A stretch of DNA of 56,996 bases from an uncultured Caulobacterales bacterium (GTDB lineage: Bacteria > Pseudomonadota > Alphaproteobacteria > Caulobacterales > Maricaulaceae), in the NCBI GenBank assembly GCA_964351895.1, contig CAYGQB010000001.1, forward strand, positions 1 through 56,996. Reading direction: 5' to 3'. Within the stretch, counting starts at the first letter, position 1. Every line of letters begins with the position of its first letter. Below are positions 1-56,996 of the stretch, piece after piece. The notes beneath the pieces are model-generated. The model had not been told where the DNA came from. It ran no database searches and saw only the letters and a program-made list of their open reading frames with translations. A program made the translations under genes and the position numbers.

Positions 1-2
1 AT

Positions 3-479
3 GTCCAACGGGGCGGATACGGCCGCGGCCACGCCGGTCTGATGGTGGGAGCGGTGGTCAATCAACGTCCCGACCTATTTGCCGCGGCCGCGCCCGTATC
101 CGCCCCGTTGGACATGCTGCGCTACGGCGAGTTGGGCGGCGGGCGGTTTTGGCGCTCAACCTATGGCGGCTTGCGGTCACAAGCCGAGTTTGCCGCACTC
201 TACGACGCGTCGCCCTATCACACCGTGCGCAGCGGCGCTGACTATCCCGCCGTGTTGGCGTCCGCGTCCGACCGCGACACCAGCGTGGCGCCGGCGCACA
301 GCTTTAAGTACGCCGCCGCCCTGCAAGCTGCACGGTCCGGCGATGCGCCCACCCTCTTGCGGATTGATCCACGGGTTGGCCTGGCAGGCTTGGCGCCCAT
401 TGACGCGCGGATCTCTGAGGCCACAGACGTTCTGGCCTTCGCCGCCTATCACGTCGGGCTGGATCCCACTTCGCCCTAG
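3..479 (+). CDS. S9 prolyl-oligopeptidase-family protein, C-terminal part (5' end lies outside the window); catalytic Ser and His appear substituted
   Basis: The frame is open from nt 3. Motifs: YGRGHAGLMVGAVVNQRPDLF, DMLRY, DRDTSVAPAHSFKY, LRIDPRVGLAGLAP...DVLAF. These align with POP C-termini (GxSxGGLL...QRPDL, DDRVxPxHSxK, GHGxG). Confidence 0.7.
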   Translation, partial: VQRGGYGRGHAGLMVGAVVNQRPDLFAAAAPVSAPLDMLRYGELGGGRFWRSTYGGLRSQAEFAALYDASPYHTVRSGADYPAVLASASDRDTSVAPAHSFKYAAALQAARSGDAPTLLRIDPRVGLAGLAPIDARISEATDVLAFAAYHVGLDPTSP

Positions 480-527
480 AACGCGCAGGCGCAATCAAGC
501 CATTGGCGCGCGGCGGCAACTCAAGCT

Positions 528-1367
528 ATGGCCGATGGCTTGCGCTTGGAGGTTGCCGCCATGCCCTCGACTGATCGTCACACCCTGGTCCAGACCGTTC
601 GCCGCCGTGCAGCCCGATGGCGCAAGGTCGGCGCGAGGATGGCGGGGCCGGTCTGCGCTGCAGCGCTTGCGCCTGCCGCTGTGAGCGCTGAAGACGCGCG
701 CTGGACCTACACTGGCGCCAACGGGCCCGCCCACTGGGGCGCACTCGACGCCGAAGCACTGACCTGCGCCGTCGGCGAACAGCAGAGCCCGATCGATCTG
801 AGCGCAGCGGTACCCGCCTTGGTCACCCCGCCCCGGCGCGACTGGACCGCAGCGCCCGACGCCTCGATCGTCAACAATGGCCATACACTGCAGGTGTCGC
901 TGGATGGGGCGGGCGCGATCACACACGGGCCGCGCACCTACGCCCTCAAGCAAATACACTTTCACCACCCCTCTGAGCACACCGTCGATGGGCGGGCGTT
1001 TCCACTGGAAGCGCACTTCGTGCACGCCGCGCCCGACGGCGCCCTGGCGGTGGTTGGCGTGCTCTTTGAGGAAGGCGACGCCCATCCCGTGATCAATGAT
1101 CTGTGGGACATGGCCTCGCCCACGCCCGCCCCGGCAACGCCCCTTGGCGCATTTGATCCGCGTCCCCTTGCGCCGCGGTCTGACGCCGCGTTTCACTATG
1201 CCGGGTCTCTGACAACGCCGCCGTGCTCAGAGATCGTGACCTGGACGGTGCTGACCACGCCGCTCACCGTGTCAGCTGAGCAAATCGCCGCGTTCAAGGC
1301 CGTGTTTGACCTCAACGCCCGGCCTGTGCAGCCGCGCAATCGTCGCTTCGTCTTGGCCACGCAGTAG
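528..1367 (+). CDS. alpha-class carbonic anhydrase, secreted
   Basis: Motifs: WxYxG..GPxHW, QSPIDL, NNGHTLQV, HFHHPSEH and EAHFVH (zinc His ligands), GSLTTPPCSE, NxRPxQP. Start is ambiguous (ATG 528, 561 or 639). The signal-like AAALAPAAVSA follows the 639 start. Confidence 0.85.
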   Translation: MADGLRLEVAAMPSTDRHTLVQTVRRRAARWRKVGARMAGPVCAAALAPAAVSAEDARWTYTGANGPAHWGALDAEALTCAVGEQQSPIDLSAAVPALVTPPRRDWTAAPDASIVNNGHTLQVSLDGAGAITHGPRTYALKQIHFHHPSEHTVDGRAFPLEAHFVHAAPDGALAVVGVLFEEGDAHPVINDLWDMASPTPAPATPLGAFDPRPLAPRSDAAFHYAGSLTTPPCSEIVTWTVLTTPLTVSAEQIAAFKAVFDLNARPVQPRNRRFVLATQ

Positions 1368-1404
1368 ACTTGCCGCCGCGCCCATCGGTCGCCAGTGTAC
1401 GCGC

Positions 1405-2430
1405 ATGCGACCCGACGCGCTTTTGCACCCGACGCCCGCCGGGCTCTACTGTCCGCCAGGCGATTTTTACATCGACCCGGTGCGCGCGGTTGACCGCGCC
1501 GTCATCACCCACGGTCACGCCGATCATGCGCGCGCCGGCCACGCCAAGGTGCTGGCGACGCCTGAGACCCTCGCCATCATGGCGTCGCGCTATGGAGAGG
1601 ACTTCACCGCACAGCGCCAAGCCCTGGGCCTTGGAGACGCGGTCACCGTCAACGGGGTTTCAGTCTCTTTCGCGCCGGCGGGACACGTCCTTGGATCGGC
1701 TCAGGCCGTGATCGAGAAAGACGGGTTGGTGATTGCCGTCTCCGGCGACTTCAAGCGCCGCAGCGACCCAACGTGCGCCGGTTTTGAAGCGCCGCGCTGT
1801 CATGTGTATGTGACAGAAGCCACGTTTGGCTTGCCGGTGTTTCGCCACCCTGACGCGGCCCACGAGGTGGCCAAGCTTCTCGCCTCGGTGGCCCTGTTTC
1901 CAGATCGCTGTCACCTCGTCGGCGCCTATGCCCTGGGCAAGGCGCAGCGCCTGATCGCCCTGTTGCGGGCGGCCGGATACGACGCGCCGATCTACATCCA
2001 CGGCGCCCTGACCCAGCTGTGCGCCCTTTACGAAGATCACGGCGTGGACCTGGGGCCGCTCCTGCCGGCGACGGTGCGTGAAAAGGGCAAGGCCGGCGGC
2101 GCCAAGCGCGACTTTGCCGGGGCTATCGTGATCGGCCCGCCGTCAGCCTTCTCAACCCCCTGGGCGCAGCGCTTTCCCGATCCGGTCATTGCCTTCGCCA
2201 GCGGCTGGATGCGGGTGCGTCAGCGGGCCAAGCAGCGCGGCGTGGAACTGCCGCTGATCGTCTCCGATCACGCCGATTGGGACGAGTTGACCCAAACCGT
2301 GCGCGACGTCGCCCCACAAGAGCTATGGATCACCCATGGCCGCGAGGACGCCCTGATGCGTTGGGCCGAACTAGAGGGCGTGGCGGCGCGGCCTCTGGCG
2401 CTTGTCGGCTACAGCGACGAGCACGACTAA
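1405..2430 (+). CDS. ligase-associated DNA damage response exonuclease (metallo-beta-lactamase / beta-CASP fold)
   Basis: HGHADH motif near the N-terminus and overall MBL/beta-CASP layout ending ...SDHADW...HG. Start moved to ATG 1405 because the ORF-track start overlaps the carbonic anhydrase gene. Confidence 0.75.
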   Translation: MRPDALLHPTPAGLYCPPGDFYIDPVRAVDRAVITHGHADHARAGHAKVLATPETLAIMASRYGEDFTAQRQALGLGDAVTVNGVSVSFAPAGHVLGSAQAVIEKDGLVIAVSGDFKRRSDPTCAGFEAPRCHVYVTEATFGLPVFRHPDAAHEVAKLLASVALFPDRCHLVGAYALGKAQRLIALLRAAGYDAPIYIHGALTQLCALYEDHGVDLGPLLPATVREKGKAGGAKRDFAGAIVIGPPSAFSTPWAQRFPDPVIAFASGWMRVRQRAKQRGVELPLIVSDHADWDELTQTVRDVAPQELWITHGREDALMRWAELEGVAARPLALVGYSDEHD

Positions 2431-2453
2431 GTTGAAAACTGCCCGCGCGCGAC

Positions 2454-3746
2454 TTAGCGAACCAGGCGGGCGGAGATTTCCGTGCGCGGCGTCAGGGCGG
2501 CCATGGCGGTGCGCAGGCTTGCCAGATTGTCGATGGTGAAGGCGTGGTCAGCGCTTGTCGCGCAACGCTCCAGGTAGGGCTCAATGCGCGTGTTGCCCGG
2601 GCCGCCATCGACATACATCGTGTAAATCTCAATGCCGTCATTCTTCATGGCCGAGCACACCGACACCAGGTTCTCAAACCCCTGGGCCGTGCCGCGATTG
2701 TGGCCCCACGGCGCGCCGCCGTTGCCCACTTCGGTGGCGTAGGCGGTGGTGTAGCCGTCAGTGAAGAGGACGGCGACCTTGCGGCGCTGGTCGGACACCG
2801 CGCCCGGATAGCCCGCCACCCCCCAATCACCGCGCCAGGCCGAAGACAGAACCCGCCAGCCCCAGGCCATGCCGACATCAAAGCGGCCCGTGCCCGTGCG
2901 CTGAATGTTGCCCAGGGCGCGTTCAATGTCGCGCGGGTCAGAGGTCGGGCCCACGATTTCATTGCTCGGGCAGGCGACCGATCCCCCGTCGTCAGAAACA
3001 TTCGGGCTGATGTAACGGCCCGGCGCGGACGGGTCGAAGGGCTTGGCGCGGGCTGCGCGCGCCGTCAGCGCAAACGGATTGCCCGCGACGGTCTCTTCGC
3101 GTGGCTCAACGCAGCCGTTCCACCCAGCCGGCGCCGGGCCGTCAAGCCAGCTGGCGCGGTGGACGCCAATGTTCACGCGGTCTGAGTAGGGCACCAGCGT
3201 GACGTTAAACTTGCCCGCGCCAGACGCCGCTTCCAGCCCCTCAACGGCTGAGGAAATGGCGCTGCGCGCGTTCGACCAGGCGGTGCCAAAGCCCATGGAC
3301 GCAGTGACGTCGAGAACCAGGGCCACTTCGGTGTCGATCGCTTGGGCGGCTTGCGCCACGGCGCGCGCGCTCAATTCCATCTCTGAAACGCCAAGAAGCG
3401 CGGCCGCCCCCAGGCGCACGGTGCCGGTGGCCTCGTAAATGAAGCTGTCGCCGCGGCGGGTCAGGGCGCCGCTGGCATTGGTGAGGCGCTGGTCACCTTG
3501 CGCGGCGAACACCGTGTCAGCGACCGTGGTCAGGCGGGCGCGCGGGTCAGTAACGCTGGCGGACGCCGCCGCCAGGGCGGCTGCATCTGCGCGCGCCTGG
3601 AGGCGGGCGCGTTCTGTTTCAACGCTGGAAATCTCAAGCGCCGCTGTCGCCATAACCGCCACGGCCATCGACGAAATCACGAACATGGCGGCGGTCGAGC
3701 CGCGCGTGTCGGTGGAAAAGCGGGTCAAGAGGCAAGAGGCGGTCAT
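2454..3746 (-). CDS. TadG-like pilus-assembly-associated protein with vWA domain
   Basis: N-terminal TadE/TadG-type segment (RFSTDTRGSTAAMFVISSMAVAV), then DxTxS MIDAS-like motif (VLDVTASMG). Start uncertain (3746 or 3800). Confidence 0.65.
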   Translation of the reverse strand: MTASCLLTRFSTDTRGSTAAMFVISSMAVAVMATAALEISSVETERARLQARADAAALAAASASVTDPRARLTTVADTVFAAQGDQRLTNASGALTRRGDSFIYEATGTVRLGAAALLGVSEMELSARAVAQAAQAIDTEVALVLDVTASMGFGTAWSNARSAISSAVEGLEAASGAGKFNVTLVPYSDRVNIGVHRASWLDGPAPAGWNGCVEPREETVAGNPFALTARAARAKPFDPSAPGRYISPNVSDDGGSVACPSNEIVGPTSDPRDIERALGNIQRTGTGRFDVGMAWGWRVLSSAWRGDWGVAGYPGAVSDQRRKVAVLFTDGYTTAYATEVGNGGAPWGHNRGTAQGFENLVSVCSAMKNDGIEIYTMYVDGGPGNTRIEPYLERCATSADHAFTIDNLASLRTAMAALTPRTEISARLVR

Positions 3747-3837
3747 TGGTCTGTCCCATCGAGAAACGGTTCGCCTCAGACGCTGCAACCGACGGACCAA
3801 TTCGCCTGACGGGGGAAAGCAGCCCCGGCTGTATCAG

Positions 3838-3895
3838 GCTGGGCGCCGGCTTTCTCGGGCTGGGCGCCGGCTCTCTCGGGCTGGGCGCCGGCCGG
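3838..3895. repeat. 21-bp tandem repeat, about 2.7 copies (GGCTGGGCGCCGGCTYTCTCG), in a divergent intergenic region
   Basis: Direct reading: copies at 3838-3858 and 3859-3879 differ at one base. A third partial copy starts at 3880. Confidence 0.9.
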
Positions 3896-3918
3896 GTTCT
3901 GGGCGTAGAACCCCAGCG

Positions 3919-4674
3919 ATGGACGCCCTCCTGCCCCCCGACGTCGCGCCGCCGTTCGCTGGCCTTTTGATCGCGGTCAGCTTTCTGACCTCTGCGCTGA
4001 CGGCCGCGTTCGGCATTGGCGGCGGCTTAGCGCTGCTTGCGGTGATGGCCACCGGGCTTCCTGTCGCGACACTGATCCCAGTGCACGGCGTGGTTCAGTT
4101 TGGCTCCAACGCGGGACGCGCCCTGGTGCAGCGCCGACACATAGACTGGCGTCTCACCGCCATTTTCTGCGCTGGCGGGCTGGCGGGCGCCATCGTCGGC
4201 GCCAGAACTGTGACCGCATTGCCAGACGCGCCCATGAAGGTGGCGATCGGCGTGTTCGTCCTGTTCATGGTCTGGGGGCCGAAGCCGCGCAGCGTCGGCG
4301 CCAGCGACTGGGCCGTGGCGCTTGGTGGAGCGGTCGGCGGCGCCCTGACGATGTTTTTTGGCGCGACAGGGCCGTTCACCGCCGCCGTCCTCAACGCGCG
4401 CAACCTCACCCGCCATGTCCAGGTGGCCACCTTCTCTGTGTGCATGACGGTGCAGCACGTCGTGAAGGTCGCCGCCTTCGGCCTTCTGGGCTTTGCGTTT
4501 GGACCCTGGGCGTTGCTCATTGGGGCCATGATCGCGACCGGCTTTCTGGGCACGCTGGCCGGCTCTCACCTGCTCGCGCGCTTGCCAGAGGCCGCCTTCA
4601 AGCGCGGACTAAAGGCCTTGTTGACGCTCTTGGCGCTTCAGCTCATGTGGGTTGGCGTGCGGGGGTGGACTTAG
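3919..4674 (+). CDS. TauE/SafE-family (DUF81) anion exporter membrane protein
   Basis: About 250 aa and polytopic. N-terminal FGIGGG motif and repeated Gly-rich TM helices. Start set at ATG 3919; the upstream part of the ORF is antisense to the tadG-like gene. Confidence 0.75.
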   Translation: MDALLPPDVAPPFAGLLIAVSFLTSALTAAFGIGGGLALLAVMATGLPVATLIPVHGVVQFGSNAGRALVQRRHIDWRLTAIFCAGGLAGAIVGARTVTALPDAPMKVAIGVFVLFMVWGPKPRSVGASDWAVALGGAVGGALTMFFGATGPFTAAVLNARNLTRHVQVATFSVCMTVQHVVKVAAFGLLGFAFGPWALLIGAMIATGFLGTLAGSHLLARLPEAAFKRGLKALLTLLALQLMWVGVRGWT

Positions 4675-4741
4675 CCGCCCAGCACGCCAAAGTTGAAGCT
4701 GCCCGCATGCCTTCCTTGAAGGGGCGCACACCGGAGCCGCC

Positions 4742-5476
4742 ATGCCCTACAGCCGTCTGAACGCCGACAATATCCAGCGCACGCTCGACCGGCTGGTGTT
4801 GCGCATTCAGGAGCGCTTTCCCGAGCGCGGCCTGGTGCGTGTGGCGCAAGAGCTGTCCCAAGTGGCCGACGCGGCCGGCCACGCCGTCAAGCGCACCTCG
4901 CAACCCTACTGGACGGTGCGCCTGGGCGTGGCCGGACTGTTGGGGGTGGGGCTGGTTGTGATGGCCGTGATTGTGCGCCTGATCAAAATCCCCAGCATCC
5001 AGGAGCGCGACGTCTTTGATTTCTTTGACGGTATGGAAGCGGCTCTGAACACCCTGGTGCTTACCGGAGCGGGTGTCTTCTTTCTCACCACGCTGGAAGA
5101 GCGCATGAAGCGTCGCCGGGTCCTTGAGGATCTGCACGAGTTGCGTTCGCTGGTGCACGTCATCGACATGCATCAGCTCACCAAAGACCCGATCTCCATT
5201 CTCTCGCCGACCCGGCGCACCAAGTCATCGCCCGAGCGCGGCGACATGACGGCGTTCGAACTGAACCGCTATCTGGACTATTGCGCAGAGCTGTTGTCGC
5301 TGGCTGGGAAGGTCGCGGCGCTTTACGCGCAAAACATGCGCGATCCGGTGGTGATCGCGGCCGTCAATGAGATCGAGGGCCTTGCGACCAACTTGTCACG
5401 CAAGATCTGGCAGAAGATCACGCTGATCCCCTCCGACCCGCCCACTGCGCCGCCCGCTGCGCCGCCGGGCGCCTAG
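4742..5476 (+). CDS. hypothetical membrane protein (two central TM helices, helical cytoplasmic ends)
   Basis: Long ORF with coding-like GC3, hydrophobic segments LGVAGLLGVGLVVMAVIV and LVLTGAGVFFLTTL. No family recognised. Confidence 0.6.
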   Translation: MPYSRLNADNIQRTLDRLVLRIQERFPERGLVRVAQELSQVADAAGHAVKRTSQPYWTVRLGVAGLLGVGLVVMAVIVRLIKIPSIQERDVFDFFDGMEAALNTLVLTGAGVFFLTTLEERMKRRRVLEDLHELRSLVHVIDMHQLTKDPISILSPTRRTKSSPERGDMTAFELNRYLDYCAELLSLAGKVAALYAQNMRDPVVIAAVNEIEGLATNLSRKIWQKITLIPSDPPTAPPAAPPGA

Positions 5477-7125
5477 GGAGCTGCGGCGGGAAGCGTGAAG
5501 CTGACGCCCGCGCCCGGCCCAAGCGGCAGATCAAGCGCCACCCAGGCCCCGGTCATGATGACGCCAGACGCCAGCATCCAGATTGAATAGGGGATCATCG
5601 TCGCGGTGAGGCTGCCAAGCCCAAAATCTGGCACCCAGCGCCGCGCAAACACCAAGATCAACGGGAAGTAGACCATCAGCGGCGTGATGATGTTGGTGGC
5701 GCTGTCGCCGACCCGATAGGCCGCCGTCGTCGCTTCCGGGCTCACGCCCAAGATCATGAACATGGGCACCAGAACGGGCGCCAGTAGCGCCCACTTGGCG
5801 CTGGCCGACCCCACGAACAGGTTCACCAGGCCCGCCAACAGCACCAGAAGCACCAGCAGGACGGGCGTCGCCAGGCCCGAGTTTTTGATCGCTTCAGCCC
5901 CCGATGCGGCGAAGATCAGGCCCAGATTTGACCAGTTAAACATGGCCACGAAGTGGGCGGCCGCGAACGCAAGCACGAGATAGTAGGCCAGGTCGGCCAT
6001 CGATTCGCTCATCATGCGCACCACGTCGCGATGCGATTTGACGGTGCCGGCGGCCGCGCCATAGGCGATGCCGGCCACCAAAAACAAGATCAAGAACCCG
6101 GCGACGAGCGAACGAAAGAGCGGCGCCAGCTGCGACACCAGCTCGCCCGCCCCCTCGTCCATGAGCGGGGAGTCACCGCCAAACGCCAGCTCGCCAAGCA
6201 CTGGAATGCGCCCGCCCACGGTAAAGAGGGTCCACAAGAGCGCCACGCCGAGCAGCGCCCAGCCGGCGTGCGCCAAGCCCTTGCGCTGAGCCTCGGTCAG
6301 GGGGGCGCTGGGATCGTCATCGGGATCGTCCGACCCGGCCACGGCGCCGCCCGTCCACGGGCCAAGTCGTCGTTCGATGATCACATCGGTGACAAACCAG
6401 ATCACCGGCAGATAGATCAGCATGAGCCCCGCGATGAAGTACCAATTGCCGGCAAAGTTCACCGGCCAGTCTTCTTGCAGAACCTGAGCGCCGGCCTCGG
6501 TGATGCCGAATAAAAGCGTATCGAGTTGACCGGGCAGAAAGTTGGCTGAGAAGCCCCCCGAAACCCCTGCGAACGCAGCCGCAATCCCCGCGATCGGATG
6601 ACGGCCGACGGCGGCGTAAAGAACGCCGGCGAGCGGGATCAGCACCACATAGGCGGCGTCGGCGGCGTGATTGCCCGCCATGGCGATGAAGGCGACGGCC
6701 GGGGTCAACAGAGCGGCCGGCGCGTTGCGCACGCCCGCGCGCATGGCCGTGCCAAGCAGGCCTGCGCGTTCGGCGACGCCCGCCCCCAGCATCACCGTCA
6801 GAACGTATCCCAGCGGATGAAAGTGGGTGAAAGTGGTGGGCATCTCGACCACCAGGCGTTCGATGTTCTGCGGCGCCAGCAAGCTGACCGCTGAAATCAC
6901 GCCATCGTCGCCGACGCCAAATCGGGCCTTCTGGGCTTGCGACATGCCGGCCAACACTTCAGCCGACAAGGTCACGCCGTAGCGCAAGGCGGCCGCCACA
7001 ACTGAGAACACCACCAGGCCGACGATGAGATAAAGAAAGATCATCACTGGGTCAGGCAAGCGGTTGCCCACCCGTTCCACCATGCCCAGGAAGCCGCGCG
7101 ATTGCGCAGCGGCGGTGTCGGCCAT
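5473..7125 (-). CDS. AbgT-family (p-aminobenzoyl-glutamate / antimetabolite) transporter
   Basis: 550 aa polytopic protein. N-terminus FLGMVERVGNRLPDPVMIF is typical of AbgT/MtrF proteins. Confidence 0.8.
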   Translation of the reverse strand: MADTAAAQSRGFLGMVERVGNRLPDPVMIFLYLIVGLVVFSVVAAALRYGVTLSAEVLAGMSQAQKARFGVGDDGVISAVSLLAPQNIERLVVEMPTTFTHFHPLGYVLTVMLGAGVAERAGLLGTAMRAGVRNAPAALLTPAVAFIAMAGNHAADAAYVVLIPLAGVLYAAVGRHPIAGIAAAFAGVSGGFSANFLPGQLDTLLFGITEAGAQVLQEDWPVNFAGNWYFIAGLMLIYLPVIWFVTDVIIERRLGPWTGGAVAGSDDPDDDPSAPLTEAQRKGLAHAGWALLGVALLWTLFTVGGRIPVLGELAFGGDSPLMDEGAGELVSQLAPLFRSLVAGFLILFLVAGIAYGAAAGTVKSHRDVVRMMSESMADLAYYLVLAFAAAHFVAMFNWSNLGLIFAASGAEAIKNSGLATPVLLVLLVLLAGLVNLFVGSASAKWALLAPVLVPMFMILGVSPEATTAAYRVGDSATNIITPLMVYFPLILVFARRWVPDFGLGSLTATMIPYSIWMLASGVIMTGAWVALDLPLGPGAGVSFTLPAAAP

Positions 7126-7262
7126 GGCGTGTCCCCTTGCCCCGTGAACGGATCAGATCGCCAGTTAACCCGCGCCGCGCCGCCCGGTCCAGGGTGCACA
7201 GGCGCAGGCCCGAGGCGGCGCGCGCTTGCTGAGCCGGGCCGCTTGACGCTAGCTCTCACGCC

Positions 7263-8885
7263 ATGAACCGCTTTGCCGCCCTCCTCGACCGGCTTGTCTT
7301 CACGCCCCAGCGCAACGCAAAAATCGCGCTGCTGGTGGAGCACTTCGCCACCACGCCGGACCCTGATCGCGGCTGGGCGCTGGCGGCGATGACGGGCGGG
7401 CTCAACTTTCCCGCCGCGAGGGCGGCCATGGTGCGCGGTCTCATCGCGACGCGCATGGACCCGCAGCTATTTGCCCTGTCATATGATTTCGTCGGTGATC
7501 TGGCTGAAACCATCGCGCTGGCCTGGCCGACGCGCCCCGGCGCCAATCGCGCGCCCACGCTGGACGAGGTGGTTCAGACGCTCGCCGCCGCCAGCCGTGC
7601 TGAGGCGCCAGGCCATGTCGAACGCTGGCTTGACGCTCTAGACGAGAGCGGCCGGTGGGCGCTTTTGAAGGTCGTCACTGGGGGCTTGCGGATCGGCGTG
7701 TCGGCGCGCCTGGCGAAGGTGGCGGCGGCCAGCTACGGCGATCAAGACGTTGCGGTCATAGAGGAAATTTGGCACGGGCTCGATCCGCCCTACACGGCCC
7801 TGTTTGCCTGGCTTGATGGCGATGGCCCGCAACCCAGGCCCTCCCGGGCTGGTCCATTTCGCCCCGTCATGCTCGCCCACCCTCTCGTCGACAAGGCCCA
7901 GCGCGGCGACGCGGATGCGGTCGACCCGGCCCGCATCACGCCGGACATTTACGCCGCGGAATGGAAATGGGACGGGGTCAGGGTTCAAGCCGTGCGCGAG
8001 GGCGACGTGCGCCGTCTCTACAGCCGCACGGGCGACGACATCTCCGCCGCATTCCCAGACGTCACCGCAGCCCTTGCGTTTGACGGCGCGGTGGACGGCG
8101 AACTTCTGGTGCGCGCGCCCGGCGGTGACATCGCCTCGTTCAACGCCCTGCAGCAGCGCCTCAACCGCAAGACCGTCTCGACCAAGGCCATGCAGGAGCG
8201 CCCGGCCCTGGTGCGGGCCTATGACTTGCTGATCGATGGCGACGAAGACTTGCGCGATCTGGCCTTTCGAGAACGCCGCGCGCGCCTGGAAGCCCGGCTC
8301 GCCGCCGCACCAAGCCCGGCTCTTGATCTGTCGCCGCTGGTGGCGTTCGAGGACGCGCGCGCGCTCGACGCATTGCGGGTCGCTCCGCCGCACGCTGAGA
8401 TCGAAGGTGTGATGGTCAAGCGCTGGGATGCGGTCTATGTGGCCGGCCGCCCCAAAGGCTTGTGGTTTAAATGGAAACGCGACCCACGCCTGATTGACGC
8501 GGTGCTGCTCTACGCCCAGCGCGGCCACGGACGCCGGTCCAGCCTGTACTCAGATTTCACCTTCGGGGTGTGGAGGGACGGGCCGGACGGCGCGCCGCAG
8601 CTGGCGCCGGTGGGCAAGGCTTACTTCGGGTTCACTGACGCCGAGCTGAAACGCCTCGACGCGTTTGTTCGCGAGCACACTACTGATCGCTTTGGCCCGG
8701 TGCGCGCGGTTACGGCCACCCAGGAGACCGGGCTGGTGCTTGAGGTGGCGTTCGATGCGGTCAATGCCTCCACCCGCCACAAGGCCGGCCTGGCGTTGCG
8801 CTTTCCGCGCATCAACCGCATCCGCTGGGACAAGCCCCCGCACGAAGCCGACACGCTGGGGACCCTGGCCGAACTGGTCACCTAG
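7263..8885 (+). CDS. ATP-dependent DNA ligase (ligase-associated damage-response type)
   Basis: N-terminus MNRFAALLDRL...; adenylation motif I as EWKWDGVR (KxDG); OB-fold region and C-terminal LRFPRI motif. Confidence 0.85.
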   Translation: MNRFAALLDRLVFTPQRNAKIALLVEHFATTPDPDRGWALAAMTGGLNFPAARAAMVRGLIATRMDPQLFALSYDFVGDLAETIALAWPTRPGANRAPTLDEVVQTLAAASRAEAPGHVERWLDALDESGRWALLKVVTGGLRIGVSARLAKVAAASYGDQDVAVIEEIWHGLDPPYTALFAWLDGDGPQPRPSRAGPFRPVMLAHPLVDKAQRGDADAVDPARITPDIYAAEWKWDGVRVQAVREGDVRRLYSRTGDDISAAFPDVTAALAFDGAVDGELLVRAPGGDIASFNALQQRLNRKTVSTKAMQERPALVRAYDLLIDGDEDLRDLAFRERRARLEARLAAAPSPALDLSPLVAFEDARALDALRVAPPHAEIEGVMVKRWDAVYVAGRPKGLWFKWKRDPRLIDAVLLYAQRGHGRRSSLYSDFTFGVWRDGPDGAPQLAPVGKAYFGFTDAELKRLDAFVREHTTDRFGPVRAVTATQETGLVLEVAFDAVNASTRHKAGLALRFPRINRIRWDKPPHEADTLGTLAELVT

Positions 8886-8895
8886 GCGCGAAAAC

Positions 8896-10287
8896 TCAAG
8901 CGGGACGCGTTGCGGCGTGGGTGACGTTGCGGCTCACCTGCGCCACCCGGCCGCCGGCCGCCATCCATATCGCCGCCGCCTGGGCCCAGGCGAACAGCAC
9001 CGTATAGGCGGGCGCGGTAAAGCTGGGCGCGAACACACCCCGCGCCGCATCGCCAAAGAGCGCCGCGGCCGTCGGCGCCGCGACCAGATAGAGAAGTGCA
9101 ATCACGACGACGGCGGCCGTGTCGGCGCGTCGCTGGCGCGGCCCGGCGTGGAAGAACAAGAAGATGCCAATGTCGCGGGCAAGGAACCCAAGGGCGCCCA
9201 GCGCGATCCAAGGGCGCCACAAGTCAACATCAAACTCCGTGCGCAGGCGCTCCAATGGGATCATGGGGCTGTGCACCTGTAGCGCCAACGCCAGCGCCGC
9301 AGCGGCCAGAAAGCCCCAGCCAAAGGCTGGCAACAATCCCAGGACACGGCCGACATCGCCGCGCGCGGCCGCCCCCATCCAGGCGCGCAAATCCACCAAG
9401 CTCTTGGGCTCGACCAAGAGCGCGACCGCGGTCGCCAGGTGCACGATCACATAGGCGCCGATCAGCCCCACGGTGAAGTTTTCCGCCACGCCCAGGCCGA
9501 TGACCCACACCGGCAGGAACACCAAGAACGCCGGCCAGACGATTGGCGCATTGGTCATCATCAGTTCAAGCCGCATCAGCCGCCAACAACCAAGCACCGC
9601 AAAGACGGCGAACGCCAGCGTGCTCAAGAGCAAAAAAGCCGTTACGGGAACCGACAGTCCCCACCAGACGATCTGGGTTTGGGCCACCGGCGCATCGCCG
9701 GCCGCGCTCTGAAGCACCTGGGCAAAGAGCGCGACATTGCCAGCCGCATAGCTCCATGAGGCGGCAAGCGCTGCAGCGAGGCCGGCGAGCTGATGCGGCA
9801 ATATGGCGACCTTCGCGTCGGCGTGGCCGCGCCGCGCCGACAACAGCGCCGAGCCGAGCGCCACGGCGTGCGCCAACAGCCCAATCGCCACGAGGGACGC
9901 GGCCTTGCGCAGGCCTTCGCCCAGTGCGCCGTCCGCCGCCGCCCCCACCAGGATCAATCCCAGCGCCACCGCGCCGGCCGCCCAGGTGAAGCTGGTGGCG
10001 CCATAAAGCTTGCCGATGGTCATGGCCGCCGGCCGGATCGAAGACAGACGTTGAAAATCCCAGGTGCGCTCTCGCAACTCGCCGATGACGGCGCGGGCCG
10101 CGTTGCGCGTTCCCCAGATGATGACCGCAATGATGAAGGCAAACTCGCCAAGCGCCGGCAGGGCAACCACGCCTTCGCCGGGCAAAATCAGGATGGCCGC
10201 CACGATGATGGCGAACACGCCGCCCATGAAGGCCAGGCGCGACGGCGCGCACTCCAGCCACAGGTTGCGTTGCAGTTCGGGATTCAT
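8896..10287 (-). CDS. ABC transporter permease-like polytopic membrane protein
   Basis: 463 aa, many TM helices. ATGA start/stop overlap with the upstream ABC ATPase gene. Confidence 0.65.
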   Translation of the reverse strand: MNPELQRNLWLECAPSRLAFMGGVFAIIVAAILILPGEGVVALPALGEFAFIIAVIIWGTRNAARAVIGELRERTWDFQRLSSIRPAAMTIGKLYGATSFTWAAGAVALGLILVGAAADGALGEGLRKAASLVAIGLLAHAVALGSALLSARRGHADAKVAILPHQLAGLAAALAASWSYAAGNVALFAQVLQSAAGDAPVAQTQIVWWGLSVPVTAFLLLSTLAFAVFAVLGCWRLMRLELMMTNAPIVWPAFLVFLPVWVIGLGVAENFTVGLIGAYVIVHLATAVALLVEPKSLVDLRAWMGAAARGDVGRVLGLLPAFGWGFLAAAALALALQVHSPMIPLERLRTEFDVDLWRPWIALGALGFLARDIGIFLFFHAGPRQRRADTAAVVVIALLYLVAAPTAAALFGDAARGVFAPSFTAPAYTVLFAWAQAAAIWMAAGGRVAQVSRNVTHAATRPA

Positions 10288-11216
10288 GAGCCCGCTCCCG
10301 GGTCAGCCGCCGCCATTTCGCGCACGTAGGTTTGCTCAAGAGCGCGCGTGTCCTGGGTAAAGCTTTCTACCGTCAGGCCGGCGTCCACTAAGCTCTTCAA
10401 GAGGCCGGCCCCCGCCCCGTCGCGCGCCGCGAGCACCGCCGTGTCTTGGTTCACCTCAATCAGGGCTTGCGCGACGTCCGGCAGAGCCTGCAGGCGAGCA
10501 GCCAGATCAGCCGGCGGATTGGCGAACACCACGCGCACGCGACGACCGGCGTCCGGATCGACAGCGGGCACCGCCCGGTCGTGCACAATCCGCCCGTCGC
10601 GCATCATCACCATCTGATCACAATAGTCTTCAAGCTCGGCCAGAATGTGAGAGGAGACGATCAGGGTCGCCCCATCGGCGGCCAGGCTGCGGATTAAGTC
10701 AGACAGGGTGCGCCGCGCCTCAGGATCAAGGCCCGCGGACGGCTCGTCGAGCAGTAGTACGCGCGGCTCGTGCACCAGCGCCTGGCCAATGGCGAGGCGT
10801 TGGCGCAAGCCGCGAGACAATTCTCCTGCCCGCGCATTCATCCGATCGCTCAAGCCAACACGTTCGGCCGCCTTGTCGGCCGCGATGGCGACCTGAGACC
10901 CCGTTACGCCGCGCGCCATGGCCGCATAAGACAGGCACCGGCGCGCTGATAGCTCATCGTAGAGCCCGAAGAAGTCGGGCAAGAACCCGACGCGTGCGTG
11001 CACGCCGCGCGGATCCTTTGCCGTGTCCACCCCATCGATCTTCACCCTTCCTGAGAACGGCCGCTCCAACGCCGCCAGGCATCGCAGCAGCGTGGATTTG
11101 CCCGCTCCATTGGGACCGACAAGCGCGGTCACGGTGCGCGGCTCAATCGCCACCGACACCCCGAAAAGGGCGCGCTGCGTGGGGTAATCGAACACGAGCT
11201 TTTCAACGTCGATCAC
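10284..11216 (-). CDS. ABC transporter ATP-binding protein
   Basis: Walker A GPNGAGKST, signature LSRGLRQR, Walker B LLLLDEP. Confidence 0.9.
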   Translation of the reverse strand: MIDVEKLVFDYPTQRALFGVSVAIEPRTVTALVGPNGAGKSTLLRCLAALERPFSGRVKIDGVDTAKDPRGVHARVGFLPDFFGLYDELSARRCLSYAAMARGVTGSQVAIAADKAAERVGLSDRMNARAGELSRGLRQRLAIGQALVHEPRVLLLDEPSAGLDPEARRTLSDLIRSLAADGATLIVSSHILAELEDYCDQMVMMRDGRIVHDRAVPAVDPDAGRRVRVVFANPPADLAARLQALPDVAQALIEVNQDTAVLAARDGAGAGLLKSLVDAGLTVESFTQDTRALEQTYVREMAAADPGAGS

Positions 11217-11522
11217 GCGCGCCTCCCTCTAAGCTGGACACTTGCCCGGCGCCAGTAATGGTCATCTAGACCCCACTGGCATCATGTTTGTCGATCAGTT
11301 CTTATTGTTATTCGAGAAGTGTGGCGCCATCGGGGCAGGCTTGTCTAGTGCTGGGGAGGGCTCTGATCAGCTCTTGCGCGCCACCTTGCACGCGCAAAGC
11401 TCATGACGCGCCGCGCTGGTCCTCTCCGCACGCACCCTTGTCAGAAGAAACGGAACCCGGCACATGCAGACCGAACGCGGCGCACACATCTGGCGCTGCA
11501 CACGCGTTGCGAGGAACATGAC

Positions 11523-12404
11523 ATGGCTGCCGCCGGACTGGAATTTACCCCCCGCCCCTCAGGTCTAGGTCAAGCCTTGACCAACATCTTGCCCACGCCG
11601 CTTGACCCTTACGCTGAGCTCATGGCCAACGCGGCCTTGGCGCTGGTGACGCTGCTGGTGGGACTGTGGATCGCAGGGTTTGCCTCCAACATCGTGCGCA
11701 TGCGGTCCTTGCGCAGTCCGCGCATCGACGACACGCTGGGCAACTTTTTTGCCTCCATCGTGCGCTATCTGATCATCGCCTTTGTTGTGATTGCCGTGTT
11801 GCAGCGGTTTGGCGTTGAGGCGACCAGCCTGGTGGCGGTGTTGGGCGCGGCGACACTGGCCATTGGCTTAGCGTTGCAGGGCACGCTCGGCAATGTCGCG
11901 TCCGGCGTGATGTTGATCTTCTTTCGCCCCTATAAGCTTGGCGATTTTGTCGAGCTGGACGGCCATGAGGGCACGGTCAAAGACCTCAACATCTTTACGA
12001 CTGAACTGGCGACCGTCGACAATGTGAAAGTCATCATTCCCAACGGGGCGGCTTGGGCCGGCTCGGTCGTCAACTATTCAGGCCATCCCGAACGCCGGAT
12101 CGATACGACGGTTGGCATCTCCTACGACGACGACATGGACAAGGCGATGGGTCTGATGTCTGCGATCGCTGATGCTGACCCGCGCATTCTCAATAGCCCA
12201 GAAGCGCCCTGGGTGCGGGTCGTGGAGTTGAACGAAAGCTCAGTCGATCTGCAGCTGCGCGTCTGGGTCGCCGGCAAAGACTACTGGGACGTGAAGTTTG
12301 AACTTCTCAAGGCGATCAAGATGTCGTTTGACACCAACAACATCGAGATCCCGTATCCGCACGCCGTGGAAATCGAGAAGCCCTATACGCCCCGGAAAAC
12401 ATAG
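11523..12404 (+). CDS. small-conductance mechanosensitive channel (MscS family)
   Basis: Three N-terminal TM helices then MscS beta-domain motifs (FRPYKLGDFVE, GTVKDLNIFTTEL). Start set at ATG 11523. Confidence 0.8.
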   Translation: MAAAGLEFTPRPSGLGQALTNILPTPLDPYAELMANAALALVTLLVGLWIAGFASNIVRMRSLRSPRIDDTLGNFFASIVRYLIIAFVVIAVLQRFGVEATSLVAVLGAATLAIGLALQGTLGNVASGVMLIFFRPYKLGDFVELDGHEGTVKDLNIFTTELATVDNVKVIIPNGAAWAGSVVNYSGHPERRIDTTVGISYDDDMDKAMGLMSAIADADPRILNSPEAPWVRVVELNESSVDLQLRVWVAGKDYWDVKFELLKAIKMSFDTNNIEIPYPHAVEIEKPYTPRKT

Positions 12405-12413
12405 AGGACTGCG

Positions 12414-12734
12414 ATGGCCTCGCCTTCCGTAAAATCCGTCCCAGCGCCGCGCCCCAGCGTATCGCCCTGGCGCGGCTGGAAGCGTGTGCTGGGCGCGTCG
12501 TTGTTCTGCTTGGCGGGCGGCTTGGCGATCACGCTGATCGAGGCTGACCCGGGCGGCGCAGCGGCGGCGGCGCGCGGCGCAGGCGCTCTGGGAGAAGGCG
12601 CAGGACGGCTTGGGGCGGGGGTCGCTGTCTGGGCCAAGGACGCGCTGGTGCTCATCGGAACCCTCGGCGTTTTGGCGGTCCTGGTGCGACGCGCCCTGTC
12701 GCGGCGCGCCCGACGCGCGTCCGGCGCGCCATGA
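12414..12734 (+). CDS. hypothetical small membrane protein
   Basis: 106 aa, two hydrophobic segments. ATGA overlap with the next gene suggests coupling. Composition is Ala/Gly/Arg-rich, so it could be spurious. Confidence 0.4.
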   Translation: MASPSVKSVPAPRPSVSPWRGWKRVLGASLFCLAGGLAITLIEADPGGAAAAARGAGALGEGAGRLGAGVAVWAKDALVLIGTLGVLAVLVRRALSRRARRASGAP

Positions 12735-13225
12735 CGAACCCGGCGCTGCAAAAGGTGCTGGACGAGGTGATGGCCCTGGCCGACACCGCCTCGCCGCACG
12801 CCGTTGCCTTGGGCTTGCGCTTTGTCTCTTTGACGCCAGAGCTGTGCGTGGCTGAGGCCGCCTACAACGAAAACCTGATCGGCGATCCAGAAACCGGCGT
12901 TCTGCATGGCGGGGTCGCCACCGCGCTATTGGACCATGTCTCGGGCATGGCCGCCTTTGCCGGACTGGGCGCGGCGGCGGCGCCAGCGACGCTCGATCTG
13001 CGCATCGACTACTTGCGCGCTGCGGCCCCTGGCAGGGCCTTGCGGGCTGAGGCGCGCTGCGTGCGCGCAACTCCGATCTTGGCCTTTGTTTCAGCCGTCG
13101 CGCATGACGGGGACATCGACGACCCGGTCGCCTTGGCGCGAGCCGCCTTCATGGTGCCCAAGGCAAATGTGGAGCAAGCCCAGAAGGCGCGCGAAACACT
13201 GCGCGAGCAGGGCTATGATGTCTGA
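12731..13225 (+). CDS. PaaI-family (hotdog fold) thioesterase
   Basis: Motifs NxxGxLHGGVxATLLD and LDLRIDYLR are typical of PaaI/YigI-type thioesterases. Confidence 0.75.
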   Translation: MTNPALQKVLDEVMALADTASPHAVALGLRFVSLTPELCVAEAAYNENLIGDPETGVLHGGVATALLDHVSGMAAFAGLGAAAAPATLDLRIDYLRAAAPGRALRAEARCVRATPILAFVSAVAHDGDIDDPVALARAAFMVPKANVEQAQKARETLREQGYDV

Positions 13226-13682
13226 GGTTCTGCCCCCCGCTCCAAACGACCCCGGCGCCGGCCAACTCGCGCACATTCAAGACCGACTGAGGCGCAGCCC
13301 GTACGTGCGTTTCATTGGCGCGCGCTGTGAGCTGCACGGCGATGAGCTGACCTTGATCCTGCCCTATCGCGACGATCTCATCGGTAACCCATTCACGCCG
13401 GCGCTGCACGGCGGAGTGATTGGCGCCACCTTGGAAATCGCCTGCATCGCCCAGCTCGTGGTGCAGCTGGGCTTGAGCGGGTTTCCAAAGCCGGTCGATG
13501 TTTCGGTGGACTATCTGCGCATCGGCCGACCCGTTGACACCTTTGCCCGCGCCCGCGTGCGTCGCCAGGGCTCACGAGTGGCCAATGTGCACGCCCAGGC
13601 CTGGCAAGATCGGCGCGACGCGCCCATCGCCGAGATGCACGGCCACTTTGTCTTGCCGCGCGAAGACGCCCCACCGGCTTAG
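13215..13682 (+). CDS. PaaI-family (hotdog fold) thioesterase, second tandem copy
   Basis: ALHGGVIGATLE and VDVSVDYLR motifs. Start at ATG 13215 overlaps the upstream paralogue by 11 nt. Confidence 0.75.
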   Translation: MMSEVLPPAPNDPGAGQLAHIQDRLRRSPYVRFIGARCELHGDELTLILPYRDDLIGNPFTPALHGGVIGATLEIACIAQLVVQLGLSGFPKPVDVSVDYLRIGRPVDTFARARVRRQGSRVANVHAQAWQDRRDAPIAEMHGHFVLPREDAPPA

Positions 13683-14683
13683 GACGACACCAGGGCCTGA
13701 CCAAGCGCATCGCCTGACGTCCAGGCCGCCTCAATGCGCGCCCCGAGCCGCCAGTCGCCAATCGCGCCGATGCGCAAGTCTGGGTCCCAGCCAAACGGCG
13801 CGCCGGCGGCGGTCGCCACCTGGGCGTAGCGCCAGCGATGCGCCTGCGCCCAGACCACGTCGCGCCCCTCAAGTACGACGGCCAGGCGCGCGGCCAACTC
13901 TTGCGCAACCTCGCTGGCGTCACGCTCCAGGTTTTGGGCCGACCAGGCCGGAGCGGCGTGCGCAACCCAGGCTTCCACCGCGGGGCCTGTGCTGGGCGCG
14001 GGTGCTCCGACCGGCGCGCGCCCGGGCTTACTGGCTTCGCGGGCGACCCACGATAAGACGTCGTCCTCCAGCGCGCCTGCGTCAAAGGACGCCGGAGCGC
14101 GCGCGTCCACGAGCGCCATGAGAGCCCAGCACGGATGCGACGCGCACACGCGCGCCTCGCGCGCGAGATCGGGAGCAGCGCGCCCCAAAAGCTGAGCCTG
14201 CTGCTCGGCAGGCGCTGCGCACACCACCGTATCAAAAGGCCCGCGCGACGTCCCATCGGCGAGTTGCACCAGCCAGGCCCCCGGCTTGCCCTCCAGCCCC
14301 GTCACCTGCGCGCCGAACTCAACCTGGAGCCCCTCAAGCGCCGCCTTGACCACGGCGTTCATGCTCGGCGCGCCAACGTAAATTTGCTCGTCGCGCGCCG
14401 GACGTCCGATCCGCCGCGGCGTCCATGTCGCCGCCGCGCCGGCGCGGATCCAAATCTCTAGCGCATCCAGAAAGGCGGCGCTGCGGGCCGTGAAGTGCTG
14501 CGCCCCGTGATCAAAGCGCACTTCACCAAAGGGGGTGTCGACCCGCCGGGTTGAGAGCCGGCCGCCCGGGCCGCGTCCCTTGTCCAAGAGCACCGCAGAG
14601 ACGCCGCCAAGCTGGAGGCGGCGCGCGCACTGAGCCCCCGCCACCCCGGCGCCGATGATCGCCACCTGTTCTCTCGTCGCCAT
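13679..14683 (-). CDS. NAD(P)/FAD-dependent oxidoreductase (renalase-like amine-oxidase fold)
   Basis: N-terminal dinucleotide fold VAIIGAGVAGAQCA...LLDKGRGPGGRL, and FDHGAQHFTA. Confidence 0.8.
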   Translation of the reverse strand: MATREQVAIIGAGVAGAQCARRLQLGGVSAVLLDKGRGPGGRLSTRRVDTPFGEVRFDHGAQHFTARSAAFLDALEIWIRAGAAATWTPRRIGRPARDEQIYVGAPSMNAVVKAALEGLQVEFGAQVTGLEGKPGAWLVQLADGTSRGPFDTVVCAAPAEQQAQLLGRAAPDLAREARVCASHPCWALMALVDARAPASFDAGALEDDVLSWVAREASKPGRAPVGAPAPSTGPAVEAWVAHAAPAWSAQNLERDASEVAQELAARLAVVLEGRDVVWAQAHRWRYAQVATAAGAPFGWDPDLRIGAIGDWRLGARIEAAWTSGDALGQALVSS

Positions 14684-14848
14684 GTCGCGCGCCCCTTCGT
14701 GTGATCTTGCCGCTCACCTAGCCTGTTTCGGCCGAAAGTGGAGGCCGGCGCCCTTTGTGGCGGGGAGTGGCGGGGAGTGGCGGGCGCGCGCGCGCCCCTG
14801 ACATCACGGGCTCTGGTCGCTGACCGGCGCCGCACCATCTCATCGTGT

Positions 14849-15277
14849 ATGATCACGAGCCCCCCTACAGCACCCCGACCCGCCACAATAGGCAAAACCG
14901 TCATGCTGCATGACGGAGCTTGCGCCCTGTGCCGCGCCGAGGTGGCGCACTATCGCGCGCTGGACGCCAACCAGGAGATCGTTTTCGTCGACGCGAGCGA
15001 TCAGGATGCGCTGACCGCCGCCTCGCCCGTCATCAGCGTCGGCCAGGACGACGCCCTGGCGCGGCTGCATGTCCTAACCCCAGAGGGCGAGGTGGTCACC
15101 GGCGCGCGCGCCTTTGTCGCTGTTTGGCGCGTGTTGCCGGGCTGGCGCCACCTGGCCCCCCTCGCCAGCTTACCCGGCGTCATCCACCTTCTGGAGGAGC
15201 TCTATCGACTGTCTCTGCACGTGCGTCCGCCCCTAGCGCGATGGGTGGCGCGCCGCGCCGCCAAGCGGCTGTCGTGA
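14849..15277 (+). CDS. DCC-family thiol-disulfide oxidoreductase (DUF393)
   Basis: HDGACALC (DxxCxxC) motif close to the N-terminus. Start is ambiguous (14849 or 14903). Confidence 0.7.
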
Positions 15278-15450
15278 GAGCGAGGCAGGCGCGGACCGCG
15301 CCGCGCCCGCAGAAGATCTGCGTGACCTGCCAGCGTCCTTTCACCTGGCGGAAAAAGTGGGCCCGCGTGTGGGACGAGGTGCGCTACTGCTCGCAGCGCT
15401 GTCGCGGGGCGCGCACGCGCACCCAGCCAATCAATCCGCCCACGGACTGA
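15274..15450 (+). CDS. DUF2256 zinc-ribbon protein
   Basis: [31 protein letters not shown] is the DUF2256 signature. GTG start overlaps the upstream TGA (GTGA). Confidence 0.7.
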
Positions 15451-15696
15451 CACCTCTTCTCTCGTCATCTTCTCGACAGCCAATTGTAATCTTGGCGACA
15501 CGCTGGCGTCAGTCAGGCGCGGTCATGGTTCGGGTCATGGCGCGCCGCCACGGCGCGCTTGGCGCCGAAACGCATCCAAACTCAGCGTCAACGGCATCTG
15601 ACTTACGAGGGCTGCGTGATCTGGCCCACCCCCAGCGCGATCAGCGGCGCAACAACGCTGACGCGCACCACGGTCTGAATGATGAGGAGACACCCC

Positions 15697-16071
15697 ATGA
15701 CAAGCACGAACCACATGCGCCCGACGGCCAACGCACTCGCCCGGCCGCTGGCGACGGCCTTGGCCGCGGCGCTCGCACTCGTTGGCGCCGCCGCCGCACC
15801 GGCCCACGCCGCCAGCAACGCCCAAGGGCACTTTGAGTTTGACTACTCGCCAGTTGAGCTTTCCACCACCAGCGGCGCTAAGATCGTGCTGGCCCGCCTG
15901 CAGGGCGAGGTTACTGACTATTGCGACGAGGCGCTGGCGCGGCGGAGCCTGGACAGCACGCCAGCTCAGATGCGTTGCCAGCGCACCTTGATGGGCCAGT
16001 CCTTGCGCAAGATCGGATCGCCGGAACTGAGCGCCATGGCGCGCAACCTCAGCCCGCGCGCGATCAGCTGA
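15697..16071 (+). CDS. UrcA-family secreted protein
   Basis: Signal peptide ending AHA-AS, then the UrcA-like core (F.YS..ELSTTSGAKIVLARL...C). GAGGAG lies 6 nt upstream of ATG 15697. Confidence 0.6.
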   Translation: MTSTNHMRPTANALARPLATALAAALALVGAAAAPAHAASNAQGHFEFDYSPVELSTTSGAKIVLARLQGEVTDYCDEALARRSLDSTPAQMRCQRTLMGQSLRKIGSPELSAMARNLSPRAIS

Positions 16072-16104
16072 GGCTGTGCTTGACGCATAACTGTGAGCGC
16101 GCCG

Positions 16105-17031
16105 TCATCGGGCGGCGCGCTCATTGAGTGCAGCCGCCGCGGCGTGGTGCAGATAGGTGTGACGGCGCGCCAGATCATCCAGGTCAGGGCTATAGCCGCC
16201 TCCCAAAACGCCAACCAAAGCCGCGCCAGAGGAGACAACCGCGCGGGCAACCATGGCGTCACGCGCTTGCAGTCCAGCGTCGGAGAGGCTGAGGAGGCCA
16301 AGCCGGTCTTCTTTGTGCGGATCAACACCCGCGACATAGAACACCAGCTCCGGTTTCACCTGCGTCAAAAGCATCGACAGATCCGCTTCGACACACGCCA
16401 GGTAACCCGCGTCCTGCGTTCCCGACGCAAGTGGTCGATCAAGGTCGCTGACGGCCTTTCGGTGCGGGAAGTTTTTCTCCGCGTGCACGGAGTATGTGAA
16501 GACGCGCGGCTCTGCGGCAAAGATGCGCGCCGTGCCGTCGCCCTGATGCACGTCCAGGTCAATGACCAGCACCTGTCGCACCACGGCGTCCGCCAGCAAG
16601 AGGGCGGCGGCCACCGCCACGTCGTTAAAGACGCAGAACCCCGCCCCGCCGTCATAGTCGGCGTGATGACTGCCGCCGGCCGTATTACAGGCCGCTCCCG
16701 CCTCTAAGGCCAGGTGGGCCGAAAGCACAGTGCCCGCCGTGGCGCATCGCGCGCGCAGGCCCACGGCCTCGGTCATCGGAAATCCGATGCGGCGCGCGCG
16801 GGCCGGCTCCACGGCCGCCCCAAAGACTTGATCGACATAGGCGCGCGCATGGGCCATCTCCACCCAGGACGCAGGAGCCGGAGCCGGCTGAACAAAGGTG
16901 TCCCAGGTCACCAGGCCGTCGCTGACGAGCCGCGCAGCAACCTGACTGAACTTGCGCATCGGGAAGCGGTGGCCGTCCGGCACGTCGCGCGCGTCATAGG
17001 CGGCATGGTGGACAATGGGGAGGCGAGCCAT
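16105..17031 (-). CDS. histone deacetylase-family (acetoin utilisation / deacetylase) protein
   Basis: HHA...GFCVFNDVAVA and DLDVHQGDGT motifs (HDAC zinc and active site). Start at MARLPIVHH. Confidence 0.85.
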   Translation of the reverse strand: MARLPIVHHAAYDARDVPDGHRFPMRKFSQVAARLVSDGLVTWDTFVQPAPAPASWVEMAHARAYVDQVFGAAVEPARARRIGFPMTEAVGLRARCATAGTVLSAHLALEAGAACNTAGGSHHADYDGGAGFCVFNDVAVAAALLLADAVVRQVLVIDLDVHQGDGTARIFAAEPRVFTYSVHAEKNFPHRKAVSDLDRPLASGTQDAGYLACVEADLSMLLTQVKPELVFYVAGVDPHKEDRLGLLSLSDAGLQARDAMVARAVVSSGAALVGVLGGGYSPDLDDLARRHTYLHHAAAAALNERAAR

Positions 17032-17041
17032 AACAGAGGAT

Positions 17042-18412
17042 ATGGGCCCACGCACGGACGCGCCAACTGGTTCGCCGATCCGGCCGCTGACGCGCAGGTC
17101 GGCGGCGCGTCAGGCCGCGCCCTTGATCATCGCCAATGCCGCAACCCCGCTGGCCGGCGTGGTCGACACCGGCGTCATCGCCGCCGCCAGTCCCGCCGCC
17201 GCGCTGGGCGGCGTGGCGCTGGGCGGGGTCGTCTACACCATCCTTTACGCCACCTTCTACGTCTTGCGCATGAGCACATCCGGCCTCACAGCCCAGGCCG
17301 AGGGCGCGGGCGACGCGGACGCCAGCGCCCGCACGCTAGCGCGCGCGCTCAGCGTCGGCCTCCTGGTGGGGTTTGTGTTGCTTGCCGCAGCGCCGCTTGC
17401 CGCCCAGGCCGGCTTTGCACTCCTCAATGGCCCCGCGGCGGTGGAGGCTGAGGGCCGCGCCTACTTCCTGGCCCGGGCCTGGGGGTTTCCCGGCGCTCTG
17501 GCCATGCTCGCGATCACCGGGTGGCTCATCGGTCGCGGCGAGATGGGCGCCACCCTTGCGGTCAGCCTGATCTTTTCAATCGTGAACATTGTCCTGGATC
17601 TGGTCTTCGTCTTGGGCCTTGGCTGGGGCCTCGGCTGGGGTGTCGCCGGCGTGGGCGCGGCGACCGCCATCGGCGAAACCGCCGGCGCCTTGGTCGGCGC
17701 GGTTCTGGTGCGCCGATCTCTGGCGCGCGGCCCCGCCCTCACTCCTGGCGCCCTTTCATACACACGCGTTCTCGATCTGGCGGCGGCGCGCCGTCTGTTC
17801 GCGGTCAACAGCGATCTGGTCGTGCGCACCTGGAGCCTGATCGCCGGCTTTAGCTGGTTTGCCCATGTTGGGGCGCAGCGCGGCGAAGCGGTGGTGGCCG
17901 GTAATCATGTCCTGTTGCAGATCGTCGCCTTGTGGGCGTTCGTGCTCGACGCCTTTGCCTTTGTCGCGGAGTCTGAGGTGGGCCGCGCCATCGGGGCGCG
18001 CGACCGACGCGCCTTTGGACGCGCGGTGCAGATTACCGGCGAGGCGTCACTGGCGTGCGGCTTGGCGTTTGCGGTGGCAACCCTGGTCTTGGGTCCGCCG
18101 GTGCTCGCCGCCTTGGTGGCGGACGCCGAGGCGGCGGCCCACATTCGCAAATTCCTGCCCTATTGCGCCGCCGTCCCGCTCTTGGGCGCTCTCGCGTGGC
18201 ACCTGGACGGCGTCTTCATTGGCGCGACCCGCTCAAGAGCGATGCGCAACGCCGCGCTCGGCGCGCTGGCGGCCTATCTTGCCAGCCACGCCGTTTTAGC
18301 GCCGTGGCTCGATGTTCATGGCATGTGGCTGGCCTTGCTTGTGTTCTATGTCGCCCGCGCGTTCGCGCTCAGCCTGGCCTATCCCAGCCTGGCGCGCAGC
18401 GTCAGCGCCTAG
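17042..18412 (+). CDS. MATE-family efflux transporter (DinF-like)
   Basis: About 450 aa with 12 predicted TM helices. N-terminal PLIIANAATPLAGVVDTGVI is typical of MATE pumps. Confidence 0.8.
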   Translation: MGPRTDAPTGSPIRPLTRRSAARQAAPLIIANAATPLAGVVDTGVIAAASPAAALGGVALGGVVYTILYATFYVLRMSTSGLTAQAEGAGDADASARTLARALSVGLLVGFVLLAAAPLAAQAGFALLNGPAAVEAEGRAYFLARAWGFPGALAMLAITGWLIGRGEMGATLAVSLIFSIVNIVLDLVFVLGLGWGLGWGVAGVGAATAIGETAGALVGAVLVRRSLARGPALTPGALSYTRVLDLAAARRLFAVNSDLVVRTWSLIAGFSWFAHVGAQRGEAVVAGNHVLLQIVALWAFVLDAFAFVAESEVGRAIGARDRRAFGRAVQITGEASLACGLAFAVATLVLGPPVLAALVADAEAAAHIRKFLPYCAAVPLLGALAWHLDGVFIGATRSRAMRNAALGALAAYLASHAVLAPWLDVHGMWLALLVFYVARAFALSLAYPSLARSVSA

Positions 18413-18440
18413 AGCGTTTCCGCCTTCGGCGGAAACGCTC
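18412..18440. terminator. perfect 13-bp hairpin (GAGCGTTTCCGCC / GGCGGAAACGCTC) between convergent genes; no U-tract
   Basis: Read directly. Starts at the last base of the MATE stop codon. Confidence 0.5.
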
Positions 18441-18548
18441 CCCCGGGCAAGGCCCGTCGGCCGTTTAGGCCGCCCCCGCGGAGGCTGCCGGCGGCACGCC
18501 GTGAGCGAAAAGAATCCGACGACCGATTCCGTCAAAGACGGAAGCGGT

Positions 18549-19625
18549 CTAGAGCGGCGCATCAACGCCAACCGCTTCAGCCACTGAGGCAAAGCCGTCC
18601 GCGGCCAGCCGAGCCGCCAAGTCGCGCGCAATCACTCGCACCAGCCCGGGCCCCTTGTAGGCAAGCGCGGTGTAAAGCTGGACGGCGCTGGCGCCGGCGC
18701 GGATCTTTGCGAAGGCGGTCTCTCCGTCCTCAACCCCGCCCGCGCCGATCAACGGCAGGCGCCCGCCGGTGGCGGCGCGAAACTGTGACACGAGAACCGT
18801 TGACGGCGCGAACAAGGGCCGCCCGGACAGCCCCCCGGCCTCGCCCTTGGCGCGGCTCTTCAAGAGCTCAGGGCGCGCCAAGGTCGTGTTCGACACAATC
18901 AGCGCATCGAGGCTGTAGCGCTCGGCGGCGGCGGCGATGGCGGCGATCTGCACATCGTCGAGGTCTGGGGCCACCTTCAAGAACACGGGAACCTTGGCGT
19001 CGAGGGCGGCGCGCTCTGTTTCGATGCGTCCCAACAAGTCCTCAAGCGCGCCGGCCTCTTGCAGCCCGCGCAGCCCCGGCGTGTTCGGCGAGGAAATGTT
19101 GATGGTGACATAGTCGACAAGCGACGCCGTCGCCCGCAATCCAAGGGCGTAGTCCTCGATCCGATCCGGGCTGTCCTTGTTGGCGCCCAGATTGGCCCCG
19201 ACCACGCCGCGCCGTTTGCCCGGGGCTGCGAGCCGGCTGGAAAGCCGCTGGGTGAACGCATCCAAGCCGCCTGAATTGAATCCGTAGCGATTGATCACTC
19301 CGGCGTCAGCGCGCAGGCGAAACACGCGCGGCCTTGGGTTGCCAGGCTGCGGCAGGGGCGTGACCGTCCCACATTCGGCAAAACCAAAGCCGGCGGCCAG
19401 CATGGCGTCGGGAACCCGGGCGTCCTTGTCAAAGCCCGCCGCCAGGCCGATGGGATTGGGCAGGCTCAGCCCCGCGACCTGCGTGGCCAGGGCGTCATAC
19501 CGTGGGGCCGCGCCGCCTGCGCCCGCCGGACCCAACATCTCCATGCCAGCAATAGCCAGATTATGAGCCGTCTCAGGATCGAGTAGCCAGGCCGCCCGCG
19601 TCGCCGCATCAAGAAGCAGGGTCAT
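18549..19625 (-). CDS. pyrD: dihydroorotate dehydrogenase (quinone), class 2
   Basis: N-terminal membrane-association helix, GFDKD, NLGANK, SSPNTPGLR and GGL.G motifs. Confidence 0.92.
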   Translation of the reverse strand: MTLLLDAATRAAWLLDPETAHNLAIAGMEMLGPAGAGGAAPRYDALATQVAGLSLPNPIGLAAGFDKDARVPDAMLAAGFGFAECGTVTPLPQPGNPRPRVFRLRADAGVINRYGFNSGGLDAFTQRLSSRLAAPGKRRGVVGANLGANKDSPDRIEDYALGLRATASLVDYVTINISSPNTPGLRGLQEAGALEDLLGRIETERAALDAKVPVFLKVAPDLDDVQIAAIAAAAERYSLDALIVSNTTLARPELLKSRAKGEAGGLSGRPLFAPSTVLVSQFRAATGGRLPLIGAGGVEDGETAFAKIRAGASAVQLYTALAYKGPGLVRVIARDLAARLAADGFASVAEAVGVDAPL

Positions 19626-20035
19626 GTCGCAAACTCTCGGGCTGGCGTGACGTGCACAACGGCGCTGAGGGGCGCCGGTCCGCCGTAGAGATGCGGGAAC
19701 AGGGCGGCGTCACGGCTCTCCTCCCAGCGCAACCGCTCGCCGAGCGCGGCCGCGTCGAGCCACAAGACCATCAGGTCCGGCACGCCGACAAAGTGCGCCT
19801 TGAGCGTGCCGGCCACCTGGTCGGGGTGCGACAGGTGGATGAAGCCGTCGCGCGCATCAAGCTCGCCGCCTGCGAACGCGCCCGCAGCCTGCGCGGCCGC
19901 CCACTCTTCAGCCGAGCAGATCCGGCACACGAGCAACGACTGGTGCGCGGGCGTTTGCGCGTCCGCCTGTTGCTTGTCGGCTTCGACTGAAGCGGCGGAT
20001 CGCTTGACTGATTCTGGCACAGAATAGCGCGTCAT
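19622..20035 (-). CDS. DUF952-domain protein
   Basis: GFIHLS...Q...TL..HF and FPHLYG motifs. ATGA overlap with pyrD. Start chosen at ATG 20035. Confidence 0.7.
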   Translation of the reverse strand: MTRYSVPESVKRSAASVEADKQQADAQTPAHQSLLVCRICSAEEWAAAQAAGAFAGGELDARDGFIHLSHPDQVAGTLKAHFVGVPDLMVLWLDAAALGERLRWEESRDAALFPHLYGGPAPLSAVVHVTPAREFAT

Positions 20036-20106
20036 TAGGTTGAAATTCCTTTCACCTTGGTTATGGTCCTGTTGCGGGCGAGGCATCGGCCGCGATGGAG
20101 CGGGCC

Positions 20107-20736
20107 ATGTTGACCCACACGCAGATCTGGACCGGCGTTGACGCATTGGCGCGCCGCCACGCCTTGACCGCGTCAGGATTGGCGCGGCTTGCCGGCCTTG
20201 ACCCCACAACGTTCAACAAGTCGAAGCGCTTTTCACCCGACGGCGTCAAGGCGCGCTGGCCGTCAACTGAAAGCGTTTCGAAGATCTTGGACGCCACCGG
20301 CGCCTCATTTGAGGAATTTGCCGCTCTTGCGACCGGACGCGCGCACGCCAGTCGTCCCGTGCCGCTGATCGGCTTTGCCCAGGCGGGCGCGAACGGCTTT
20401 TTCGATGACGCCGGGTTCCCAGCCGGTGCAGGCTGGGACGAAATCTCGTTTCCGACCGGACCCGAAGATGGCGTCTATGCGCTTGAGATCGCTGGCGACT
20501 CCATGGTGCCCGTGTTCCGACCGGGAGATCGCATCATCGTTGCGCCGGGCCAAGAGGTGCGAAAAGGCGACCGGGTGGTGGTCAAGACCCGCGGCGGCGA
20601 AGTCATGGCCAAGGAGCTGGGACGCATTTCCGCCCGGCGGGTCGAGCTGATCTCGCTCAATCCGGCCTATCCGCCGCGCGATCTGGATGTGGACGACATC
20701 TCCTGGATTGCCCGCGTGGTGTGGGCCAGCCAGTAG
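20107..20736 (+). CDS. HTH / S24 (LexA-like) peptidase-family transcriptional repressor
   Basis: N-terminal HTH (LARLAGLDPTTFNKSKR), C-terminal GDSMVP (nucleophile Ser) and downstream Lys (VVVKTRGG). GGAG lies 7 nt before ATG 20107; ATG 20095 is also possible. Confidence 0.75.
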   Translation: MLTHTQIWTGVDALARRHALTASGLARLAGLDPTTFNKSKRFSPDGVKARWPSTESVSKILDATGASFEEFAALATGRAHASRPVPLIGFAQAGANGFFDDAGFPAGAGWDEISFPTGPEDGVYALEIAGDSMVPVFRPGDRIIVAPGQEVRKGDRVVVKTRGGEVMAKELGRISARRVELISLNPAYPPRDLDVDDISWIARVVWASQ

Positions 20737-20786
20737 GACGCCCCTCTCGCTTCGCGTCTCAGGCGTGTCGTGCTATTTTCATCCCT

Positions 20787-21419
20787 ATGAACACCACCTC
20801 AGATGATCGTCCCTCCCGCGCCCCTGGCCGAGCGATTCTGGCCAATCTGATGATAGCCGCCGCATGCGGCCTAGCCCTGACCGGCGCGCCGGCAAGCGCC
20901 CAGTCCATGACCGTGCTCGGCGGCAATCCTGACGCGCGCGACTGTTTCGAAGCAGCGCGGTTTGAAGGCGTTTCAATGCGCGACATCGCCGCCTGCGACC
21001 GCGCCCTCGTCCCCGGCGCCACCCGGCGCAAGGACCGCATCGCCACCTACGTGAACCGCGGCATCTTGAAGGCGCGCAACTCTGACCAGGCCGGCGCCAT
21101 GGCGGACTATGAGTCCGCTCTGAAGATGGCTCCGCGCCAGGCCGAAGTGTTCGTGAACCGCGGCAACGTGCGCTACGCGACCGGCGACGTGGCGGGGGCG
21201 CTTGACGACTATGCCCGCTCGTTGGAGCTGGACATCCGCGATCAGGGCGCGGTGCACTACAATTTGGGACTGGCGCACGAGAAACTCGGCCAGGCCGACG
21301 CGGCGAGGCGCAATTATGAGCGCGCGCTTGAGATCAAGCCCGACTGGCTCCTGCCGCGCCGCCGCCTGGAGGCCATGCAGACGCCAGCCGATGCTGGCCC
21401 GGGCGCCGGCGGGCGCTAG
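20787..21419 (+). CDS. secreted TPR-repeat protein
   Basis: Signal peptide (AAACGLALTGAPASAQS) followed by TPR-like repeats (YVNRGILKA, FVNRGNVRYATGD, HYNLGLAHEKLG..A...YERALEIKPD). Confidence 0.75.
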   Translation: MNTTSDDRPSRAPGRAILANLMIAAACGLALTGAPASAQSMTVLGGNPDARDCFEAARFEGVSMRDIAACDRALVPGATRRKDRIATYVNRGILKARNSDQAGAMADYESALKMAPRQAEVFVNRGNVRYATGDVAGALDDYARSLELDIRDQGAVHYNLGLAHEKLGQADAARRNYERALEIKPDWLLPRRRLEAMQTPADAGPGAGGR

Positions 21420-21450
21420 GCCGACCGCTCCAGCCGACCCCGCACGCAAC

Positions 21451-21479
21451 GAAAAAAGGGCCGCCCCGAAGGACGACCC
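21451..21479 (-). terminator. intrinsic terminator on the minus strand, about 230 nt downstream of typA
   Basis: The minus strand reads GGGTCGTCC-TTCG-GGGCGGCCC followed by TTTTTT. The stem needs two G-U pairs. Confidence 0.65.
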
Positions 21480-21539
21480 TTTCCGTGAATATCGACGCCC
21501 GGAGGGCAAGCTGTCGCCGCACGCGGCGTCAGCGCGAAT

Positions 21540-21617
21540 TCACATGTGCGACGAAGGCTGCTCCGTCGTCAGTTGAACCCGCAAAGCCGTTCCAACGGCG
21601 TGAAAATCACTCGACAT
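21540..21617 (-). CDS. candidate 25-codon small ORF (MSSDFHAVGTALRVQLTTEQPSSHM) behind an extended Shine-Dalgarno
   Basis: AAAGGAGGTGATCCA lies immediately 5' of the ATG. The third-position GC of the ORF is only moderate, so coding status is doubtful. Confidence 0.25.
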   Translation of the reverse strand: MSSDFHAVGTALRVQLTTEQPSSHM

Positions 21618-21709
21618 TGGATCACCTCCTTTCAGTTGCCCATGGACAAGACCTGAAAGGTGGCCCGCATTGCGCAGATGCGCAAGAGGCGCTCGGCTCA
21701 GACCGCCCC

Positions 21710-23539
<1,830 letters not shown>

Positions 23540-23676
23540 GGGGCGGGCCTAAGAAGTAAACAGACGCGCCGTCCATGCGCTGCACCGCACAAAAAGGCAA
23601 GCTGAAGCGGCTGTTGGCGCGAACGCGCCGGACGTCTTGCCGGCGCAGGCTTGCGCCTGGGAGGGGCGCACGCTCA

Positions 23677-23688
23677 TGTGTCGACACA
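23677..23688. promoter_or_regulatory. 12-bp perfect palindrome TGTGTCGACACA upstream of the SDR gene (candidate operator)
   Basis: Read directly. Ends 22 nt before ATG 23711. No cognate regulator identified. Confidence 0.25.
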
Positions 23689-23710
23689 CAAGACAAGGAC
23701 GCAAAACCAT

Positions 23711-24454
23711 ATGACGCAGAAACTTGCAGGAAAGATCGCCCTGGTGACCGGCGCATCGCGCGGGATCGGGCGTGGGATCGCCCGACGGCTTGCCGCCGAC
23801 GGCGCCCAGGTGGCTGTCCATTACGGCGGTTCGGCTGATGACGCGGCCCAAACCTTGAGCGAGATCGAAGCCGCAGGCGGGCGCGGGCGTCTGTTTCAAG
23901 CTGACGTCGCTGAGGTGGCGCAGATCCGCCGCCTGTTTGCCGATATCGACGACGCCATGGGCTCGGTCGACATCTTGATCAACAACGCTGGAATTGCGCT
24001 GAATGGCGGGATCAAGAAGTTCACCGAAGAGGACTTCGACAAGCTCTTTGCGATCAACGTGCGCGGGTACTTTTTTGCCATGCAGGAGGCCGCCCGGCGC
24101 ATGACCGACTGGGGCCGCATCGTCAACATCACCTCATCGTCAACTGAGTTTGCCTTCCCCGGCATGGCCGCCTACGCCGCCAGCCGCATGGCGCCGCGCA
24201 CCTTCGCCGCCGTCGCGGCTCAGGAACTGGGCAAGAACAATGTCACGGTGAACGCCGTCAGCCCCGGCCCGGTCGCCCCAGGCATGTTCGAGACCGCGCC
24301 CAAAGAAATGGTGGACATGGTCGTGGCAATGACCCCGCAAGGCCGGCTGGGCACGCCCGAGGACATCGCCGACGTGGTGGCGTTCCTGGCCTCAGAGGAT
24401 GCGCGCTGGATCAATGGCCAGCACATCTTGGCCAACGGCGGCGGTAAGGCCTAG
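23711..24454 (+). CDS. SDR-family oxidoreductase (3-oxoacyl-ACP reductase-like)
   Basis: TGASRGIG cofactor motif, NNAG, and YxxSK-like AYAASR. Confidence 0.85.
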   Translation: MTQKLAGKIALVTGASRGIGRGIARRLAADGAQVAVHYGGSADDAAQTLSEIEAAGGRGRLFQADVAEVAQIRRLFADIDDAMGSVDILINNAGIALNGGIKKFTEEDFDKLFAINVRGYFFAMQEAARRMTDWGRIVNITSSSTEFAFPGMAAYAASRMAPRTFAAVAAQELGKNNVTVNAVSPGPVAPGMFETAPKEMVDMVVAMTPQGRLGTPEDIADVVAFLASEDARWINGQHILANGGGKA

Positions 24455-24463
24455 CCTCGGCAC

Positions 24464-25303
24464 CTAGCTGGGCGTCTCTCCGTCCAGCCACACGGCAACG
24501 ATGGACGCCGCCTCCTGGCTCTGCTCAGTGATGATGAGTTGGGCCAGGAGGCGACCACGCTCTTGCATGGCGGCCTCAAATGCGTCGTTGGGCGCGGCTT
24601 GGTCGGCAAGCGCTAGGGCGTGAAGCGCCTCTTCACGATAGCGCTGCGGGGCGACGGACAAGAGCGCTATCGCACACTGGACAGCAATGGCCGCGTCGCC
24701 CGGGTCCAACTCGACCGCACGGGCGCAATGACTGCGGCCTGTACGACGCGACGCCCCTAACAGGCGGGCGCCGGTTGCCCCGCCGCGGCGGACAATTTCG
24801 AGGTTCCAGCCGCCCAGGAGCGCATGCGCCCAGGCGTCGGCCGGGTCCGCGGTGAGCGCATCTGTCAGCAGCTTGTGCGCTTCTTGGGGCGCCCCGGCGC
24901 GCCAGGCGCGCAACGCCGGCTCATCACGGTGGGCCAGCCAGATCGCCGCCGCCAAGTAGCGCCGCGCCTCTGCTGAGTTTGGCGCCTGCGCCAGGGCGGC
25001 GCGCGCATGATGTTCGGCCCGCACAGACTGGGCGCGGGCGGCAGAGCGCTCCGGGTTCAACACCGCCTGGGCGCACAGGGTCTTGGCGAGCAAAAGGTGG
25101 GCGGGCCCCGGCGCGGCGCTGGTCTCTTTCTCAGCCGTCGCGACAGCGCGATCAAAAAGACCGGCCACATAGGCCGCCTCGGCGTCGCGCAGGCTTGCCG
25201 TCGTCGCCTGAGCGCACGGAGCAACCAGACTGGCAAGCGCCAGCGCCGCAGCGCAGCCAGCGCCGGCCACCGATCGGGTTCGATGTCGGGTCTGGACCAG
25301 CAT
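24464..25303 (-). CDS. hypothetical secreted Ala-rich helical-repeat protein
   Basis: Signal-like N-terminus (AAALALASLVAPCAQA), then a long open frame with coding-like GC3. No family recognised. Confidence 0.5.
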   Translation of the reverse strand: MLVQTRHRTRSVAGAGCAAALALASLVAPCAQATTASLRDAEAAYVAGLFDRAVATAEKETSAAPGPAHLLLAKTLCAQAVLNPERSAARAQSVRAEHHARAALAQAPNSAEARRYLAAAIWLAHRDEPALRAWRAGAPQEAHKLLTDALTADPADAWAHALLGGWNLEIVRRGGATGARLLGASRRTGRSHCARAVELDPGDAAIAVQCAIALLSVAPQRYREEALHALALADQAAPNDAFEAAMQERGRLLAQLIITEQSQEAASIVAVWLDGETPS

Positions 25304-25455
25304 GAATTCAACTCTAGGGCGACCACGAAGCCCTACCAGTCTGCACACACCTTTGTGTCCATGACGCGGCCAGACGGCGGTTTCGCCTCCCCCCGCGGTA
25401 GGACGCCCCCCCGGATAGGACGCCCCAAGTGCGCCGAAGCGACGTGTCGCCGGTG

Positions 25456-27054
25456 CTAGCTGGGCGCGGCCACGAGATCGCCCGCCAAGGCGGTGTCTAT
25501 GAGCCCTATGGTGTTTTCCAACCCATAGACGGCGGCGAACGAGCCAAAGCGCGGTCCCTGCGTCTGTCCCAGGAGCACTTCGTAGATGGCGACGAACCAG
25601 GACCGCAGGGGCTCAAAGCCCGCCTCTTTGCCAACCGCATAAACTTCAGTTTGGATCACTTCCCCGTCGCGCGTCTCTGGGTCGAGCGCAGCCAGGCGCG
25701 CACGCAAGGCCTCTAGGGCGCCGCGTTCCTGAGAATCCGGCGCGCGATAAGACTTGGTCGGCGCAACCACGTCTTGAAAATAGCGCACCGCATAGCCGGC
25801 AAGTCGGTCCAGCAGCGGATGGCTCTGCGGCGTGGCCCCGTCAACATGCTGGCCGATAAATCCCCACAGAACGTCCGTGTCATGGGCGCTCACCGCCGAC
25901 GCCAAATTCAACAGCAGCGAGAAGCTGATGGGGCTGGTGTCGGCCGGCGGCGGGCCTGCGTGCACGTGCCAGGTGGGGTTTTCGATCTGCGCCGCCGGTT
26001 CCTGACCGGCGAACGCGGCGCGGTGCTGAAGGTACTCGTCGGTCGCCTTGGGAATGACCTCAAAGTGCATGCGCTTGGCCGTCTTGGGCTTTTGAAACAT
26101 GAAAAACGCCAAGCTCTCAGGCGCGGCATAGGTCAGCCACTCCTCAATGGAGACGCCATTGCCCTTGGACTTGGAGATTTTTTCGCCGTTGGCGTCGAGA
26201 AACAGCTCGTAGACGTACTGCACCGGCGGCTCGACACCCAGGATGCGGCAGATCTTGGAATAGATGACGCCATTGGCCTGATGGTCTTTGCCGTACATTT
26301 CAAAGTCGACGCCGAGCGCAGCCCAGCGCATTCCAAAGTCAGGCTTCCACTGCAACTTCACCCGCCCGCCGGTCACCGACGTGGTGACGTCGCGTCCGTC
26401 TTCGTCTTCAAAGGTGACTTCCCCTTTGGCCGCGTCGACGTCCTTCATCGGCACATAGAGCACTCGGCCCGTCGTCGGCGAGATCGGCAGGAAGGGGCTG
26501 TAGGTGGCTTGGCGTTCGGCGCCCAAGGTCGGCAGCATCACGCGCATGATCTGCTCGTACCGCTCCAGGGCACGCACCAGCATGTCGTCGAAGGCGCCTG
26601 ACCGATACTGCTCGGTGGCGGACATGAACTCGTAGGAAAAGCCAAAGCCGTCTAGAAAGGCGCGCAGGCGGGCGTTATTGTGTTGGGCAAAGCCCTCGTG
26701 TTCGCCAAACGGATCGGGCACCGCCGTTAAAGGCTTGCCCATGTGCGCTTCCAACAGCGCCTGGTTGGGCACGTTTGAGGGCGCCTTTCGCATCCCGTCC
26801 ATGTCATCGGAAAAGGCGATAAGGCGCGTGGGATAGGCGTCGTCGGTCAGAACACGAAAGGCGTGCTGCACCATCGTTGTGCGCGCCACTTCTCCGAACG
26901 TGCCGATGTGCGGCAGCCCCGATGGGCCATAGCCGGTCTCGAACACAACCGCATCGCCGTCAAAACCACGCGTTTCGATGCGCTTGAGAAGCGCGCGCGC
27001 CTGCTCGAACGGCCAGGCCTTGGCGTTGGCGGCCAGGGCGGAAAATGCGGACAT
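25456..27054 (-). CDS. lysK: lysine--tRNA ligase, class I
   Basis: WPF..A..L......[19 protein letters not shown] (HIGH-like) and KISKSKGNG (KMSKS-like); 532 aa. Confidence 0.9.
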
Positions 27055-27259
27055 GCGACCCCCTCTTTGTATGGCCCGAACGCGTGGGCGCGTGGTCGAC
27101 GCTAGGAAGGCTTGGGTGCAGGGTCAATCGCGCACGCAAGACCTCCGGGTCATGACAGCGGCGTGACGCATGCGTTGCCGCTTGGCAACACCGACCAGGA
27201 GTTGCGGCTGGCGACACCTTGAGCGCCTTGATCCCGCCTCGATTCGGCGGATTCCTGTA

Positions 27260-27448
27260 TGCGCGGCGCGGAGGGGGCGTTCGCACGAAGCCATCAACAC
27301 GACCGCGGACCAACGTCCGTGATCGCCGCGGCAGACCTAAGCACTCCGCCAAGTGGTGGTTTCGTGACATCTTTGGGGGCAGGCGCGCTGGGCCAAAACC
27401 AGCGTGAAAGGCCTCCCGCAACCCAACGGTTGCGGGAGGCCTTTTTCA
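27260..27448 (+). ncRNA. candidate structured non-coding RNA ending at a strong terminator (5' end undefined)
   Basis: No convincing ORF between 27055 and 27406. A 12-bp long-range helix (27284-27295 with 27355-27366) encloses a CCGCGG/CCGCGG hairpin. The terminator follows at 27407-27448. Confidence 0.3.
27407..27448 (+). terminator. strong intrinsic terminator (17-bp stem, CAAC loop, T5 tract)
   Basis: AAAGGCCTCCCGCAACC-CAAC-GGTTGCGGGAGGCCTTT then TT, read directly. Confidence 0.8.
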
Positions 27449-27588
27449 TTTCCGATCATGGTGATCGCACATTCTGGCCGCCTGCCTGTCCCAGGTGAGC
27501 TCGTGACCCAAGCTTGGACGAGGGACGTTCGCCTCTGGCGGCCCGCAGTTTGCAGCGTTGCGCCTCTCACGCGAAAGGCGAAACGCTC

Positions 27589-27837
27589 ATGGTTCTGGAT
27601 CCGACCGTCGAACTGGAAGGCCTCAACCGGCTTTTATCTTACGCTGCAGGCGGTCTAAGCTTTATCGCCGTCTCTGGCTGGGTCGGCTTCTTTCTCGGCC
27701 AGCGCGCCGCCCGCGGCACCACCAAGACCATCCGCACCCTGTGCGGGTTTGGTGGTCTGTGGATTGGCGGCGCCGTGGCCCAGATCGTCTTGATGGCGAT
27801 GTTCGTGACCATCCAGCTGGCGGCCATGTGGGCCTAA
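27589..27837 (+). CDS. hypothetical small membrane protein (two TM helices)
   Basis: 82 aa. AAAGG lies about 10 nt before ATG 27589. Hydrophobic stretches GGLSFIAVSGWVGFFL and GGLWIGGAVAQIVLMAMFV. Confidence 0.5.
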   Translation: MVLDPTVELEGLNRLLSYAAGGLSFIAVSGWVGFFLGQRAARGTTKTIRTLCGFGGLWIGGAVAQIVLMAMFVTIQLAAMWA

Positions 27838-27844
27838 GACGCGC

Positions 27845-28480
27845 CTACTTGTCGGGCTGCGGCGTCACCCGCAGATACGGCTTTATCTTCTGGTACCCCT
27901 TTGGAAAGAGCGCATCGGCGTCAGCGTCCGACAGGCTGGGAACGATGATCACGTCATCGCCGCTGCGCCAGTTCACGGGCGTTGCCACCTTGTAGCCGTC
28001 AGTCAGCTGGAGACTATCGATCAGCCTTACGATCTCATCGAAGTTGCGCCCCGCGCTCGGCGGATAGGTGAAGGTGGCGCGCACTTTCTTGGCTGGATCA
28101 ATCACGTAGACCGCCCGCACAGTGAGCTTGGGATCGGCCTTGGGGTGGATCATGCCATAGAGCTTGGCCACCCGCGCGTCGGGGTCGGCAATGATCGGAA
28201 AGTTGACCGCCGCGCCTTGGGTTTCGCCGATGTCGCCAATCCAAGCCTTGTGGCTCTCCAAGTCGTCGACTGAAATCGCTATCGCCTTCACGTTGCGCTC
28301 CGCCAGCGTGTCCTTGAGCTTGGCGGTGTAGCCAAGTTCGGTCGTGCACACGGGCGTAAAATCGGCCGGGTGAGAGAAGAACACCGCCCAGCCGTCGCCG
28401 ATCCAGTTGTGGAACGAGATATCGCCGTCGGTAGTTTGCGCCTGAAAGTCAGGGGCTTCGTCGCCAAGAAGCAAAGTCAT
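27845..28480 (-). CDS. 1-Cys peroxiredoxin (Prx6-like)
   Basis: FSHPADFTPVCTTE active-site motif. GGAGA RBS before ATG 28480. Confidence 0.9.
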   Translation of the reverse strand: MTLLLGDEAPDFQAQTTDGDISFHNWIGDGWAVFFSHPADFTPVCTTELGYTAKLKDTLAERNVKAIAISVDDLESHKAWIGDIGETQGAAVNFPIIADPDARVAKLYGMIHPKADPKLTVRAVYVIDPAKKVRATFTYPPSAGRNFDEIVRLIDSLQLTDGYKVATPVNWRSGDDVIIVPSLSDADADALFPKGYQKIKPYLRVTPQPDK

Positions 28481-28685
28481 GATGAGTCTCCAGCTGTTGT
28501 GCGGTCCGGCGGGGGTGCGCAGCGCGTGTTCTAGACCACCGCGACCAGGAACGACGTGTGGACGGGCGCGCCGCGCACGTGCGACAGGCCATTGGCGCAA
28601 AGTATGCGACAAGTCAGGCGACACGGCACGCGCCGTGTGATCAGGTCTGGCCTGAGAAATCCTATCGACGCGAAAGGGACCTGCG

Positions 28686-29195
28686 TTGCGTCTTATCCTC
28701 ATGCGGCACGCCAAGACGCACGCGCGTCACGACTCCGGCGAAGATCACCCACGCGAATTGACTGAACGCGGTCGCGCGGACGCGGCGCAAACCGCTGTGG
28801 CGCTGCATGCAGCCGGCTGGGCGCCGGACTGCGCTCTGGTGTCTTCTTCGGCGCGAACAATGGCGACGTGGAGCATTCTGGCGTCCGCCTTCCCCGCCGC
28901 CAACGCCTATGAGAGCGATGCGCTCTATCTGGCTGGGGGTGACACGCTTTTGAACGCGGCGCGCGCCTCATTTCATGACGCAGACGGCGAAACCGTGCTG
29001 GTGCTCACGCACAATCCGGGGCTGAAGGAGGCCGCCTACGCACTCCTTGGCTTGCCGGGCGCGCACAATGACGACGCGCGCGCGCGTCTGTCTGAAGGCC
29101 TGCCCACCGGCTGGGCCTGTCTGTTTGACGGCGCTGACGCGGACCTCACCCAAGCCTCCCTGGTTGCAATGATTGGCCCCACCCGCACAGGCTGA
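28686..29195 (+). CDS. histidine phosphatase-family protein (SixA-like)
   Basis: LILMRHAK (RHG-type motif) at the N-terminus, later LVLTHNPG. TTG start at 28686 inferred. Confidence 0.7.
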   Translation: MRLILMRHAKTHARHDSGEDHPRELTERGRADAAQTAVALHAAGWAPDCALVSSSARTMATWSILASAFPAANAYESDALYLAGGDTLLNAARASFHDADGETVLVLTHNPGLKEAAYALLGLPGAHNDDARARLSEGLPTGWACLFDGADADLTQASLVAMIGPTRTG

Positions 29196-29602
29196 GTCGT
29201 CTCGACCCCACGTCGTGCGGCGCCTAGCGTGGGGTGCGTGGGCGGCCATCTCGGCCGGTGCGCTGGGGCGGGGAACGGCGGGTGGACGGCGGCCAAGGCC
29301 AGGGCGCAAGCGGATTCATTCCGTCACAGCGCGCTATCGAATGCCACCTGGGACCGCATCGCAAGAGCGGCGCGCCAAGCCGCCGCGCCTCGACCGCTCA
29401 TTCCGACAAGCGCCCCTCTGCAGACCCCGATGCGCCACCTGACGCAAACGACGGAGCGCGCCGCATCTCCGACGCCGCGGCGCGCCATGCCGAACAGCGC
29501 TTGCGCACGCGCTCGCCGCACCGGTGCGCAGCACGGCTCTCGTCATCACAAGAGAGCAAAACCGGAACCGGAGACGGCCCGTCCAGCTGGCCTTGGGGGC
29601 CG

Positions 29603-30943
29603 ATGATCGGCGCGCTGTGGCTCGTCGCCGCCCTCGCTTGGTTGTCGCTGGCCGCCCCGACACGCCACATGGGCGCTGCGGCTGACATGTTGTTGGGCGC
29701 GGTTGGCGCGCTCTTCACGGCCAGCTTCGTGGCGCTCATCTTGGTTCGCCTTTGCGCCGTTTTGACACCGCGTCGCGCCGCCCGCCCGCCGCCGCTCGCC
29801 GATGAGGCGCTGCCTACCTACACCATCGTGGCGCCTTTGTTTCGCGAGGCGAACGTGCTGCCCGCCCTGATTGAGGCGCTGGACCGGCTGGACTATCCGC
29901 GTGACCGTCTCGACATTAAAATCATGCTCGAAGCCGGCGACGCTGAGACACGCGCCGTGGCCGAGGACCTGAATCTCACCGCTCCCTATGAGGTGCTCAT
30001 CGCGCCCCCGGGTGCGCCCCAAACCAAGCCGCGGGCGCTGAACATCGCCTTGGCCGAAGCACGCGGCGCGTTCATCACCGTATTCGACGCAGAAGACCGC
30101 CCTCACCCGCGCCAGCTGCGGTCAGCGGCCGAGGCGTTCGCAGCTGGACCGAGCACCTTGGCCTGCGTCCAGGCGCCGCTGGGCTGGTGGAATGCGCATG
30201 AGAACTGGCTCACGCGTCAGTTTGCCATCGAGTACGCGGCGCAGTTTCATGTCGTCTTGCCGGCCTTGGCGCGGTGGGGATGGCCCCTGCCGCTGGGCGG
30301 CACATCCAACCACTTTCGCCGCGCCGCGCTGGAGGCCTGCGGCGGATGGGACCCGTTCAATGTGACGGAGGACGCCGACATTGGCTATCGACTTGCCGAA
30401 GACGGCTGGATTGCTGATGTGATCGACCAGGGCACTTTGGAGGAGGCGACGACCGGGCGCGTTGCCTGGACACTCCAGAGGTCGCGTTGGATCAAGGGTT
30501 TCATGCAGACTTGGGGCGTGCGCGCGCGCCGCCCTAGCGCCCTGTGGGCCGGCGCAGGGTGGCGCGGATGGGCCAGCGTGCACCTCTTCCTCGCTCTCAC
30601 CGTCGCCTCGGCGTTTCTGCACGGGCCACTCGCGGCGATCACGGGCTGGTCGGTTGTCGCGCACGCGCTGGATTTATCGGGCCCGCGTCTGGGGCTTGGC
30701 GCGCTAGGATTGGTCGCAGCCGGCTACACCGCCTCGGCGTTGACGGGACTTGTTGGCGTGCGCCGCGCTGGTCTGCCGGGGCTTGCTCGATCGCTTGTCT
30801 TCGCGCCGCTCTACTGGCCGTTGCAGAGTTGGGCGGCGGTGCGGGCGCTGCGTGACCTCATCACCCGCCCCTATCACTGGCAAAAGACCCGCCACGGCGC
30901 GACACGCCTTGTGGCGCCTGGGTCAGGTGTTGCAGCGCGATGA
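29603..30943 (+). CDS. family 2 glycosyltransferase, membrane-bound (processive-type layout)
   Basis: N-terminal TM helices, then YTIVAPLFRE...DYP, FDAED (DxD), QRSRW (QxxRW) and C-terminal TM helices. Start set at ATG 29603; the Arg-rich upstream ORF extension looks non-coding. Confidence 0.75.
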   Translation: MIGALWLVAALAWLSLAAPTRHMGAAADMLLGAVGALFTASFVALILVRLCAVLTPRRAARPPPLADEALPTYTIVAPLFREANVLPALIEALDRLDYPRDRLDIKIMLEAGDAETRAVAEDLNLTAPYEVLIAPPGAPQTKPRALNIALAEARGAFITVFDAEDRPHPRQLRSAAEAFAAGPSTLACVQAPLGWWNAHENWLTRQFAIEYAAQFHVVLPALARWGWPLPLGGTSNHFRRAALEACGGWDPFNVTEDADIGYRLAEDGWIADVIDQGTLEEATTGRVAWTLQRSRWIKGFMQTWGVRARRPSALWAGAGWRGWASVHLFLALTVASAFLHGPLAAITGWSVVAHALDLSGPRLGLGALGLVAAGYTASALTGLVGVRRAGLPGLARSLVFAPLYWPLQSWAAVRALRDLITRPYHWQKTRHGATRLVAPGSGVAAR

Positions 30944-31167
30944 GCGTGGGCGGCCCAGATCTGATTGAAACGCTGGCGCTGTTGGCAATCGGCGCCGGGG
31001 TCTCTGTGTTTTGCGGGTGGCGGGCTGAGCGTCCCCACGACATCGCCAAGGGCCCGCGCTTCATCCCGTGGACAATCTTGATGCTCACCGGCGTCGTGTT
31101 CTGCCTGGTGATGATCGTGCACCTGGTCAACATGGCAGGCGTAACAACGGGCCGAACGCGGTTTTAA
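30940..31167 (+). CDS. hypothetical small membrane protein coupled to the GT2 gene
   Basis: ATGA overlap with the GT2 stop. Two hydrophobic helices; 75 aa. Confidence 0.5.
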   Translation: MSVGGPDLIETLALLAIGAGVSVFCGWRAERPHDIAKGPRFIPWTILMLTGVVFCLVMIVHLVNMAGVTTGRTRF

Positions 31168-31227
31168 CCCGCGTTCGACCCGCCATGAGAATGTTACAAT
31201 CAGAGGCCCGCCTGGCTCTCTTCGCGT

Positions 31228-32022
31228 CTAGGCGTCAACCGCGTCGCGTTCGAGCGCCGTCCAGGGAGCGTTGCCCTTTTTCCATAGCGCTTCAAGCAGT
31301 TCACGGTCGCGCAGCGTGTCCATGTTCTGCCAGTAGCCCGGGTGATGATAGCTGGCCAGCTTGCCCGCTTCGGTGATCCGCGAGATCGGCCCGTTTTCCC
31401 AAACCGTGTCGTCGCCGCCGATCATGTCAAACACGTCGGGTTCGCAGACAAAGAAACCACCGTTGATGAGGCCGCCGTCAGTGGCGCCCTTCTCTCTAAA
31501 GCCGCGCACGCGCGACCCGTCGGGCGTCAGATCGAGCGCGCCAAAGCGGCCCGGCATACGCACGGCGGTCAACGTCGCAAAGGCGTCGTGGGCCTCGTGA
31601 TGGGCGATGAGCTTGTTGACGTCCACGTTCGAGACACCGTCGCCGTAGGTCAGGCAGAAGCGTTCGTTGCCAACCACCGCGCCGGCGCGCTTGATGCGGC
31701 CGCCTGTCATGGTCTCCAAGCCGGTATCCAGCACGGTGACGCGCCAATCTTCGGCGGTCGAGCGCAAGGTGGTGACGGCGCCGGAGGACAAATCAACGGT
31801 GAAATCGGAGCAGCTGCGATAGTAGTTAAGGAAGTAGTTGCGAATGAAGTCCGCCTTGTAACCGGCGCAAATCACAAAGTCGTTCAGACCAAACCGGGCA
31901 TAATGGCTCATGATGTGCCAAATGATCGGACGACCACCGATCTCGACCATTGGCTTCGGCCGAACGCCGGTTTCTTCACTCAAGCGCGTGCCAAAACCGC
32001 CCGCTAGTATGACCACCTTCAT
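31228..32022 (-). CDS. rfbF: glucose-1-phosphate cytidylyltransferase
   Basis: MKVVILAGGFGTRLSEET..RPKPMVEIGGRPIIWHIM is the canonical RfbF N-terminus. Start set at ATG 32022. Confidence 0.88.
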   Translation of the reverse strand: MKVVILAGGFGTRLSEETGVRPKPMVEIGGRPIIWHIMSHYARFGLNDFVICAGYKADFIRNYFLNYYRSCSDFTVDLSSGAVTTLRSTAEDWRVTVLDTGLETMTGGRIKRAGAVVGNERFCLTYGDGVSNVDVNKLIAHHEAHDAFATLTAVRMPGRFGALDLTPDGSRVRGFREKGATDGGLINGGFFVCEPDVFDMIGGDDTVWENGPISRITEAGKLASYHHPGYWQNMDTLRDRELLEALWKKGNAPWTALERDAVDA

Positions 32023-32317
32023 GACAGCGCCCCGTCGTCTTGTCGCAGTGTGCCGAAGCGGCCTCACGCCGCCGGCTTTCTTTCGTATAAGCAAAGCAGC
32101 GGCCAGTCTTCTTTTCTGCGCGGGCTGGCGGTCAGATTTGCACGTCGCATCGCAGGCGCGGCAGCGTGCGAGTGGGGGCGCGAGAACGGCGCCGGCGCAA
32201 CGCCGGCACGCCGCGCGCATCGCGTCTGCGGCGTCTGCTTCGATGTGAAACACCGGCGCGCAAGGGGCGGCCGCCGCGAAACACGGCCAAACGGGTTAGA
32301 TGGAGCTGTGAGAGATC

Positions 32318-33448
32318 GTGAGCGAACTTGACGCTGACGTTGTGGTTGCTGGGGCCGGGGTCGTTGGCCTCGCCGTCGCACGCGCTTTTGCCTTGGCCGG
32401 CCGCGAGGTGATCGTGGTTGAGCCAGCCGACGGCGTCGGCTGGGAGACCAGCTCGCGCAACTCGGAGGTGATTCACGCCGGAATCTACTATCCGGCCGGG
32501 TCGCGCAAGGCGCGCACCTGCGTTCGAGGCAAGCACCTTCTCTATGACTTTCTTGAAAGCCGAAAGGTGCCCCACAAGCGCTGCGGCAAGCTGATTGTCG
32601 CGACGAGCGCAGCCCAAGACGAGCGCCTGGAGGCGATCCGAGGGCGCGCAGCGGCCAATGGCGCTGAATTGCACCATCACACCAGGGCGCAAGCCACGGC
32701 GCTGGAACCGAACCTAAGCTGCACGTCAGCCTTGTGGTCGCCGACCACAGGCGTGATGGACAGCCACGGCTACATGCTGGCGCTTCAGGGCGAGGCGGAG
32801 GACCATGGAGCTGGCATTGCCTTTCGCACGCGCATTGAAGCCGGCGAGGTGATGGGCGACGGCACGACGCGTCTGATCTGCAACGGAGCCGATCCGTGCG
32901 TCCTACGCGCGCGTCTCTTCATCAACTGCGCCGGCCTGCACGCCCAAACGCTCGCCCGCGCCATCGACGGCTATCCTGAGGCGCACACGCCCAAGCAGTA
33001 CATCGCGAAGGGAAACTACTTCCAGCTCACTGGCGCCTCGCCGTTTTCACGTCTGATCTACCCGGCGCCTGAACCGGGCGGCCTTGGCGTCCACATTACG
33101 ATCGACATGGGCGGACAAGCGCGGTTTGGACCTGATGTGGAATGGGTTGACGACCTCAACTATACGGTCGATCCCCGGCGGGCGGACGGGTTCTACGACG
33201 CCGTGCGTCGATATTGGCCCGGCCTTCAGGACGGGATGCTAGAGCCGGCCTACGCCGGCATTCGTCCCAAGCTCTCCGGTCCAGGCGAGCCGGACGGAGA
33301 TTTTACCATTCTGGGACCACAACAGCATGGCGTGCCGGGCCACGTGCACTTGTTTGGCATTGAAAGCCCGGGCTTGACGGCCAGCCTCGCGCTCGCCGAA
33401 GAGGTAGTGGAGGCCGCCGAGGCGCGCACGGCGCAGCTCTTGCTCTAG
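32318..33448 (+). CDS. FAD-dependent oxidoreductase (L-2-hydroxyglutarate oxidase-like, DAO family)
   Basis: [14 protein letters not shown] dinucleotide fold, [14 protein letters not shown], and C-terminal [11 protein letters not shown] start. Confidence 0.75.
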
Positions 33449-33479
33449 TGCTGCAACGCATCAAACGGGGACGATCATC

Positions 33480-34511
33480 ATGCGGGTGCTTTTTACCGGC
33501 GCGGACGGCTACATCGGTTCGCTTCTTGGGCCGTATCTCCTGAACAAGGGGATCGACGCAGTTGGCCTGGACACAGGCTATTATCGTCAAGGGTGGCTCT
33601 ACCCGATGGCGGGTGCTCGCCCGAGTGTTCTGACCAAGGACATTCGCGAGATCACGCCAGAGGACCTGGAAGGGTTTGACGGGGTTGCTCACCTTGCCGA
33701 ACTGTCCAACGACCCGCTGGGTCAGCAAGACCCGGGTCTGACCCACGACATCAATCACAAGGGCTCGTTGCGCCTTGCCGAGATGGCGCGCGCCGCTGGC
33801 GCCAAGCGCTTCGTGTACATGTCATCGTGTTCGGTTTACGGCGTGGGCAAGCCCGACCAGGTGCTGGACGAGACCAGCCCGGTGAACCCGCAAACCGCCT
33901 ACGCGGAGTGCAAGGCGCTGGTGGAGCGCGACGTGCAACCCATGGCGGGCGACGATTTTGAGCCCTGCTTCCTGCGCAACTCCACCGCCTATGGCGCCAG
34001 CCCGCGCCAACGGTTCGACATCGTCTTGAACGACCTGTGCGGCCTGGCCTGGACCACCAAAGAGATCAAGCTCCTGTCGGACGGCACGCCCTGGCGACCG
34101 CTCGTCCACGCCCTCGACATGTGCCAGGCGGTCCACCTCTCGTTGACCGCGCCTGCGGACGCCATTCGCGGCCAGATCTTCAACGTCGGCTCAGACGATC
34201 AAAACTATCGCGTGCGCGACATCGCCGAGATCGTCGCCAACGAGTTTCCCGGCTGCTCCTTGTCCATCGGTCAACCCAGCGCCGACAACCGCAGCTACCG
34301 CGTCGGATTTAAAAAGATCAAAGAGGTGTTACCGACGTTTTCGTGCCAGTGGACAGCCCAGAAAGGCGCCGCCCAGATGCGGGAAGTCTTTGAGCGGATC
34401 GACATGAGCGCGGACACCTTCACATCTGATCCGTATACGCGCCTCAAAATGCTGATGCGTCTGCGCGGTGCGGGCCTTCTGAACGACAAGCTGTTCTGGA
34501 CCTACGGCTAG
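33480..34511 (+). CDS. NAD-dependent sugar epimerase/reductase (extended SDR)
   Basis: TGADGYIGS Rossmann motif and YAECK (YxxxK). No dehydratase-type TDEVYG motif. Confidence 0.8.
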   Translation: MRVLFTGADGYIGSLLGPYLLNKGIDAVGLDTGYYRQGWLYPMAGARPSVLTKDIREITPEDLEGFDGVAHLAELSNDPLGQQDPGLTHDINHKGSLRLAEMARAAGAKRFVYMSSCSVYGVGKPDQVLDETSPVNPQTAYAECKALVERDVQPMAGDDFEPCFLRNSTAYGASPRQRFDIVLNDLCGLAWTTKEIKLLSDGTPWRPLVHALDMCQAVHLSLTAPADAIRGQIFNVGSDDQNYRVRDIAEIVANEFPGCSLSIGQPSADNRSYRVGFKKIKEVLPTFSCQWTAQKGAAQMREVFERIDMSADTFTSDPYTRLKMLMRLRGAGLLNDKLFWTYG

Positions 34512-34539
34512 GAGCGCCGGAGCACCAGGGGACCCGACC

Positions 34540-35868
34540 ATGATCATCGTTGATACGGCGTTGGCCAAGCGAGAAGCTGAGGGGCGTCCGATCAAGGTCG
34601 GCCTGGTGGGCGCGGGCTATATGGGCGCGGCCCTGACGCTCCAGATTGAAAGCGCGATCCCGGGCATGCAGGTGGCCGGGATCGCGGCGCGCCGCCCCGA
34701 CCAGGCCCTGGGCGCCTATGCGCAAGTCATGGACGCTGACCAGATCGCACGCCCCGACAGCATCGGCGCGATTGAAGACGCTATCGCGCGCGGTCAGCGC
34801 CTTGTCACCGATGATCCAACCGCCTTGGCGCGTGCCGAGGGTCTTGACGCCGTGCTCGAAGTCACGGGCTCAATGGACTTTGCCCTCAGCGCGTCCCGCG
34901 CCGCCCTCAGCTCCGGCAAGCACCTCATCTTGATGAACGCAGAGCTCGACGGCACCGTCGGTCCGCTTTTGGCCGAGTTGGGTCGGCGCGCTGGACAGGT
35001 GGTTTCAAACGCTGATGGTGATCAGCCGGTCGCGGAAATGAACCTGTTGCGCTTTGTGCGCTCCATTGGTCTCAAGCCCATGATGGCGGGCAACATCAAA
35101 GGCCTTCAGGATACGGATCGAAATCCTGACACCCAAGTCGCCTTCGCTGCAAAGTGGGGCCAGAAGCCCGCCAATGTCGCCTCCTACGCCGACGGCACCA
35201 AGATGTCGTTCGAGCAGGCGATTGTGGCCAATGCGACCGGCATGACCGTGGCCCGCCGCGGCATGCTGGGCCCCGACCCCACCGGCAAAGACCCCACCCT
35301 GCCCTTGCGGCCGATCGAGGAGTATCTGCCCCTCCTGACGCCGCATCTAGATCCAGACGGGCCTGGCCTGGTGGACTATGTCGTCGGCGCCAGCCCTGGA
35401 CCGGGCGTGTTCGTCATCGGCTACTGCGATCAGCCGCGCCAGCAACACTTCCTGCGCCAATACAAGATGGGCGACGGCCCGTACTACATGTTCACCACTC
35501 CCTATCACCTTTGCCATTTTGAGGCGCCGCTTTCCGTGGCGCGGGCGGTGGACTTCGGTGATGCGGGCCTGATGTCCCTGGGCGCCCCCCAGGTCGGCGT
35601 CGTGGCGACTGCAAAGCGTGACCTGAAGACCGGCGAAACAATCGACGAATTCGGCGGCTTTTTGACGTATGGTGAGGCTGAAACCAGCCCCAACATCGCT
35701 GCAGAACGTCTGCTGCCGATGGGACTGGCGCAAGGCGCGCGCATCGCCCGGCCCATCGCCAAGGGCGCCACGCTGACCTTCGACGATGTCACCATGCCGG
35801 CCCCGCGGGACATCGACATCGCCTACGCCGAGCAAGACGCCATGTTTCGCTTGTCGCGCACACCGTAG
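34540..35868 (+). CDS. homoserine-dehydrogenase-like NAD-binding oxidoreductase with C-terminal SAF domain
   Basis: N-terminal VGLVGAGYMG Rossmann motif, about 440 aa. The architecture is typical of SAF-domain oxidoreductases found in glycan-modification clusters. Confidence 0.6.
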   Translation: MIIVDTALAKREAEGRPIKVGLVGAGYMGAALTLQIESAIPGMQVAGIAARRPDQALGAYAQVMDADQIARPDSIGAIEDAIARGQRLVTDDPTALARAEGLDAVLEVTGSMDFALSASRAALSSGKHLILMNAELDGTVGPLLAELGRRAGQVVSNADGDQPVAEMNLLRFVRSIGLKPMMAGNIKGLQDTDRNPDTQVAFAAKWGQKPANVASYADGTKMSFEQAIVANATGMTVARRGMLGPDPTGKDPTLPLRPIEEYLPLLTPHLDPDGPGLVDYVVGASPGPGVFVIGYCDQPRQQHFLRQYKMGDGPYYMFTTPYHLCHFEAPLSVARAVDFGDAGLMSLGAPQVGVVATAKRDLKTGETIDEFGGFLTYGEAETSPNIAAERLLPMGLAQGARIARPIAKGATLTFDDVTMPAPRDIDIAYAEQDAMFRLSRTP

Positions 35869-36006
35869 GCGCGCGGGCGCCGAACTCAAAAGTGCGCAGT
35901 TCTTGCAAGCTGCGCTGCAACGCACACAGTGACGCAAGACGTGCGGTCTTGACGCCACGCCGCATGTTCCAAAGCAGCACCAAAATTAGAGAAAGGCGCG
36001 ATCGCC

Positions 36007-37296
36007 ATGGCAGACACCACCACCGCCCTTGAACGCGTCGCCGACGCGCGCGCTGCGAGCGCCGCCGCGCCGACATGCCGACACTGCGGCGCCGATCTGG
36101 TCACTGAGATTGTTGATCTGGGCCTGTCAGCGATCGCCAATGATTTGGTGTCGGCCGACAAGCTCAACGAATCTGAGCGCCTCTACCCTCTGCAAGTACT
36201 GGTCTGCGACAACTGCCATTTGGCCCAAACGCGGGACTTTGTGGTCGGCTCAGACGTCTTCACTGAAGACTATGTCTACTTCTCCTCCACATCCACGTCA
36301 TGGCTCAAGCACGCCGAGACCTATGTTGAGGCCATGGTGCGACGCTTCGGGTTCGGCCCAGAATCGCGCTTTGTCGAGATTGCTTCAAACGACGGCTATC
36401 TCTTGCAGTACATGAAGGCCCACGGCGTGGAGACGCTCGGAATTGAGCCCTGCCAGTCGGTGGCTGACGCGGCCATCGCCAAGGGCATCGACACCCGGGT
36501 CTTGTTCTTTGGTCGCGAGGCCGGCAGGGCGCTGGCCGCCGAGGGCTGGCGGGCGGACGGCATGGCCGCCAACAATGTGCTGGCGCACGTGCCCGACATC
36601 AATGACTTTGTCGGCGGGTTCCAAGAGGTGCTCGCGCCTGAAGGCGTGGCGACGTTCGAAATCCAGCACCTGATGCGCCTGATGCAGGGTCGCCAGTTCG
36701 ACACCGTCTATCATGAGCACTTCTCGTACCTCACACTGATCGCCGGCGAGAAGCTGTTCGCCAGCCAGGGCCTGCGCATCTTTGACGTGGAAGAAGTCAC
36801 CACCCACGGCGGTTCGCTGCGCTTCTTTGTCTGTCAGGACGGGGCCAGCCACCAGCCCACGCAGCGCCTGGCCGACGTGCGCCAAGCTGAACTTGACTAT
36901 GGTTTGGGCACGCCCGCCGCCTACACCGCCTTTAACGAAGAGGTGAAGGCCACCAAGCGCGCCTTCCTGAAGCTTCTGATTGAGCTGAAGGATCAGGGCA
37001 AGACCATCGCTGGCTATGGCGCGCCGGCCAAGGCGACAACGCTCCTCAACTATGTCGGTGTCGGCACCGACATGATCGACTTCATCGTCGACAAGGCGCC
37101 GTCCAAACAGAACCGCTGGGTGCCGGGCGTGCGGGTACCGATCCTGCCGGTGGAAGCCCTTTACGAGGCCAAGCCGGACTACATCATCTTGTTCGTCTGG
37201 AACCTCAAAGACGAGATCATGGCCCAACTCGCCGACGTGAAGGACTGGGACGCCAAGTTCATCTTGCCCCTGCCAGAAGCGCACATCGCCGAGTAG
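36007..37296 (+). CDS. SAM-dependent NDP-sugar C-methyltransferase (TylCIII-like, N-terminal Cys4 zinc ribbon)
   Basis: CRHCG...CDNCHLAQT zinc ribbon, class I methyltransferase core (VEIASNDGYLL), and C-terminal C-methyltransferase domain. Confidence 0.75.
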   Translation: MADTTTALERVADARAASAAAPTCRHCGADLVTEIVDLGLSAIANDLVSADKLNESERLYPLQVLVCDNCHLAQTRDFVVGSDVFTEDYVYFSSTSTSWLKHAETYVEAMVRRFGFGPESRFVEIASNDGYLLQYMKAHGVETLGIEPCQSVADAAIAKGIDTRVLFFGREAGRALAAEGWRADGMAANNVLAHVPDINDFVGGFQEVLAPEGVATFEIQHLMRLMQGRQFDTVYHEHFSYLTLIAGEKLFASQGLRIFDVEEVTTHGGSLRFFVCQDGASHQPTQRLADVRQAELDYGLGTPAAYTAFNEEVKATKRAFLKLLIELKDQGKTIAGYGAPAKATTLLNYVGVGTDMIDFIVDKAPSKQNRWVPGVRVPILPVEALYEAKPDYIILFVWNLKDEIMAQLADVKDWDAKFILPLPEAHIAE

Positions 37297-37342
37297 GGCT
37301 CGACAGATCGCCATCGATCTTGCGCGACCAGACACAAGCTTG

Positions 37343-37384
37343 AGCGCCTCCATCGCACGCGTGTGATGGAGGCGCTTCGTTTTG
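37343..37384 (+). terminator. intrinsic terminator after the C-methyltransferase gene
   Basis: AGCGCCTCCATC-(10 nt loop)-GATGGAGGCGCT followed by TCGTTTTG. Confidence 0.75.
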
Positions 37385-37458
37385 GGGGTCGTGGATTGTG
37401 TGGAATTGGCGTCGGGCGGAACTGGCCGCCGGGGCGCGGCGGGCTAGTTCTGCGCGCC

Positions 37459-38214
37459 ATGACACGCACTCCCAATCTGACACCCCTCGGCGACGGTCTG
37501 AACGTTCTTGTTTTCGGGGCAAGCGGCGGCGTCGGCGCGGCGATGACGCAGCACCTGGCGCGCGCGCCCGGCGTTGCGCATGTCACGGCCGCGTCTCGCA
37601 CGCCCGTTTCCGCGCCTTCGGACAAGGTCAGCGCCCTAGCGTTCGACCTTGCTGACGAAGCCTCCATTGCCGGGGCTGTTGAGCGCGCGTGCGCGCGCGG
37701 GCCCTTGCACCTGGTGGTGGCGGCGACCGGCGTCCTGCATCGCGGCGACGCGCTGGCGCCCGAAAAGTCGCTCAAGGCCCTAACGCCCAACGCCTTCGCA
37801 GAAGTCCTGGCCGTCAACACGATCGGCCCATCTGTCATCGCCAAGCACGCCCTGCCGGCGCTGGACAAGTCCCGCACGGCAGTGCTTGCCGCGCTCTCGG
37901 CGCGGGTCGGCTCTATCAGTGACAATCGGCTCGGCGGCTGGCACGCCTATCGCGCGTCCAAGGCGGCTCTCAATCAGATCATCCGCACCTGCGCCATCGA
38001 GCTGCGCCGCACCCATCCCAAGGCCGCCTGCATCGCCCTTCATCCCGGCACCGTCGACACGGATCTGTCGCGGCCCTATCAGCGCGGTGTTCCGGCCGCC
38101 AAGCTCTTCACCCCCGCGTTTAGCGCCGGCGCCCTCCTGGAGGTGTGCGCCCAGACGACGCCGGCGCACTCGGGACGCATATTTGACTATGCCGGACAGG
38201 AAATCGCGCCGTGA
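37459..38214 (+). CDS. SDR-family oxidoreductase (C-factor-like)
   Basis: FGASGGVG cofactor motif and YRASKAALN (YxxxK). Start set at ATG 37459. Confidence 0.8.
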   Translation: MTRTPNLTPLGDGLNVLVFGASGGVGAAMTQHLARAPGVAHVTAASRTPVSAPSDKVSALAFDLADEASIAGAVERACARGPLHLVVAATGVLHRGDALAPEKSLKALTPNAFAEVLAVNTIGPSVIAKHALPALDKSRTAVLAALSARVGSISDNRLGGWHAYRASKAALNQIIRTCAIELRRTHPKAACIALHPGTVDTDLSRPYQRGVPAAKLFTPAFSAGALLEVCAQTTPAHSGRIFDYAGQEIAP

Positions 38215-38231
38215 CGCCGGCGCCTCCCATG

Positions 38232-38266
38232 ACAAAAGAAAGGCCGCGCAACCAGGTTGCGCGGCC
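38232..38266 (-). terminator. intrinsic terminator for the Sel1-repeat gene
   Basis: GGCCGCGCA-(7 nt)-TGCGCGGCC. On the minus strand it is followed by TTTCTTTTGT. Confidence 0.65.
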
Positions 38267-38305
38267 GATCAGGTGCTCAGCAACTGTGGCGTGAAAGCGC
38301 CAGCC

Positions 38306-39103
38306 TTAGCTCATGGCGAACCAAGACCGTGCAATGGCTTGCGCATCCAGGATCGACTGAGTGGAGAGCCACGACTGTACGTCAACCCGGCGCGCCTGCG
38401 CATCGGGATGGTCACGTTCTTCAGCCAGGGTGAAAAGGGCGTGGGCGCCAATGCGGTCGCCGCGTGTTTCCAGAACTTCGCCCAAGGCAAAGATGGCGGT
38501 GGTGTCCCCAGCCCGCGCGCTGTCCGTCAACAAGGTCTCGGCGACCTCTAGGTCGGCTTCCACGCCGGCGCCCGTCTGATAGGCGAGGCCAAGGTAGGTG
38601 CGCGCCTGGATGTGGCCGGCGTCCGCCGCGGTCGCGAACCAGCCAGCGGCGGCGGTGTCATCGCGGATCACGCCAACGCCGCGCGCCAGCACCATGCCGC
38701 ACTGAAACGCGCCATCGGTGTCACCCGCCTGGGCGGCCTGACACAGGTAGGACGCACCGGCTGAAGCGTTTGCGGCAACGCCTTCGCCCGCCAAGGTCAT
38801 CAAGCCGATTTCACGCATGGCGACCGACGAGCCCGCCTCAGCGGCTTCGGCGTAGATGGCCGCAGCACTGGGGACGTTGACCGGCATGCCAATACCAAAG
38901 CGCGCCATGTAGGCGAGCTCTGCGCCCGCTTCTGCATCGCCGTTGCGGAACGCCTCATCAAAGACGATGGCGGCGGTCAGAAAGTCATTCTTGGCCAGAG
39001 CCGCGCGACCGGATTCAACCGTCGCCAGCGTGTCGATTGCCGAAGCGCTGGCGGCAAAACCAAGCGCGGCAACCGCGCCAATCAAGGTGCGGGTCATCAT
39101 CAT
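38306..39103 (-). CDS. secreted Sel1-like (TPR-family) repeat protein
   Basis: Signal peptide (LIGAVAALGFAASASA), then repeated A..W/Y...A...G...A....G blocks. GGGGGAG RBS before ATG 39103. Confidence 0.75.
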   Translation of the reverse strand: MMMTRTLIGAVAALGFAASASAIDTLATVESGRAALAKNDFLTAAIVFDEAFRNGDAEAGAELAYMARFGIGMPVNVPSAAAIYAEAAEAGSSVAMREIGLMTLAGEGVAANASAGASYLCQAAQAGDTDGAFQCGMVLARGVGVIRDDTAAAGWFATAADAGHIQARTYLGLAYQTGAGVEADLEVAETLLTDSARAGDTTAIFALGEVLETRGDRIGAHALFTLAEERDHPDAQARRVDVQSWLSTQSILDAQAIARSWFAMS

Positions 39104-39208
39104 GTTTGCTCCCCCAGAGCGTATAAAACCGGCGAAACGAGCCTGAGACGCGACAATGCAGGTTCCGGGCCGGGCCCAAGGAGAAACCCGTGTCAGGCAG
39201 GAGCGCAC

Positions 39209-39270
39209 GTGCAGCACAGGCGCCGTCTGGGAGAGGTGAGCGCTGGAGCGGGTGAAGGGCTCGAAATCTC
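39209..39270 (+). pseudogene. selD: possible 5' remnant of selD (start codon plus about 20 codons)
   Basis: AGGAG 5 nt before GTG 39209. Translation MQHRRRLGEVSAGAGEGLEIS resembles the SelD N-terminus (..RLT.YS.GAGCGCKIS), but the Cys/Cys/Lys positions read E/L/E. It runs straight into AT-rich foreign DNA. Confidence 0.3.
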
Positions 39271-39370
39271 AAATAAAAGCAATATATTTCCTTATCCTAA
39301 ATGTATTGCTGACGAAAATTGTTACACATTTTGTATCGCTATTGTTGCACAATATCCTTTGTATCCAGTC
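39261..39370. repeat. AT-rich block with iteron-like direct repeats
   Basis: Hand count gives 34 G+C in 110 nt against a high-GC background. ATTGTTNCACA occurs at 39318 and 39341. TGTATYSC occurs at 39302 and 39332, with a variant copy TGTATCCA at 39360. Confidence 0.7.
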
Positions 39371-39540
39371 GGGGCTGCGGCTCGCGCCGTAGTCGGTGTT
39401 TGTGGATGTTCGCCAGGTCGTGCCCCAGGGCGTGGTGTAGGAGCGTTGCCGCCTGAGGGTGGCTGGTCATCGCAGATCGTCGGTTAGGATCGGGTCGCTG
39501 AACCTAGACCACAACCGATGGTGACCCTCAATGACCAATG

Positions 39541-39630
39541 AGGTTCATCCCCGCGTGTGCGGGGAACGCTCCTCCCCGTCACTTGCCGGCTCATCCGTCA
39601 ACGGTTCATCCTCGCGGGCGCGCGAGAGAG
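39541..39630 (-). CRISPR. orphan type I-E-like mini-array: two 29-nt repeats flanking one 32-nt spacer
   Basis: The minus strand of 39541-39569 reads GCGTTCCCCGCACACGCGGGGATGAACCT, matching the E. coli I-E repeat at 23 of 29 positions by hand. The spacer is 39570-39601. The second repeat (39602-39630) keeps the CGGTTCAT end and a different 6-bp GC hairpin. Confidence 0.55.
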
Positions 39631-39777
39631 CGCAGAGTCCCTCGCGCGCCCGCGAGCGCTGCGGCTGGGTTGTGGCGAGCCCGGCGGCGTTCGCGTGAAC
39701 CGGGGAGCGACGCATTCAGATCGCATCAGGCGCGCTTGCCTGTAAGGCGGCGGTCCAGCAAGGGCTCCAACAGGGAG

Positions 39778-40368
39778 TTAGGAGCGTGAAAACGCGATCA
39801 GCGCGTCATAGTCTTCGCGATCGGCCCGCCGCAGGCCCTCCACATAGGCGCGCCGCAGATCATGGATGTCCGTCAGCGATCCGCCGCCCCAGGACCGAGC
39901 CGGCTCGCCAAGTCGGCGCAGGACAAGATCGGCCAACATGCGGGCGTGGCGGCCGTTTCCATTGGGAAACGGATGGATGTAGACCAGCTTGTGACGGACC
40001 CGGACAGCAAGCTCTGTCGGCTCATAGGTTTGATGTTCGAGCCCATAGGCGGCGTCTCCCATGAGCTGGCTTGTCTGCACGCCGATCATATGCGGCGCGA
40101 TGCCGATATTGCGTTCGGTGCGGCGATACTGGCCGGCCCATGACCACACATCACCAAACATGCGCGTGTGAAGCTGCAGCTAAAACTCAACGCTCATCAG
40201 GTCCGGCTTTCGCGATCGGTGGGCCCAGGCGGCGCCCTTGTCGATATTGTCCTGCTCGGCAGCGTTCAGATCGGCGCGTGTGGTCACCCAGGTCAGGCGT
40301 AACCCTTCGCGCTCATCCGGCGCCAGCGGCATGGCATCTTCTGGTTCCTGAAACAGGTCCGTCATCAC
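39778..40368 (-). pseudogene. Fic-domain protein ('mobile mystery protein B' type) interrupted by one in-frame TAG
   Basis: ORFs 40368-40180 and 40161-39778 are in the same frame, separated by TAG at 40180-40182 (..LMSVEF*LQLHTRMFGDVWSWAG..). The Fic motif HPFPNGNGRHAR is present downstream. Confidence 0.8.
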
Positions 40369-40697
40369 TCTTCCCAGAGGTCTCGATCGCGCAGCGTCTC
40401 TGAGATGAAGACCTGAATACGCTCCTCCAGATCATCATCCAGCACCTTCTGGTCTTCCATGGCCATGGAGTGCGACACGCCGCCGATCGCCTCCAGCGCC
40501 TTAGCGCGGGCCCGTTCGGCGACCATGTCCTCAAGCGGCTTGTTGGGCACGAGCGCATAGACCAGCTGGCAGTCGAGCGCAGCCGCCGCCTTGCGCAAGG
40601 TCTCAAGGCGGATCGCATAATTGGCTTCAGAACATTCGAGGCCGCTGACAGCCTGCTGTGTCACTTCCAGTCGAGCCGCCAACTGCGCCGCTGTCAT
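40365..40697 (-). CDS. XRE-type HTH protein ('mobile mystery protein A' type), probably 5'-truncated
   Basis: LGMTAAQLAARLEVTQQAVSGLE HTH and ALDCQLVYALVPNKPLEDMV. ATGA overlap with the Fic gene. No start codon upstream of ATG 40697 before the frame runs antisense into selD. Confidence 0.6.
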   Translation of the reverse strand: MTAAQLAARLEVTQQAVSGLECSEANYAIRLETLRKAAAALDCQLVYALVPNKPLEDMVAERARAKALEAIGGVSHSMAMEDQKVLDDDLEERIQVFISETLRDRDLWEE

Positions 40698-40732
40698 GCC
40701 AAGCCGGGCTTGGAGGCCCTGACCACGGGTCT

Positions 40733-40752
40733 GTCGGGCCTCGTCGGGCCTC
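40733..40752. repeat. 10-bp tandem duplication GTCGGGCCTC x2 at the junction between the HTH gene and the selD body
   Basis: Read directly. A related GGGCTCG lies at the left boundary (39256-39262). Confidence 0.8.
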
Positions 40753-41690
40753 GCCGGGCAGACGCGCGCCTGAGCGCGGGCGACGACGCGGCCCTGATCG
40801 CGGGGCCGGACGGGGACGATCTGATCCTCACCGTCGACCAGTTTCCCGCCTTTATCGCCGCCCCCTATCGGCTGGCCGAGATCGCCGCCGTGCACGCCAT
40901 GGGTGATGTCTGGGCCATGGGCGGGGCGCCGCAGACCGCCCTGTCGATCCTGGTCTTTCCGCCGCTGTCGGCCCGCCTGCAAGCGGAGACGCTGCGCGAG
41001 CTGACCGCCGGCGCCGAAGCGGCGCTGGGCCCGGCGGGCGCCGATTTGGTGGGCGGGCACACGAGCCAAGGCGAGCGGCTGACGGTCGGGTTCGCCGTCA
41101 CCGGACGGGTGAGCCGCGCCCAGGCCATGACCCTCGCCGGGGCGCGGCCGGGTGATCGGCTGATCCTGACCAAGCCGCTGGGAACCGGCGTACTGTTTGC
41201 CGGCGTGATGCGCGGGCTGGCGCGCGGCGCCTGGGTGGCGGCCGCCCTCGCCTCGATGCGGCGCGGACTGGGCGAGGACGCCCGGATTCTGCGCCAGGCG
41301 GGCGCGCGCGCCATGACGGACGTAACCGGCTATGGGCTGGCCGGCCACGCCCTGGCCCTGGCGCAGACGAGCGGGGTCGCTGCGGCGCTGCGGCTCCAAG
41401 ACGCCCCCGTCCTTGCGGGCGCGGCGGCGCGCGGGGTCCCGGGCGTGCGCCGCGCTGCGCCCGCCCGCCACGCCGCCCTGATCGAGGCGGGCGTGGCGCC
41501 CAGCGCAGCCGCCTCCCCGCTCTCAGCGGCCTTCTTTGATCCGCAGACCGCCGGTGGCCTCCTTGCTGCGGTGCCCGAGGAAGCGGCCGAGGACGCCCTG
41601 ACGCGCCTGCGCGATGCCGGCGTGACGGCCGCCATCGTGGACGAGTGCCTGTCCCTGATGGCGGGTGCCCCGCCGGTGCGCCTGCGCTAG
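40743..41690 (+). pseudogene. selD: selenide, water dikinase (SelD) lacking the N-terminal Cys/Sec-Lys loop and a start codon
   Basis: LVGPRRADARLSAGDDAAL..TVDQF..AMGG, GGHTSQG, LTKPLGTG, MTDVTGYGLAGHA and DPQTAGGLL track E. coli SelD from about residue 40 to the end. Upstream in-frame sequence is antisense to the HTH gene. Confidence 0.75.
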
Positions 41691-42760
41691 ACCGGAGCGA
41701 GCGCGAAGGCGCCCGCAACCGCGTCGGCGGCGGCGCGCACCGAGTCAGGATCGCGCGGATCGAGCGAGATGACGGCCCGCGCTTCGGGCTCGCCGGCGCG
41801 GGCGCGCGCATAGGCCTTGTCGTAGTGGGTCTCCAGCAGAGAGCTGACCAGAGGCGCGATCGCGCCGGACTGGGCGTGCTCCCGCCAGGCTTCCAGGCGC
41901 GCGCGCGGGTGAAACGGGGCCAGGGCGTTCAGCCGCGCGCTCAACCGGCCCGCGTCGGCGGTCAGGTGGGCATAGTCGCGCACGATTGCGCCCACGCGCG
42001 CTTCAAGCGTGGCGAACAAGACCACCCGCCCGCTCGCCTGCATGGCCCGCCACAGGCTGGGCGGAAGCGACACCCGGCCAAGCTGATTGGCCTCGGCCTC
42101 CACAAACACCGGGCGCTTAGGGTCTAACGCCGCCAGCGCCTGGTCGAGCCGGCTTTCAAAGAGCTTTTGCGCGGGCTGGGTGCGGCCCGGTTCAGCGCCG
42201 AACACCGAGCCGCGATGCGCGGCCAGCGCCTCCAGATCGAGGATTTGCGCGCCGGCCTCGGCGAGCGCGCGCAACACCAGCGTCTTGCCCACGCCCGTGT
42301 CCCCGTCCAGGCGCACAAGCTCGAGCGCCACTTCGGTCTCGTACAGGCGCTGCACCACCCCGGCCCGATAGCGCCGATACCCGCCCTCCAGGACCGACAC
42401 CCGCCAGCCGATCTCGGCCAGGATGGTCGCCATGGCGTGGCTGCGCTGACCGCCCCGCCAGCCATAGACCAGCGGTCGATAGCCGCCTGGCTTGTCGGCG
42501 AAGTGCCCCTCAAGATGGCCGGCGACCGCGCGCGCGATCAGGGCCGCCCCCAGCTTGCGCGCGACAAACGGATTGACGGTCTTGTAGAGCGTGCCGACCC
42601 GGGCGCGCTCGGCGTCGTCCAACACCGGCAGATTGATCGCGCCGGGCGCATGGTCGGCGGCGAACTCAGAGGGGCTGCGCACGTCGATGATTTCATCGCA
42701 CGCCGCGCCGGCTGGATCGAGCCGCGCCGCGCCTAGCTCATACACGCTGATCCCGCCCAT
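41687..42760 (-). CDS. selU: tRNA 2-selenouridine synthase homologue (rhodanese plus P-loop), with Gly at the expected catalytic Cys
   Basis: IDVRSPSEF..GA.NLP, YGWRGGQRS (E. coli has CCARGGQRS), GDTGVGKT, HRGSVFG. Start ATG 42760. Confidence 0.8.
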   Translation of the reverse strand: MGGISVYELGAARLDPAGAACDEIIDVRSPSEFAADHAPGAINLPVLDDAERARVGTLYKTVNPFVARKLGAALIARAVAGHLEGHFADKPGGYRPLVYGWRGGQRSHAMATILAEIGWRVSVLEGGYRRYRAGVVQRLYETEVALELVRLDGDTGVGKTLVLRALAEAGAQILDLEALAAHRGSVFGAEPGRTQPAQKLFESRLDQALAALDPKRPVFVEAEANQLGRVSLPPSLWRAMQASGRVVLFATLEARVGAIVRDYAHLTADAGRLSARLNALAPFHPRARLEAWREHAQSGAIAPLVSSLLETHYDKAYARARAGEPEARAVISLDPRDPDSVRAAADAVAGAFALAPV

Positions 42761-42936
42761 CCGGCGCCTCCGGTCCCCGTAACGCTCCGCCGCCGCACCC
42801 AAGCACGATGACAGATATACATGAAGGGCTGTTGTCCTGAGCCAAAAGCGAAGGACCGCGGGCCGGAAGGGGCGCCCCGCCCCGCGCTCAAGCAGCGAGC
42901 GCATGCGAGCGGGTGCGCCAGAAAAGCGGTGCGCCG

Positions 42937-43521
42937 CTAGCCCTCGGTGGCTTCGGTCTGGATTTTCTCGTGCAGCCAGGCGGCGTGACGGGGGGCGCGG
43001 CGGGTGCGCGACCACTCCTCCAGCATCTCCGGCGCGACCCGGCGCAGCGCCGCCATCTGCTCGGGCGTGCCGGTGTTGCAGGCGAGTTCCAGCCGATGGC
43101 CGTTCGGGTCAAAGAAGTAGATCGACTTGAAGATGCCGTGATTGGTCGGCCCGAGGACATCCAGCCCATGCGCCTGTGCGCGCGCCTTGGCGGCAAGCAG
43201 GTCGTCCATGCTGGCGACCTTGAAGGCGATGTGCTGCACCCATTTGGGCGTCGCCGCGTCGCGCCCCATGACCGGACTGTTCGGCAGCTCGAGGAACGCG
43301 AGCACGTTGCCGTTTCCCGCATCCAGAAAGATATGCATGTAGGGATCCGGCGCCCCGGTCGAGGGCACGGTGTCCTCGGCAATGGCGAGTTGGAAGTCCA
43401 TGCCCAGCACGTCGCGGTAGAACGCCACCGTGGCCGCGGCGTCCTTGCAGCGATAGGCGACGTGATGGACCCCGTGCAGGGCCGGCGCGTCGGGCGCCGT
43501 GTTCGAGGTGTCCGCCATCAC
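42937..43521 (-). CDS. VOC-family (glyoxalase/dioxygenase fold) protein
   Basis: HHVAYRC...FY..VLGM and QHIAF.V...[10 protein letters not shown] motifs. Start overlaps the hppD stop (GTGATG). Confidence 0.75.
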
Positions 43522-44600
43522 GCGGTCTCCTTGGCGCCAACGACGCCGCGCTCGATCTGATCGTACTCGATGGATTCAAACAGGGCTTTGAAGTTGCCCT
43601 CGCCGAACCCGTCGTCGCCCTTGCGCTGAATGAACTCGAAGAACACCGGGCCGAGCTGGGGCTTGGCGAAGATTTGCAAGAGCAGGCGCGGCCCGCCCTC
43701 GGTTGTGCCGTCCAGCAAGATGCCGCGCGTCTTGAGCGCCTCGGTCGGCTCGCCGTGGTCGGGCAACCGCTCATTGAGCATGCCATAATAGGTGTCGGGC
43801 GGCGCGGTCATGAAGGGAACGCCGCGCGCCTTCAGCCGATCATAGCAGGCCTCCAGATCGTCGCAGATCAGGGCGATGTTCTGAATGCCCTCGCCATTGA
43901 AGGCGCGCAGAAACTCCTCGATCTGGCCCTCGCCGCCCTCGCCTTCTTCGTTCAGCGGAATGCGGATCTTGCCGTCCGGCGCGGTCAGGGCTTTGGAGGT
44001 CAGACCGGTATATTCGCCCTTAATGTCGAAGAACCGGATCTCACGGAAGTTAAAGAGCTTCTCGTAAAAGTCCGCCCAGTACTTCATTCGGTCCGAATAG
44101 ACATTGTGCGTGAGGTGGTCGATGAGCTTGAAGCCGGCCCCTTCCGGATGGCGCTCGACGCCAGGTTCATACACAAAATCAATGTCATAGATCGACAGAT
44201 CGTCGCCATACCGATCCACCAGATAGAGGATCGCCCCGCCAATGCCGCGCACCGCCGGCAAGCGCAACTCCATCGGACCCGTCTCCACCCGCACCGGCTC
44301 GGCGCCTTGGGCGAACACATGGGCGTAGGCGGCGCGGGCGTCGCGCACCCGAAACGCCATGCCGCACGCGGAGGGGCCGTGCTCGCGCGCGAGGTAGAAC
44401 GCCGGCGAGCCGGGCTCATAGTTGGCGATGAAGTTGATCTCGCCCTGGCGCCACAGGGTCACGTCCTTGGAGCGATGGCGCGCGATCTGAACCATGCCCA
44501 TGGTCGCAAACACCGGCTCCGGCACCCCCTTCTCGGGGGCGGAGAACTCGATGAACTCAAAGCCGTCCAGTCCGGCCGGGTTCTCGAACAGGTCTGCCAT
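43518..44600 (-). CDS. hppD: 4-hydroxyphenylpyruvate dioxygenase
   Basis: FEFIEF.....[20 protein letters not shown] and [25 protein letters not shown] motifs. GGGAGA RBS before ATG 44600. Confidence 0.9.
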
Positions 44601-44744
44601 GGCGCGTGTCTCCCTCGTGGTCGCGTCGCGCCCTGCGTGGGGCGCGCTCTTGAGTGGTCCGACCTGCACGCCAAGCGGCCTTCAGACCGCACTCAGGCGC
44701 TTGCGCACGGGCCGGGTGGCCGCATACTTGAGACTGACCATTTT

Positions 44745-44758
44745 GTTGTGATTGCAAC
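44745..44758. promoter_or_regulatory. imperfect palindrome GTTGTGATTGCAAC in the hppD-marR divergent region (candidate MarR operator)
   Basis: 10 of 14 positions are self-complementary. Ends 17 nt upstream of the marR GTG start. Confidence 0.25.
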
Positions 44759-44775
44759 TATCTTGAGGCTCGGTC

Positions 44776-45312
44776 GTGTCCCAGTCGCCGCCCCGCGCGC
44801 CCTCCGAGCCGACGCCGCCAAGGACGCGATCACAGGTCCCGGCCCAAACCCAGGTCCAGGCCCAGACAGAGCCGCCCCAAACTGCCGCGCCGCTGATCCT
44901 GGACGAGGCCTGGATTTACAAGGTCACCGTGCTGGCGGATCGGGTGGCGCGCCGCATCGCCGAGACCGTGCAAGGCGTCAGCGCGCTCAATCTGAGCCAG
45001 TGGCGCGTGCTGGCGGCGGTGGCGGACACGCCCGGGCGCACGGCCAGCCAGTTGGTCGCGGTCACGCCCATGGACAAGGGGATTGTCAGCCGCGCCGTCG
45101 CCGCCCTGGTGGCGGACGGGCTGCTGGCGCGCCAGGCTTCGACCTCGGACGCCCGCTCGGCCCACCTGCACCTGACTCCGGCCGGCGCGGCCGTCTATGA
45201 CGCCATCATTGCCGCGCTCAGAGCCCTCGGCGCCACCGGCGACGGCGCCCTGTCCGCCGCCGACGAGCGCGCCTTTCTGGCCCTGATCAATAAGGCGATC
45301 GAGCGCTACTGA
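44776..45312 (+). CDS. MarR-family transcriptional regulator
   Basis: Winged-helix core LSQWRVLAAVADTPGRTASQLVAVTPMDKGIVSRAVAALVADGLL...D.R...L.LT..G. GTG start with a Pro/Gln-rich N-terminal extension. Confidence 0.8.
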   Translation: MSQSPPRAPSEPTPPRTRSQVPAQTQVQAQTEPPQTAAPLILDEAWIYKVTVLADRVARRIAETVQGVSALNLSQWRVLAAVADTPGRTASQLVAVTPMDKGIVSRAVAALVADGLLARQASTSDARSAHLHLTPAGAAVYDAIIAALRALGATGDGALSAADERAFLALINKAIERY

Positions 45313-45329
45313 GACCGGGTCTGGCCGCC

Positions 45330-46862
45330 CTAGGCTCCAGCCTTGCGCGGCGCGCCCAGCGTGCTGGGACAGTAGCGCGCCACATAGCTTTCGTGGGCGG
45401 GCAGGCCAGCGACCGTGCGCGCGACATTGGACTCGATGTGGGCAAGAAAATCGGCCAGTTCAGTTTCGCTCATCACGGCGGCAGTCGGGTGATAGGCCTG
45501 TGGGGTCAAGCCTTGGCCGAGCATCACCTGGGACCAGGAATTCTCGGCGAAAAGCTGGTCATTGGCGCGGAATACGCGCCCGGTCTGCTCAAACAGGCGC
45601 ATCCGGTGGGTCAGGTTATCGGGGACGTCCATGGACCGACAGTGGCGCCAGAACGGCGTGTCGGTGCGATTGGTCAGATGATAGTGCAGCACAATGAAGT
45701 CGCGCACGTGCTCCCACTCATAGGCGGTTTGGGCGTTGAACTCGTCCCGGTCCGCCGGGCTCGTTTCGGCCAACGGGAACATCTGCAACAGGCGCAGCAC
45801 GGCGCGCTGGATTAAGTGGATGCTTGTGCTTTCCAAGGGCTCGATGAAGCCGCTCGACAGGCCCACGCACACGCAGTTTCGCGCCCAGTGGGCGCGGCGC
45901 GCGCCGGTGCGAAAGCGGATCAGGCGCGGCTCGGTGAGCGGCTCGCCCTCAATGGTGTCCATCAGGAGCGTGCGGGCCGCGTCCTCGTCCATGTGGCGAC
46001 TTGAGAACACGATGCCGTTGCCGGCGCGATGCTGGAGCGGAATGCGCCACTGCCACCCCGCCCCGTGCGCAATCGAGCGCGTGTAGGGCAAGGGCGGGCG
46101 CACAGAGCGGGTCTGCACCGCAAAGGCCCGGTCACACGGCAGCCAGTGGGTCCAGTCGTGATAGCCCACGCCCAGCGCGTCGCCGATTAGGAGGCCGCGA
46201 AAGCCAGTGCAGTCGACAAAAAAGTCGCCCTCCAGCGTGCGCCCGCCGTCCAGGACCAGGCGCGCCAGATCGCCGTTCTCGGCCCGCTCGACCGCCGCGA
46301 TCCGCCCTTCGGTCCGGCGCGCGCCGTGGGCCTCGGCGATGGCGCGCAGAAAGACGGCATAGGCGGCGCTGTCGAGGTGATAGGCGTAGTTCAGGCCGAG
46401 ATTGGGCAGATGGGCGAAGCGCTCGGCTTCGGCGGCGCGCAGCTCCAGGCAATAGTCGCCAAAAGCCTTGGCCAGGCCCAAGTCGCGCCCGCGCCGCCAA
46501 AAGTGTTGGAAGCCGGCGGTCCAGTGATCTTTGCCTGTGACCCCAAAGGAATGGATGTAGCGGTGATCGAGGTCGGTCCAGTTCTCGAACGCGATGCCGA
46601 GCTTGAAGGTGGCGCCGGTGGCGGCCATGAACGCCGCCTCGTCCACGCCCATCAGCCGATTGTAAGTCAGGAGCGTCGGGATGGTGGCCTCGCCAACCCC
46701 GACTGTGCCGATCTCGTCGCTCTCAACCAGGGTGACCTCGACCGCCGCGCCTAGGGTCTTGGCGAGCGCCGCCGCCGTCATCCAGCCGGCCGTGCCGCCC
46801 CCAGCGACGATCACGCGCTTGGCGTGAGGTTGGGCCTGTAGCTGTGCCCGGGTATGGGTCAT
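45330..46862 (-). CDS. flavin-dependent 'tryptophan halogenase'-family protein (copy 1)
   Basis: GGGTAGW, GVGEATIP, ATFKLGIAF (Lys), WQWRIP (WxWxIP), GFIEPLES. Confidence 0.85.
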   Translation of the reverse strand: MTHTRAQLQAQPHAKRVIVAGGGTAGWMTAAALAKTLGAAVEVTLVESDEIGTVGVGEATIPTLLTYNRLMGVDEAAFMAATGATFKLGIAFENWTDLDHRYIHSFGVTGKDHWTAGFQHFWRRGRDLGLAKAFGDYCLELRAAEAERFAHLPNLGLNYAYHLDSAAYAVFLRAIAEAHGARRTEGRIAAVERAENGDLARLVLDGGRTLEGDFFVDCTGFRGLLIGDALGVGYHDWTHWLPCDRAFAVQTRSVRPPLPYTRSIAHGAGWQWRIPLQHRAGNGIVFSSRHMDEDAARTLLMDTIEGEPLTEPRLIRFRTGARRAHWARNCVCVGLSSGFIEPLESTSIHLIQRAVLRLLQMFPLAETSPADRDEFNAQTAYEWEHVRDFIVLHYHLTNRTDTPFWRHCRSMDVPDNLTHRMRLFEQTGRVFRANDQLFAENSWSQVMLGQGLTPQAYHPTAAVMSETELADFLAHIESNVARTVAGLPAHESYVARYCPSTLGAPRKAGA

Positions 46863-46873
46863 GGTTGACGCCC

Positions 46874-47914
46874 CTATCGATTGAGCCGCTTGAGAAGATG
46901 GGCGCGCACTTGGCGAGCGTTCTCTTCGGTCATGGGCGCTAGAATGCCGCGTATCGCCTCGGGCACGTGGTCGGCGCACCCCTCCCCGCCCGAAAACACA
47001 TAGTGCTCAAACAGGTCGCGCCAGACCGCCCGCTCGTTTTCGGGCAGATCGCGCAGCGTGAGCATGGCGTGATGCAGCACGTCCTGTGGGGTGCCCAGAT
47101 AGGCCGGCGTGCGCCGCCACCAGTAGTTCACCAGCACGTTGAAGGGGCTGAACGCCTCCACATGGTGCCACCACATGGACGGGATGAAGAGGGCGTCGCC
47201 GGGGCCAAGCTCGGCCGTCTGGGCGACCTGCGCGGCCTGGGCGAAGCGGGGAAAGCGCTCCAGATCCGGCGCGGTGAAGTCCACCAAGCTCACCGGCCGC
47301 CCCGCCGGGGTCACCTCGAACGGGCCGACATAGAGGTTGGGGGTTTGATCAGGCGGGAACAGGGTGAACCGGCGCCGTCCGGCGGCAACACAGGCAATGT
47401 TGAGCGGCAGATCATTGTGGGCGGCGATCCGCGTCTGGGTGCCGATCCAGATGCTTTCGAGCGGCTTGGCGTCGCCGAAATCGATCTGATTGCGTGCGCC
47501 GAACCCCGGAAAGCACACCTCTAGGTCCGCCGACGCCATGTAGATCATTGGCGGCGGTTGCATGGCGCCATGCGCCTTCACCCTACGCAGGATCTCAGAG
47601 AGCTTGGCGTGCCCGCGCTCGACGTTCAGGCCGCGAAAGTCATTGCTGTAGAACATGCGCCCGCCCAGATCCGCCGATCCGACCGCCACCGGCGCGACAA
47701 TCCCGCTCTCCAACTCCAGCAGGTAGGACAAGAGCGCGTCAGCGGACGCAAGGCCCGCCTCCACCACCGGCCAATGGGCGACAAACTCGCGCAAGATCAG
47801 CGGCGTCTGAGAGTTGACGACCGCAGTATCGACCACGCCGGGCGTGCCGGCGCGCATCTCCCGCACCGGCTGGGGCGGCGGCAACACGCCGGCAAAGACG
47901 GGACTATCGACCAT
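46874..47914 (-). CDS. cupin-like (JmjC / cupin_8) domain protein
   Basis: AAHNDL (HxD-like) and WWHHVEA motifs in a roughly 345 aa protein. Position between SapC and halogenase genes, as in other TBDR loci. Confidence 0.7.
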   Translation of the reverse strand: MVDSPVFAGVLPPPQPVREMRAGTPGVVDTAVVNSQTPLILREFVAHWPVVEAGLASADALLSYLLELESGIVAPVAVGSADLGGRMFYSNDFRGLNVERGHAKLSEILRRVKAHGAMQPPPMIYMASADLEVCFPGFGARNQIDFGDAKPLESIWIGTQTRIAAHNDLPLNIACVAAGRRRFTLFPPDQTPNLYVGPFEVTPAGRPVSLVDFTAPDLERFPRFAQAAQVAQTAELGPGDALFIPSMWWHHVEAFSPFNVLVNYWWRRTPAYLGTPQDVLHHAMLTLRDLPENERAVWRDLFEHYVFSGGEGCADHVPEAIRGILAPMTEENARQVRAHLLKRLNR

Positions 47915-48642
47915 CAGAACAAGGGGGCGACGCGTGCGTTGCGCCGCTCGACCAGAGCGCTGAGCTGAGACAAGGAGGCGACCGCCATGAACACCGGCTG
48001 CAAGGCGCCGGCCGCCTGCAGCCTGCCAAGCGCCTCCCCGTTTAGGCTATAGAGGCGCTCTTCTGAGATGGTGTGAAAGCCGGCCAGCCGCCCGCTCGTG
48101 CCGTCCTTGAGCGTCACGTCGAGTGTGAACGGCTCAAGCAAGCCAAGCTCGTCCAGGAGGGCGCACACCGGAGCTACGGTCTGTTCGCCCTGGTGCACCT
48201 TGACCAAGATGTCCTGAGCTTCCTGGAGCGCCGGCGCCAGGCCGCCGTCTTCCAGAAACAGAGCCTCTCCCTGGGTGTCGCTGACGCGGGGGTGATCAAG
48301 ATCGATGTGCACCTCCAGCGTGGGCGCGCTCCCGGCCCCGTCCGCGGCCCTGCCGATCAAGAACGGCCGCATACGGATGGCCAAGGGCACGTAGGCCGCA
48401 TCCCAGCCCTGATCGGAAAGAAAGAGGTTCTGATCACTTTCAAACCCGAACAAGGCGATCGGCCGGTAAGAGCGGGAGGCGGCGTCGGTCCGGAACACGA
48501 TGGGATAGTGCGGCTGCAATTGGCGAAACTCATAGGGAAACGCCGGCGCCCACATCACCTCGTCGCCAAGCGCTGGCGCAAAATCGCGCCGTACGCGCAG
48601 CGCGCCGTGTGCAGCGGAATTGAGCTGAGTGTGTCTCGCCAT
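47914..48642 (-). CDS. SapC-family protein
   Basis: LN...H..LRV........F...........E.......YPIVF.......Y.P.AL.G is the SapC N-terminal pattern. 1-nt overlap with the cupin start. Confidence 0.75.
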   Translation of the reverse strand: MARHTQLNSAAHGALRVRRDFAPALGDEVMWAPAFPYEFRQLQPHYPIVFRTDAASRSYRPIALFGFESDQNLFLSDQGWDAAYVPLAIRMRPFLIGRAADGAGSAPTLEVHIDLDHPRVSDTQGEALFLEDGGLAPALQEAQDILVKVHQGEQTVAPVCALLDELGLLEPFTLDVTLKDGTSGRLAGFHTISEERLYSLNGEALGRLQAAGALQPVFMAVASLSQLSALVERRNARVAPLF

Positions 48643-48644
48643 GA

Positions 48645-50213
48645 TCAGAGCGCCTCTGAGGTTCGGTGCAGGCCGTCGCCGTGGATATGGTCTAGAAGCT
48701 GCCGGTTGGTGGGCAATCCGGCAACATAGCGCGCAGAGCGGGCTGCGATTTCGTCGAGCACGCGGCCGGCGCGCGTCTGATCGGCGGCGCGCTTGGCGGT
48801 CGCGCGCGCCAGGGTCTGGAACCCCATGCCATAAAGAATGTAGGCGTAGCTGGCGGCGGTAAACATCTCCAGGGTCTGGGGAAAGTCCTCACGCGAGGGC
48901 GGGACGTGTCGCCACAGATCCACCAGCTCCACCAGACGATCGGGCCAGCTGGCGCGGTCGCGGTGGCGCGCCCAGTAAGGCTCGACACGCTCGCTCAGCA
49001 CATAGTGCAGCTTGAGAAAGTCAACAATTCGGTCCCAGCGGTACGAGCAGCGGGCATTGTACCGCGCCGCGGCCGCGCCCATTTGGCCTCGGCGCGGCGG
49101 CAAAAGATCGCTGATCAGGGTCGCGGACAGCTCGATCATGACTATGGCGGACGCTTCCAGCGGCTCCACGAAGCCCTGCGACATGCCGACCGCGACTACA
49201 TTGTTCGTCCACGGACTGCGTCTGTAGGCAGAGGAAAAGCGAATGAGCCGCGCGTCCGCAGTCCCCGCCTCGGCATGGGGCGCGGCAACGTCGAGATAGG
49301 CTTGCAGCGCCTGGCGCGCCGCCTCCTCACTGGTTTGCGCGGCGTCGAACACATGGCCGACCCCCCGCCGCGAGTTCAGGGCAATGTCCCAAACCCAGCC
49401 AGCCGGCAAGGCGGTTGCGATGGTCTGAGAGGCGACCGGGGCGGAGGGCGCGGCGTGCGGAACCTGTACCGCCAGCGCGGCATTATTGCCCAGAATGGCG
49501 CTGACGTCCTCCAGGGGCGCACCGAGCGCCTCGCCAATCAGGACGGCGCGCGCGCCCGTGCAATCAACGAACAGATCGCCCGCCACCGCCCCGTTCGCCG
49601 TGGTCGTCACAGCCCGAACGTCGCCTGTGTCAGCCCGGACCACCTCAACGACATCGTCCTTGATCAGGGACACGCCCAGCTCCGTGACCGCGTGGCGCGC
49701 CAAGAGCGCCGCAAAGCCAGGCGCGTCCAGGTGATAGGCATAGTTCGTCACCGCCGCGTACTCGGGCGTGCCAGTCTGCTTGGGCGCGCGGTCCGCTCGG
49801 CAGACCGCCGCCTGGGCGCTAACCGTGCCAGCGAATGCGGGGCCCGCGACGCCACGCGCCAGAACCGCCTGAAGATCAAGGACTTCAGCGCTGGGGGGCG
49901 CGTCGAACGGATGCTGGTAGCTGTCGTCAGGCGCGCCCGTGCGCCAGCCGTCAAAGCGCGAGCCCTGCTTGAAGCTGGCGCCGCAGGCGCGGATGAAGGC
50001 GGTTTCGTTCAGGCCGATCCGCCGCAGCGTGTCGCGCAGGCTCGGCCAAGTCCCCTCGCCCACCCCAAGAATGGGAATGCGCGGGCTTTCGATCAGCGTG
50101 ACCCGGACGCCGTTTTCCGAGCCTGTGCAATGGTCAGCCGCGATCAGGCTCGCCGTCAGCCAGCCGGCCGTGCCGCCGCCCACCACCACCACATGCTGCA
50201 CAACGTCGTCCAT
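48645..50213 (-). CDS. flavin-dependent 'tryptophan halogenase'-family protein (copy 2, divergent)
   Basis: GGGTAGW, GVGEGTWP, ASFKQGSRF (Lys), WVWDIA in place of WxWxIP, GFVEPLEA. GAGGAG RBS before ATG 50213. Confidence 0.85.
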   Translation of the reverse strand: MDDVVQHVVVVGGGTAGWLTASLIAADHCTGSENGVRVTLIESPRIPILGVGEGTWPSLRDTLRRIGLNETAFIRACGASFKQGSRFDGWRTGAPDDSYQHPFDAPPSAEVLDLQAVLARGVAGPAFAGTVSAQAAVCRADRAPKQTGTPEYAAVTNYAYHLDAPGFAALLARHAVTELGVSLIKDDVVEVVRADTGDVRAVTTTANGAVAGDLFVDCTGARAVLIGEALGAPLEDVSAILGNNAALAVQVPHAAPSAPVASQTIATALPAGWVWDIALNSRRGVGHVFDAAQTSEEAARQALQAYLDVAAPHAEAGTADARLIRFSSAYRRSPWTNNVVAVGMSQGFVEPLEASAIVMIELSATLISDLLPPRRGQMGAAAARYNARCSYRWDRIVDFLKLHYVLSERVEPYWARHRDRASWPDRLVELVDLWRHVPPSREDFPQTLEMFTAASYAYILYGMGFQTLARATAKRAADQTRAGRVLDEIAARSARYVAGLPTNRQLLDHIHGDGLHRTSEAL

Positions 50214-50347
50214 GCACTCCTCTGAGGTCTGCGGCGGACCAACGCCGAACGCGCCGTCCCGCACACGGGCCGGCGCGCCGAGCGACCAGAATGGGGCGTA
50301 GTCGGACCGGCGACGGGAGGAGTCGCCGGTCCGATCGGGCAAACGCC

Positions 50348-53300
50348 TTAGTACGTGTAGCGCACCCCGACATTGTAGCGCGACCCGGTCTGCGTTGCGA
50401 AGTTCACATAGCCGGGCGTTCTGCCGACAACACGCGCGGTCTCGTCGGTGATGTTGATGCCCTCCACGAACACCGTCATGCCGGTGCGGAACTCATAGCT
50501 GGCGTTGACGTCCCACTGACCGTAGTCCTCCGTATACAGCGGGTTGTTCGGCGTGCCGCTGACCCCAATCGACGAGTTCAGGAACTTGTCGCGCCAGTTA
50601 TAGGCGATCCGCGCTTGCAGCCCGTCCCGGTCATAGAAGCCGACCAGGTTGTAGCTGTCAGACAGGCCGATCAGCGGTGTTTGCACATCGCCGCTTGAGG
50701 GCACCGAGAAGTTGTTGAACTCGATATCGCCGTTCACCATCGTGAAGTTCGCGATCCAGCCGAACCCGGTGTCGCCCAGGAAGTGCTGCCAGGCGAATTC
50801 GAAGCCATCGACGTTCTTGGTGTCGCGGTTTACCGGCCGCGCAATGTCGAACGACACGATCGGGTCTTCGCCCGCCACCCCGAAGATGTTGCCGACAAAG
50901 TCGCCGTTCACATCGGTGCCGGTGATTTCGAATGTCGAGGGATCGGCGTTCTGGAAGATCCACTGCCGGATGGCCGCCGCATCCGCCGTGCCGCCCAGGG
51001 CTGCGACCGCCGCATTGTAGCGGGCGCCGCCGATCGGCGTGTAAACGTCGAACGGAGTGTCGGCGAACACGTCCGTGCCGATGAAGTTAGAGACTTCCTT
51101 GTCGAAGTAGCCGACCGACACATAGCTGCCGGTACCATAGTACCATTCGGCCGACACGTCGGTGTTCCACGACAGGAAGGGTTCCAGGGCGGGGTTGCCC
51201 GAGGTCCCGTCTCCTCCGTCGACGCGGAAGAGCTGTGCCACCGTCTGACCGCCCTGAATGTCGGCGTAGGACGGTCGCGTCATGGTGCGGCTGTAGGAGG
51301 CGCGCAGCACCAAGTCGTCGCGCGGCTCGACCTGGAAGTCGACCGCTGGCAGCAGGTAGTCGTAAGTGCCTGACAGGCTGGTGAAGTTGCGGTTCGCTGC
51401 ACTGTCGAGACCCAACAACGTCAGCTCGTTGGCGGCCACCCAGGCCGTGCCCGTCGGGAAGGCGACCAGGGCTTGGGAGGTGACGTCGGTTTCCTCGTAG
51501 CGCAGGCCCGTCATCAGTTCGGCCGGCCAGGCGCCCAGATCAAACTCAGAATTGACCTGCACGAACGCCGACCGGCTCTCTTCTTCGGTCCGCCGATCGG
51601 TCTGGACCGTGTCGGCGATGCAGACTCCATCGCCGCCGCACACCGGCGCAAAGCCGCCGATTGTGGTGTCCATCACGGCCACCAGCTTGTCGAAGTCGAC
51701 AATGAAGAAGTCCGGATAGGTCGTGCCCGAGCCGCTGAACTGGTCGAAGTTGCCGGCCAGATCGGCGCGCCGCCAGATGTCGTCGGGATAGTCAGACGGA
51801 TCGCCGACCCCGCCCCAGCTGTCGCGTTGGTTGTTGGAGAAGGTCGAGCGATAGCTGTTGTTGGTCAAGGCGGCGCCAAAGTCGACGCTCTTCACGATCG
51901 AGGTGTCGAAGTCGTAGCTCGCAAACAGCTGGGTCTGATCGATCTCCGTGCGGATATAGCTCGCCTGGAAGGTCGAGCCCGTGCCGCGCATGCGATCGGC
52001 GCTGATGTCGGTGAACGGCGCCTGGAAGCCGAGCGACAGGCTTGGCAATTCTGTTGTGAAATCAACACCCTGGGTGCGCAGCGAGAAGTCCGCTGTCGAC
52101 AGAACGCCCTCCGTGCCATAGGGGCTGTCCGGCTCGCTCTCGGCTGAGGACGAGTGAACGTCCAGCGCCACGCTCAACCGGTCGGTGGGCTCCCACGCTA
52201 GGTTCAGGCCGACCGAATTGTTGGTCGACAGGCTGCCCAGACGGGCCGCCCCCATCGACAGGTCCGAGCCGCCGGGGCCGAAGTCTTCGTTGTAGAAGAT
52301 CGGATCAGCGATCGGGCCGTCGCCCCAGGCGCTGGTGACGTTGCCGTGGTTGAACCACACCGACAGGTCGGACCGCTCGGTCTCGACCTGGTTACGCGAG
52401 AAGAAGTAGTCGAGGGTCGCGGTGAAGGTGTCGACCGGACGGTACTGAAGCGCCAGCTGCGCATTGAGGCGCTCGCGGGCGATGTTGGTCAGCCGATAGT
52501 TGGCGTTCTGCGGCACCGAATAAATGTCGGTCGGCCCCGGACGATTGGTAACCTGGGTGTCGGCCGGCGGCTGAGGCAGGGTGCCCCAGTTGTTTTCCGA
52601 GCCCAAGTAGGCCCCGCGCCAGCCGCTGGTCGTGCCGAACTGCGCCACCCCGCTCTCGCGGTCCTGATAAGACCCGGCGAGGGCGACGCCGAAGGTGTCG
52701 TTGGCGAAGGTGCGCGAATAGATGCCCGACAGCTCCGGGGTCACCGACTCATCGCCCAGCGAGGTGACCGACTGGTCAAACACCGCCTTGGCGCCCACCG
52801 AATAGTTCAGGCCCGGCGCATCGAGCGGACGGGCGGTCAGGATGTTCAGAGTCGAACCAATGCCGCCGGTCGGCAGGTCGGCGCGGCCCGTCTTGTAGAT
52901 GTTGACGCCGGCGATGCCTTCAGACGCGAGATTGCCGAAGTCAAAGCTGCGCGAGGCCGGCGCGCTTTCTTCCAAGAAAGCGGTCGGCATCTGGCGGCCG
53001 TTCAGCAGCACCAGGTTGAAGTCGGGACCAAAGCCGCGAACCGTCACCCGGCTGCCTTCGCCCGCCTGACGGTCGATCGACACGCCGGTGATGCGCTGAA
53101 GCGACTCAGCCAGGTTGGTGTCGGGGAACTTGCCGATGTCCTCGGCCGTGATGGCGTCCACGACGCCCTGTCCCTCGCGCTTGATGTCGGAGGACTCCGA
53201 CAAGCTGGCGCGAATGCCCTTAACGACGATGATTTCGCGCTCGTCGTCGTTGACCGCCGCGTCTTGAGCCAGAGCCGGCGTCGCGCTGATCAGTGCGCCC

Positions 53301-53359
53301 AGGCTCACCGCCATCGACAGGCCGGCCTTAACCGAGCGATTTCCTCTAAACGATCCCAT
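50348..53359 (-). CDS. TonB-dependent receptor (about 1000 aa, polysaccharide-type)
   Basis: Signal peptide ending ALAQD, plug motifs (VVKGIRASL, VDAITAEDIGKFPDTNLAESLQRITGVSI), long beta-barrel, C-terminal RYNVGVRYTY. Confidence 0.92.
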   Translation of the reverse strand: MGSFRGNRSVKAGLSMAVSLGALISATPALAQDAAVNDDEREIIVVKGIRASLSESSDIKREGQGVVDAITAEDIGKFPDTNLAESLQRITGVSIDRQAGEGSRVTVRGFGPDFNLVLLNGRQMPTAFLEESAPASRSFDFGNLASEGIAGVNIYKTGRADLPTGGIGSTLNILTARPLDAPGLNYSVGAKAVFDQSVTSLGDESVTPELSGIYSRTFANDTFGVALAGSYQDRESGVAQFGTTSGWRGAYLGSENNWGTLPQPPADTQVTNRPGPTDIYSVPQNANYRLTNIARERLNAQLALQYRPVDTFTATLDYFFSRNQVETERSDLSVWFNHGNVTSAWGDGPIADPIFYNEDFGPGGSDLSMGAARLGSLSTNNSVGLNLAWEPTDRLSVALDVHSSSAESEPDSPYGTEGVLSTADFSLRTQGVDFTTELPSLSLGFQAPFTDISADRMRGTGSTFQASYIRTEIDQTQLFASYDFDTSIVKSVDFGAALTNNSYRSTFSNNQRDSWGGVGDPSDYPDDIWRRADLAGNFDQFSGSGTTYPDFFIVDFDKLVAVMDTTIGGFAPVCGGDGVCIADTVQTDRRTEEESRSAFVQVNSEFDLGAWPAELMTGLRYEETDVTSQALVAFPTGTAWVAANELTLLGLDSAANRNFTSLSGTYDYLLPAVDFQVEPRDDLVLRASYSRTMTRPSYADIQGGQTVAQLFRVDGGDGTSGNPALEPFLSWNTDVSAEWYYGTGSYVSVGYFDKEVSNFIGTDVFADTPFDVYTPIGGARYNAAVAALGGTADAAAIRQWIFQNADPSTFEITGTDVNGDFVGNIFGVAGEDPIVSFDIARPVNRDTKNVDGFEFAWQHFLGDTGFGWIANFTMVNGDIEFNNFSVPSSGDVQTPLIGLSDSYNLVGFYDRDGLQARIAYNWRDKFLNSSIGVSGTPNNPLYTEDYGQWDVNASYEFRTGMTVFVEGINITDETARVVGRTPGYVNFATQTGSRYNVGVRYTY

Positions 53360-53382
53360 GGTCCTGTTCCTCCCCTTCTTTT

Positions 53383-53403
53383 CTGATTTCTGATTTCTGC
53401 TTT
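53383..53403. repeat. three tandem heptamers CTGMTTT (minus strand AAAKCAG) in the 51-nt GH16-TBDR spacer
   Basis: Read directly. Lies just upstream (minus strand) of the GGGGAGGA RBS of the receptor gene. Confidence 0.7.
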
Positions 53404-53410
53404 GCTGCCT

Positions 53411-54502
53411 TCATCGCGCCTGGACCTCCCAGGGGCCCTTGGGCGTCCCGGTCCAGGTCTTGTCGGACAGGCACGCTCGGCCTGTGTCTTCGTCGCCGGC
53501 GCACTGCTCGACACGCACCCAGTCGACAAGCAGGGCGGCGGGAAACGAGGCTGGATCGAACCCGGCCCCGTTTGATCGTTCGGGCAGATTTCCGCCGACC
53601 GCCAAGTTGAGAATGAGATAAAAGGGCTCGTCGAACGGGGCGTGGGCGCGCCCCGCCGCATTCGGCGCCACCGTGTTCCAGTCGTCCGACTCAAGACGGA
53701 AGAACATCTCTCCGTCCACGAACCACTGAATCACGCCTTCCGCCCACTCGACGCTATAGACCCGCCACTCTTCGGACGGGCCCGGACGGCGCGTCCCGTC
53801 CGCATGCGCAAATAGGTAGGTGTTGTCGGGCGCCGTATCACCGAAATGCAGGGCGGCGGAGGTGCGCTGTTCTTCCCCGCCCGGACAGTCGGCGCACGGC
53901 TCGGCCAGATTGACCGCCTCCATGATGTCCAGCTCGCCCGAGAGCGGCCAGCGCCCATAGACCGACTGCGCCGGCATCATCCAGAAGGCCGGCCACGCGC
54001 CCTGCCCCGCCGGCAGTTTCAGGCGCGCCGAGAACCGGCCATAGCGCCAAGACGCCAATCCGCGCGTGCGCACCTTGCCGGAGGTGTATTCTTGGCGCCG
54101 GGTTTCGGTCCCGCGGTCAGGGCGCGCGTCTGAATAGAGCGGGCCGGTGAAGACCTCAGGCTTCGCCATGAGGTGTAGCAGGCCGTCCGCCACGCGAATA
54201 TTGTCGGGCCGATCGGTGTAGCATTGGCGCTCATTGTTGCCGCCGCCCCAGCAGGCTTCTTCGGGCGACCAGCGGCTGCGATCGAGCGCGTCGCCATCAA
54301 ATTCGTCCACCCAAACCTGAACCCACTGCGGCGCGTCGTGCGCCTCCCGTTGGGCTGTGGCTGTGGTTGCAGCGGTGTCAACAACGTGAGCTTGGTTGGC
54401 TTCAGGCAGCGGGTCGGGGAGCGAGGCGCAGGCGCAAAGGAGCAAGGCGGCCCCAGGTGTCACGACTCCAGAACACAGCGTATTGAGCGCGTGCTTGCGC
54501 AT
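53411..54502 (-). CDS. GH16 beta-1,3(4)-glucanase (laminarinase-like), probable lipoprotein
   Basis: WPAFWMM and GELDIMEAV (ExDxxE catalytic motif). N-terminal AALLLCAC lipobox-like signal. Confidence 0.85.
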   Translation of the reverse strand: MRKHALNTLCSGVVTPGAALLLCACASLPDPLPEANQAHVVDTAATTATAQREAHDAPQWVQVWVDEFDGDALDRSRWSPEEACWGGGNNERQCYTDRPDNIRVADGLLHLMAKPEVFTGPLYSDARPDRGTETRRQEYTSGKVRTRGLASWRYGRFSARLKLPAGQGAWPAFWMMPAQSVYGRWPLSGELDIMEAVNLAEPCADCPGGEEQRTSAALHFGDTAPDNTYLFAHADGTRRPGPSEEWRVYSVEWAEGVIQWFVDGEMFFRLESDDWNTVAPNAAGRAHAPFDEPFYLILNLAVGGNLPERSNGAGFDPASFPAALLVDWVRVEQCAGDEDTGRACLSDKTWTGTPKGPWEVQAR

Positions 54503-54744
54503 TCGTCTCCCCTCGAGTCGACCTGTTGCCGGTCGAACTCAGGCCTACGCTGCGGCAACTTGTGTTAGGGGACAAAGCCGGTGCTGTGAGTCGGACGACT
54601 TGTGCGCCCAGACGGACCGAGAGCGCACCGAACTCGTCTGGAACGCGCAAAACAAGACCGCAGCCTAGCCGCCTGGGTCAGCCGGACGCCCAGGCGTGGA
54701 CGCGCGCACGCGGCGCGCCACACGCCCATCTCCGAGGGGTCGGC

Positions 54745-56886
54745 TTAAGGCGCGTCCAGCGTAAACGTCGCCGACAGGTCGGCGCGCGAGGAGCCGCCGA
54801 CGAAGACTTCAAACGCGCCCGGTTCGACGGTGAACTCACCGCGCGTGTCGTAAAAGCCCAGCTCACGCCGCCCAAGCTCAAAGCGCACCGTCTGCACTTC
54901 GCCGGGCGCCAGGGCGATCTTCTCAAAGCCCTTCAGCTCCCGCACGGGTCGGCTAATGCCCGCGACCGGATCGCGCAGATAAAGCTGCACCACTTCCTCG
55001 CCGGCGCGTTCGCCCGCATTGGTCACCAGCACCGAAACGCGCGCGCCCTCCGAGGTGGACACAACTTGCAGGTCCGCATAATCAAAGCGCGTGTAGCTCA
55101 ACCCGTGACCAAACGCATAGAGCGGGTCATTGGACTCATCATTGTAGTGGGACCAAAACACCTCGTCGCGCGGGCCCGGCCGACCCGTGTTCAGGTGATT
55201 GTAGTAGATTGGAATCTGACCAACCGATCGGGGGAAGGTCATCGGCAGCTTGCCGCTGGGATTGTAGGCGCCTGTGAGCACATTGGTCAGGGCGCGTCCG
55301 CTTTCGTGGCCCAGATGCCAGGCCTGAACGATGGCGGGCACATTGTCGTCCGCCCAAGTCAGCACCAGCGGGCGCCCGCTCATTACAACTAAAACGATAT
55401 TGGGATTAGCGGCGTGCACCGCCTCCAGAAGCGCCTGCTGCACGCCCGGAAACCCAAGATCGGCGCGGCTGCGCCCTTCGCCCGACTGCAGCCCGTCCTC
55501 GCCCAGCGCCATCACCACCACGTCGGCGCGGCGGGCTGCGTCCACGGCGGCGGCGAACCCGGACCGGTCGTCGAGATTGACCTTCACATGGGTGGCGAAC
55601 GCGGCCTTGCCGATTTCCAAGGCCGCCCCTTGGGCGTACTCGACCGTCAAGCCAGCTTGCACCATGCCTTCGCGCAGCGAAACGGCGCTGTCGGCCTCGC
55701 CCTGCGCGCGCCAATTGCCCAGCGGGGAGTCCTTGTCGTCCGCGAGCGCCCCAATCAAGGCGATGCGCGCATCGGGCCGAAGCGGCAGCAGATCGCCCTC
55801 GTTCTTCAAGAGCACCACCGAGCGCTCCGCCATGCGCCGGGCGGCGTCAAGGTGCTCGGGCGCCATCAGCACTGCCCGCTCGCGCTCCTCGTCGAGATAG
55901 CGGTACGGATCGTCTAACAGGCCAAGCTCGAACTTCACGCGCAACACGCGGGCCACCGCGTCGTCCAGATGCGCCAGGCTCACATCCCCTTCAGCGACCA
56001 GCTCAGCCAGGTGGCGATGGAACACATAGCTTTCCATGTCGACGTCCGAGCCGGCGGTCAAGGCGACGCGGGCGGCGTCCTTCTCGGTCCCAACGAAGCC
56101 GTGATCGATCATCTCGCGCGCCGAGCCCCAGTCGGACACGACCAGGCCGTCAAAGCCCCAGCCCTCCTTGAGGATGTCGCGCTGCATGTAGGGATCGCCC
56201 GTGGCGGGGATCGCATTGACCGTGTTGAACGCGTTCATGACTGTGCGCGCGTTCGCTTCCCGCACGCCGGCCTCGAACGGCGGCAGGACGGTGTTGAATA
56301 GGGTCGTGGTCCCCATCTCGGCCGTGTTGTAGTCCTTGCCGGCTTCGGCAAAGCCATAGCCGGCCAGGTGCTTGAGCGTGGCGGCGACGGTGTCGGGCGC
56401 GCTCAGATCATCGCCCTGGAAGCCGCGCACCCGCGCCACCGCAATCGCTGAACCAAGGAACGGGTCTTCCCCCGCCCCCTCCATCACCCGGCCCCAGCGC
56501 GGGTCGCGCGAGAGGTCAACCATGGGCGCGAAAGTCCAGTTGAGACCCTGGGCGGCGGCCTCGCGTGCGGCAATGCGGGCGGTTTCCTCCATCAGGTCCA
56601 AGTCCCAGCTGGCCGCCTCGGCCAGGGGCAGAGGAAAGATGGTGCGGTGCCCATGAATGACGTCATAGGCGAACATCACCGGGATCTTGAGCCGCGACTC
56701 CTCGACCGCGTAGCGCTGGATTTCTCGCACGTCCTCCACGCCTATCACGTTCAGCATCGAGCCGATCTCGCCGGCGCGCACCAGCTCATGCTTCCAGCGC
56801 GCATCCTCGTCGTTCGGCATCGGCCCGGTGACATCGCCAAAGCCGGTCAGCTGGGTCAGCTGGCCCACCTTTTCCTGCACGGTCAT
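54745..56886 (-). CDS. GH3 beta-glucosidase (BglX-like); true 5' end unresolved at the window edge
   Basis: MTVQEKVGQL, KHLAGYG, VVSDWGS (nucleophile Asp), C-terminal fibronectin-like domain. The first ATG gives no signal peptide (see findings). Confidence 0.85.
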   Translation of the reverse strand: MTVQEKVGQLTQLTGFGDVTGPMPNDEDARWKHELVRAGEIGSMLNVIGVEDVREIQRYAVEESRLKIPVMFAYDVIHGHRTIFPLPLAEAASWDLDLMEETARIAAREAAAQGLNWTFAPMVDLSRDPRWGRVMEGAGEDPFLGSAIAVARVRGFQGDDLSAPDTVAATLKHLAGYGFAEAGKDYNTAEMGTTTLFNTVLPPFEAGVREANARTVMNAFNTVNAIPATGDPYMQRDILKEGWGFDGLVVSDWGSAREMIDHGFVGTEKDAARVALTAGSDVDMESYVFHRHLAELVAEGDVSLAHLDDAVARVLRVKFELGLLDDPYRYLDEERERAVLMAPEHLDAARRMAERSVVLLKNEGDLLPLRPDARIALIGALADDKDSPLGNWRAQGEADSAVSLREGMVQAGLTVEYAQGAALEIGKAAFATHVKVNLDDRSGFAAAVDAARRADVVVMALGEDGLQSGEGRSRADLGFPGVQQALLEAVHAANPNIVLVVMSGRPLVLTWADDNVPAIVQAWHLGHESGRALTNVLTGAYNPSGKLPMTFPRSVGQIPIYYNHLNTGRPGPRDEVFWSHYNDESNDPLYAFGHGLSYTRFDYADLQVVSTSEGARVSVLVTNAGERAGEEVVQLYLRDPVAGISRPVRELKGFEKIALAPGEVQTVRFELGRRELGFYDTRGEFTVEPGAFEVFVGGSSRADLSATFTLDAP

Positions 56887-56996
56887 CTGGGCGATCAGGG
56901 CGGCGATGGCGGCCTCATGCGGGCCTTCGGCCCTGCCGGGGGACGTGCTGGCGGGCGCGCTCGGAAAAGCTCTTCAGGCCATGACCGCCACTCGCC

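Follow-up and report, generated by a model that had tools for sequence, protein, structure and literature searches.

The SelD-like fragment at 40698-41690 on the + strand is the latter half of a gene for a two-domain selenophosphate synthetase; the front ~1.2 kb of the gene has been lost. It is found in a window (the whole stretch of DNA that was analysed) of 56,996 nucleotides. The locus is probably a decaying selenouridine cassette that has passed through one illegitimate deletion, with the short peptide that opens at 39209 being no part of the gene, and the selenouridine trait looks dead. What had been taken for a gene split by an insertion appears to be the leftover of a much larger fusion gene, and the result is mainly corrective.

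The remnant, a pseudogene of an Ndh-SelD fusion, has kept everything from the Ala-Lys of the C-x-x-C-x-A-K loop through the stop codon. It scores 237-239 bits against TIGR00476 (cut-off 125), and both the AIRS (PF00586) and AIRS_C (PF02769) domains are matched. The frame runs unbroken to 41690, as originally described; homology, however, begins not at 40743 but at 40692-40704, about 14 codons further upstream, and the tblastn alignments of 15/15 relatives start at 40692. The residues 'LVG' that had been matched to LLVG of E. coli SelD belong to a fusion-type segment, ...GL.GL..P.R.D....GDDAA. The catalytic loop was said to be missing altogether. Its native Cys codons are indeed deleted, but the AAG codon of the loop Lys is retained at 40701-40703. 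Two other observations in the original prediction hold: the in-frame DNA 5' of the fragment is the opposite strand of an HTH gene, that for mobile mystery protein A, and there is no credible start codon. In frame, only GTG 40470 and TTG 40710 could serve as starts. Both lack a ribosome-binding site, and no promoter-like site was found near either of them. A C17S (Cys17-to-Ser) SelD of E. coli is inactive (PMC3956282). The remnant is left with neither a promoter nor a ribosome-binding site, and with neither a start codon nor the catalytic Cys. Selenophosphate cannot be made from it.

Could the fragment still be a working enzyme? The frame is open from 40404, a C-x-A-K spacing is regenerated at 40692-40703, and all four ATP/metal-site Asp motifs (GDDAA, TVDQF, GDVWAMGG and MTDVTG) are intact. 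The 330 codons of the remnant contain zero frameshifts and zero stops, which is weak counter-evidence to decay, the DNA being 76% GC. Translation would have to begin at GTG 40470 (406 aa, the first 74 residues of which are HTH antisense with a fortuitous C-H-A-K at the loop position) or at TTG 40710, giving a loop-less protein with another role. Such a functional protein is very improbable: besides the poor starts, the Gly-rich loop and first Cys of the CxxC are absent, and four residues conserved at 95% or more, the Asp of the DP motif included, are changed. The Logan assemblies differ from the window at seven sites, each time non-synonymously (7/7), and SelU, the only nearby client enzyme, no longer has the Cys that it needs to use selenophosphate. 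In addition, no natural relative that starts at the position of the fragment was found among short database entries. The short SelD entries considered as natural stand-alone members of the clade turned out to be contig-end fragments or carriers of the Ndh linker.

The size of the loss is set by the relatives of the fragment. Because it is nested among Ndh-SelD fusion proteins, ~410 codons are missing, comprising the TIGR03169 domain, the linker and the CxxC motif, and not the ~40 residues first proposed. Among 1.84 billion cluster representatives searched with HMMER, the best non-self match is P0259 (286 bits), and fusions of 700-780 aa make up most of the top 150 matches. In neighbour-joining trees built on simple distances, P0259, a 708-aa fusion with 55% identity, is the sister of the fragment (87/100 bootstraps). 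The next group out consists of 72 Rhodobacterales-type fusions, and placement within the fusion clade, apart from stand-alone SelDs, is found in 93/100 bootstraps. In a first tree the fragment stood just outside the sampled fusions, as sister to them all (96/100), so that the ancestral state could not be read from it; including more distant fusions and P0259 resolved this. At sites where the consensus of the fusions differs from that of stand-alone proteins, the fragment sides with the fusions by 14:4, 11:1 or 8:0 as the threshold is varied.

Some 70 further relatives are likewise Ndh-SelD fusions of ~730 aa: the oxidoreductase domain TIGR03169 forms the N-terminal part, the loop is of the CxxC type, and selU is convergent. 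For example, the Actibacterium relative scores 508 bits against TIGR03169 and 287 bits against TIGR00476. The 700-bit threshold of TIGR04369 ('fusion_not_SelD') is reached neither by the window (154-157) nor by the Actibacterium fusion (415). In each of the 60 relatives whose alignment begins at residue 1, 287-763 codons are open upstream, and PxCGG is directly followed by C[AG]AK[PV]G; C-[GA]-[GA]-C is present in 60/60, at the place where the window reads L-R-R-C-H-A-K. In 53 of the 55 relatives with a selU, that gene is convergent and directly after the fusion gene (it is on the same strand in L026 and L039), while among the loci compared none has selU directly after a stand-alone selD. With 15 full-length relatives as queries, tblastn detected no trace of the fusion N-terminal domain in the 57-kb window at E below 10.

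The deletion junction is located at 40692-40704, where TGTCATGCCAAGC translates as C-H-A-K from the + strand and as L-G-M-T from the - strand. Here the SelD remnant meets, head-to-head, a 5'-truncated gene for mobile mystery protein A (XRE-type HTH; 40368-40712, - strand). Alignment with four plasmid homologues, each 153 aa long, places the missing portion at the first 34-38 codons, and TIGR02612 is matched over profile positions 34-150 of 150 (122.3 bits, cut-off 122.6). The sequence ALGMTG is invariant in the four full-length homologues. At the equivalent site the antisense strand of the Neorhizobium gene reads GTCATGCCAAGCG, and SelD relatives have C[AG]AK[PV]G. The apparent Cys codon TGT at 40692 is antisense of a Thr codon of mobile mystery protein A. 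Seven nucleotides, GCCAAGC (40698-40704), are compatible with both parental gene families and are therefore a likely microhomology.

The chance that this junction is an assembly chimera, with the gene intact in the real genome, is close to negligible. The region is very high in GC, the public assemblies break within selU (42282-42309), and seven mismatches between the window and public contigs are clustered. Nevertheless, contigs from two different sequencing runs (38772-42210 and 35261-42309) match the window exactly over both junctions. The Logan assemblies ERR3534969 and ERR3534965 have the same architecture as the window, with 7 differing sites, 0 of them at the junction; because these are two independent public assemblies, the junction is not an artefact of the window's own assembly.

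The 1.5 kb to the left of the remnant had been described as foreign DNA sitting in place of the lost loop. It is derived from a mobile element but is not a discrete insertion with two ends, its right end lying in the middle of a gene. It has no transposase, and its edges show no terminal repeats or target duplication. The proposed scars do not survive: GGGCTCG, at the left edge, occurs 18 times in the window, and the right-edge repeats of GGGCCTCG (copies at 40736 and 40746) sit inside conserved SelD coding sequence. Following mobile mystery protein A on the - strand is mobile mystery protein B (Fic/DOC; TIGR02613, PF02661) at 39778-40368. An in-frame TAG (40180-40182) divides it into 62 + 127 codons, and the C-terminal 127 aa score 168.9 bits against TIGR02613. 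It is homologous over its full length with a Bradyrhizobium protein and has the HPFxxGNG motif in the form HPFPNGNGRHAR. On the Bradyrhizobium plasmid the Fic gene is followed by a hypothetical gene for which the window has no equivalent.

Further to the left is a type I-E CRISPR remnant (39542-39631, - strand; repeat spacing 61 nt), composed of a perfect repeat at 39542-39570, a 32-nt spacer, and a degenerate repeat at 39603-39631 that overlaps a 19-nt inverted repeat. In blastn the remnant matches metagenome arrays with a 61-nt period, and the exact 26-mer of the repeat is present in more than 120 metagenome contigs, in such arrays of up to 205 copies. The annotated genes of the window include no cas genes. 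The segment at 39272-39350 is AT-rich (27-29% GC) and contains a 12-nt inverted repeat; the frame that opens at 39209 does enter AT-rich DNA, as had been reported. Rfam searches of the whole window and of 39100-39800 gave nothing above chance, a tRNA search found none, and the short frames of 39200-39800 had no Pfam match.

The peptide encoded from GTG 39209 (39209-39271, + strand), in the 5' region of a divergent Sel1-repeat gene, had been put forward as the lost SelD N-terminus. The AGGAG 5 nt ahead of the GTG is present as stated. The pattern of likeness to SelD, with its RL...S.GAG spacing, is real: it is to the stand-alone type and is beyond easy chance, but this is the wrong kind of SelD for the fragment. 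Scored against a profile of the stand-alone N-terminus built from seven sequences, the opening 10-11 residues (RRLGEVSAGAG) come 2nd-3rd among 114,000 six-frame windows. In a simulated null, 0.07 such matches are expected per 1.5 kb; requiring a start codon lowers this to 0.023, and requiring a Shine-Dalgarno-like motif in addition lowers it to 0.00075. The peptide also contains the window's best 16-mer against E. coli SelD, a score that is equalled in 13% of simulated 57-kb sequences. A profile search of the translation returned no match to any Pfam or NCBIfam model.

These properties could be explained by a stand-alone selD beginning at 39209 (MQHRRRLGEVSAGAG, then C-x-AKPG...) that was split between codons 15 and 18, with a 1.44-kb foreign fragment (39254-40697) captured at the break and about two codons lost. 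The uninterrupted gene would have begun MQHRRRLGEVSAGAGC.AKPGLE.... Its start codon would be at the right distance, the two pieces together would encode 347 aa, a normal length for SelD, and the likeness would be expected to end almost exactly where the right-hand fragment begins, as is seen. A split gene is nevertheless unlikely. The body is nested among fusions, its sister is a fusion and so is the next clade out. The 39209 peptide has Gly at position -3, where 60/60 fusion-clade relatives have Cys (the first of the CxxC), and it does not resemble the fusion linker (rank above 790); therefore, the peptide and the SelD body are not halves of one gene. The left piece continues E-G-L-E, with neither Cys nor Lys, the supposed insert has no element termini, and fragment capture is rarer than deletion. 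An argument from GC3 (0.62-0.67 for the left piece versus 0.885 for the body) was dropped because the first 15-21 codons of other genes in this region also have values of 0.6-0.8. On these sequence comparisons the 39209 peptide is judged to be unrelated to the SelD remnant, which we continue to regard as the end of a fusion gene.

The gene convergent with the remnant is selU/mnmH, encoding tRNA 2-selenouridine synthase (41690-42760, - strand); the stop codons of the two overlap at 41687-41690. It scores 432 bits against NF008752 (cut-off 266; profile positions 16-349 of 357), is full length, and has an intact Walker A motif, GDTGVGKT. At residue 100, the rhodanese catalytic position (C97 in C-x-x-G), the protein has Gly; the codon at 42461-42463 has changed from TGC to GGC, so that YCWRGGQRS, found in 55/55 relatives, is YGWRGGQRS in the window. 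The same Cys-to-Gly change is present in three further public assemblies. Selenation by MnmH/SelU absolutely requires C97 (PMC4830565).

Because the Cys is now Gly while the Walker A motif and full-length reading frame are kept, the window SelU was also considered as a natural geranylation-only enzyme, one that geranylates 2-thiouridine in tRNA and is unable to selenate. This is unlikely; the lineage would then have kept one of two SelU activities after discarding selenophosphate synthesis. A natural Cys-to-Gly SelU provides a route to test whether the geranyltransferase activity has a selenium-independent biological role.

Both genes of the pair have diverged at conserved positions. Compared with 55-58 relatives, changes are found in 4-6 of 66 columns conserved at 95% in the SelD remnant and in 7 of 83 in SelU, in each case the highest or tied highest in the set. 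A possible relaxation specific to one domain of SelU was rejected; 5/44 conserved columns are changed in the rhodanese domain and 2/39 in the P-loop domain, a difference that is not significant (p = 0.44). With the SelU catalytic Cys gone and both genes the most changed at such positions, the suggestion that the disruption is recent becomes doubtful. Since the partner selU has also lost its catalytic Cys, the locus points to ordinary decay of a selenium-use trait and not to a fresh interruption.

The ancestor would have carried a ~730-aa Ndh-SelD fusion (FAD/NAD oxidoreductase TIGR03169 plus CxxC SelD) followed by a convergent selU/mnmH, a unit common in marine alphaproteobacteria. We infer that this unit stood head-to-head with a module encoding mobile mystery proteins A and B, the one an HTH and the other a Fic protein. 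One illegitimate deletion, crossing over within the 7-nt GCCAAGC common to both genes, would have removed the first 34-38 HTH codons, whatever sat between the two genes, and ~1.2 kb of ndh-selD, from the oxidoreductase domain through the linker to the second Cys of the CxxC. The SelU Cys may have been lost after this deletion or already before it. The remaining 'foreign' 1.5 kb (the AT-rich stretch, the CRISPR remnant and the Fic gene with its stop) would be older debris of the same variable region.

This ancestral gene arrangement is a reconstruction, because the collections contain no close relative bearing an intact locus. A genome scan for an orthologous intact locus with the SelD fragment as query gave nothing above 53% identity, and a search of 5.8 billion proteins returned the same strain (98%) and then only a 52% match; the next SelD beyond the same strain is 52-55% identical. 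The neighbouring Sel1-repeat gene was no more informative: a look-up gave the same contig only, a metagenome scan had no match, and a homologue search reached 35% identity at most. Synteny with Hyphomonas is restricted to MarR, HPPD and VOC, so that the boundaries of the island could not be set.

The locus appears to have caught loss of the selenouridine trait midway, with the donor-making gene truncated and the tRNA enzyme intact except for its catalytic Cys. It also has a practical implication. Public gene callers give a 326-aa protein starting at TTG 40710, and where a pipeline annotates the fragment as "SelD", the organism would be mistaken for one that uses selenium.

The features of this region can be compared with several known systems. 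The CRISPR remnant compares with orphan or degenerate type I-E arrays; its repeat is identical to that of many arrays with a 61-nt period, with only one perfect and one degenerate copy in the window. Mobile mystery protein A/B pairs (TIGR02612, TIGR02613) on rhizobial conjugative plasmids show the same order and overlap as the window pair, with DNA identities of 65-68%. In contrast to those pairs, the A gene in the window is 5'-truncated, the B gene has an in-frame stop, and there are no plasmid or integrative-element genes nearby.

Stand-alone SelDs, for example those of E. coli (3U0O) and Aquifex aeolicus (2YYE/2ZOD), have the same AIRS/AIRS_C fold as the fragment (E-values 4e-35 and 1e-31), and the Asp motifs are conserved between them. 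Identity is only 32-40%, and unlike these proteins the fragment lacks the Cys/Sec loop and sides with the fusion clade at diagnostic sites. Fusions of Ndh to a SelD bearing CxxC have been described before and abound in marine samples (Zhang et al. 2008, PMC2398784). The fusions (TIGR03169 'Nterm_to_SelD' plus TIGR00476) resemble the window SelD domain at 41-55% identity and share with it the post-loop segment AK[PV]G...P.R.D....GDDAA and a convergent selU; the window remnant differs in having no oxidoreductase domain, linker, CxxC or start codon. For the tRNA enzyme the closest parallel is with the C97A and C97S mutants of Salmonella MnmH/SelU (Jäger et al. 2016, PMC4830565), in which the same catalytic Cys is substituted. 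In the window the substitution is by Gly, it is of natural origin, and it is accompanied by a selD that, judging from its sequence, is dead.

The + strand frame at ~40700-41690 is the 3' remnant of an Ndh-SelD gene, a known kind of gene. In profile searches its translation scores 239 bits against the SelD family model TIGR00476 (cut-off 125) and shows AIRS and AIRS_C domains. The Asp-containing motifs GDDAA, TVDQF, GDVWAMGG and MTDVTG are all intact, and among solved structures the translation comes closest to SelD from E. coli (3U0O, E = 4e-35) and from Aquifex (2YYE, E = 1e-31). The original prediction of an uninterrupted SelD body running to 41690, without a proper start and preceded by the antisense of an HTH gene, was borne out. 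The only in-frame starts are GTG 40470 and TTG 40710, both lacking a ribosome-binding site, and 5' of the remnant the - strand of the same DNA encodes an XRE-type HTH gene. This architecture is not an assembly artefact, since public contigs assembled in Logan from two runs, ERR3534969 and ERR3534965, span 35261-42309 and 38772-42210 of the window and differ from it at only seven positions, clustered within the remnant. These sole differences across 7 kb, all non-synonymous, fall within 39 nt (41431-41469). Six of the seven sites are G or C in the window, and the Logan version better matches the family consensus; the cluster is explained either by mis-sequencing of this very GC-rich DNA or by locally clustered mutation.

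The remnant's relatives are Ndh-SelD fusion proteins, a group that Zhang et al. described, noting a CxxC motif in every fusion detected; in the marine metagenomes of the Global Ocean Sampling (GOS), such fusions account for ~40% of SelDs of the Cys type (PMC2398784). Alignments of 15 relatives by tblastn all begin at 40692 rather than near 40743, where SelD homology had been thought to start. Alignment with relatives, proposed as a way of locating an uninterrupted selD, returned fusions: among 80 related genomic loci, all those above ~42% identity have 287-763 more open codons 5' of the aligned part and carry the junction motif PxCGG|C[AG]AK[PV]G, where the window reads ...LRR|CHAKPG. An Actibacterium representative matches TIGR03169 ('Nterm_to_SelD') with 508 bits and TIGR00476 with 287 bits, TIGR04369 being below cut-off. 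When 1.84 billion cluster representatives were searched exhaustively with HMMER, the best non-self match was a 708-aa fusion, P0259 (55% identity, 286 bits); the top 150 matches were mostly 700-780-aa proteins aligned from ~residue 405 on. In neighbour-joining trees the fragment is sister to P0259 (87/100 bootstraps), and the pair next joins 72 Rhodobacterales-type fusions, then more CxxC-type sequences. A clade bounded by two fusion groups and excluding stand-alone SelDs contains it in 93/100 bootstraps. At sites separating the fusion and stand-alone consensus, the fragment has the fusion state by 14:4, 11:1 or 8:0, depending on threshold. Gene order is shared as well, with selU convergent and directly 3' of the fusion gene in 53 of the 55 selU-bearing relatives (same strand in the other two), as in the window, and beside none of the stand-alone selD loci. 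Seven stand-alone relatives (loci L071, L073, L074 and L076-L079, from Planctomycetota, Chloroflexota, Marinimicrobia and others) are Sec-type, with an in-frame TGA at the catalytic position (G-U-A-G-K).

By parsimony, the fragment's ancestor was a ~730-aa fusion; ~410 codons are missing, not the ~40 residues supposed earlier. With full-length relatives as queries, tblastn detected nothing left of the N-terminal domain across the 57 kb window.

The HTH gene, identified as mobile mystery protein A, covers positions 34-150 of the 150 in profile TIGR02612, and hence lacks its first 34-38 codons. All four full-length plasmid homologues (4/4) have ALGMTG at the point equivalent to the junction. In the window TGT CAT GCC AAG (40692-40703) gives C-H-A-K when read on the + strand and, without a change of codon register, L-G-M-T on the - strand. 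The antisense of a Neorhizobium homologue has GTCATGCCAAGCG here, and SelD relatives have GCC AAG CCG GGC. Since GCCAAGC (40698-40704) fits both parent genes, the putative crossover point lies inside it. With this stretch shared, the apparent Cys codon is the HTH gene's Thr codon read in antisense and not the catalytic Cys, whose absence from the SelD body had been correctly predicted. A single deletion between divergent genes would leave two 5'-truncated genes head-to-head, and we infer such a history for the junction.

The ~1.5 kb described as foreign does hold mobile-element and CRISPR debris; as a discrete insertion it is not supported, with no transposase, terminal repeats or target duplication in the stretch. 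Mobile mystery protein B (Fic/DOC) adjoins the HTH gene, carries the motif HPFPNGNGRHAR and has full-length homology to plasmid copies, with an in-frame TAG (40180-40182) splitting it into 62 + 127 codons. This single stop is the same in public contigs. Many conjugative plasmids of rhizobia carry the A/B pair, with DNA identity of 65-68%. The CRISPR remnant, of type I-E, spans 39542-39631 and comprises a perfect repeat (39542-39570) and a degenerate copy 61 nt away; the exact 26-mer of the repeat occurs in >120 metagenome contigs, in arrays with a 61-nt period and up to 205 copies. Overlapping the degenerate copy is an inverted repeat of 19 nt with 95% complementarity (39611-39629 / 39638-39656), and no cas genes were noticed among the genes annotated in the window. 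An AT-rich island at 39272-39350 (27-29% GC; genome 66%) contains an inverted repeat of 12 nt (39278-39289 / 39299-39310) as well as the region's only sigma-70-like promoter match. The sequences suggested as edge scars fail in that role: GGGCTCG occurs 18 times in the window, and both copies of GGGCCTCG lie within conserved SelD coding sequence.

A + strand peptide from GTG 39209 had been proposed as the SelD N-terminus, the body then being the other part of one interrupted selD. Its GTG is at the right distance for SelD, with AGGAG 5 nt upstream, and its first half, RRLGEVSAGAG, ranks 2nd-3rd against the pre-Cys consensus of stand-alone SelDs. Scored against the N-termini of seven stand-alone SelDs, the whole 21-mer ranks 22nd among 114,000 six-frame windows. 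Under an order-2 Markov null the expected number of such hits in 1.5 kb is 0.07; requiring a start codon lowers it to 0.023, and adding a Shine-Dalgarno-like motif lowers it to 0.00075, all three figures being post hoc. Against this, a profile search found no Pfam or NCBIfam match, and the likeness is to the stand-alone type, whereas the body groups with the fusion clade. The residue three before the catalytic Cys is Cys in 60/60 fusion-clade members but Gly in the left piece, which does not resemble the fusion linker (ranks above 790) and continues E-G-L-E, without Cys or Lys. An interrupted single gene is therefore unlikely, and the two pieces are concluded not to be halves of one gene.

The host is an alphaproteobacterium resembling Hyphomonas, to whose proteins its VOC protein is 85-87% identical. 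Synteny is confined to MarR, HPPD and VOC (42937-45312; loci L090-L093). In Hyphomonas a fumarylacetoacetase gene follows VOC; in the window selU takes its place, and the other genes of the tyrosine-catabolism operon (fumarylacetoacetase, CoA transferases, aminotransferase) are absent. The selD-remnant/selU cassette (40698-42760) has 72-76% GC and its flanks 62-69%, consistent with horizontal acquisition and suggesting a higher-GC donor. For the Sel1-repeat neighbour no homologue exceeds 35% identity, and the whole stretch is part of a variable region.

The remnant's partner, selU/mnmH, lies on the - strand (41690-42760) and is full length (NF008752, 432 bits). GGAGG precedes its ATG, and the Walker A motif, GDTGVGKT, is intact. 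The rhodanese active-site motif, YCWRGGQRS in 55/55 relatives, is YGWRGGQRS here; the Gly (codon GGC, 42461-42463, - strand) replacing the catalytic Cys also occurs in three further, independent public assemblies. Several public assemblies of the host break inside selU within one 28-nt span (42282-42309), which suggests a strain variant or an assembly-graph branch. At columns conserved in at least 95% of sequences, SelU is off consensus at 7/83, the most among 56 sequences, and the SelD remnant at 4-6/66, which no other member of its set exceeds. With SelD truncated and SelU lacking its Cys, both selenouridine-pathway genes are predicted to be disabled, and these changes indicate damage that is probably not very recent, contrary to the recent disruption first suggested.

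The locus, an Ndh-SelD remnant next to a selU that is dead for selenation and to debris of mobile elements and CRISPR, is thus an instance of trait decay, modest in interest. The one reading with real novelty, that the Cys-to-Gly SelU might persist as a geranylation-only enzyme, finds little support; conserved-column changes number 5/44 in the rhodanese domain and 2/39 in the P-loop domain (p = 0.44). In Salmonella MnmH, C97 is absolutely required for selenation and dispensable for geranylation, which depends on the Walker motif (PMC4830565). The window's SelU differs in having Gly at the C97-equivalent position, with Walker A intact, and its SelD differs from the known Ndh-SelD fusions in that the TIGR03169 domain they carry has left no trace.
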